35,799 nucleotides of DNA from a virus (Duplodnaviria; Caudoviricetes). Below the pieces are notes generated by a model. That model was not told the origin of the DNA and did no database searches. It worked only from the letters and a program-made list of their open reading frames with translations. The stretch covers positions 1-35,799 of IMG/VR virus record IMGVR_UViG_3300014202_001124; one strand, 5' to 3'. The position numbers were made by a program, and so were the translations under genes. Below, in pieces: positions 1 through 35,799 of the stretch (position 1 is its first letter; every line of letters starts with the position of its first letter).

Positions 1-372
1 ATTAGAAAGGCCAAACAAATCTTTGATTGCTTGCTGTCTTAGGCCCGCTCGTTGCCCTTGAAGCTTTTCTGCAAACTCTTGGGAGGCTTGCGTCTGAGCT
101 AAAGCATGTCCACTTGAATGTCTTCCGGCATCACCCATACCAGAGAATCTAGAAGCTAAGTTTCCTTGCTGAGCGCCAAAATCTCTAAGACCCTGTCTTT
201 CTAGTTCTGCCATAAGCTCTGGATCCCCAGCTGCAAGTCTTGCTAGATAAGAATCTGGACCCACCTGGCCAAACATGTCTTTAAAAAGCTGCATTTGTTC
301 TGGTGTGAACCTTTGAAAGCTCTCGACATTCTTTCCACCGACAGATCCGCCAGAAAAAGGGTTAAGTTTCAT
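1..372 (-). CDS. Partial CDS running off the left edge; probable virion DNA-ejection/pilot-type protein
   Basis: Absent from the ORF track. ATG at 372 preceded by AAAGGAG. Open to position 1: MKLNPFSGGSVGGKNVESFQRFTPEQMQLFKDMFGQVGPDSYLARLAAGDPELMAELERQGLRDFGAQQGNLASRFSGMG...AQTQASQEFAEKLQGQRAGLRQQAI. The Q/A/G-rich helical composition resembles podovirus ejection proteins (product is inference). Confidence 0.6.
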   Translation of the reverse strand, partial: MKLNPFSGGSVGGKNVESFQRFTPEQMQLFKDMFGQVGPDSYLARLAAGDPELMAELERQGLRDFGAQQGNLASRFSGMGDAGRHSSGHALAQTQASQEFAEKLQGQRAGLRQQAIKDLFGLSN

Positions 373-511
373 AAGGACTCCTTTTTTATCCAAGAATATA
401 GGAAATCTTTGGCAAATGCAAAATGATCATATGTAGGATGACTTCGATATGACCTTAAGACCATTTAGTTGATGTCAACGAAATGATCAACGCCGCTGAA
501 TGCGAATAAAG

Positions 512-560
512 ATACGGCCAAATTTACCGATAAAACGGGAATACGGCCATTATACGGCCA
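512..560 (+). repeat. Three direct repeats of ATACGGCCA in an intergenic region
   Basis: Exact 9-mers at 512-520, 541-549 and 552-560; degenerate AAACGGGA at 533-540. Confidence 0.8.
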
Positions 561-598
561 ATTTTGACCAGTAAGTTAATAAAATGTGAACATTTGTG

Positions 599-928
599 CT
601 ATTTTAGCGGTAAATTTGAAGGTAAAGCTCTTTGAAGCTTTAATTTTTGTAAAATAGCCTCTTTTCTTTCCTGCATCTCCATAAGATGTATTCTTAACTT
701 CTCTAACTCCTCAAAGTCAAACCAGTAATGCTCATACCTTTTTTGAGGGAAAGCCGGATTTATGACCCCTTCTTGCACATAATAATGAATATCTGCTGTG
801 GTTATTTGAAATAGATCTGCAGCATCCCATGTAGAAATTACTTCCGGAATCTTTTTTCTTCTCAGATCCCTCCATCTTGGTTTTTTATATTTTGTCTGAG
901 GTTCAGTTCTTGGATTATCTAGCGGCAT
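599..928 (-). CDS. MerR/excisionase-like winged-helix DNA-binding protein
   Basis: ISTWDAADLFQITTADIHYYVQEGVINP...HYWFDFEELEKL fits the MerR/HTH_17 pattern; C-terminal coiled coil. Confidence 0.7.
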   Translation of the reverse strand: MPLDNPRTEPQTKYKKPRWRDLRRKKIPEVISTWDAADLFQITTADIHYYVQEGVINPAFPQKRYEHYWFDFEELEKLRIHLMEMQERKEAILQKLKLQRALPSNLPLK

Positions 929-1028
929 TTTGTTAATCCTGAGCTCTTATTGCAAATTGATATGCAATACGTAAAGTCTGATGGATCTAGGCTGATTGAC
1001 TAGATATATGCGGCGCATATAATTGTCC

Positions 1029-1529
1029 TCACACAGCGTCGAAATTTGAGTCCCCATCAGGGGGCGAACATTGAGTGCTCTGTTCTTCTTCCTGTTTTGG
1101 TTTCGTATTTCCTTGGAGAGATTTTAGCTGATCGGCTATAGACTTGAAGCTCTCAAGAGCCTCGCCAGTAAATTCCACTTCCTTAGGAGTATCTCTTTGG
1201 TTTAATCGATTCTTACCAAGCCAAATTAACATCATAGCGTTTCTTTCATGAGCTAACAAATGTTGAGTTCTTAGTAAATCAAATTCACCCTTAGCACACT
1301 TTTGTTGCTTTAGCTCAGAGAAGCTCATATCCCTATCATCAACACATCTCTTATAAAGAGTACTAACATCAATTCCGATAGCTTCGGCTATTTTAGGTCC
1401 TGAATTACCATCTTCTAACCATTGATCAACTAAATTCCAATCAATAATAGAAGGAGGCCTTGTGACCATTCTCTTTTCTTGATTAGCTTTTTGTTTGGGA
1501 GTGGGATTTTTTGCTACACCTTTAGGCAT
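1029..1529 (-). CDS. terS: Probable terminase small subunit (HTH type)
   Basis: HTH GNSGPKIAEAIGIDVSTLYKR followed by AMMLIWLGKNRLNQRD, a motif typical of phage HTH-type small terminases. Confidence 0.65.
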   Translation of the reverse strand: MPKGVAKNPTPKQKANQEKRMVTRPPSIIDWNLVDQWLEDGNSGPKIAEAIGIDVSTLYKRCVDDRDMSFSELKQQKCAKGEFDLLRTQHLLAHERNAMMLIWLGKNRLNQRDTPKEVEFTGEALESFKSIADQLKSLQGNTKPKQEEEQSTQCSPPDGDSNFDAV

Positions 1530-1535
1530 AAATGA

Positions 1536-1564
1536 AATTTAGCATGGCAACAAAAAAGTTACAA
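1536..1564 (-). promoter_or_regulatory. Sigma70-type promoter for terS (probably leaderless) containing an operator-like palindrome
   Basis: TTGTAA-N17-TAAATT with TGn extension; the ATG lies 7 nt after the -10. GGCAAC-AAAAAA-GTTACA at 1546-1563. Confidence 0.55.
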
Positions 1565-1604
1565 TAGTTAGGTAAGGGGTTTAGGGTATGAGAGGAGGGT
1601 CAAG

Positions 1605-1633
1605 TGAGCTATAGAGGGCGCTTCTATAGCTCA
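1605..1633. terminator. Perfect 11-bp stem-loop at the end of the replication operon
   Basis: TGAGCTATAGA-GGGCGCT-TCTATAGCTCA, overlapping the stop of 1624..1788. No strong U-tract, so terminator function is uncertain. Confidence 0.45.
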
Positions 1634-1788
1634 AGAGATGGTTTATTTTGGGTGTCATCGTTAGTGTTGTAAACTTCTACGTCTAAGATGCTTTGCAGAG
1701 ACAGGTGATCATCATTTAGGTAAAAAACGATTTGTTTTTTGTTTCTCTCAATGATGACGATTTTGAAGGTATCATCAAGTATTGCCAT
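1624..1788 (-). CDS. Hypothetical protein, 54 aa
   Basis: Below the ORF-track cutoff. MAILDDTFKIVIIERNKKQIVFYLNDDHLSLQSILDVEVYNTNDDTQNKPSLEL; TAATG overlap with the upstream gene. Confidence 0.6.
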   Translation of the reverse strand: MAILDDTFKIVIIERNKKQIVFYLNDDHLSLQSILDVEVYNTNDDTQNKPSLEL

Positions 1789-2108
1789 TAGAAGGGCATT
1801 TCCTCTTGTTTAGGGGTGTTATCTATAGTCATATTTTGACTAGGCACGTGATTTTTGAAATGTTCCTTGGCAGACTCCATGGCTTGCTTGAGGAAGTTCA
1901 ATTTTTTGTTTTCATCAACGAAGTGGATGAAGGGAAAGTATTTAGTTTTTCCTTCTGATTCATAGGGTCTTGAGGGGAAGGAGAGCCATTCAGCAGCCGC
2001 CTGCGCAAACCATGTCATATCACGAATTATGAGTCCCGAGGAGAGCTCGAGATCAAACTTGGCTTTTAGGACTCCTTTTTCCAGGAGTTTGAAGTTAAGA
2101 ATTTTCAT
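1788..2108 (-). CDS. SpoVG-like nucleic-acid-binding protein with SSB-like acidic tail
   Basis: LKAKFDLEL..GLIIRDM..F......WLSFPSRPY...GKTKYFPFI matches the SpoVG pattern; ends QEEMPF. Confidence 0.65.
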   Translation of the reverse strand: MKILNFKLLEKGVLKAKFDLELSSGLIIRDMTWFAQAAAEWLSFPSRPYESEGKTKYFPFIHFVDENKKLNFLKQAMESAKEHFKNHVPSQNMTIDNTPKQEEMPF

Positions 2109-2121
2109 ATAACCTTTATGT

Positions 2122-2334
2122 TTAAGTGTTTTTGTGAGGTTTTGATAAGTAAGTTTCGATATTTTTTTCCGTTTCTACTTCAAATTCATAAGAATTGATC
2201 AGAAAGTTTAAAGACTCTCTGGCGATATTTAGTTCATGATTTTCCAGTAGGGAGGGGTGTCTGAGGACCAGGTAGAAGAGGGTCTCTCGTGTCATTTGTA
2301 ATATTTCAAGTTTTGTAGAGGGCGATAGATTCAC
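2122..2334 (-). CDS. Hypothetical protein
   Basis: 70-aa ORF co-oriented in the early operon, with AAAGGA upstream. Confidence 0.6.
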   Translation of the reverse strand: MNLSPSTKLEILQMTRETLFYLVLRHPSLLENHELNIARESLNFLINSYEFEVETEKNIETYLSKPHKNT

Positions 2335-2444
2335 AGGCTTTCCTTTTGCTGTTTATTTTGTCTTGGTTGAAAGATCTTTGTGTGTGCGTATATTTTTATG
2401 GATTTTGACAGATCGTTGAGCATGGCTCAAGGAAATGATGTTTT

Positions 2445-2996
2445 TCATATATTTCCTAGAGCTTCAGAAAGGGCCTGAGAAAATCTTGGGTTTGTGTAAT
2501 ACACCTCGACAGTTCCTTTCTTGGTTAGTACTTTTACGCTTAAGTTGTCATTGTAGACCTTGTCTGATCCAAGAGTTGGTATGCCACTAGCCTTGAATAT
2601 CTTAATCATCTCAAGAGTGTTGTTATGCCATGTGATGAAGTCTTCAGCTCGTCTTCTTCTTTCTTCTGGTGGAACGAAATATTCTCCTGTGTCGTCAATT
2701 TTGTTCCAGATCGACTTAAACTCTACAACGAATTTTTTCTTGATGATCCAAGACTCTATAAGAGCAAATAGTTCTGGATTTAAGCTCATGGGTTCTTTGG
2801 GGTTAAGGTACGGATAAAACTCCATAGCCTTAGATCCTCCAATGTAAATTCCTTTAGATTCTGTCTTAAACTTGAAGGTTTCTTGTTTTCCCCATCTATC
2901 GAATCTAAGTTGTTTAGCCAAATACTCTAAGAACTCACGAACAGCGAATAGCTTTCCTTCATCTTGTTTCTGTGGAGGAAGGTCTTGTTTGTTCAT
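2445..2996 (-). CDS. Hypothetical protein downstream of the replication initiator
   Basis: ATGA overlap with 2993..3868; GGAGG RBS; C-terminus resembles the initiator's C-terminal ~60 aa. Confidence 0.75.
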   Translation of the reverse strand: MNKQDLPPQKQDEGKLFAVREFLEYLAKQLRFDRWGKQETFKFKTESKGIYIGGSKAMEFYPYLNPKEPMSLNPELFALIESWIIKKKFVVEFKSIWNKIDDTGEYFVPPEERRRRAEDFITWHNNTLEMIKIFKASGIPTLGSDKVYNDNLSVKVLTKKGTVEVYYTNPRFSQALSEALGNI

Positions 2997-3868
2997 AGAA
3001 CACCTCCCTTCTTAAGCATGGTTTTGAACTGATCTTCGAACCCATGTTCTTTACACATAAGCTCTTTCCACTGATCATTAATTTTTACCCAAACTACTCC
3101 GCCATGATAGGACACTCGGTCTTCGGAAAGGCCGTTTGTGACTATGAATTTCTGAACCCACTTAGAGTTAGACTCTCTTCGTTCCATGTCTTGCTCATAA
3201 GTCATGGCAAGATCGTTATTTTTCTTCTGCTCTGGGTTAAGAGTGGTTGTAGAGACTTCTCGCTTGAGGAATTGTCGTATAGCGGCAGCATGGTCTTTGT
3301 AGCGCTTTCCGTGCATAGCTTGGTAGTTGTTCACGGCTTCGATGGTTTTGTCGATTGTGGCTTTTGTGTGTTGGTCGCAGAGTTTTGCGTATTGGTCTTG
3401 AGTTAGGAGGACCAGCCCGTCAGTGCCGAACTTTTCTTTTATATTTTCTTTTTCTTTTTTCTGAACTTTATTCTCATATATGTATGCGTCTGATTGGAGA
3501 CTAGCAATTTCTTGCATGTCTGCCTGGCAATTTATTGCTAGTCTGCCTTGCACTGACACATCACTTTCTGGAGGCACAATAGCTTTCAAAATTCGTTGTC
3601 TTCCGTTAAAAGAAACCTGTTCCAACAGACCACTGTCTTTCAGCTGCTTCATTAACTGCCCAAGACGTCTAGTTTTTACATCTAAAAAATCAGCAAGATA
3701 TTCATTTGAGGCATAGCAGCCGCCTCGCTCTTTTGAAAAGAGAGAGTGGATCTCAGCCCATAGTGATTTTGCTGTTATGGAAAGCTTTGGATTTAGCCAA
3801 ATTTCTTTTGGTATCCAAATTCCTTTAAAGTCTCTGTGCATGTTTATCCTCTGATTGTTGTTGCCCAA
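2993..3868 (-). CDS. Phage replication initiator / replisome organiser (N-terminal winged HTH)
   Basis: RDFKGIWIPKEIWLNPKLSITAKSL...GCYASNEYLADFL..KTRRLGQLMKQLKDSGLL (HTH_36-like) and a C-terminal GKRYKDHAAAIRQFLKRE motif. Alternative ATG start at 3841. Confidence 0.8.
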   Translation of the reverse strand: MGNNNQRINMHRDFKGIWIPKEIWLNPKLSITAKSLWAEIHSLFSKERGGCYASNEYLADFLDVKTRRLGQLMKQLKDSGLLEQVSFNGRQRILKAIVPPESDVSVQGRLAINCQADMQEIASLQSDAYIYENKVQKKEKENIKEKFGTDGLVLLTQDQYAKLCDQHTKATIDKTIEAVNNYQAMHGKRYKDHAAAIRQFLKREVSTTTLNPEQKKNNDLAMTYEQDMERRESNSKWVQKFIVTNGLSEDRVSYHGGVVWVKINDQWKELMCKEHGFEDQFKTMLKKGGVL

Positions 3869-3961
3869 AAGCGCATCGGAAGATAAAATTCAGATGCGCG
3901 TCGTTTCCGGGGCGTTTAAGACTCGTGCTTGCATACCAGTTCATTCACGAGTCTTTCTATT

Positions 3962-4360
3962 TTACTCTACTTCATCTTTTTCATATGACTCTTTAGCTTC
4001 CTTGCAACAGGGACAGTCGCACTCTCCCTCAAATCTATCTGGAAACATAGCTTTAAATTTTTCAACTTTGGCGGCTGCTTCGTCCAAGTTTTTCTCAAAA
4101 TCCGGCCCATGCATGATCTTGAATGTCATGGAATAAGAGCAGTCAAGCCTTGGAACACCAATGTTTACACCATCTGGCTCTAAGAAAGATTCAAAAAGAT
4201 GAATTCTATCTCTAAACCTTTGGAAATAAGCGGCATATTTCAGATGTTCTTCTAGACTCATACCATTAATTTGGCCTTTTGGCTTAAGCTTTTCTTCATC
4301 AGCTTTATGTTTTTTATGAAGCGCTGCTGTTCGTGTTCGCTCTTTCATCTTTATGCTCAT
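3962..4360 (-). CDS. Hypothetical protein with C-terminal CxCPCC motif
   Basis: 132-aa ORF with GGAG upstream; ECDCPCCKE may bind metal. Confidence 0.7.
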   Translation of the reverse strand: MSIKMKERTRTAALHKKHKADEEKLKPKGQINGMSLEEHLKYAAYFQRFRDRIHLFESFLEPDGVNIGVPRLDCSYSMTFKIMHGPDFEKNLDEAAAKVEKFKAMFPDRFEGECDCPCCKEAKESYEKDEVE

Positions 4361-4455
4361 TGTCGTAATCTATTGTTGTTCTCCGTTCTCATAGGTGCGG
4401 ATGTTGGTTGTTACCTTTAAGCCCATATATCTAAAAAATAAATGGGCTTTTTCTT

Positions 4456-4710
4456 TTAGAGCCTAAGCATTTTAGTTGCTAGAACTTCCCCGCCAGTTGC
4501 AGCCTCAATCTCTTTTGCGAGTCTAACAGACGGCCTTCTTCTTCCATTAGTAATGTAAGTTAAATATTTAACACTGTACGTCTCAGGAAGAAGAGCGGCA
4601 AACTCTCTAACAGACAATAGCTTGGAAGAAATCCAGGCTTGAAGTGGCGTTTTGGCAAGTTCTGGGGGTGGCTGCTTAAAACCATTGAAGTTTTTATTTT
4701 TCTTTCTCAT
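4456..4710 (-). CDS. Cro/YdaS-like XRE-family transcriptional regulator
   Basis: LSVREFAALL...SVKYLTYITNGRRRPSVRLAKEIEAATGGEV is a classic Cro-like HTH; first gene of the leftward early operon. Confidence 0.8.
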   Translation of the reverse strand: MRKKNKNFNGFKQPPPELAKTPLQAWISSKLLSVREFAALLPETYSVKYLTYITNGRRRPSVRLAKEIEAATGGEVLATKMLRL

Positions 4711-4717
4711 GACAAAA

Positions 4718-4795
4718 ACTGTATCTTAGGGAACCTTTTTTATGCAAGGAACAAAAAGGTTGCCACGAAAACAAGATAATGATATCATGGCAACC
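4718..4795. promoter_or_regulatory. Divergent early promoters with operator-like sites
   Basis: Rightward TTGCCA(4760)-N17-TATCAT(4783); leftward TTGCAT(4747-4742)-N18-TACAGT. Site AGGAAC-AAAAAG-GTTGCC at 4747-4764; inverted pair GGTTGCCA (4758) and TGGCAACC (4788). Confidence 0.65.
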
Positions 4796-4826
4796 ATAAG
4801 CAAAACTTATACAAGGAGATGGACTT

Positions 4827-5012
4827 ATGTATAGAGCAGATGATTGGAATCCAGATGGCATTCACCCACTAGATGACTACATACACATTAATGATGTTAG
4901 AAATGAATACGTTCACAAAGACGACGTAAAGATTCTTTTAGAAGAAATAGATGATCTACATTATCAAGTCAGAAATCTAAAAGAGAGGGTCAAAGAATGT
5001 CTAACGAAATAG
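4827..5012 (+). CDS. Hypothetical protein, acidic with coiled coil
   Basis: AAGGAG RBS; first gene of the rightward operon. Confidence 0.75.
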   Translation: MYRADDWNPDGIHPLDDYIHINDVRNEYVHKDDVKILLEEIDDLHYQVRNLKERVKECLTK

Positions 5013-5743
5013 ATGTGTTTGATAAAGACAAGATTCAGCTAATCAAAGACACGATTGCAAGAGGGGCTACAAATGATGAATTTAAGATCTTTTTGCATGT
5101 TTGTCAAAAGACAGGGCTTGATCCGTTTGCCAAGCAGATATGGCTTGTGAAGCGTTGGGACTCTAATCTTAAACGAGAGTCTATGAGCATCCAAACTGGT
5201 ATCGATGGATACCGCCTTATTGCTGATAGGACCGGAAACTATTCACCTGGAAAGGCGACAACTTTTTCGTATGACGAAGTGGGAAGACTTAAGTCTGCAA
5301 CCGCCTATGTGCTCAAAAGAACTGCAGATGGCACGTGGCACGAAGTGTCTAGTACTGTGCATTGGGAAGAGTATGCGGCTTACAAAAAAGATGGAAATCT
5401 AACCGGTATGTGGGAAAAACTAGGTCACACCATGCTTTCTAAAGTTGCAGAGTCGCATGCTCTAAGGCGCGCCTTTCCAACCGATTTAAGCGGGCTTTAT
5501 ACTAAAGATGAAATGGAGCAGGCGGAAGTCCAAACCATCGAATCTGAGCCTGTAAATCCAACAATTGGAGAATTAGAAGGAGAAGAGCTTTCTAGTCTTG
5601 TCGGCTCTTGCGGAGATGAATACAAAAATAGAGTTGAGTCGGCGCTGAGCAAGCACTACGGCGTTTCAAAGTACGCTGATTTAACTCCAGATATTGCAGA
5701 CAGAATCAAAAAATCTGCCCTTCAAAAGAAATCAGAGGCGTAA
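4997..5743 (+). CDS. bet: Phage recombination protein Bet (RecT/Red-beta single-strand annealing protein)
   Basis: ATNDEFKIFLHVCQKTGLDPFAKQIWLVKRW, SIQTGIDGYRLIADRTG and HTMLSKVAESHALRRAFP..LSGLYTKDEM are hallmark Bet motifs. Confidence 0.92.
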   Translation: MSNEIDVFDKDKIQLIKDTIARGATNDEFKIFLHVCQKTGLDPFAKQIWLVKRWDSNLKRESMSIQTGIDGYRLIADRTGNYSPGKATTFSYDEVGRLKSATAYVLKRTADGTWHEVSSTVHWEEYAAYKKDGNLTGMWEKLGHTMLSKVAESHALRRAFPTDLSGLYTKDEMEQAEVQTIESEPVNPTIGELEGEELSSLVGSCGDEYKNRVESALSKHYGVSKYADLTPDIADRIKKSALQKKSEA

Positions 5744-5744
5744 A

Positions 5745-6617
5745 ATGGAATTAGTTGATATTCAGCAACAAAGCCCTGAATGGTTCACGTGGAGATCTGG
5801 TAAAATTGGAGCATCTGATGCTGCCACGATCATGGGAGACAATCCATGGAAAACTCCATACAAGCTCTGGAAGGAGAAGGTGGGCCTTGACCCCTCTCCT
5901 TTCATTTCTGATGCCATGATGCATGGCGCTAAAACAGAACCTAAAGCTCGGCAAATTTTTGAAGACATGATGGAGTTGGAATTTCCTCCAGCTTGTGTTC
6001 AAAGTACCGAATATGAATGGGCAATTGCATCTCTAGATGGACTCTCATCTTCTGGAGAAATCGTTGAAATTAAGTGCCCTTTTAGCAAAGACCGCTTCTT
6101 TGAAATGATCTTAAACAACAAAGTTCCAAAGGAATACTACGGCCAGCTTCAACATCAAATGATGGTGACTGGCCTCTCTTTTGTCCACTTTTTCGCATAT
6201 TTTGGTGGGGAAACCTTTTATCAGAAGGTGGATAGAGATGAGAATTACATTAAAAACCTTATAGAAGCAGAACAGTTTTTCTACGAATGTATGCAAAATG
6301 GAGACGCTCCAGATCATGCCTCTCATGATCTTGTTGAAAACCTAACCCCTGAATGGATTGAGCTCTCTACCAAGCTTAAAAAAACCGTGGAAAAGCGAAG
6401 AGAATTAGAAGCCATTGAGGACACTATTCGCCAAGAGATTCTTACACTAGCAAACGAGCAGCCAACCAAAGGATCTGGCGTGACGGTTTTCTCTCAGGTT
6501 AGAAAGGGTGGATTGAATCTGAGAGAACTTGAACTGGACATGAAAGTCTCTGGACTAAATTTAGATGACTACAGAAAACCAGATACCAAGTCATGGATTG
6601 TGAAGGTTTCTGATTAA
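5745..6617 (+). CDS. exo: YqaJ/lambda-exonuclease family 5'-3' exonuclease
   Basis: QQSPEWFTWRSGKIGASD, AMMHGAKTEPKAR, ASLDG, VEIKCP, YYGQLQHQMMVTG. Start moved to ATG 5745, directly after the bet stop. Confidence 0.92.
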   Translation: MELVDIQQQSPEWFTWRSGKIGASDAATIMGDNPWKTPYKLWKEKVGLDPSPFISDAMMHGAKTEPKARQIFEDMMELEFPPACVQSTEYEWAIASLDGLSSSGEIVEIKCPFSKDRFFEMILNNKVPKEYYGQLQHQMMVTGLSFVHFFAYFGGETFYQKVDRDENYIKNLIEAEQFFYECMQNGDAPDHASHDLVENLTPEWIELSTKLKKTVEKRRELEAIEDTIRQEILTLANEQPTKGSGVTVFSQVRKGGLNLRELELDMKVSGLNLDDYRKPDTKSWIVKVSD

Positions 6618-6650
6618 ATGTCCCAGAATTTGTGAAAAGTTGGGACATTT
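6616..6650. repeat. Inverted repeat, 10-bp arms with 15-nt spacer
   Basis: AAATGTCCCA-N15-TGGGACATTT, directly after the exo stop. Confidence 0.7.
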
Positions 6651-6736
6651 CAGAAAAAACAACCCACCAATGACTTAAGAAATGGGTGTGTTACAAAGAA
6701 AAATCACGAAATCGATAATAACACCCCTTATTTTTT

Positions 6737-7039
6737 ATGACACTTTACGACATTTTTTTACGTCATTTTGAAGTTGACGTTTTCATGGGGCGAATTATAC
6801 TGTTTCCCATGGACGAAGAAAAAAATCCTCTTACTTTTGAGTTCTCAATAAGCGGATGTCCATTTCGCGATTGGACAGAAATTCGAGATATCATGAAATA
6901 TCGAGAATATAGATTGGCTCTTAATGATATCGATGAGTCTATTAGAAATCGCCTCAAATGGACGGAAGGACTTTCTGAGTCTGAAGCTAAATTCCTAGAA
7001 GATATCCGAGGTCAAATTTGGCCTCTTTTAGATGAATAA
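6737..7039 (+). CDS. Hypothetical phage protein (start may be 6809)
   Basis: C-terminal YRLALNDIDESIRNRLKW..LEDIR helical pattern; weakly similar to 7852..8145. Confidence 0.65.
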   Translation: MTLYDIFLRHFEVDVFMGRIILFPMDEEKNPLTFEFSISGCPFRDWTEIRDIMKYREYRLALNDIDESIRNRLKWTEGLSESEAKFLEDIRGQIWPLLDE

Positions 7040-7137
7040 CCGTCGTTTTTCAACGGTTTCCTACCAAATCGTTATCAATCGGTAGAAAATTGGTATCTGA
7101 AAAAAAATCCAGAAGTCTCTTTTACAAAACTTCTGGA
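7038..7137. terminator. Cluster of three inverted repeats between convergent operons
   Basis: AACCGT/ACGGTT (7038-7058), CTACC-N15-GGTAG (7061-7085), TCCAGAAGT-N12-ACTTCTGGA (7108-7137). Confidence 0.45.
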
Positions 7138-7244
7138 CGGATGTTTGCATATGTACAATGGAGACCTGAAAAACATGTGTGCTCTTCAAGCGTACGCTCC
7201 AATATTACCCTTTGTGAGAGAAAGTGGAAACAAAAAAGTAGCCA

Positions 7245-7442
7245 TTAAAGTGTGTGAAATTGTTTCTTGCCAAGAGTTTTCGAATAGAGAATGGAAACCA
7301 CGTTCTCTTCAAACTTAATATTTATGATCAGATATTCCTTTCCAGAAAGAACGGCACAAGTCTGATCTAATTCGTTTTCAGACACAACCGCTTTATAGAT
7401 CTTGCACCCTGGTGGAATCCGGCTTAAAGGAGATGACATCAA
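7245..7442 (-). CDS. Small beta-alpha-beta-beta family protein (member 8)
   Basis: IYKAVVSENELDQTCAVLSGKEYLIINIKFEENVVSILYSK; stop/start overlap with the upstream gene. Confidence 0.7.
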   Translation of the reverse strand: MMSSPLSRIPPGCKIYKAVVSENELDQTCAVLSGKEYLIINIKFEENVVSILYSKTLGKKQFHTL

Positions 7443-7627
7443 TCATATCCTGTGAAGGCGTTCGACCTGTAAACCATCTCTACTGAGAATGTTTTTTCAT
7501 CCAATGGATGTTTAGAGACGACAACCCACCCTTGAGATGTTTTTAACTTTATCTCCTCTTCTGAAAGAGCGGTATTAAGAGTAAGACATGGGTCTCTAAA
7601 TGCTATTGGTGAACCAAGTGGCGTCAT
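7439..7627 (-). CDS. Small beta-alpha-beta-beta family protein (member 7; DUF4177/DUF1737-like pattern)
   Basis: LTLNTALSEEEIKLKTSQGWVVVSKHPLDEKTFSVEMVYR. Confidence 0.7.
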   Translation of the reverse strand: MTPLGSPIAFRDPCLTLNTALSEEEIKLKTSQGWVVVSKHPLDEKTFSVEMVYRSNAFTGYD

Positions 7628-7767
7628 TTCGCTGCCCAGTATTCATGTTCGCTTGAATAACAAGGAGGTTTTTTGGGTTTAATTTCCAAAACTTTGATGT
7701 CTATATCCCAATTTGAGTGTACAGAGCATCCCGAAAGCATTAATGCTATAAAAATAAGTGTTTTCAT
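7624..7767 (-). CDS. Small lipoprotein, 47 aa
   Basis: Below the ORF-track cutoff. MKTLIFIALMLSG|CSVHSNWDIDIKVLEIKPKKPPCYSSEHEYWAAK has a canonical LSGC lipobox; ATGA overlap with 7439..7627. Confidence 0.75.
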   Translation of the reverse strand: MKTLIFIALMLSGCSVHSNWDIDIKVLEIKPKKPPCYSSEHEYWAAK

Positions 7768-7800
7768 ATGCATTCATACTATCAAAATTCAGAATTTCAA

Positions 7801-7829
7801 TTGAGGGGAACTTTTTTGTAGGCTATGAT
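7801..7829 (+). promoter_or_regulatory. Promoter with an operator-like site filling its spacer
   Basis: TTGAGG-N17-TATGAT; GGGAAC-TTTTTT-GTAGGC at 7806-7823. Confidence 0.55.
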
Positions 7830-7851
7830 CTGGAGAAAAAAAAGAGGTCAT

Positions 7852-8145
7852 ATGGAAATGAGATTAGAGTTTATGGGGGACTACAACGATGAAAAAGATA
7901 AAGATGATTTCACCAAAATTATGCATGCAGAAATGGCTTATGCGGCCCTGCAGAAGGCTAGAGACTCAATTAGAGATTTAAAAAATAGACACTTCAAAGA
8001 TGACTGTTTTGATCTATATTGCGAAGAGGAAGACATAGAACCAAAAGAAAAGACTATTGATGATTATGAGTCCATTTTCGGTGAAGTGGAGTATGTTTTA
8101 AATGAAATCATGATGGAAACAGACATCCCAGGAAACATCTTTTAA
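7852..8145 (+). CDS. Hypothetical acidic protein
   Basis: Start moved to MEMRLEF (GAGG RBS) because the 7825 ATG lies inside the -10 box. Confidence 0.75.
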   Translation: MEMRLEFMGDYNDEKDKDDFTKIMHAEMAYAALQKARDSIRDLKNRHFKDDCFDLYCEEEDIEPKEKTIDDYESIFGEVEYVLNEIMMETDIPGNIF

Positions 8146-8354
8146 TGGAATCCAAGTTAGAGAGAGCATTAAGACAGGTGAAGTCGGTAGATGAAGATGA
8201 TTGGATGATTTGGTTTAGGCGTCAAGCTGAGCGCCCTGAAACTGGCAGCCCATTTTGCGAAAAATCTTTTTGGTTTTCTCCACAAGGAAAAGAGATCTTA
8301 GCAAATGAAGATCCAAATGATCTTCTTAGCTTCCTTGGGGTAAACGATGAGTGA
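8145..8354 (+). CDS. Hypothetical protein
   Basis: TAATG coupling; part of a tight operon. Confidence 0.7.
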   Translation: MESKLERALRQVKSVDEDDWMIWFRRQAERPETGSPFCEKSFWFSPQGKEILANEDPNDLLSFLGVNDE

Positions 8355-8577
8355 TGTTGTAGAAATCCTTGAAAAGCTGGTCTTCGAGGTTCAAAAATAT
8401 CTAAGCTCACAAGATATAACACCGGAACTGCAGATAGCAATATGCTTAGAAATGTGCATAGATATGCTGAGCGTTCACACTTCCTTCATGGAGGACAGAG
8501 AAGCTAAGGAATTTGTTAAAAGGACTATGGTCAAGATCTACAGAGACAGCCGTCTAATAAAAGATGTGAAACAGTGA
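8347..8577 (+). CDS. Hypothetical protein
   Basis: Overlaps both neighbours; helical 76 aa. Confidence 0.7.
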   Translation: MSDVVEILEKLVFEVQKYLSSQDITPELQIAICLEMCIDMLSVHTSFMEDREAKEFVKRTMVKIYRDSRLIKDVKQ

Positions 8578-8891
8578 AAAAATACTTAAGCAACATGAAC
8601 CATGAAGAGGTGTGGGGTCGGCAGCAGGTAATGGTCTTAAGTGCCTTAAGATATTGTCTCACTCGCAGAAACTATATAGTCTCTGACTGCGCACAATGGA
8701 TAATAAAATATTGGTGGACATTTGAAATAAGTACGAGGTTAAAAATTCTTAATGAACTTAAAGATGTTGTTGATGATGATGAACTTATGGATCCCATTTC
8801 CAAAGATATTTGGATTGATCTAATTGCCTTCATAGAAAGAAGACCATCGAATATGATGAGCGAACCAGAGTCCCCTCATGAAATAATATAG
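8574..8891 (+). CDS. Conserved-type hypothetical phage protein
   Basis: GTGA overlap; ALRYCLTRRNYIVSDC motif resembles a recurrent phage hypothetical family. Confidence 0.75.
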   Translation: MKKYLSNMNHEEVWGRQQVMVLSALRYCLTRRNYIVSDCAQWIIKYWWTFEISTRLKILNELKDVVDDDELMDPISKDIWIDLIAFIERRPSNMMSEPESPHEII

Positions 8892-8899
8892 GAGTTAAC

Positions 8900-9037
8900 A
8901 TGCCTCTCAAGAAAGGTAAATCGAAGTCTACAGTCAGCTATAACATCAAGAAGCTTAAGTCCGAAGGTTATCCAAAACCTCAGCAAATAGCAATAAGCCT
9001 GCAAAAAGCCGGAAAGTCAAATAAGAAAAAGAAATAG
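8900..9037 (+). CDS. Small basic phage protein (MPLKKGKS type), 45 aa
   Basis: Below cutoff. AGGAG RBS; MPLKKGKSKSTVSYNIKKLKSEGYPKPQQIAISLQKAGKSNKKKK, a pattern I recognise from phage genomes. Confidence 0.85.
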   Translation: MPLKKGKSKSTVSYNIKKLKSEGYPKPQQIAISLQKAGKSNKKKK

Positions 9038-9045
9038 GTAGAGAC

Positions 9046-9117
9046 ATGCAAGAAGGAATTATCTTTGTCTTTGTTATTCTCTTTATAATACTAGCTTTTG
9101 GATATGGCAAAAATTAG
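9046..9117 (+). CDS. Putative 23-aa single-pass membrane peptide
   Basis: MQEGIIFVFVILFIILAFGYGKN; exactly fills the gap up to the convergent fibre gene. Confidence 0.4.
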   Translation: MQEGIIFVFVILFIILAFGYGKN

Positions 9118-9974
9118 CTAGCTAAAATTCCGTAAAGGGTTGCTGTTCCGCTATTTATAGTCCCAGTGGATGGGATTATTCTAAAAGCGTTGTAGATATC
9201 AGCTGTGAAAATAGATGCGTCTATAGATTCTGTAAATATTGCCATTCCTTGAACGATCGTTATGTTTGCCTTGTTCAGGTTGTAGATGTTAACGAATCCA
9301 TTAGATCCTGGAGCATTGTCTAGCAATATTCTTGAAGTATTGACTTGAGCGGCTCCCCCAAAACGATAGTAATATACGTTTGTAGTAACCCAAGTAGACC
9401 CTCCATCTGCTGAAACTTGAAACCAAGTGTCGGCTGCTCCAGAAGAATTTGATGTTGCATAAAACAAAACCAACGCAACGTAATCGGTTGTAATTCCTGA
9501 GTCGAAAACATAAGATGCGGCAGCTCCTGTAATGGTTTCAATCAGAACCCATCCAGCTGACGCAAATCCCGATCCATCAATTGTAAGAGTATCTCCAGAA
9601 GCAGATGTTACTATGCCCCCAGTTCCAACCACATCCAAGTTATTTGCAGCGGGTGTTGCAGTGCCAGAATCTGCGGTAAATTGAAGAGGAACTGTCGCGT
9701 CTGCGTTGATAGTAAGGGTAGATCCAGCACCAGTCGTTGAGACACCGGTGCCACCTAAAACGTTTAAGTTGTTGGCAGCTGGCGTTGCAGATCCAGCGTC
9801 TGCTGTATAGGTTGTTGCAAGAGTTGCCGCTACTGAAATAGTTGGATTTCCAGAAACTCCATTGCCATCTGCAACAGAAACTCCAGCTCCAGCTGTGATT
9901 GTTCGTCCGTTGTAGGTTCCAGTCCCGTTATAGGCTATGATCCCTGTTTTGTCAGCATTGATTGCGTTCGACAT
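9114..9974 (-). CDS. Tail fibre / receptor-binding protein
   Basis: G/T/A-rich; two TADxGxATPAANNL..G..G..T...G.TLTI repeats; C-terminal domain ending GTATLYGI, shared with 11893 and 12622. Confidence 0.75.
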   Translation of the reverse strand: MSNAINADKTGIIAYNGTGTYNGRTITAGAGVSVADGNGVSGNPTISVAATLATTYTADAGSATPAANNLNVLGGTGVSTTGAGSTLTINADATVPLQFTADSGTATPAANNLDVVGTGGIVTSASGDTLTIDGSGFASAGWVLIETITGAAASYVFDSGITTDYVALVLFYATSNSSGAADTWFQVSADGGSTWVTTNVYYYRFGGAAQVNTSRILLDNAPGSNGFVNIYNLNKANITIVQGMAIFTESIDASIFTADIYNAFRIIPSTGTINSGTATLYGILAS

Positions 9975-9998
9975 TTAAAACTCCTACACCAATTAAAT

Positions 9999-11129
9999 TT
10001 AGACGATTGTGAAACCAGCGCCTTGGCTAGATATTACTGTAAAATCTGTATTAGCTGTGGTACATACAAGCTCAAGTGCATCCCATCTGTTTAGTGATGT
10101 AACGGAGCCAGCAACCCCAGTTGTTGTATTAGATGATCCAAAATGAATCGTTTGTCCAATGGCTTGAACAATAACAAAACCACCAGCTCCCTTTCGGACT
10201 ATTCTTACAATGTCTCCAAGGACTGCGGAAGTTGGAAGTGCTAAGTTTATAGATCCAGCTGCGTTTGTAACATATCCATTCTGCGCCAGCATATTCGTAT
10301 TGATCGCTACTTCTTGCCAGAATAAACCACTTGCGCCCACAAGCTGAACAAAGCCATCATTATCAACAGTAAAGTCGCTACTATCGAAGGAGCAGATTCC
10401 GGCATCGTTTTTGTCTCCAGGGGCTGATGCAATTTCTGTTGAAACTTGAATACTGAAATTTTCTTGTGAGGTGTCTACGCCATCTTGAGATATCCAAAGT
10501 GGACTCGCAAATGTCGCATTGTTAACTGCTACGCCAATAAGTTCTACATCGCCCGATCCATCTGGAGACGTTGGGACTCCATCGTTTCCTGTGAATGTTA
10601 AGGCTGGCGGAGTAACACCCCCAACCAAAGCAACAAATCCATTAGCATCAACAGTGAATTGACCATCATTAAAAGAACAAATACCAGCATCATTCTTGTC
10701 TCCAGGAGCCGCAGCAATCTCAGTTGCAACTTGAATACTCCAGTTCTCTTGGTTTGTGTCAACAGAGTCTTGAGATATCCAAAGAGGCTTAGAGAAGGTG
10801 GCGTTGTTGACTGCCACACCAATTAGCTCAATGTCACCACCAGCATCTGGAGATGTGGTTACTCCGTCATCACCAGTGACTGTTGTGAGAGCCCCATTAG
10901 CTAAAACCCAACCTGTATTTCCAGTACCTGTATCTTTTCGGTACCAGTCCCCACCAGTCCTGTCAAAGGCAATAGATCCAACGTTTGCAGCAGCCACCCC
11001 TTCTGGACTTCCAGCAATGTTGATTTGAGATATGGAATCTGTCTTTTGCATGATTCCGATAGCTTGCTGAGTAGAATCTTCAAGCCTTACACCAATTGGA
11101 TAAACAACACTATTGTCAAAACCAGCCAT
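9999..11129 (-). CDS. Tail fibre/baseplate-like virion protein with ~90-aa internal duplication
   Basis: Two copies of SPD..GD.ELIGVAVNNATF..PLWISQD.VDT.QEN.SIQV.TEIA.APGDKNDAGICSF; C-terminal NGYVTNAAGSINLALP...LGDIVRIV beta domain. Confidence 0.75.
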   Translation of the reverse strand: MAGFDNSVVYPIGVRLEDSTQQAIGIMQKTDSISQINIAGSPEGVAAANVGSIAFDRTGGDWYRKDTGTGNTGWVLANGALTTVTGDDGVTTSPDAGGDIELIGVAVNNATFSKPLWISQDSVDTNQENWSIQVATEIAAAPGDKNDAGICSFNDGQFTVDANGFVALVGGVTPPALTFTGNDGVPTSPDGSGDVELIGVAVNNATFASPLWISQDGVDTSQENFSIQVSTEIASAPGDKNDAGICSFDSSDFTVDNDGFVQLVGASGLFWQEVAINTNMLAQNGYVTNAAGSINLALPTSAVLGDIVRIVRKGAGGFVIVQAIGQTIHFGSSNTTTGVAGSVTSLNRWDALELVCTTANTDFTVISSQGAGFTIV

Positions 11130-11687
11130 TTATACCACCACGTAAGTTCCTACAGCATTGTAGTTTATTGTTTGTCCAGCAACGCCTGTTGCTCGAAGAA
11201 TAGCATTATTTCCAGAAGCAATCATAGTCATTGAAGCAAGGAGTAAAGAAGCGTCTTCATCATGATCAACAAATGGCCCAGGAGTATCGATGAGTGTTGC
11301 GGCTGCTCCATTTGTTCTAAATGTTGCAAAAACTGAGTATCCAACACCATCTCCAGTTCCAGTATCTCGTCCAACAACATCGAATTGGAATCTATAAACT
11401 GCAGCAGATCCACCAAGAGAAAAAGTAACAATATCTCCAGTCACAGCGCCAACAACGGTAGCTGTTCCAGTAATCCTGTTGGAAAGAACTATTTCTGTAA
11501 CGTTAGAAAGATTTGGGTTTGCGTTTGTGAATATCCCGTTTGCATTATTAGCAATTGAGTCAACGCCTGTGACAATCATCACAGACAATACTGATGTTGT
11601 TGTTCCAACATCTAGGCCGAAAGTGATGTCTGTTCCAGGTGGTGGTGGTGGGCCTCCGCCGCTTGAAAGGGGTCCTGCTTGACTCAT
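11130..11687 (-). CDS. Virion fibre-module protein
   Basis: Begins MSQAG like 13356..14231; GGGPPPPPG linker; beta-rich. Confidence 0.7.
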   Translation of the reverse strand: MSQAGPLSSGGGPPPPPGTDITFGLDVGTTTSVLSVMIVTGVDSIANNANGIFTNANPNLSNVTEIVLSNRITGTATVVGAVTGDIVTFSLGGSAAVYRFQFDVVGRDTGTGDGVGYSVFATFRTNGAAATLIDTPGPFVDHDEDASLLLASMTMIASGNNAILRATGVAGQTINYNAVGTYVVV

Positions 11688-11890
11688 TAGATTAGCTCCT
11701 TAATTTCTTCGACCGTAACACCCGCTACACTAGCTAACTTTTCAAGAGTTCTTAAAACACGCTCTTCTTTAAGACTTCTTTGCTCTGCTTGAGCAGCGTC
11801 TTTTTCAGCTCCTCTTTTCCAGCTCTCTTGTATTTGAGCTTCTTCTTCAGGAGTCAACTCTACCCTTATTCCATTCACAATCTTATGCAT
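11687..11890 (-). CDS. Putative tail-fibre assembly chaperone
   Basis: KIVNGIRVELTPEEEAQI followed by a charged helix, directly after the fibre genes. Confidence 0.6.
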   Translation of the reverse strand: MHKIVNGIRVELTPEEEAQIQESWKRGAEKDAAQAEQRSLKEERVLRTLEKLASVAGVTVEEIKELI

Positions 11891-11892
11891 GC

Positions 11893-12618
11893 TTAAGCCG
11901 CTGTTATACCGTAAAGTTTAAATGTACCAGCTGAAATGTTTCCAGACGACATTAAAAACTGAATAGCGTCTACGTCTGCCGCTGTCAGTCTAACCCCAGC
12001 ACCTTCCAATGTGAATCGGGCCGGAGTTGGGTTGGTTACTTGGCCCGCCACAGTAATCTGACAATAAGCTGCAGCGCTTGGGTTATAAATCGTTATTTCC
12101 CAGCAGCTGACTTCATTAGATGCGTTGCCAAGAGAGTTGGAAAATTGCATTTCACTATCTGCGTTGTCTCCGGTATCTGCTTGCGTTGGAGACGTAGCCA
12201 TCTCAGAGGTTTGAACAACCCATGCATAGTCCGATGCTCCTGAATCATAAGACGATCCATTGTTAGTAGATGTTCTCATGTAAAAGTTTGTTGCATCAGT
12301 GATTGGAGCTAAATTTGAAATAAATACCTTGTAAGCTGAATAAGTAGATGTTAGGCCTGTGAATGTAATAGCTGCACTGTTAGATGCTGTGGCTGTTTGT
12401 AAAAAAACCCAGCTTCCACTGCTTGGAGCAGCTTGAAAAGTTGGAAGTGCTCCAGCTCCATTAGAGGTTAAAAGTTGACCAGAACTACCAACACCAGCAA
12501 TTGATTGCTGCGCTGCTGTAGAGGTTGTTCCTCCACAAATTACAGCATATGCAGTTGAGGACTGCCTTCCTGTTCCTCCATCTGAAACTACTATTGGACT
12601 TGGTAAATTATAAGCCAT
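11893..12618 (-). CDS. Tail fibre / receptor-binding protein (paralog B)
   Basis: Full-length paralog of 12622..13356; GQLLTSNGAGALPTFQ; ends GTFKLYG. Confidence 0.78.
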   Translation of the reverse strand: MAYNLPSPIVVSDGGTGRQSSTAYAVICGGTTSTAAQQSIAGVGSSGQLLTSNGAGALPTFQAAPSSGSWVFLQTATASNSAAITFTGLTSTYSAYKVFISNLAPITDATNFYMRTSTNNGSSYDSGASDYAWVVQTSEMATSPTQADTGDNADSEMQFSNSLGNASNEVSCWEITIYNPSAAAYCQITVAGQVTNPTPARFTLEGAGVRLTAADVDAIQFLMSSGNISAGTFKLYGITAA

Positions 12619-12621
12619 AAA

Positions 12622-13356
12622 TCACGAGGGTACCATACCATAAAGTTTAAATATTCCAGTTCCTATAGTGTCAGGAAACCCTACTGTCTCGAATGAAAAC
12701 TGAATAGCATCTACATCTGCAGCCGTTAACCTAACACCAGATCCTTCAATCATAAATCTGGTTCCTGCACTATTCGTTATCTGACCTCGGTAATTCATTT
12801 GACAATAAGCGGCAACGCTTGGATTGAAAATTGTAATCTCGTAAGAATCAAACTCATTGGCTGCGTTTCCAAGAGTACCAAAAGCTAGAGAAATAGCATT
12901 TGCGCCTGCAGATCCGCCGTCAGTTTGCGCAGGAGCTGTAGCCATATCTGATATTTCAGCTACCCAAGCATAGTCGGATGCCCCATTATCAAATGAAGAC
13001 CCACCATTTGATGAAGTTCTTAAAATAAACTGAAATCCTTCAGTAGTTGGCGTCATTCCAGTTATGAAAACCTTAAATGCGTAATATGAAGAGCTTAATG
13101 AAAACTCTACACTAGCACTGTTATTGGCTGTCGCAGTGTTTAAGAAAACAAAATCTCCACCAGTTAATGTCTGAAAAGTTGGAAGTGCTCCAGCTCCGTT
13201 TGAGGTAAGAATTTGTCCAGATGTACCAACACTAGCAATCGATTGAACTGGTGCAGTTGATGTTGTTCCTCCACAAAGAACAGCATATGCAGTATTTGAC
13301 TGAACCCCTGTTCCGCCAGTTGAAACAATCTTAGGAACTGGAACTTTATAGGCCAT
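12622..13356 (-). CDS. Tail fibre / receptor-binding protein (paralog A)
   Basis: GGTG.QS.TAYAV.CGGTTSTA..QSIA.VG.SGQ.LTSNGAGALPTFQ and GVRLTAADVDAIQF are shared with 11893..12618. Confidence 0.78.
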   Translation of the reverse strand: MAYKVPVPKIVSTGGTGVQSNTAYAVLCGGTTSTAPVQSIASVGTSGQILTSNGAGALPTFQTLTGGDFVFLNTATANNSASVEFSLSSSYYAFKVFITGMTPTTEGFQFILRTSSNGGSSFDNGASDYAWVAEISDMATAPAQTDGGSAGANAISLAFGTLGNAANEFDSYEITIFNPSVAAYCQMNYRGQITNSAGTRFMIEGSGVRLTAADVDAIQFSFETVGFPDTIGTGIFKLYGMVPS

Positions 13357-14231
13357 TAGAACACCAAGAAGTTAGTACCATTCCAAAGAACGCTTAAGGA
13401 ACCGTAGTTTGTGTTTATACTATATGAAGCAGCTCCATCAATTAGTTCTGCTCCATCCGTATCAATCGTAATAGCGTTTGAAGAACCAGCCGTTCCGGCC
13501 TCATCCTTAAAAATGAATGTCTGATTAGTTGTATACAGAGTGCCGTCTAGAGTCAGCGTTCTTGCCGCAGAATTATCTGTTACACCAACCCAATAATCTG
13601 TCGCTATGATGTCAGTGCTGACAGCTGTTGTTCTTCTGGTAAATACATTCGTACCACTTATAGTTACTGTTGAACCAGAACCACTTGTGGTTATTCCACC
13701 GGAACCATTAATCGTTAGAACATTTAATGCAGGAGTGGCTGTTCCCGACTGCGTCGCAAAGGAGGTTGGAATTGTTGGGACTTCTACTACGTCAAAAGTC
13801 ACCGTGACTACAGCGCCTGCCCCGCTTGTATCTATTCCTGTGCCACCAAGAATAGAAAGAGCATTTAGAGCTGGGATAGCGGTTCCAGAATCTGTTGGAA
13901 AGGAAGTTGGAATATCTGGGTTTTCGCTTCCATCATAGGTGATTGTAACTGTATCACCAGATGCAGAAGTGTCTATACCAACACCACCAACAAAGTTTAT
14001 ATTATTAATTGCCGGAGTTGCAATTCCGGAATCTGTTGTAAAAGTAGAAGCCAATTCTTCATCAGCATTGAAAACAACAGTATTTCCAGCGGCAACTGTA
14101 TTGATAAGCTGTCCGCCAAGGAGATTAACAACTCCCCCTGCTGGAACTGCACTTCCTGAGTCGGCATCAAATTGTGTTACAGGACCTCCGCCACCACCAC
14201 CGGTAACGGAAATGATTCCAGCTTGTGACAT
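13356..14231 (-). CDS. Tail fibre protein with four ~42-aa repeats
   Basis: 4x F.TDSG.A.PA.N.L.I.GG.GI.TS..G.TVT; C-terminal IFKDEAGTAGSSNAITI...IDG...INTNYGSL domain. Confidence 0.78.
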   Translation of the reverse strand: MSQAGIISVTGGGGGGPVTQFDADSGSAVPAGGVVNLLGGQLINTVAAGNTVVFNADEELASTFTTDSGIATPAINNINFVGGVGIDTSASGDTVTITYDGSENPDIPTSFPTDSGTAIPALNALSILGGTGIDTSGAGAVVTVTFDVVEVPTIPTSFATQSGTATPALNVLTINGSGGITTSGSGSTVTISGTNVFTRRTTAVSTDIIATDYWVGVTDNSAARTLTLDGTLYTTNQTFIFKDEAGTAGSSNAITIDTDGAELIDGAASYSINTNYGSLSVLWNGTNFLVF

Positions 14232-14542
14232 TAAGTCGTTACTCTATACTGAGTTGCAAAATATATTAACCCAGTTCCAGCAGATCCTTTTACATAGATT
14301 TGTGTACCAGCTGGCAGGTCTCCAAGCTCATCATACAAAAAGAATGATCCAGCAGGAGCAACATCCACATCATTCACACCATCAATAGACACTGTCACTA
14401 AAACAGTTGAGTTATTGACAAGCTTGCATATGAATGCAGGATTCTCTAATGGAGTCCCAACAGCATCATAGCCACCCGTTAGAGTGGCTGAGTTGATGCT
14501 TCTAAGGGTTTCCCAACGAAGACGATTTGATATCGAAGGCAT
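14231..14542 (-). CDS. Small beta-rich virion protein
   Basis: AAGGA RBS; TAATG coupling; located in the fibre module. Confidence 0.7.
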   Translation of the reverse strand: MPSISNRLRWETLRSINSATLTGGYDAVGTPLENPAFICKLVNNSTVLVTVSIDGVNDVDVAPAGSFFLYDELGDLPAGTQIYVKGSAGTGLIYFATQYRVTT

Positions 14543-14557
14543 TACGAATCCTTAAGG

Positions 14558-16660
14558 TTAGTTTTGTCTTACGATGAACCAGTTAACAATCGAGCTATCC
14601 CCTGCAACTGGAGTTACAGCATCAGCGTCTGTTAAGGCAGTGATAACAAAGCTAGTCGATGCTGTGAGCGCTGTGACAGTCAAGTTTCCAAGAGCTGTCG
14701 ATCCGTTGATAAGCTGTCTTGTGAGGAAGATTCTATCAGTTGTTGCAATGTTTGTATTAGCAACTGTGACTGTTCCACCAGAGAGTGTTGATTGACCGAT
14801 GAAGTCAGTTACAGCTCCTCCGTTCATCTGAAGTTGAGTCGCGACAGATGTAAGGACTAGGTTAGATGAAACAGATACGTTACCAGTTCCAGCAAGAAGA
14901 TCGATACCGCCAGCTGCGTTTGACGCGTTAAGGACGATAGCGTCTCCGACAGCTTCTCCTGCTGTGATATTTACAGATCCCGCAGTACAAACAATGTCGA
15001 CATCCTCACCGGCAGCACCGGCCGCTGTGATATCAATTCCCCCGGCAGACGCGCTCAAAACCATAGCATCAGCTGCGTTTTGAGAAGTTGCAATATTGAT
15101 TTGCAAAGCTGCATCGGCATCGATACCACCAGCTGCCGAAAGAAGAGTTATAGCGTTAGCGGCAGCTTCTTCTGCGTTAACAATAACTCGACCAGCCGAA
15201 GATACGAGACTAAGATCAATACCGGCGCCACTTACTGAAACGTTAGAAGCAGCAGCTGCATCGATAGAAACGGCGCCTGTCGTATCTGCAATAATACCAG
15301 CTGTTCCAGCATCGATGTCGATACCACCACCAGCGTTAGACGCAGTGATGTTGATGGCGTCTGCAGAAGCTAATCCAGAAGTTACAGTTACACCACCAAC
15401 GTCTGATCCAATGTTGATAGAGGCAACACCAGTACCTTGGTCGGCATGAAGCCTAAGAGTCTCAGAAGTTCCTCCGTTAGTGCGGATATAAATGGCTTCA
15501 GCCGCGTTTTCAGTGGCTGTAACATTAACGGAACCACCAGTATTTACAATGTCGATGTCTTCGGCTGCAGCGCCAGTTGCTAGGATATCGATACCACCAG
15601 CAGACGATGTAAGAACCATTGCATCTGCAGCGTTTTGAGTGGTTGTGATTGTGATTTGTCCAGCACCTGCGACTTGAACACCACCCGCAGAAGCAGTAAC
15701 AACAACTGCATCAGCAACAGCTTCTCCGGCTGTTAGGTTGATAGACCCGTTAGTATTAACGATATCTACGTCTTCAGCAGCACCACCAGCTGCTGTAATA
15801 TCGATACCACCAGCAGAGGCGCTAAGAACGATCGCTGTTGCTACGTTTTCAGTAGATGTGATGTTAACTGAAGATCCAGTTGCGATGATGTCAATGTCCT
15901 CACCAGCGGCGGCTCCTGCTGCTAGGATGTCAATTCCCCCTGCAGACGAAGTGATTACGATTGAGTCAGCAGCACTTTGCGAAGTTGCGATATTGATTTG
16001 TAGGGCGGCATCAACATCGATACCACCAGCAGCTGACACCAGTGTAATCGCATTAGCAGCAGCTTCCTCGCCATTAACGATTACTCGGCCAGCATCAGAT
16101 GATAGTGTTAGATCAACTCCAGCTCCTGTGACATCAAAGAGTGATGCAGTGTCAGAAGTCATTGAAATTGCGCCGGTAGATGTGAAGGTAACAGTTCCTG
16201 TAGCTGATAGATTAACGAAAGACCCATCTCCACCACCACCTGCAATTGCTTGAGCAACTTTAAGAGGTGTCATGATGTCGGTGTCGTTTGTTCCAGTTGT
16301 CGCTTCTGCTGTTGTTGCTAGTTGAGCGATACCTTTTGTAACTTCTGTAGCATCTGGAGCTCCAGCGATTGCAACTAATGCAACCTTTGCAGGAGTCATA
16401 ATTGTTGTGTCGTCTGTTCCAGTTGTTGCCTCCGCAGCAGTGGCAAGTCTTGCAATACCAGCTACAGTTTCAGTTGCTTGTACGTTTCCTCCGGAATCCC
16501 AATCTGATCCATTGAAGAAGTAAAGAGTATTTGGATCAGTTGATTGGTCGATGTAAGCCTGTCCTGGCTGACCTTGAACCCCAGGAGCTGGAGCTCCCCT
16601 TCCTAAAATTGCACTTGGAACCGCTCCGACTAAACCACCTGGTGCATAAACTAATGCCAT
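14558..16660 (-). CDS. Long repeat-rich tail spike/fibre, probable beta-helix (~700 aa)
   Basis: Start moved to MALVYAPGG (AGGAG RBS). Two ATE...GIA.LAT.AEATTGT.D..IMTP.KV fibre repeats, then about 10 S/A-A-GGID/GGV repeats including a ~75-aa duplication. Confidence 0.8.
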   Translation of the reverse strand: MALVYAPGGLVGAVPSAILGRGAPAPGVQGQPGQAYIDQSTDPNTLYFFNGSDWDSGGNVQATETVAGIARLATAAEATTGTDDTTIMTPAKVALVAIAGAPDATEVTKGIAQLATTAEATTGTNDTDIMTPLKVAQAIAGGGGDGSFVNLSATGTVTFTSTGAISMTSDTASLFDVTGAGVDLTLSSDAGRVIVNGEEAAANAITLVSAAGGIDVDAALQINIATSQSAADSIVITSSAGGIDILAAGAAAGEDIDIIATGSSVNITSTENVATAIVLSASAGGIDITAAGGAAEDVDIVNTNGSINLTAGEAVADAVVVTASAGGVQVAGAGQITITTTQNAADAMVLTSSAGGIDILATGAAAEDIDIVNTGGSVNVTATENAAEAIYIRTNGGTSETLRLHADQGTGVASINIGSDVGGVTVTSGLASADAINITASNAGGGIDIDAGTAGIIADTTGAVSIDAAAASNVSVSGAGIDLSLVSSAGRVIVNAEEAAANAITLLSAAGGIDADAALQINIATSQNAADAMVLSASAGGIDITAAGAAGEDVDIVCTAGSVNITAGEAVGDAIVLNASNAAGGIDLLAGTGNVSVSSNLVLTSVATQLQMNGGAVTDFIGQSTLSGGTVTVANTNIATTDRIFLTRQLINGSTALGNLTVTALTASTSFVITALTDADAVTPVAGDSSIVNWFIVRQN

Positions 16661-16682
16661 ATAAACTCCTGTTTTAAAATTC

Positions 16683-16711
16683 ATTATGTGTTGAAACAAC
16701 CCTTAAGTCAA
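16683..16711 (-). promoter_or_regulatory. Sigma70-type promoter of the fibre operon
   Basis: TTGACT-N17-CATAAT with an AT-rich upstream element. Confidence 0.7.
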
Positions 16712-16735
16712 TTTTATTTTATTTATTAATCTGTA

Positions 16736-16771
16736 TTGACACTCAGCGACACCTTGTGACATGATGAGATC
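16736..16771 (+). promoter_or_regulatory. Promoter with 10-bp-phased GACA(C/T) repeats
   Basis: TTGACA-N18-CATGAT; GACAC 16738, GACAC 16748, GACAT 16758. Confidence 0.6.
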
Positions 16772-16981
16772 ATGGATCAAGAGCTGCTATCTGTTAAAGA
16801 TTTTGCTCTATTTGCAGGACTGCATTACAACACCGTTAGAAGAGCCATATTAAGCGGAAGGATTCAAGCAACAAATTATGGCCAAGGAAAAAGAAAGTTT
16901 TACAGAATCCACAAGAGTGAATTTCAAAGACTTGCCTTATTTGACATTAGACAAATTATGAAGAAAGGAGAAGAAAAGTGA
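16772..16981 (+). CDS. Excisionase-family HTH_17 DNA-binding protein
   Basis: LLSVKDFALFAGLHYNTVRRAILSGRIQA...G...FYRIHKSEF. Confidence 0.85.
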   Translation: MDQELLSVKDFALFAGLHYNTVRRAILSGRIQATNYGQGKRKFYRIHKSEFQRLALFDIRQIMKKGEEK

Positions 16982-17202
16982 CCATGAAAAGCTTCAGGAA
17001 AGGAGAGATGATCCGAGTTCCTGAAATGACACTATGCCCAGTCGAAAAGAAAGTTTGCATGACAGACGACCCCTATGAAGTAGTTGAGATCATCAATTTT
17101 GACAACTCAGAGTTCCTAAAGTGTTTTCTTTATGGATTCAATACGAGCCAAGACATTGGAAAGTTTGCTGTTTATCACGACGGAAGGATCAAAAGAGTTT
17201 AA
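16978..17202 (+). CDS. Hypothetical protein
   Basis: GTGA overlap; AAGGAG RBS. Confidence 0.7.
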   Translation: MTMKSFRKGEMIRVPEMTLCPVEKKVCMTDDPYEVVEIINFDNSEFLKCFLYGFNTSQDIGKFAVYHDGRIKRV

Positions 17203-17486
17203 TGTATCATCAAATGTCTAAAGAAGAGATGGATAAGTTTCTAACCGAAATGGGTAGAATGATCACTCTGAAGTGTTTAGACATTGCTCATCCCGGCGAT
17301 ATGTTTGCCGTTCACTATGAAATATGTGTGCTTCAAATAGCCCAAGTCTTCGCCTTTATGGATAAGATTGGGCTTTCTGGAGAGGCAAGGCAGGAAGTTC
17401 TAGAAGAAATGGTTACTCTAGCCTTAATCACACTAGACAATGTGAAAAAAAATACTACCTTTTTTCAGTCTTCTCAGGAGGACTAA
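17202..17486 (+). CDS. Hypothetical helical protein
   Basis: Start moved to MYHQMSKEE (TAATG coupling). Confidence 0.7.
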   Translation: MYHQMSKEEMDKFLTEMGRMITLKCLDIAHPGDMFAVHYEICVLQIAQVFAFMDKIGLSGEARQEVLEEMVTLALITLDNVKKNTTFFQSSQED

Positions 17487-17631
17487 AATCAGCTTCAAAT
17501 CCTGTTTTGTCCTTAAGAAGCTTTTCAGAGGCTTCCTCGATCATGTTATCTGGCCCAAGGAAGACCTGAGACAAAAATCCAAGAACAATCACAGATCCAA
17601 ACAAACCAATCATTACAACTGTTGAAGTCAT
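17455..17631 (-). CDS. Small single-pass membrane protein, 58 aa
   Basis: Below cutoff. AGGAGG RBS and ATGA overlap; MTSTVVMIGLFGSVIVLGFLSQVFLGPDNMIEEASEKLLKDKTGFEADFSPPEKTEKR. Confidence 0.8.
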   Translation of the reverse strand: MTSTVVMIGLFGSVIVLGFLSQVFLGPDNMIEEASEKLLKDKTGFEADFSPPEKTEKR

Positions 17632-17852
17632 ACCCCTCCTGAAACAAGAAACATATAATGAAAAAACACAAAAGTAACCAGGCTCAAGAGAGTATAAAGA
17701 AGACCCTCTTGAACCACATCTAGCTGTTCCTGAAGAACGAGTGGCTGCTTTTTTCTTCTACGCCAAATCTTTATAGCATATATAAAAAAAAAGATAATAG
17801 GTAACAGGAAACATATTTCCTTAAGTGGCAGATAACTAAACACTTGTCCCAT
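17628..17852 (-). CDS. Small two-TM membrane protein (holin-like topology)
   Basis: ICFLLPIIFFFIYAI-KIWRRRKK ... GLLYTLLSLVTFVFFHYMFLV; GAGGTG RBS before ATG 17852. Confidence 0.65.
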   Translation of the reverse strand: MGQVFSYLPLKEICFLLPIIFFFIYAIKIWRRRKKQPLVLQEQLDVVQEGLLYTLLSLVTFVFFHYMFLVSGGV

Positions 17853-18126
17853 TTTGAAACACCTCAAAAAATAGGTTATTTAGGTCGTTTTGCTGTATCT
17901 TTTTATACCTCATGATTCCGGCATCTTGAAAAGCGCCAAGTATGACAAAATTGCTTTTTTCAAGTTTTTTACGAACTTTTGACCACTTATCGACAGAGCA
18001 AGTATAACTTTTGAAAAACCATCTCTCATTTGTTCTCCCTTCCAGGATTCCTACGTTTTGTTGGAATTCTGGCAAAATAGCTTCTGGAATACTAGAGCTT
18101 TGGACACGTTCAAGTTTCATCTCCAC
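17836..18126 (-). CDS. Small beta-alpha-beta-beta family protein (member 6)
   Basis: FKSYTCSVDKWSKVRKKLEKSNFVILGAFQDAGIMRYKK. Confidence 0.65.
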   Translation of the reverse strand: MEMKLERVQSSSIPEAILPEFQQNVGILEGRTNERWFFKSYTCSVDKWSKVRKKLEKSNFVILGAFQDAGIMRYKKIQQNDLNNLFFEVFQNGTSV

Positions 18127-18316
18127 TTGTGTCTCCTGGTTGATGAATCATCTTAAAGGCGCTTGTTACCTTTTGATAGGTGAATATGACATTGTCTTCC
18201 CCATCTTTTGGTTCTTCGGTAGACAAGATCTTATAACCGTTTCTCTCCATGTCTAGTCGGTAGGAGAGAAAATGCTCTCTTGGACAAACTCCAGTTCTAA
18301 TTCCATTCATGATCAT
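18110..18316 (-). CDS. Small beta-alpha-beta-beta family protein (member 5)
   Basis: IRTGVCPREHFLSYRLDMERNGYKILSTEEPKDGEDNVIFTYQK. Confidence 0.72.
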   Translation of the reverse strand: MIMNGIRTGVCPREHFLSYRLDMERNGYKILSTEEPKDGEDNVIFTYQKVTSAFKMIHQPGDTSGDET

Positions 18317-18491
18317 CCTTTTGAGAAGATTATGTTGATTCCTTTTCCATTCACTACAATTTCTTCGATTCTCATTTTACCATCTTCGTCCTTTTCTGTT
18401 TTTTGATCTGGATCAACCACGTCGTATTAGGGATGGATTATTTTGATCATGCTATTATATGACTTGGCAACGAAGTTGCAAAGGAGGCCTT

Positions 18492-18779
18492 ATGGACCAA
18501 ACCAGCATAGTCATAAACATTTACATTACATCTGATAATGGTATTCCATCATCTGTTCCAATTGCACTTCCCCCAAACTCAAATGAACAAATTGTGACAA
18601 TCACAACAGTGCTCGCTCAAGAAGCTTTAAATAAGTTTCAGAAGGGTGAGAGATTTGTGATCACCAATACAGCAAAGGTGTCTAAGAAGATTCTGAAAAA
18701 GATTTTCACAGAAGCTATCCCAGGACTTACAGTAAAAGTCCTAAAGATAGGCTCTGTGATTCTTATGTCTGTTATCTAG
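18492..18779 (+). CDS. Hypothetical protein inserted antisense within the small-gene array
   Basis: AAGGAGG RBS before MDQTSIVINI; its stop overlaps the convergent 18776..18958. Confidence 0.75.
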   Translation: MDQTSIVINIYITSDNGIPSSVPIALPPNSNEQIVTITTVLAQEALNKFQKGERFVITNTAKVSKKILKKIFTEAIPGLTVKVLKIGSVILMSVI

Positions 18780-18958
18780 TCGTTTTGTGAATGCATAAGC
18801 TTAAGCTTTGCAGCCTCGTTTGCTTTCATATAGGTGATGCTAGCGCTATTTTTCCCGTAAAATGGATCAAGAACGGTATAGCCATTAGCTTTTAAGTCAG
18901 CAACCTTGGCTGCTACATCTTCTGGGGCAACGCTCACGCTATGAAGTCTTGGGATCAT
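18776..18958 (-). CDS. Small beta-alpha-beta-beta family protein (member 4)
   Basis: LHSVSVAPEDVAAKVADLKANGYTVLDPFYGKNSASITYMK; AAGGAG RBS. Confidence 0.78.
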   Translation of the reverse strand: MIPRLHSVSVAPEDVAAKVADLKANGYTVLDPFYGKNSASITYMKANEAAKLKLMHSQND

Positions 18959-19161
18959 AAATTCTCCTTGTTATTATTTAATTTTAAGCGAATAAGGTGG
19001 GCGTAAAGTTCCACCTCTTCAACCGTGAAAGAAAAACTGATACGATTTCCTTTCACTCTGATATTTCCAACTGTTCCTCCGGCCTCATTCAAGATGGAAT
19101 CGTAATACGATCCGAATTCTTTAGTCGAAACTTCGTAATGGAATACAGTTTTTATGGACAT
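18955..19161 (-). CDS. Small beta-alpha-beta-beta family protein (member 3, most divergent)
   Basis: VFHYEVSTKEFGSYYDSILNEAGGTVGNIRVKGNRISFSFT. Confidence 0.7.
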   Translation of the reverse strand: MSIKTVFHYEVSTKEFGSYYDSILNEAGGTVGNIRVKGNRISFSFTVEEVELYAHLIRLKLNNNKENL

Positions 19162-19163
19162 AT

Positions 19164-19493
19164 TCAGTTAACCATCACCCTCTGTTTCTTATCTGTGGAT
19201 ATCACCTTTCCCCAAGGATAGACATGGGTAAACTTCTTAACATCCTTAATATTAGTCGTGGTGTAGTGGATTAGCTCATCTTGTATATAAATAAGCTGAA
19301 GACCAGCATCTTTTCCACTGACAAGAGTTCCAATGTCTCCATTGCTGTACCAAGCGACATGCCAAGTCTCTCCTTCTGAGTCCACAAGATATTGAATATC
19401 ATAAGAGTAAAACTCATCAGAGGCTAAAAGGTAGGTCCAATTTAAGACCATGGCAATTATTAAGTATTTGCTTAAGTTTTTGACCATATCCAT
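19164..19493 (-). CDS. Putative exported beta-rich protein
   Basis: N-terminus MVKNLSKYLIIAMVLNWTYLLA|SDE resembles a Sec signal peptide. Confidence 0.7.
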   Translation of the reverse strand: MDMVKNLSKYLIIAMVLNWTYLLASDEFYSYDIQYLVDSEGETWHVAWYSNGDIGTLVSGKDAGLQLIYIQDELIHYTTTNIKDVKKFTHVYPWGKVISTDKKQRVMVN

Positions 19494-19500
19494 CCTTTAT

Positions 19501-19743
19501 TTAAAGATTTTCCTTTCTAAGCATATCGATTCTTCTGCAAGCCGGAAGATGAGCATTTCCTCTAGCAACGGGCTGCCTAGTACTCCAATAAGTAAAGTTT
19601 ACAAAACTTTCACCTTTATCGTTTTGGAAAATCGAATCAAGAGCTACTCCATAGCCATTTGATTGCAAACGGTTAACTTTTTCTTGAAATGCCTCTACGC
19701 TACAATGACTAAAAAATATTTCATTATTAAAATCAGTTTTCAC
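19501..19743 (-). CDS. Small beta-alpha-beta-beta family protein (member 2)
   Basis: IFFSHCSVEAFQEKVNRLQSNGYGVALDSIFQNDKGESFVNFTYW; AGGAG RBS before GTG. Confidence 0.75.
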   Translation of the reverse strand: MKTDFNNEIFFSHCSVEAFQEKVNRLQSNGYGVALDSIFQNDKGESFVNFTYWSTRQPVARGNAHLPACRRIDMLRKENL

Positions 19744-19751
19744 AATAACTC

Positions 19752-19952
19752 CTATAGATTTGCGTGTGATAAATTCTCCCTATATTTGTGTCTAAAAGAA
19801 GTTTGTGCAACCTTATCAAGTTTAATGTACGTGATGGTTGTTTGACCATCAACCGTCCAAGATCCCGTAACTGAACATCCGGCTCTTCCAAGTCGGTGAC
19901 GGATCTTTGTTTCTTCATGAGGAAAGCAAGTTAAACTTTTGATCATAAACAC
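19752..19952 (-). CDS. Small beta-alpha-beta-beta family protein (member 1)
   Basis: IKSLTCFPHEETKIRHRLGRAGCSVTGSWTVDGQTTITYIK. Confidence 0.7.
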   Translation of the reverse strand: MFMIKSLTCFPHEETKIRHRLGRAGCSVTGSWTVDGQTTITYIKLDKVAQTSFRHKYRENLSHANL

Positions 19953-20074
19953 CTTAAATTTTAGGGATGCAAAGAGATTAGCACAGAACTGGATTTATGG
20001 GAACTAAAAAGACTCCCATCAAAATTCCCAGATTTTCCAACTATTCGGAAATTCCTAAGAGTTCATTTCGCATA

Positions 20075-20473
20075 TCAAAAACGTATAGTTAAGAGGGTTT
20101 CTGGAGAGGATGAATATCTTTTTTCCATTGATATCTTGTAGATAAGGCCGTCATCTACCCAAACAAGCCCATTACAAACATCAAACATCTTGTACATGTT
20201 GTCTAGATCTGGTTTTTTTTGATGAGGAGCCATTTGTAGGCCTACAAGATTCTTCTTAGGCGTACTTTTTGGGATTGGCATTTTGAAAACAATGTCTAGC
20301 CAAATTGACTTCTTTATGAGCTCAAATCCTTTAGGAAGTTGAGACTGAATAGAGTGTTTATAGAATGCTTTTTCTTGTTTTTGGCTATCGTAAGTGCCAA
20401 ATTTAGAATATCTAGGCCTAAGCTTAGATATTGGGTTGCCTGGTATGACAAGTCTTAAGCTCGCGATAGCCAT
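20075..20473 (-). CDS. rusA: RusA family Holliday junction resolvase
   Basis: IPGNPISKLRPR, MPIPKS.PKK, HQKKPDLDNMYK..D..NGLVWVDDGLI, KRYS. Confidence 0.9.
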   Translation of the reverse strand: MAIASLRLVIPGNPISKLRPRYSKFGTYDSQKQEKAFYKHSIQSQLPKGFELIKKSIWLDIVFKMPIPKSTPKKNLVGLQMAPHQKKPDLDNMYKMFDVCNGLVWVDDGLIYKISMEKRYSSSPETLLTIRF

Positions 20474-20922
20474 TCTAAAACTACAAATCCAGATGTTATA
20501 ACTGGTGCACCACCACCTGCTGTGATAACTATCTCATCAGAGTCTACGACTATTTGAATTTGATCTGTCGCAGCCGAAGCATCCACATAAGGCAAAGGAT
20601 ACCAATTAGGAGTTGCAAATCCGGTTCCATAAATTCTTGTAAATCCAACCATCTTTGAAAAATCAAGTCCATGGGGATAGCTTCCGGGACCAGTAATTGG
20701 ATAAAGCTGACGCTGCGTTTGTTGTTTCCGACTTGTGATGAACCAAGATTCGCCGGTGACTGATGATCTGTTTACTGAAAAAATTCCAATCGTTCTGTCG
20801 TTGATTGCATTTGCTAAATCAACATAGGTTCTGTCTACTTCTTGAGAAAGATCTTCAGATTCAGTCGGGAAAGACCTACTGACTCTAAGAAATGGAGTGT
20901 TTTGAGCAAATGTTGAACTCAT
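20455..20922 (-). CDS. Virion structural protein (tail-associated)
   Basis: ATGA-coupled to the 1003-aa gene; N-terminal helix plus beta domain (YPHGL...FTRIYG...VVLEWL). Confidence 0.7.
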   Translation of the reverse strand: MSSTFAQNTPFLRVSRSFPTESEDLSQEVDRTYVDLANAINDRTIGIFSVNRSSVTGESWFITSRKQQTQRQLYPITGPGSYPHGLDFSKMVGFTRIYGTGFATPNWYPLPYVDASAATDQIQIVVDSDEIVITAGGGAPVITSGFVVLEWLSRA

Positions 20923-23900
20923 GAGAGAAGCATTGATTGGTTAATGTCTAAAATGATTCCTAAAATCTCAATTTCTGATGTCTGAATTTCAGCAGATATA
21001 AGTGTTGCGGTTCCACCATCTGTATATGCAGAAAATCCACTAGAGTCTAGATCTATTGTGATGGAAGTAGGAGTGCTACTGATTACCAGATAAACGCCGC
21101 TGTTGGGCACGCCTGGAACTGTATTAATTTGAACCATTCCCTCTACATTTTCGATGAGAACAAGCTCATCTGGATCAATCGTGTTGTTAACTGTAATCAC
21201 GCAAGGGTTCGCTTGTGATATCGCCGTGATAGTGAAAGGATCACCATTTTCTGTGTAAGTTCTCATCTGGTCATCAGAGAGTGAGAATCCAACTTGGACC
21301 ACGTCGCCAATCAGTGACGTATTGAATCTATGCCAGATCTCGTCTTGATCAATTGCTGTCACTTGCTGAAGATTGATATTTGCAGGAGTTAGTCCAAGAT
21401 TTGTGCTCTCTGGACAAGTGTAGAGTATGTCTTTGTAAATCAGTGAATCGTTAACAGATGATAAATCTGGAATAATTGGACCCCCGTTATAGGCAGAGTC
21501 TGCATTCGTGCTTAGGAAAATTAGAAGCTGAATTTGTCCAATATTTGTAGCAGATAGCAAGTACATTTGGGCCCCGAGTCTCACCTTTCTCATGTCATTC
21601 CAAACAGGAAACTGTTTGGTTTGAATGTAGGGTCTGTATAGCCGCACAATCGTTCCATTTCCAAGGTATGTTCCACCAGTGATCGGAGGAGATAAATCAA
21701 ATGTGTCAGCTGTGACATTTGTGACTTGGAAGATCTTTCCATTGACTTGTGAAGACACTGTTCCTAAAACACTTTGGATTATGATGAAATCTTGTTCGTT
21801 TAGGCAATGCGCAGGCGATGTGATCGTGTTTGTAGATATGTCTTCAATGAAAAGTGATGGAGACTCGTCTAATCCTTCGTCTTTAAAAACTATGAATCCT
21901 TGCTGATTCCCGGCAATTAAATCAGGCTGAAGAACTGTCGTTTCTCCAGAGTTCCAAGGATCAGTCCACTCTGTCCAACTATCGTAGGGAAGGGTTTCCC
22001 AAGTGAGCCCGGTCTGTCTAAAGAATTGTCCATAGTGAGTATAGGACTCATAGAATAGAGCCCATGTTCTATCTCTATAGTTGTAATAGAGGGATGCAGT
22101 GTTGAAAAGATGAGTTGGGTCTTCTGCATCGTCCACATTATTGATTGGATAAGAGAAGTAGATCCACTCATTCATGAAGTCTCTTTGAGCCGTAATTCTC
22201 TCTGGTCCATTATCCCTTAAATTCATCTGGAAGACAGCATCTGGAATATCCAAATCAAATCTGTCGACACTTGTTTGGATAGCTTGGACAAGACCTCTTT
22301 CTCCACGAGTAAGCGTAGACTCTCCAAGATTAACTGTTCCAAATGGACCTGAGCTTCCAAGCTCTGAATCAATCTTATAAATCTGAAAAGGAAGAAGATC
22401 ATTACTTGTGTAAACGAGTCTAGAATAGGACTTGGAGTTTCCAAGAAGAACAGCATCTTCATTCTTGGTGGCTGCATTGATCGGCTGATTAGCCCCCGTT
22501 TGAACATAGCCCCCAAATCCGGCCGTATCTTCAAAGTAGGATGCCGGTATTGCTGTCTCGTTAATTGGCGTCAAAATAGGATCGAAAAGCACATTTGGAA
22601 GCTCTGGATCATCACCAGTAAATGATGCTGTGTAGTATGGAGTTCCGTTTTCTGAGTAGATGACTGTGTCTCTTAAGTAGATTTGAGAGTTATCCCCGGA
22701 GGTTTGAACAACTGGTCCTATGAAAAGAAGTCTATCTTTGTAGTTTAAGATGATCTTAGCGCCGCATAGGTAGTAAGTGGCTACTGGAAGCTCTGAAACA
22801 CTGAAGTTACTTTTAGACAGTGGAGGGCAAAAGTTAACCCACCCTTGGTTTCCAGTTCTTGGGTTTCCGTCATACCATCTTAGGCAGTCTTTTGAGGGTG
22901 ATGCTGTGTTTGTGAGGTACTGGGCTATTCCACCAGATGAATATGCACCACCGAGCGTTGCGCTCGGGAATGTCACCGTAACTGTGTTGGCGTTTACAAC
23001 AGTTGTGACATATCCAGTTTGAAAGTTGATTCCAGTTGCACCAACGACTTCATTTATGAAGACAAAATCACCAACTTCCAGTCCATGGTTTGTGATAGTG
23101 ATATCGGCCGTTGCTGGGGGTCCAGCTACGATATTGATTATATTTTCAATCAGCCTAAACTGCATTCCAATGTTTGTGATAGAAAAAGGTACTGTCACTC
23201 CATTAGTTACCCAGACAGCACCCTGGTAATTGTCGGACCAAAACTGCTGATAATCTTGTCCGTTCCAGGTGAATTCTGTATCGGCTGCCTTCTGAATGTA
23301 ATTTGTATACTCACCGCTTGCTGGATTCTTGTAAAAATTGGTGTTTGTTATTGTGTTTGTTCCAGCGTTTGCAACGTTGTAGCTGTACGTTGTGTCAAAA
23401 GCGATCAATCTTGTGATTTCTTCACTAATTTCGTCGTCTTCAAGTCCCATAACCGGAAGATTTGGAAAGTAAGCCATGTCAATATCTACAGGCTCAGACC
23501 CAAACGCCCCAACGCTTAAGTTTAGCGTCACTGCACCAGTCTGATAGTTGATAGTGCTAGTGGCTGTATTTAGAGTTGCGGTTCCGGCAGTCTGAGTCCA
23601 TCCTCCAGATCCATCATCTTGAACTGTGAGAAGGGCTCCTATTGTGATTTCAACGTTTCCAGGCTGAAGACTCGAGTCGGTTTCTAAAGATAAAAGAGAC
23701 TTAATGTTGAAAGAGTATGTAGATCCGCCAGCTGGAGCAGTGTCAATTGCCTCTTGTAAAATCAAACGTCTTAAGCGACCTAAAAACTCCGTTCCGCGCT
23801 TTCTTTTGATCCTTCCTCTCCACTGGTAAGCATTGACGAGGGTTGGAAAAGATGTGTTATCAATTGCAAAGGCTGGAAGGTCATTCTTAAGACCTTTAGA

Positions 23901-23930
23901 AAATGGACCTATGACTAGTTTTTGTCCCAT
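20919..23930 (-). CDS. Tail nozzle / head-stabilisation protein (P22 gp10 / T7 gp12-like) with inserted E1-FCCH-like domains
   Basis: Size and position; N-terminal LVNAYQWRGRIKRKRGT; YKDRLLF and VIYSENG propeller-like motifs; three ITxxNHGLxxGDxVxIxxVxG-type inserts. Confidence 0.7.
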   Translation of the reverse strand: MGQKLVIGPFSKGLKNDLPAFAIDNTSFPTLVNAYQWRGRIKRKRGTEFLGRLRRLILQEAIDTAPAGGSTYSFNIKSLLSLETDSSLQPGNVEITIGALLTVQDDGSGGWTQTAGTATLNTATSTINYQTGAVTLNLSVGAFGSEPVDIDMAYFPNLPVMGLEDDEISEEITRLIAFDTTYSYNVANAGTNTITNTNFYKNPASGEYTNYIQKAADTEFTWNGQDYQQFWSDNYQGAVWVTNGVTVPFSITNIGMQFRLIENIINIVAGPPATADITITNHGLEVGDFVFINEVVGATGINFQTGYVTTVVNANTVTVTFPSATLGGAYSSGGIAQYLTNTASPSKDCLRWYDGNPRTGNQGWVNFCPPLSKSNFSVSELPVATYYLCGAKIILNYKDRLLFIGPVVQTSGDNSQIYLRDTVIYSENGTPYYTASFTGDDPELPNVLFDPILTPINETAIPASYFEDTAGFGGYVQTGANQPINAATKNEDAVLLGNSKSYSRLVYTSNDLLPFQIYKIDSELGSSGPFGTVNLGESTLTRGERGLVQAIQTSVDRFDLDIPDAVFQMNLRDNGPERITAQRDFMNEWIYFSYPINNVDDAEDPTHLFNTASLYYNYRDRTWALFYESYTHYGQFFRQTGLTWETLPYDSWTEWTDPWNSGETTVLQPDLIAGNQQGFIVFKDEGLDESPSLFIEDISTNTITSPAHCLNEQDFIIIQSVLGTVSSQVNGKIFQVTNVTADTFDLSPPITGGTYLGNGTIVRLYRPYIQTKQFPVWNDMRKVRLGAQMYLLSATNIGQIQLLIFLSTNADSAYNGGPIIPDLSSVNDSLIYKDILYTCPESTNLGLTPANINLQQVTAIDQDEIWHRFNTSLIGDVVQVGFSLSDDQMRTYTENGDPFTITAISQANPCVITVNNTIDPDELVLIENVEGMVQINTVPGVPNSGVYLVISSTPTSITIDLDSSGFSAYTDGGTATLISAEIQTSEIEILGIILDINQSMLLS

Positions 23931-23936
23931 GACACC

Positions 23937-24521
23937 TTAAGCTTGAATTACCAATACTGAAACTGTTCTTCCGGCCGTATTTAAGTTTGTAGATTGAAGA
24001 AATATGGAGTCTCCAGCGTAAGACCAGGAAATGGAATCTCCTCCATTGGAGGAATTTATGAAAACGAGGGGTGTAACGGTGTTTGCTATAGCGCCTGGAG
24101 TGAGTGCAATTTCTACAGACTGAGTCGTCGGCTTGGTCAAAGAATCTACGTTACTGTAGTTGTTTCTGGTGATTGCAACTGGAGACCCAACAACTGTGTC
24201 AAAATTCACAAAAGCCCGAATGGCTGATCCTAAAAATATACCATCAGAATTTCGATATTTAAGATTAGATACTGTGGCTGAAGCCATTCCATTTTCAGTA
24301 TATAAAGTAGAGGCTGGATTAACTTGAGCTCCCGGAACATTTTGAGAAGGCATTGTTACTTGCTTATGCCATCCATCACGACTTCCTGAACTTTCAAACG
24401 TGTAATGATCAACATCTATAATTGAATTGATAGAGTTGGTGTTGACTTTCATCCTAGGTTGATCGCGAGATGGTGCGTTTGGAGCATTTGGATTGTCTAA
24501 ATTATAGTCAAAAGTCGGCAT
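23937..24521 (-). CDS. Tail-associated virion protein
   Basis: PSRDQPRMKVNTNSINSIIDVDH...GWHKQVT; lies between adaptor and nozzle. Confidence 0.65.
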   Translation of the reverse strand: MPTFDYNLDNPNAPNAPSRDQPRMKVNTNSINSIIDVDHYTFESSGSRDGWHKQVTMPSQNVPGAQVNPASTLYTENGMASATVSNLKYRNSDGIFLGSAIRAFVNFDTVVGSPVAITRNNYSNVDSLTKPTTQSVEIALTPGAIANTVTPLVFINSSNGGDSISWSYAGDSIFLQSTNLNTAGRTVSVLVIQA

Positions 24522-25708
24522 TAAAGGTTTCCTCCATATCCGGCAAAGAATCCTCTATTGCTATAGGGAGGACCTGAGCTGTAAATTGTTTGCGTTCTTG
24601 TCGCTGTGAACTGCCTTTGACTTCTTTTCCAAACTAAATTCTCTTGTTCTCTAAAGAGAGGTTCATATCTGTCAAATTGGTCCCAGTCTCCTGTATCTGA
24701 AAGGATTTTTCTAGCAGCCCCTCTTGCCAAGTATTCTGCCATATAACCAAATGGAAGAGATTCTGCAGAGGAAAGGAAAGCGGCTGGTGTTAGATAGGCA
24801 TCTAGTTCGACCATGTAGGCTCTGTCTGGGGGAGATCTAAATGTCAAAGTATTGTTGTAGAAAAGAACAGATCTTGGAAGACCAGCTTGAAACCATTGGC
24901 ACTGCACATTTATAGGCATCCCATCTGGAATAGCAACTGGAAATGTAACATAGATTTCACCAGTTAGGTAATTAACAATATTGGAGGTTTGGCTATATCC
25001 ACCACCGAGCACTTGGTTTCCAGTTGGCGCATTTCCTGGTTCAATGAGCATACCGCAGTTAACGTTTGTACTTAGGAATTGTCCACTATCTGATATCACA
25101 ACCGGGCTACCGACTGCATCTATGGACGTTATATAAACTGCTGCGTGAGTACTTGTAACTGGAACGTTAACATTTGGTGCATTTCCAATGATTGGATCAG
25201 CATTCGATCCAGTCGCTATGATACCAGAGATATCTACATGCCCACGGATTAGTCCATTAACTGGAGGCTCGCTATTTGCGGTGTTAGAAAGAATTGGAAC
25301 TTGAAGGGAATAGGGACCAATTGTTCCATCACCTTGCACAACGGAATCGAAGTTTTGTACAACGTTTGGATAGTAGCTAAAGAACTCTTCTCGGCGTGTT
25401 CCAAATGAAATTGGCACCCCTTTAACCATTGTGAATCCAGTGAATCCCTGATAGACCGGAAAAGGCGCTATAGATTGATTTCCTGGTTGAATTTGGGTGT
25501 CGTAGAGTGGGATGTTGTATCTATCGACACCGGGAGTCGTTTGAAACTGATATTTTGTCTTAAGATCAAAAAGCTGCATCCTGGCATCAACATCCATGAG
25601 CCAGAATCTATTCACATAATCGATCAGGAGATCATCTGTTATCGAGGCATTGCTTGGTGCCTTGATAAGACGTCTCACATAAGTCAATACATCACTTAAG
25701 AGGTTCAT
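24521..25708 (-). CDS. Head-tail adaptor / tail tubular protein A-like
   Basis: LSDVLTYVRRL...DDLLIDYVNRF N-terminus and PPDRAYMVELDAY...AEYLARGAARKI C-terminus are typical of podovirus adaptors. Confidence 0.7.
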   Translation of the reverse strand: MNLLSDVLTYVRRLIKAPSNASITDDLLIDYVNRFWLMDVDARMQLFDLKTKYQFQTTPGVDRYNIPLYDTQIQPGNQSIAPFPVYQGFTGFTMVKGVPISFGTRREEFFSYYPNVVQNFDSVVQGDGTIGPYSLQVPILSNTANSEPPVNGLIRGHVDISGIIATGSNADPIIGNAPNVNVPVTSTHAAVYITSIDAVGSPVVISDSGQFLSTNVNCGMLIEPGNAPTGNQVLGGGYSQTSNIVNYLTGEIYVTFPVAIPDGMPINVQCQWFQAGLPRSVLFYNNTLTFRSPPDRAYMVELDAYLTPAAFLSSAESLPFGYMAEYLARGAARKILSDTGDWDQFDRYEPLFREQENLVWKRSQRQFTATRTQTIYSSGPPYSNRGFFAGYGGNL

Positions 25709-26289
25709 TAGAAGCTACTTCCCATAAACATGGATTTCTTTTGAGAAACTGGATGAGCATCAAGTCTTTGAACTGTGTTTTTAACAGCCATCGACCCATG
25801 ATACTGCATTTCAGCTCCACTCATGCTACTTTGATTGTAAACTCTATCTTCCATTTTGAAGATGTGGTACTGAGCACCTTTAATTTGCTCTGCAAGGTAT
25901 CTTGGGCCCCAGACAGGCTTATTTACAGGAACCATCCAAAGTTCGGCTGGAACGCCAGGAAAAGGCTTTGTCCACAGTTCGATCGTTTCGCCGATAATTT
26001 CCTTGTTCTCAGCGATGAAGTTTACGTATTCTTTCTTAAACTCATAGTCTTTTCTAAACTTCTCATTGAAAGCCTCTTTGGAAGCCCCCATTGTCTTTTT
26101 AGGTTTGAGATATTCTTTGGGATATTCTTGTTTTTCTTTTGTAGACATTTTTGTCTGTTCTTCAGTTTGAAGAAGAGGAGCATCTTTTACACTTGCTTGC
26201 AAGGTTTCTAGATTTTCCTTGAATGAATTAAACTCACCCTCGAGTCTTGTTAGTTCTTTTTCCGCTTCTGATGACTTAGCTTTTACCAT
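25708..26289 (-). CDS. Hypothetical protein of the morphogenesis module
   Basis: 193 aa, TAATG coupling. Confidence 0.8.
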   Translation of the reverse strand: MVKAKSSEAEKELTRLEGEFNSFKENLETLQASVKDAPLLQTEEQTKMSTKEKQEYPKEYLKPKKTMGASKEAFNEKFRKDYEFKKEYVNFIAENKEIIGETIELWTKPFPGVPAELWMVPVNKPVWGPRYLAEQIKGAQYHIFKMEDRVYNQSSMSGAEMQYHGSMAVKNTVQRLDAHPVSQKKSMFMGSSF

Positions 26290-26292
26290 TTT

Positions 26293-26937
26293 TTACTCCG
26301 GGGAAACGTTTATGAAACTACCATTAATATACAACTGCTGTGATGAATTATCCATATTTATTGCTCCACTGTTTACATCTCCAATTGCTAAAACGTAAGG
26401 AAGTGGATAGGTCGGAAAGAACTCTGCTTCGCCTCCAGATATGTAGGTTGTGAAGCTACTAGACGAGATATTTACAGTGAAGAAAGTTGGAAATGCTGTC
26501 ACAACATTGGCAGTTCGTCCATTGATCTCTGTCATACCAGTCACATCAGAAAACTTCACAAGATCATTAATCCTGAATGAATTGTTAGCAGTGATTGAAG
26601 CATTTGCACCCTTAGATACTCCTGTGATTGTTGCAAGATAGGGCGATGGAATAAATGGTGTAAAAGATGTGGACTCAATCCTCACAATAAATTCATCAGA
26701 AGATGGTATCGAAACTACTATTCCCGTTTTTCCACTAAGCTCTGTTGTTCCATATCTTGCAGGAATTATGAATCTTACTTCCTGTCCTATGAAGAAATTG
26801 TGTGGAATAGAGGTTTCAAAGAGAGTCGTCAGGCCTCTAGTGATGCCGGAAATCTGGAAAAAGTTTGGATTATAGAAGTTAGCATGGATCGGAAGATTCT
26901 GAAAGGCAGGAAATGGGCTTGTTACAATCGTCGTCAT
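26293..26937 (-). CDS. Virion protein with two E1-FCCH-like beta domains
   Basis: ISGITRG..T...T..PHNFFIGQEVRF and ITGVSKGANASITANNSFRINDLVKFSDVTGMTEING. Confidence 0.7.
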   Translation of the reverse strand: MTTIVTSPFPAFQNLPIHANFYNPNFFQISGITRGLTTLFETSIPHNFFIGQEVRFIIPARYGTTELSGKTGIVVSIPSSDEFIVRIESTSFTPFIPSPYLATITGVSKGANASITANNSFRINDLVKFSDVTGMTEINGRTANVVTAFPTFFTVNISSSSFTTYISGGEAEFFPTYPLPYVLAIGDVNSGAINMDNSSQQLYINGSFINVSPE

Positions 26938-26969
26938 AAAAATAAGGGAGGAGATTTTATCCTCCTCCC
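26938..26969 (-). terminator. Rho-independent terminator after the capsid/decoration genes
   Basis: GGGAGGAG-N8-CTCCTCCC followed by TTATTTTT on the minus strand. Confidence 0.8.
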
Positions 26970-26989
26970 GTAGATTATCAAACTATTGT

Positions 26990-28066
26990 TTAGATAACCA
27001 TATCAGCGAGCGTTGCTCTCCAGAAGATTGCATCACTTGAAGCTCCAGCAAGGGATGCTCCAACGACGAATCCTTGAGCGGTGTTGTTCACAAACGCTCC
27101 TTGGATAGCAGGTCCGTTGACTGTTCTTGCACCATTGACAATAGGAGCTGGATATAGAGAAGAAGTAGCCGTAATTGGCATTCCTCCTGTATTCACATCG
27201 CCTACAGCTACGATTTGAGGAAGTTGCATTCCAGAAATCGGGCTTGCCAATTGGTTAGAATTAAACGCTGTGTAAGCACTTGAATCAATATCAACAACAA
27301 CAGTGTTAGCATCAGTCACAGATGTCACATATCCATAGATCGGTGATCCAGGAATTGTTTCATTTGGGAGTGAATTGAGTTGATATGTTCCCCATGCAGT
27401 TGGAATACGGAAAGCCACTTCTTGTCCAACAACAAAGTTGTGTGGAGCAGTTGTGTCAACTGTAGTCGCAGAACCCAAAGTAAGAGCAGTAATAATTGAT
27501 CTTCCTGGGGCATAGAGGAACGGATTTAGTACCTTACGAACACTAGCTCCAGCTGGAGATCCACTCAAAGCAGTGTAATTGCTTTGGTTGGTGTTCCATG
27601 GAATAGAGAAAGTGTTAGCGTCTGAAACTGTGATAACGAACTCAATACCAGAAATCTGAGGCATACCAGTAGTTGATGATTGATAAAGACCATCAAATAC
27701 AACGATATCTCCTGTGCTGTAACCGTGTCCTGTGACTGTTACAACTCCAGAAGCAGCCTTAGTGATTCCAACAACTTGCTGTGCTGCTCCGTACTGGAAA
27801 ACAAGACCTTTATAGAAAGTCGAGAATCCACCTGTAGTCAATACGTTAGTTGTAAGAACTGGTGTTGCGTTAAACACATTGATTTGAGCTTGTCCTTGTC
27901 CCATAGCAGCTTGCCAGAAGGCATAAGGAACTTCCCCGTTAGTTGGGGTGTCTGCTGCTGTGTAGTTCCAAAGCTCAATGCAATCTGGTTGGAAGGGAAG
28001 ATTAATAACTTCCGCTGCACCAGTTGATACGAAGCTCCCTTGAGCGAGTCTTGAATATTCAGCCAT
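26990..28066 (-). CDS. Probable capsid decoration protein with two E1-FCCH-like domains
   Basis: Directly after the MCP and before the terminator; VVGITKAASGVVTVTGHGYSTGDIVVF and ITALTLGSATTVDTTAPHNFVVGQEVAF. Confidence 0.7.
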   Translation of the reverse strand: MAEYSRLAQGSFVSTGAAEVINLPFQPDCIELWNYTAADTPTNGEVPYAFWQAAMGQGQAQINVFNATPVLTTNVLTTGGFSTFYKGLVFQYGAAQQVVGITKAASGVVTVTGHGYSTGDIVVFDGLYQSSTTGMPQISGIEFVITVSDANTFSIPWNTNQSNYTALSGSPAGASVRKVLNPFLYAPGRSIITALTLGSATTVDTTAPHNFVVGQEVAFRIPTAWGTYQLNSLPNETIPGSPIYGYVTSVTDANTVVVDIDSSAYTAFNSNQLASPISGMQLPQIVAVGDVNTGGMPITATSSLYPAPIVNGARTVNGPAIQGAFVNNTAQGFVVGASLAGASSDAIFWRATLADMVI

Positions 28067-28068
28067 AA

Positions 28069-29037
28069 TTACACTCCAATGCCGTTAAGGCGTGTGCAAA
28101 GAAGGTTTCTGATCGCTGTATCTTGGGTTAGAGCTTGCGCCTGTGCGAAGTTAACTGCAAGTGTGCAGTTTTGTCCGAGCATACCAGAGTACATGCGGTC
28201 GCGATAGAGAAGCTCCATGCTGTAACCGTCTTGATTGATGTGAGTTAGGGCTTGTTTTCCAAGAACTGCGTTGTAGTACACGTCGTTTCCATCGGCTGAT
28301 GTACCGCGAGATACAGGAGCTTCTGAAGAAGTTAGAACACGTACGTTAAACGCTGAACCATATTCGCTAGGAAGGGCATTTGATGTCTGAGGATAGTTCC
28401 ACTGTGACAAGAACCCGTTTCCAACTAGAGAGTCAAAGTCAGGCTGTAGCTCAGTGCTTGAAAGCATAAAATATGCTGAACGAACTGGGCCGGTTCCGAA
28501 CTTATTCTCACCTTCAATTCCTGACATAAATTTGTAGGCATTGTTGGTATCTAGTGTGGCTGCAACTAAGCTAAAATCACTCATAGCTAGGTTGGTTGGG
28601 TTGTCTCCATTGCTTCCTCCACCAGCGTTAATAACGCTAGCTGCAGAAACGATATAGTCACGAAGAATTAGATCTTCAGCTTGGCGCATAGCAACTGCTA
28701 GTCTTTCTCCAACCCAAGCAAGTACTCCCTCTTGATCTTGTAGAACGACTTGGTAGTTGATGATACAGCCTGTTCCGAAGAACGCCATTTGTGCATCGAT
28801 AATGTCTCTTTGTGGAACTTGAGCTGGGGGATCTATCCCTGAGTTTCCAAGTTGCACAGTTGGTGGAACAAGAGCTCTTGGTCGCATAAAGCGGCAAGTT
28901 GTTCCGCCGTTAGCAGGCATACTTACTTTGTCTGCAACGGTGATGTAGTTCATTGTCGGCGTTGGAACATATAGCATCGCCGGAGCTAAGCTCTGGAGAA
29001 TCATAGGCCCTAAATTGCCGGTAGTAGTAATTGCCAT
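28069..29037 (-). CDS. Major capsid protein (N4-gp56-like family, HK97 fold)
   Basis: 322 aa after the scaffold; MPANGGTTCRFMR, RLAVAMRQAEDLILRD, KFGTGPVRSAY, YP....LPSEYGS..NVR.LTS. Confidence 0.88.
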   Translation of the reverse strand: MAITTTGNLGPMILQSLAPAMLYVPTPTMNYITVADKVSMPANGGTTCRFMRPRALVPPTVQLGNSGIDPPAQVPQRDIIDAQMAFFGTGCIINYQVVLQDQEGVLAWVGERLAVAMRQAEDLILRDYIVSAASVINAGGGSNGDNPTNLAMSDFSLVAATLDTNNAYKFMSGIEGENKFGTGPVRSAYFMLSSTELQPDFDSLVGNGFLSQWNYPQTSNALPSEYGSAFNVRVLTSSEAPVSRGTSADGNDVYYNAVLGKQALTHINQDGYSMELLYRDRMYSGMLGQNCTLAVNFAQAQALTQDTAIRNLLCTRLNGIGV

Positions 29038-29066
29038 CTTAAAATCCTATATGGTCAATTTCTTTT

Positions 29067-29197
29067 GATATGATGATCGGTTGATGAACCTAACTTACAT
29101 CAGTTTTCGATCATATCTTGTGAAAGATGCGAACCTTTCTAACGCGATAGGCTAGTTACGCTAGCAAAACGAAAAGCACCTTTTTTAAGGGTGCTTT
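29067..29197 (-). promoter_or_regulatory. Structured 5' leader of the MCP mRNA (four hairpins)
   Basis: Stems at 29173-29197, 29151-29165, 29122-29139 and 29067-29117. Confidence 0.55.
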
Positions 29198-29198
29198 C

Positions 29199-29227
29199 AA
29201 TTTATAACTTAAAGTCCTTTTTGTCAA
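29199..29227 (-). promoter_or_regulatory. Sigma70-type promoter for the MCP
   Basis: TTGACA(29227-29222)-N17-TAAATT(29204-29199). Confidence 0.65.
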
Positions 29228-29237
29228 AGAACAGAGA

Positions 29238-29882
29238 TTAAAATCTCATCCTTTTTTGGAGCTCTTTGATGTGATCGTAAGCTTGCTTTTGCCCTTGGGG
29301 GGAAAAGTCACCTTGGGACGCATATGGAGAGGAAGACTCTGCGGTTGGCTGGTAGAAGGGGCTCCGTCTATTAGCGTTGATTTTTTCTTCAACGGACGGC
29401 TCTTTGGGCTTTTCTTTGTGGAGTCCGAGGGCTTTGATGTTTTTGTAGACGAGCTTTTGTCTTTCAAATCCGTCGGGCATTTCCAAAATTGTTTCAGCCA
29501 GTTCAGGATCGTTCTCATAAAGTTTATTTGCATGATTCAAAACCTCATAAAAGTCTGAGTTGGCCTTAATCCAACTTTGTTTTCTGTCTTCTTTGATAGC
29601 TTGGTTAATTGCCGTTTGGATCTGAGTTTGAGTCTCAACTTGAGTCTTTTTACCAAACTGATCGAGCTTTTTTTCTAGTTTTTTCTGATCAACATAAGGG
29701 TCATCATCATCGTCATCATTTGATTTTTTGAGGTGTGATTTTAGTTCTTCGATTTCCTTCTGAAGGCTAGCCATTCGAGATCTTTCATTTTCCATTTCTG
29801 CTCTATGCTTAGCCTCTAGAGCTCTAAAGTTAATTTCTTTATCGTTTGTTTTTTCAGGAACTTTCTCCTCGGTCATTATCAA
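29238..29882 (-). CDS. Capsid scaffolding protein
   Basis: Highly charged coiled coil (KEINFRAL..., DDDDDDPYVD) immediately upstream of the MCP. Confidence 0.75.
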   Translation of the reverse strand: MIMTEEKVPEKTNDKEINFRALEAKHRAEMENERSRMASLQKEIEELKSHLKKSNDDDDDDPYVDQKKLEKKLDQFGKKTQVETQTQIQTAINQAIKEDRKQSWIKANSDFYEVLNHANKLYENDPELAETILEMPDGFERQKLVYKNIKALGLHKEKPKEPSVEEKINANRRSPFYQPTAESSSPYASQGDFSPQGQKQAYDHIKELQKRMRF

Positions 29883-29959
29883 TCCTTTGCCTTTAACGAA
29901 AGACTTACGTTTGGATTTTGTGTAAGATTGCTCTCATGGTATACAAAAAGGAGCCTTTA

Positions 29960-30457
29960 ATGAAAGTCGATAGGCTAGAAACGCATGATAGGTACAAAGA
30001 ATTCACAAGCAAATCTTTTGATATTGATGCATGCGCTTTAGATCTGATGAATAAAAGACCATTTGGTGAACATGCATTTTACATGTTTGTTCATGCAAGG
30101 ACTGCTGAAGATGGAGTTACGAAAGAACTCATTTGGCAACCAAGACTAACAAGACCAAAACCACAGACAAATTCTATGCTTTTTAAAGCATACCCTACGA
30201 CATTAGAAATCAGAATTTGCTGGATGATTCCTCCAAGAGAGATGTTTGGACAATATAAGACAGGAAACATCACCGAACATGACATCACAAGATGGTCTAT
30301 TGAAATGTTTGAGAATAAACGAGAACAGCTCGCTCAAAATGAACCTGATGATTTAAGTGATATGGAAATTGATGCAATTTATAAATCCATATCGAGACAA
30401 GCTAATATGGATAAGATTATAGAGACTTGGGGTAGTGCGTCTTTGGGCTCTCTTTAG
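29960..30457 (+). CDS. Hypothetical protein, antisense within the head module
   Basis: AAGGAG RBS before ATG 29960 (MKVDRLETHDR); globular-looking sequence WQPRLTRPKPQTNSMLFK...CWMIP. Confidence 0.8.
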   Translation: MKVDRLETHDRYKEFTSKSFDIDACALDLMNKRPFGEHAFYMFVHARTAEDGVTKELIWQPRLTRPKPQTNSMLFKAYPTTLEIRICWMIPPREMFGQYKTGNITEHDITRWSIEMFENKREQLAQNEPDDLSDMEIDAIYKSISRQANMDKIIETWGSASLGSL

Positions 30458-30596
30458 GCTCTTTATCAGCGCCATACATGAACACATCGCGAGCTTTGGC
30501 GACCGGATTTCTAACGCCAACACCATAAATGTCTCCTTGTCCATTGCTGGATTCAGGAGCAGTATTAGCTTGACGGAGCTTTGACTTGTCTTTCAT
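30417..30596 (-). CDS. Small hypothetical protein, 59 aa
   Basis: Below cutoff. ATGA overlap with 30593..30814; MKDKSKLRQANTAPESSNGQGDIYGVGVRNPVAKARDVFMYGADKEPKESPKTHYPKSL. Confidence 0.7.
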   Translation of the reverse strand: MKDKSKLRQANTAPESSNGQGDIYGVGVRNPVAKARDVFMYGADKEPKESPKTHYPKSL

Positions 30597-30814
30597 TGAA
30601 CAAGCTTTGTTTCTTCAGTATTGAAGACGTTTGGGCATCTATTTGGAAGCTTTGTGACTAATCCCTTAGTTGGATCAAAATCTGGACTGACTCTGAAAGA
30701 TCCAATGGGCTGAGTTTTACCAGAGCCCATTTCTGTTCCCGCATTAATGAAAACGGAAGATCTCTCATCATATTTAGGCTGAGTAAATTCCAAAGGGTTT
30801 TTAACTTTTGCCAT
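30593..30814 (-). CDS. Small hypothetical protein
   Basis: AAGGA RBS; between portal and scaffold. Confidence 0.75.
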   Translation of the reverse strand: MAKVKNPLEFTQPKYDERSSVFINAGTEMGSGKTQPIGSFRVSPDFDPTKGLVTKLPNRCPNVFNTEETKLVQ

Positions 30815-30826
30815 AAAAAAGAGTCC

Positions 30827-31045
30827 TTAGTTTCGGTTCATTGGGGGCTGAGCATGTTTCTTCATTTTGCTGATATTAGCATTCTGAAGACCTTTAACTT
30901 GCTCAGTTGTGTCTTGGTACTGAGAAACGTCTCCAGCACCCATAGCTGATTCGTAATGCTTCATGTGGCATCCATTTGGAAGAGGATTGTCCTTTCCAGG
31001 CTGCATTCCCATGAATGAATGATCATCGATTCTTCGTCCGGCCAT
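30827..31045 (-). CDS. Small hypothetical protein
   Basis: GAGGA RBS; promoter-like TTGCGA-N16-TATAAT upstream (31088-31115). Confidence 0.8.
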   Translation of the reverse strand: MAGRRIDDHSFMGMQPGKDNPLPNGCHMKHYESAMGAGDVSQYQDTTEQVKGLQNANISKMKKHAQPPMNRN

Positions 31046-31118
31046 ATTTCCTCGTTTGCCTAGTTAGGCAGTTGTTCTTTAAAGTCTATTATACAACTTT
31101 TTGTTTCATTCGCAAGGA

Positions 31119-33203
31119 TTACACTGGAGAGGGAACATTTCCTGCCATAACTTCTTGCATAAACTTAGATGACTCAGCGGTCATTCGAGCATCCAGTTTT
31201 TCTCTATCTTCATCTCTAATTTGTCCCTGCTCAATCTGTTCAATTTGGCTGTACTTCATAGCTGTTTCAATTTCACCAAATTTAGCTATGACATCGATGA
31301 GTTTCTCAAGAGCTTCCATTTTATCTTTAGTGGCTAACGCTCTGTTCCTTGTGATCTCGCTCAATCTCTCTTCGAAGAGACCAATGTTGGCTTCGCTTCG
31401 TCCGTGTCTTTCTCTTGCAGTTGCTATGTTGCTTACAGCTTTTGAGTAAGTTTCTTTTAGCTGCGCATCGAGTATAGCTTCTTGAAGTTGCGCTTGATGC
31501 TCTTGGCCAGCTGCTGCTGCTTGTTCTTGTGCTTTCAAGAACTCCATAGCCTCTGCTTTTCCTTGGATGTTCATCTTGTCTATGACAAACGATGGTGGGA
31601 ACACCTCTCTTCCGAAGGCTTGGTTGATATCTAGAAGTTGTTGAGCCTGCATATTTTGCTGTGTAGAGGTGAGTATTCCTTCTTGAACCACAGTTCTGTA
31701 GTTTGAAAAAACTCTGTTGTAAAAGAGAGGAGATGCCTCTTCTCCAAGAACCTCTTCAACTTTATATCTATTCCAGTTGTTAAGGAGAATTTGAAGAGAG
31801 ATATCGCCAATTTGCTCTAGAGAATAGTCCCACTGATCGAAGTACTTCTGGAAAACCATTAGGTTCGCAGCTTGCTTCATCATGAGAGTAAGAGTTGATA
31901 TCTGAGAGTCTTGCTGCCCAGACCAATTCTCTAGATCAATACCGGATGTTTTAAAGATAAGATCTCCCATCTGTTGAGCAAGTGCTAAGTCAGACTCTGG
32001 CACTGCTGATGGAATAATTTTCTCAACATCATGAAGTTCAAATCCTTCATTGATGATGATGTCGTAACCTTGACCGGCTTTCTTTAAATTGTCTTCATTT
32101 GCAACAGCTCCAATCTTTCTCTTATAACCAGAGTTGATGGTAGATGATGCTATGTCGTTGTTAGTAATTACTTTGTAGTTGAATAGGAACTGAGGATCTC
32201 TCATCGTGCGAACAAGAGATCTGACTCGTAAGTCATAATAAGAAAGATGTGGATCATAGTTCCAATCTATTGGAACAAAAGGACATCTATCAAATCCAAG
32301 AGGATTGTTTCCATTGAACATTAGAGTGTCATTTAGCACTACACACACTTTCCAGGTTGGAACGTCAATTTCTACAACTTTTAAGTCATCTACAACTTTT
32401 ACAAGTTCTTGTATTTCATTGCTGTCTGCAACGTCAAAGAACTGATGTCTTTTTTGGCTAAAAAGCTTCTTTCTCTTACGTGTAGACTTGTACCATATGT
32501 AACTTAAGACAAGGAGGTCATTCCTAGTAGACGTGTAGTTTTCTGGAAGGAAATAAAAATTCTCATTTTTGTTAGCAGCACCAGACATTCTCTTAATTTT
32601 GTCTAATTGGTCTGGAAATCTCATCTCTGCTTCATCTTTAGAGATAAATTCCTGGCACCAAACAATTGTGCAGTCCGACATGTCTGCATTTCTGTAGAAC
32701 GGATCGACTAGAAATGAGTTATATTCCCAGATCTTGAGCTTAAGTTCTCCTTGAAGAGGATCTTTTCCAAGAAAATCTAAATAAGGCTGAGCTAAAACTT
32801 TTCCAGAAATTGCCCCAAGCTCACATCCTTTTGAGAAGGAATTGTGAATACCATTGTCTTGGTATTGCTGCATTATCAGTTTGGTATATTGGTCTGTTGT
32901 GTGAGGATCTCCACCACTGTTGGCTTGGAATGTAACTGTCTTTCTATGCTGTCTTTGGTAACCAGTCACCATGTTCACTGGCTGCTGCACCAAGTTGAAG
33001 TAGTAACTGTTAAAAGAGAAAGAGGGGGTAAAGTTGAAGAACTTGTTTACAAAGTCTTGAGCCCCAGCATAAAAGAGAGAGTCAATATTTGCCTGGTTCC
33101 ACCTCGCCTGCTCAACAGGTTTTAGCTTTTGGGCAACACTTTGCATCCAATATTTGATGTTGCCTTCGTTTGGTTTGATACTGTCGAGAGGAGTAACGTT
33201 CAA
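31119..33203 (-). CDS. Portal protein (P22-like)
   Basis: 694 aa after terL; FNLVQQPVNMVTGYQRQHR, FLVDPF...DMSDC, PFVP, RSLVRTMRDPQ..FN; C-terminal helical barrel. TTG start with GGAGG RBS. Confidence 0.9.
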   Translation of the reverse strand: MNVTPLDSIKPNEGNIKYWMQSVAQKLKPVEQARWNQANIDSLFYAGAQDFVNKFFNFTPSFSFNSYYFNLVQQPVNMVTGYQRQHRKTVTFQANSGGDPHTTDQYTKLIMQQYQDNGIHNSFSKGCELGAISGKVLAQPYLDFLGKDPLQGELKLKIWEYNSFLVDPFYRNADMSDCTIVWCQEFISKDEAEMRFPDQLDKIKRMSGAANKNENFYFLPENYTSTRNDLLVLSYIWYKSTRKRKKLFSQKRHQFFDVADSNEIQELVKVVDDLKVVEIDVPTWKVCVVLNDTLMFNGNNPLGFDRCPFVPIDWNYDPHLSYYDLRVRSLVRTMRDPQFLFNYKVITNNDIASSTINSGYKRKIGAVANEDNLKKAGQGYDIIINEGFELHDVEKIIPSAVPESDLALAQQMGDLIFKTSGIDLENWSGQQDSQISTLTLMMKQAANLMVFQKYFDQWDYSLEQIGDISLQILLNNWNRYKVEEVLGEEASPLFYNRVFSNYRTVVQEGILTSTQQNMQAQQLLDINQAFGREVFPPSFVIDKMNIQGKAEAMEFLKAQEQAAAAGQEHQAQLQEAILDAQLKETYSKAVSNIATARERHGRSEANIGLFEERLSEITRNRALATKDKMEALEKLIDVIAKFGEIETAMKYSQIEQIEQGQIRDEDREKLDARMTAESSKFMQEVMAGNVPSPV

Positions 33204-33274
33204 GAAGCCTCCAAATGAATCTTATATTATACATTTTAAGAGTAGAACGCTAGAGGCCTCCAAATCTGGAAGTC

Positions 33275-33802
33275 TTAAACTTTCGTTTCTTGAGCCTTTT
33301 TTATCTTGTTTCTTAGGCGTAGGGCTTTGGCTTTGCAGTTTGCATGACAAAATCTATGATGAGATAATTTGGTTTGAAATTCCTTGTTACAGAGTTGGCA
33401 ATTTTTGATCCTTAATTCTCTTTTTTCCCAAGAAGCTTTTCCATGCTGACTATGCCACTCTATACCTTGTGGACTTGCATGCCATATTTTTGTCAGAGGC
33501 CTTATTTCATTCATCAGTTTTTTAAGAAAAGATTTTCTTTCTTCACTCATATGTGCCGCTATATGAGATTTTTTGTTAAGACATTCTAAATTTAAGATAT
33601 CATTGTTGTTTTTGTTTCCATCTTTGTGATGAATTTCATGGCCTTTAGGGATATTTCCATTTGTGTATTTCCACACCCATACATGAGCCCTAATTTTAGG
33701 ACAAGCGGTTGAGATCCAATAACCAGCTTTGTGATCTTTATAGAATTTTTTACCGAAGTGAGTTTGATGTTCCATGAGAAAATCATGCCGAATTGCATCC
33801 AT
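33275..33802 (-). CDS. Free-standing HNH homing endonuclease
   Basis: AHVWVW....GNIPKGHEIHHKDGNKNNNDILNLECL..KSH...H (HNH_3-like); C-terminal CxxC...CxxxC zinc motif. Confidence 0.88.
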   Translation of the reverse strand: MDAIRHDFLMEHQTHFGKKFYKDHKAGYWISTACPKIRAHVWVWKYTNGNIPKGHEIHHKDGNKNNNDILNLECLNKKSHIAAHMSEERKSFLKKLMNEIRPLTKIWHASPQGIEWHSQHGKASWEKRELRIKNCQLCNKEFQTKLSHHRFCHANCKAKALRLRNKIKKAQETKV

Positions 33803-33810
33803 AAAGTCAA

Positions 33811-35097
33811 TCAGAAACGATTTCCAAACCTATTTTGCGTGTATTCTATTTCATTATGTTTATAAAATGATGGCTTACTTACCTTATGAGTATAAAGCAC
33901 ATATCTGGCAGCATCTATGCAATGATCATCCTTCTTTAAAGGAACATCATATCCTTTCTTAGCCTGTTGTGGATCCCAACTATAGCTTTGTATCTCTGTA
34001 ATCATATATTTACAGTCAGAGCATATCGTCCACGACCCCCTTGCAAGCTCGGACGTCATGTAAGCTATTCCATTCTCAACATCATTATTGGCGTCAATGA
34101 CAGCTATTCCTCTCTTCCTAAGCTCAACTTTAAATGCCGCAGCACTCGGGTCAATGTAAACTGATCTCACGCCGTAAGGTTCTAGAAAGGCCTCCACATC
34201 ATCTGCGTATTCACTATAAGTCTTTTGCCTGCCCTTGGCCTTGGAATCCCACACATACTCTTTCTCAAACCATCTAATTGGACCAGTCTTTGTATGGTAC
34301 CCCGTGTTTACTCCCATAAGCATGCATGCAAAGTTGTTGGCTGTTCCTACATCGATGCCAGCAATCCAATAATCAGCAGCAGTTGGAGGACGGTCACAAA
34401 CGTGGATGCTACGATCAAAAAAGTCAAAGATAGCACCCTCCGCGAGGCACCAAAGCCCAAGGAAATTTCTCTTGTAGAACAGGCCACTAAGACTATCCCG
34501 AATACGCTGTTTATAATCGTCATCAACATAAGGATTATCATCCAATGTAAAATGTAGAGCATAATAATTTTTGTCTCCTTCTTCGGCTTTATCAATCCAT
34601 TTCTTAATCTTGTGGTCTGGATGCGATGGGTTCATAGATGCAAATCCCATCGAATGTGGCATTGAAAGCCTGGTGTCTATCATATCTATAATAGAATCAG
34701 GGTACAGAGTCATCTCATCACAGTACACCAGAGAGAAAGTCTTTCCTTGAAACTGACCAAGAGCCCCCTCGTCTTTTGCCCCTAAAGTCTGAATGGATTT
34801 ATTGAACAGTTTTAACTGCCTTTTTCCAGCCTGCCATGTACAAAAAGGCCTGAATATCTCGAACTGTGGAGATTCTAAAACAAGCCTTATGGCGTTTTGA
34901 TAAATTGTATCTGAAGTGTGACCAACCATGAAGATCTGACTATCTGGACACTCATAGGCCGCCTGAAGGAATCTAAAGAGGGTACACACCGTCTTCCCAG
35001 TACGAACAGATCCATGAGCTAGATTCCACTTAGCTGTCGAATTGACTATGAAATCCATTTGCTTGGGGGAAAAGGGCAATTTTTTGTCTTCAGCCAT
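33811..35097 (-). CDS. terL: Terminase large subunit (PBSX/Terminase_3-like)
   Basis: Walker A GSVRTGKT, Walker B LVYCDE, coupling motif SMNP, RNase H GIDVG, IDPSAA, DDHCIDAARY. Confidence 0.95.
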   Translation of the reverse strand: MAEDKKLPFSPKQMDFIVNSTAKWNLAHGSVRTGKTVCTLFRFLQAAYECPDSQIFMVGHTSDTIYQNAIRLVLESPQFEIFRPFCTWQAGKRQLKLFNKSIQTLGAKDEGALGQFQGKTFSLVYCDEMTLYPDSIIDMIDTRLSMPHSMGFASMNPSHPDHKIKKWIDKAEEGDKNYYALHFTLDDNPYVDDDYKQRIRDSLSGLFYKRNFLGLWCLAEGAIFDFFDRSIHVCDRPPTAADYWIAGIDVGTANNFACMLMGVNTGYHTKTGPIRWFEKEYVWDSKAKGRQKTYSEYADDVEAFLEPYGVRSVYIDPSAAAFKVELRKRGIAVIDANNDVENGIAYMTSELARGSWTICSDCKYMITEIQSYSWDPQQAKKGYDVPLKKDDHCIDAARYVLYTHKVSKPSFYKHNEIEYTQNRFGNRF

Positions 35098-35103
35098 GCG
35101 ATT

Positions 35104-35156
35104 ATCTTACATGGGTTACAAAAATGTTGCCATGAAATTATGATCTCTGCTAACAT
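35104..35156. promoter_or_regulatory. Divergent promoters with an operator-like palindrome upstream of terL
   Basis: Leftward TGGCAA-N17-TAAGAT (ATG 7 nt downstream); rightward TTGCCA-N18-TAACAT; GGTTAC-AAAAAT-GTTGCC at 35114-35131. Confidence 0.55.
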
Positions 35157-35284
35157 GATATTTCGTAAGTAACTGAACTTGAACGAAGTAATTAAAATTA
35201 GGATTAACAGTGATACTGCAGCTTAAGCCACTCTTTACGACTGGGCTACAAGAATTTCAAAAAATATTATGAGGATACGGGTAA

Positions 35285-35527
35285 ATGAACAATGAATTTA
35301 AAAAAGAACTTTGGGATGCATGGGATAAGGTTGGAAACCTTCTAATTACATTATTAACAATAGCTTTTTTATTTCTTACCAATAGAAGTGATTCAGTTAA
35401 CTTATATTTAAGCCAACGATCAGAAATTCATTCTCATAATCAAGCTTGCGAAAAAGTTCTTAGCGAGTTAAAGGAAAGAGTAATAAGTTTAGAGAGAAAA
35501 ATGTGGAATCACCTAAAGGAGAGTTAA
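35285..35527 (+). CDS. Small membrane protein with one TM and a coiled coil
   Basis: GAGGA RBS; VGNLLITLLTIAFLFL then LSELKERVISLERK. Confidence 0.7.
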   Translation: MNNEFKKELWDAWDKVGNLLITLLTIAFLFLTNRSDSVNLYLSQRSEIHSHNQACEKVLSELKERVISLERKMWNHLKES

Positions 35528-35660
35528 AATGGAATTTATGGATTTTTTTGCCTTACCTGAACCTGTTGTTATTATTGCTATAGCAATGATTTTGCAATTA
35601 ACTTTTGATTAATTATGTATCTTAAAATATTGTCTGAAAAAGATAACAAGGAAGCTTCTT

Positions 35661-35799
35661 ATGATTGAATCGGTGATAAAATTTATGGTCGAAGGATTTC
35701 TTGTTGCATCTTTGATTGGATCGGTCTTTGCGTTCTTCCACTATAAGGAAAAGTTCATCGCCTGGAGAGAGGAAAGGCAAGAGATAAAAGAGAAGGCAT
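35661..35799 (+). CDS. Partial membrane protein running off the right edge
   Basis: AAGGA RBS; MIESVIKFMVEGFLVASLIGSVFAFFHYKEKFIAWREERQEIKEKA... Confidence 0.55.
   Translation, partial: MIESVIKFMVEGFLVASLIGSVFAFFHYKEKFIAWREERQEIKEKA

What the first reader, a model, noticed from the sequence alone, without database searches (positions are those of the whole stretch)
17455..19952. Hidden family of eight highly divergent ~65-aa beta-alpha-beta-beta paralogs, arrayed with exported and membrane proteins
Seen: six minus-strand micro-ORFs here, plus two at 7245-7627, look unrelated at first but align on one pattern. The pattern is a strand ending C/V, then [S/P]-x-[E/D]-x, a ~11-residue amphipathic helix ending L-x-x-[N/Q/A]-G-[Y/W/C]-x-[V/I], a turn, and a final strand [I/F]-T-Y-x-K. 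Examples: SLTCFPHEETKIRHRLGRAGCSV...TITYIK (19752); FSHCSVEAFQEKVNRLQSNGYGV...VNFTYW (19501); HYEVSTKEFGSYYDSILNEAGGTV...ISFSF (18955); SVSVAPEDVAAKVADLKANGYTV...ASITYMK (18776); TGVCPREHFLSYRLDMERNGYKI...VIFTYQK (18110); SYTCSVDKWSKVRKKLEKSNFVI...IMRYKK (17836). A possible half-copy (18313-18420, GKMRIEEIVVNGKGINIIFSKG) is ATGA-coupled to the next member. The genes are tightly packed, several with overlapping stop/start codons, and interleaved with a signal-peptide protein (19164), a 2-TM protein (17628) and a 1-TM protein (17455). Known: the DUF4177/DUF1737 'L..L...GW.LV' pattern has this topology, and dodecin/YbjQ-like folds of similar topology oligomerise. Inference: this is a diversified multi-subunit system, such as a hetero-oligomeric ring or a panel of ligand sponges or host-factor inhibitors (anti-defence, superinfection exclusion, host takeover). 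It is the best candidate for an undescribed system in the window.
Basis: partly seen in the sequence, partly recalled or inferred. Interest (0 to 1): 0.85.

Follow-up and report, generated by a model that had tools for sequence, protein, structure and literature searches.

The report
Diverged tiny-protein family in phage cassettes
A probable chlamydial phage carries five clearly related, and up to eight same-shaped, tiny proteins of an unnamed family that recurs in small sets in related phages and in one chlamydial chromosome, and that likely acts as a set of host-binding modules.

Summary
All ORFs exist at the stated places. Five (A 19752, B 19501, D 18776, E 18110, F 17836) form a real family: a profile built only from four outside homologues ranks them 1-4 and 8 among 23,058 ORFs. 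C (18955) has no measurable sequence link but is predicted to fold with the same strand-helix-strand-strand layout as E. G and H are marginal. The 'half-copy' is a 45-codon frame broken by an in-frame stop. E and H show a synonymous bias in a related strain. Homologues occur as 1-3 divergent copies in 6 of 66 related phage records, including a coupled trio whose three subtypes recur in a second phage. One firm unit lies in a three-gene array in the Estrella lausannensis chromosome, where units appear fused in pairs. No Pfam, PHROG, NCBIfam or PADLOC family fits; the profile leans weakly to DUF4177, not DUF1737. The fold is very common in small phage proteins. The exported and membrane neighbours are not shown to belong. 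Best reading: dispensable, non-enzymatic, paired binding modules aimed at host proteins (about 40%). No target is known.

The parts
19752..19946 (-). A, 64 aa, firm family member; RBS AAGGTG
   Evidence: (A-F z 5.8, A-D 4.6)
19501..19743 (-). B, 80 aa, firm member; GTG start with GGAG RBS
   Evidence: (E 0.005 from outside-only profile)
19164..19493 (-). 109-aa protein with N-terminal hydrophobic stretch (signal-peptide-like); neighbour, not shown to belong
   Evidence: one homologue in G025 (E 4e-6), a genome without a detected member
18955..19161 (-). C, 68 aa; same predicted beta-alpha-beta-beta fold plus C-terminal helix, no measurable sequence link
   Evidence: fold; no profile link
18776..18958 (-). 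D, 60 aa, firm member; orthologue P0013 (39% identity); 4-nt overlap with C
18492..18779 (+). 95-aa plus-strand ORF with strong RBS, converging on D; interrupts the array; no family match
18454..18482 (-). sigma70-type promoter-like site (TTGCAA-16-TATAAT, 10 of 12) ahead of half-copy/E/F
   Evidence: 18 sites found against 10.2 expected; consensus match only
18313..18450 (-). 45-codon frame with in-frame TAA at codon 8: likely decayed copy, or a 20-aa coupled mini-ORF; 4-nt overlap with E
   Evidence: hhalign only 6 columns
18110..18316 (-). E, 68 aa, firm member; orthologues P0008, P0009, P0012 (38-54%); confident AF2 core; 5 of 7 strain differences synonymous
17836..18120 (-). F, 94 aa with about 33-aa N-terminal extension, firm member; basic core (+8)
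   Evidence: z 8.4 to the Estrella unit
17628..17852 (-). two-hydrophobic-segment protein; coding (3 of 3 differences synonymous); neighbour
17455..17631 (-). one-hydrophobic-segment protein; coding (5 of 5 differences synonymous); neighbour
7624..7773 (-). lipoprotein-like 49-aa ORF heading the second cassette
   Evidence: LPAM_1 E 0.03, under cut-off
7439..7627 (-). H, 62 aa, marginal member; coding (8 synonymous and 3 changed codons in a related strain)
7245..7442 (-). G, 64-65 aa, marginal member (D-G z 4.6; profile prob 3%)
7107..7138 (-). intrinsic-terminator-like hairpin (13 pairs + T run) closing the lipoprotein-H-G cassette

Best explanation
These are dispensable small phage proteins built on one roughly 45-residue unit predicted to fold as strand-helix-strand-strand, which likely pair up and bind host proteins, each diverged subtype likely aimed at a different target. 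Shown: five window genes share ancestry; E and H are under purifying selection; homologues are patchy and come in sets of 1-3 subtypes in related phages; the genes lie in small-ORF islands. Predicted: the unit is three quarters of a ferredoxin-like fold with an open sheet edge. Inferred: (1) the edge is filled by a second unit or by a target strand, as the apparently two-unit chlamydial genes suggest; (2) the genes are read from host-sigma promoters as early or moron-like cassettes; (3) there is no catalysis, since no column is invariant; (4) the targets are cytoplasmic host proteins (takeover or counter-defence) of a probable chlamydial host.
For: Family: (window clade against relatives' set: prob 88.6%, E 2.6e-6). 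Fold; nearest solved matches are parts of ferredoxin-like domains (EF-G/BipA domain V, YigZ C-terminus, S6, ACT; Z <= 5.5 for E, <= 8.3 for C). No invariant column in 18 members. Patchy: 5 of 37 near-whole relatives and 1 of 29 further records, though their capsids are 78-87% identical. Subtypes kept apart: the G038 trio and G041 match gene for gene (z 26, 27, 8) while paralogues within a genome do not (z <= 2.4). In 6 of 6 relatives the members lie on the strand opposite the capsid gene, among small ORFs. Synonymous bias: 14 of 20 differences in E and H at third positions, p 9e-4. Estrella P0029 unit: hhalign 96%, E 3.5e-9, in a three-gene array of roughly 100-140-aa proteins.
Against: No target, no expression data and no likeness to any known anti-defence or takeover protein. 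The second units of the Estrella genes are individually weak (prob 2-10%), so 'fused pairs' rests on length and pattern. Single-copy genomes exist (G012, G866), so pairing must then be homomeric or absent. In the window the main cluster lies inside the tail-gene region on the late strand. The fold is among the commonest in small viral proteins (at least 500 BFVD matches at E <= 10, none at E <= 0.001), so shape says little about function. The promoter sites are consensus matches only. The host is inferred.
Confidence: 0.4

Rival explanations
1. A five-gene expansion plus unrelated look-alikes: the fold is so simple and common in phage ORFans that C, G and H were gained separately, and the copies are a weakly selected birth-and-death pool without a shared role.
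For: C has no sequence link, G and H are marginal. At least 500 uncharacterised viral proteins share the fold. One copy looks decayed. 32 of 37 relatives have no detected member.
Against: Synonymous bias in E and H; orthologous subtypes kept in the same order in two phages; repeated multi-copy sets in four relatives.
Confidence: 0.22
2. Hetero-oligomeric ring: co-translated divergent subunits assemble into one dodecin-like or hexameric particle that binds a small ligand.
For: Coupled tandem paralogues in the window, G009 (pair) and G038 (trio); conserved trio in G038/G041; DUF1737 of like topology forms hexamers (10.64898/2026.04.10.717836, section 8 read); dodecin oligomers (recalled, and named in passages of PMC12222027).
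Against: Copy number 1 to 5-8 with different subtype sets; in G041 the trio is split by other genes; 4-nt overlaps are general in this genome; no conserved ligand-binding residues.
Confidence: 0.13
3. Capsid decoration: like the DUF1737 domain of podophage phi24B, the units form rings on hexons of the virion.
For: Same description of fold (one helix, three antiparallel strands) and a podovirus-like host phage; Atlas structural neighbour DUF1737 TM 0.61, under the naming bar; in the window the cluster sits among tail genes on the late strand.
Against: No profile link to DUF1737 (0.4%, 5 of 25 shuffles as good). In 6 of 6 relatives the genes are on the non-structural strand. Paralogues are too divergent to share a face for a capsid that is 85% conserved. 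A member lies in a chromosome with no gene of this phage within 20 kb.
Confidence: 0.1
4. Small nucleic-acid-binding regulators (KH-, S6- or Alba-like use of the sheet face) that tune phage or host expression.
For: Weak fold matches to KH, S6 and Alba domains; several cores are strongly basic (F +8, G038/G041 second subtype +8).
Against: B, D, E and their orthologues have neutral or slightly acidic cores; no KH GxxG-type motif in the alignment (motif recalled).
Confidence: 0.1
5. Antibacterial or toxic peptides, like the DUF4177 protein PEG 446.
For: Weak profile link to DUF4177 (46%); PEG 446 was reported as antibacterial (PMC11322243, passages read).
Against: One report on one distant member; no export signal on any member; an intracellular host offers few bacterial competitors (inference).
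Confidence: 0.05

Closest known systems
DUF4177 (PF13783)
   Same: Small stand-alone beta-alpha-beta-beta protein; helix ending in G-[WY]-x-[VIL] strand; best profile link (hhalign 46%, E 2e-4, above 25 of 25 shuffles); Atlas neighbour TM 0.60.
   Different: No member reaches the Pfam model. It lacks DUF4177's [WY]-E-Y-K first strand and long loop (alignment), and has a C/V-[S/P] helix entry and T-Y-x-K end instead.
DUF1737 (PF08410), capsid-decorating hexamer of phage phi24B
   Same: One helix and three antiparallel strands, about 50 aa, phage-borne (10.64898/2026.04.10.717836, section 8 and passages read).
   Different: No profile link (0.4%); not fused to an esterase; on the non-structural strand in relatives; multi-copy and divergent.
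SHS2 module (archease, dodecin, FlgP/FlgQ)
   Same: Strand-helix-strand-strand order; archease 1j5u Z 4.8, rmsd 3.1 over 50 residues. FlgQ is described as a two-unit repeat of FlgP (PMC12222027, passages read), a parallel to the apparent Estrella two-unit genes.
   Different: Z in the range of common arrangements; no dodecin among the listed rows; no sequence link.
Ferredoxin-like domains (EF-G/BipA domain V, YigZ C-terminal DUF1949, S6, ACT)
   Same: E and C models align to their first four or five elements.
   Different: The phage unit lacks the fourth strand (E also the second helix in its model); stand-alone; 5-20% identity.
T4-type internal head proteins (phrog_2667)
   Same: Small variable phage proteins; D and one relative hit at E 0.016-0.03.
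   Different: Only 2 of 18 members, not significant; a lead only.

Membership tests
DUF4177 (PF13783) | Score above Pfam gathering cut-off (25 bits) | tested here: not met
   No hit for any window member or outside homologue; six-frame search of the genome empty; profile from 17 fetched members gives at best 10.9 bits on a relative.
DUF4177 (PF13783) | Remote homology by profile-profile comparison | tested here: inconclusive
   46% probability, E 2e-4, 26 columns; 3.7% for the window clade alone.
DUF4177 (PF13783) | One helix on three antiparallel strands | tested here: met
   Predicted for E, C and D; predicted models only.
DUF1737 (PF08410) | Pfam score or profile link | tested here: not met
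   hhalign 0.4% against 11 fetched members.
DUF1737 (PF08410) | Hexamer bound to capsid hexons | not testable with these tools
   Needs virion proteomics or cryo-EM.
Dodecin / SHS2 | SHS2 topology | tested here: inconclusive
   Archease Z 4.8 only; dodecin not among listed rows.
Dodecin / SHS2 | Trimer/dodecamer assembly with flavin binding | not testable with these tools
   Needs an oligomer measurement; see Tried and rejected.
Spore_Cse60 (PF10957) | Pfam match | tested here: not met
Known defence or anti-defence proteins | Match to PADLOC, PHROG or NCBIfam models, or to solved inhibitors | tested here: not met
   (only weak methyltransferase hits for D, E >= 0.001); PDB sequence searches empty at E < 0.05. 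No dedicated anti-defence library was on hand.
This new family (A, B, D, E, F clade) | C, G and H recovered by an independent profile | tested here: inconclusive
   G and H marginal, C not recovered; C fold matches.

The most novel reading that the evidence does not exclude
All eight window genes, the coupled sets in related phages and the two-unit genes of Estrella are one combinatorial system: half-domains that pair in different combinations to make a panel of binders against the defences or core machinery of intracellular chlamydiae, and that a host chromosome has captured in fused form.
Probability: 0.12. Interest if true: 0.8.

Novelty: new variant of a known kind. Interest (0 to 1): 0.48.

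Why it matters
If the host inference holds, these are accessory genes of a large uncultured group of tailed phages (245 capsid relatives in IMG/VR, none among 50,697 deposited phage records) that would infect chlamydiae, bacteria living inside eukaryotic cells. A scaffold kept in up to 5-8 versions at 5-29% identity is what an arms race over host targets would leave. The members are tiny, soluble-looking and easy to express, and a cultured chlamydia carries homologues, so target pull-downs could open phage-host conflict in this phylum. If the rival holds, it is an ordinary expansion of a very common small fold.

Tried and rejected
Pfam, PHROGs, NCBIfam and PADLOC scans: no significant hit for any member. 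D alone found only itself among 5.8 billion proteins. The all-library profile search gave 17 rows: 5 window proteins, 4 true outside homologues, and 8 repeat-rich or unrelated rows that I dropped. Pattern scans with the E alignment: one false hit in a portal gene (L098) and nothing in metagenome contigs. The first six-row profile found 0 of 50 relatives, but five of those later proved positive, so absence counts are floors. L155:13441 was a false addition and was removed. G176 is antisense to a housekeeping gene: chance. The seven other Chlamydiota hits (E 4e-4 to 0.009) were not followed. No DNA repeats mark the copies. The A-upstream region does not fold better than shuffles (z -1.2). Complex prediction of three copies of E: no answer (score 0.01), no evidence either way. 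No RNA holder listed. DUF1737 against C, G, H did not finish. The tree resolves little: A, B, D, E, F and orthologues group at 90/89, unstarred, with C inside on a very long branch. Three look-ups of earlier findings were empty. Nine paper searches showed no description of this family or phage group; subscription papers and supplements were not seen.
Full report
Setting. The window is a linear IMG/VR virus record, about 90% complete. It has an N4-gp56-like capsid, a PBSX terminase, Bet and a lambda-type exonuclease. The capsid has 245 relatives among viral contigs; the best 80 are 78-87% identical. It has none among 50,697 deposited phage records. The host is inferred. Capsid relatives occur in 7 of 400 genomes of the phylum of a Chlamydiia-labelled record (best non-seed E 2e-69, 41%). 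In a control phylum, 5 of 401 matched, the four non-seed ones only at E >= 8e-7. The 14 genome-collection hits lay in bins of many phyla, so the host is probable, not shown.

Observation. All ORFs exist. I name them A (19752), B (19501), C (18955), D (18776), E (18110), F (17836), G (7245) and H (7439). Identities among the eight are 5-29%. Six of 45 pairs beat shuffles at <= 6/1000, all among A, B, D, E, F and G. A profile of six cores against 1.84 billion representatives gave 17 rows: 5 own, 4 small outside homologues (three E-like at 38-54%, one D-like at 39%), and 8 unrelated rows that I dropped. A profile of those four outsiders alone ranks E, D, B, F first and A eighth among 23,058 ORFs. 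So five are firm. G and H are marginal (hhalign 3% and 5%) and C is unlinked (0.2%). AlphaFold2 gives E a confident beta-alpha-beta-beta core. It gives C the same elements in register from a single sequence, plus a C-terminal helix. Their top-50 viral fold matches share 10 entries. The Atlas models of D and E fall among the same kind of neighbours. In contigs of a related strain, 5 of 7 differences in E are synonymous, and H has 8 synonymous against 3 changed codons, so both are coding and conserved. The half-copy is a 45-codon frame with an in-frame stop. A plus-strand 95-aa gene and a promoter-like site at 18482-18454 split the array. The lipoprotein-H-G unit runs against its neighbours and ends in a strong terminator-like hairpin.

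Relatives. I fetched 37 related genomes (first 40 kb of each) and searched 8,244 ORFs, with reversed ORFs as control. Members occur in 5 of 37: G009 three, G010 two (a third weak), G041 two, G038 one, G012 one. Most of these entered the profile after pairwise links, so their final scores are circular. The non-circular test is window clade against relatives' set: 88.6%, E 2.6e-6. One of 29 further records (G866) has a member. In G038 the member heads three genes joined by 4-nt overlaps. G041 has the same three subtypes in the same order, spaced apart; orthologues match at z 26, 27 and 8, paralogues at z <= 2.4. The second subtype links to the family only weakly (27%). In 6 of 6 relatives the genes lie on the strand opposite the capsid gene among small ORFs. 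No column is invariant in 18 members; the recurrent Cys before the helix is replaced by V, I, T, A or L, so it looks structural.

A cellular copy. Among 300 genomes of the probable host phylum, the best of 8 hits at E <= 0.01 is in G319. Its proteins are named Estrella lausannensis hypotheticals. The N-terminal unit of P0029 is a firm member (96%, E 3.5e-9; z 8.7 to P0008, 8.4 to F). It is the last of three adjacent genes of 110, 138 and 101 aa, each of which reads as two such units, though the other five units score only 2-10%. The neighbours are housekeeping and lineage-specific genes, with no match to this phage in 20 kb. No true homologue was found in 60 related genomes. This fits a captured orphan cluster and supports a chlamydial host.

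Mechanism. The unit matches the first part of ferredoxin-like domains and SHS2 modules at Z values typical of common arrangements. A three-stranded sheet with one helix leaves an edge or face open, and known proteins of this shape close it by oligomerising (established knowledge; phi24B hexamer, below). With no catalytic constellation, no export signal, patchy presence, conserved subtypes and extreme paralogue divergence, I favour non-enzymatic binding modules. They likely work in pairs, are likely made early or from their own cassettes, and each subtype would engage a different host protein (0.40). The target class is untested. Rivals: common-fold ORFan pool (0.22), obligate hetero-ring (0.13), capsid decoration (0.10), nucleic-acid binders (0.10), antibacterial peptides (0.05).

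Comparison with what is known. No Pfam, PHROG, NCBIfam or PADLOC family fits. The profile leans to DUF4177 (46%) and not to DUF1737 (0.4%) (profiles from 17 and 11 members fetched). DUF1737 is a hexameric capsid decoration in phi24B (bioRxiv 10.64898/2026.04.10.717836; abstract, passages and section 8 read; supplements closed). One DUF4177 protein was reported as antibacterial (PMC11322243; passages read). FlgP/FlgQ illustrate single and doubled SHS2 units (PMC12222027; passages read). PMC12487901 and PMC4333871 (term searches only) gave nothing relevant. The fold is very common among uncharacterised viral proteins (at least 500 matches each). Nine paper searches showed no account of this family.

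Verdict. A real, unnamed family of a known kind of small fold: five firm members, one fold-only, two marginal, one decayed. It recurs as small divergent sets in a probable chlamydial phage group and in one chlamydial chromosome. The membrane and exported neighbours are real genes but not shown to be part of it. Interest 0.48.

Noticed in passing
L227:673-1770 (G319:C12:293420-294517): Three adjacent Estrella lausannensis orphan genes, each apparently two fused units of this family; only the first unit of the third gene is firm.
   Followed up: partly
L153:18283-18904 (G038) and L061:1893-4371 (G041): Three divergent subtypes kept in the same order in two phages, coupled in one and spaced in the other.
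   Followed up: yes
L073, L075, L076, L078-L081 capsid genes; L074, L088, L093: Capsid matches span about 1170-1350 bases instead of 966, implying an insertion (intron or intein) in the major capsid gene.
   Followed up: no
window 18492-18779 (+): 95-aa plus-strand ORF with a strong RBS inside the minus-strand array; no family match; by eye its C-terminal half recalls a TusA/SirA-like pattern (recalled, untested).
   Followed up: no
window 16700-20473: An island (RusA, small ORFs, HTH_17 gene at 16772) interrupts the tail-gene region; in relative L083 the matching place holds other genes, one resembling the ORF cut at the window's left end.
   Followed up: partly
whole window; L003-L082: A large group of about 40-kb podovirus-like phages with 78-87% identical capsids, absent from deposited phage records, probably infecting Chlamydiota.
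   Followed up: partly
L017:9187-9765; L061:5478-6101: Some relatives carry an outer-membrane-beta-barrel-like gene just upstream of the capsid gene (by eye).
   Followed up: no
L235:1174-7525: Three tandem paralogous genes of about 650-690 aa next to the Estrella array.
   Followed up: no
L102:13964-14590 (G003): Two small ORFs with a partial family-like pattern, scoring at noise level.
   Followed up: partly
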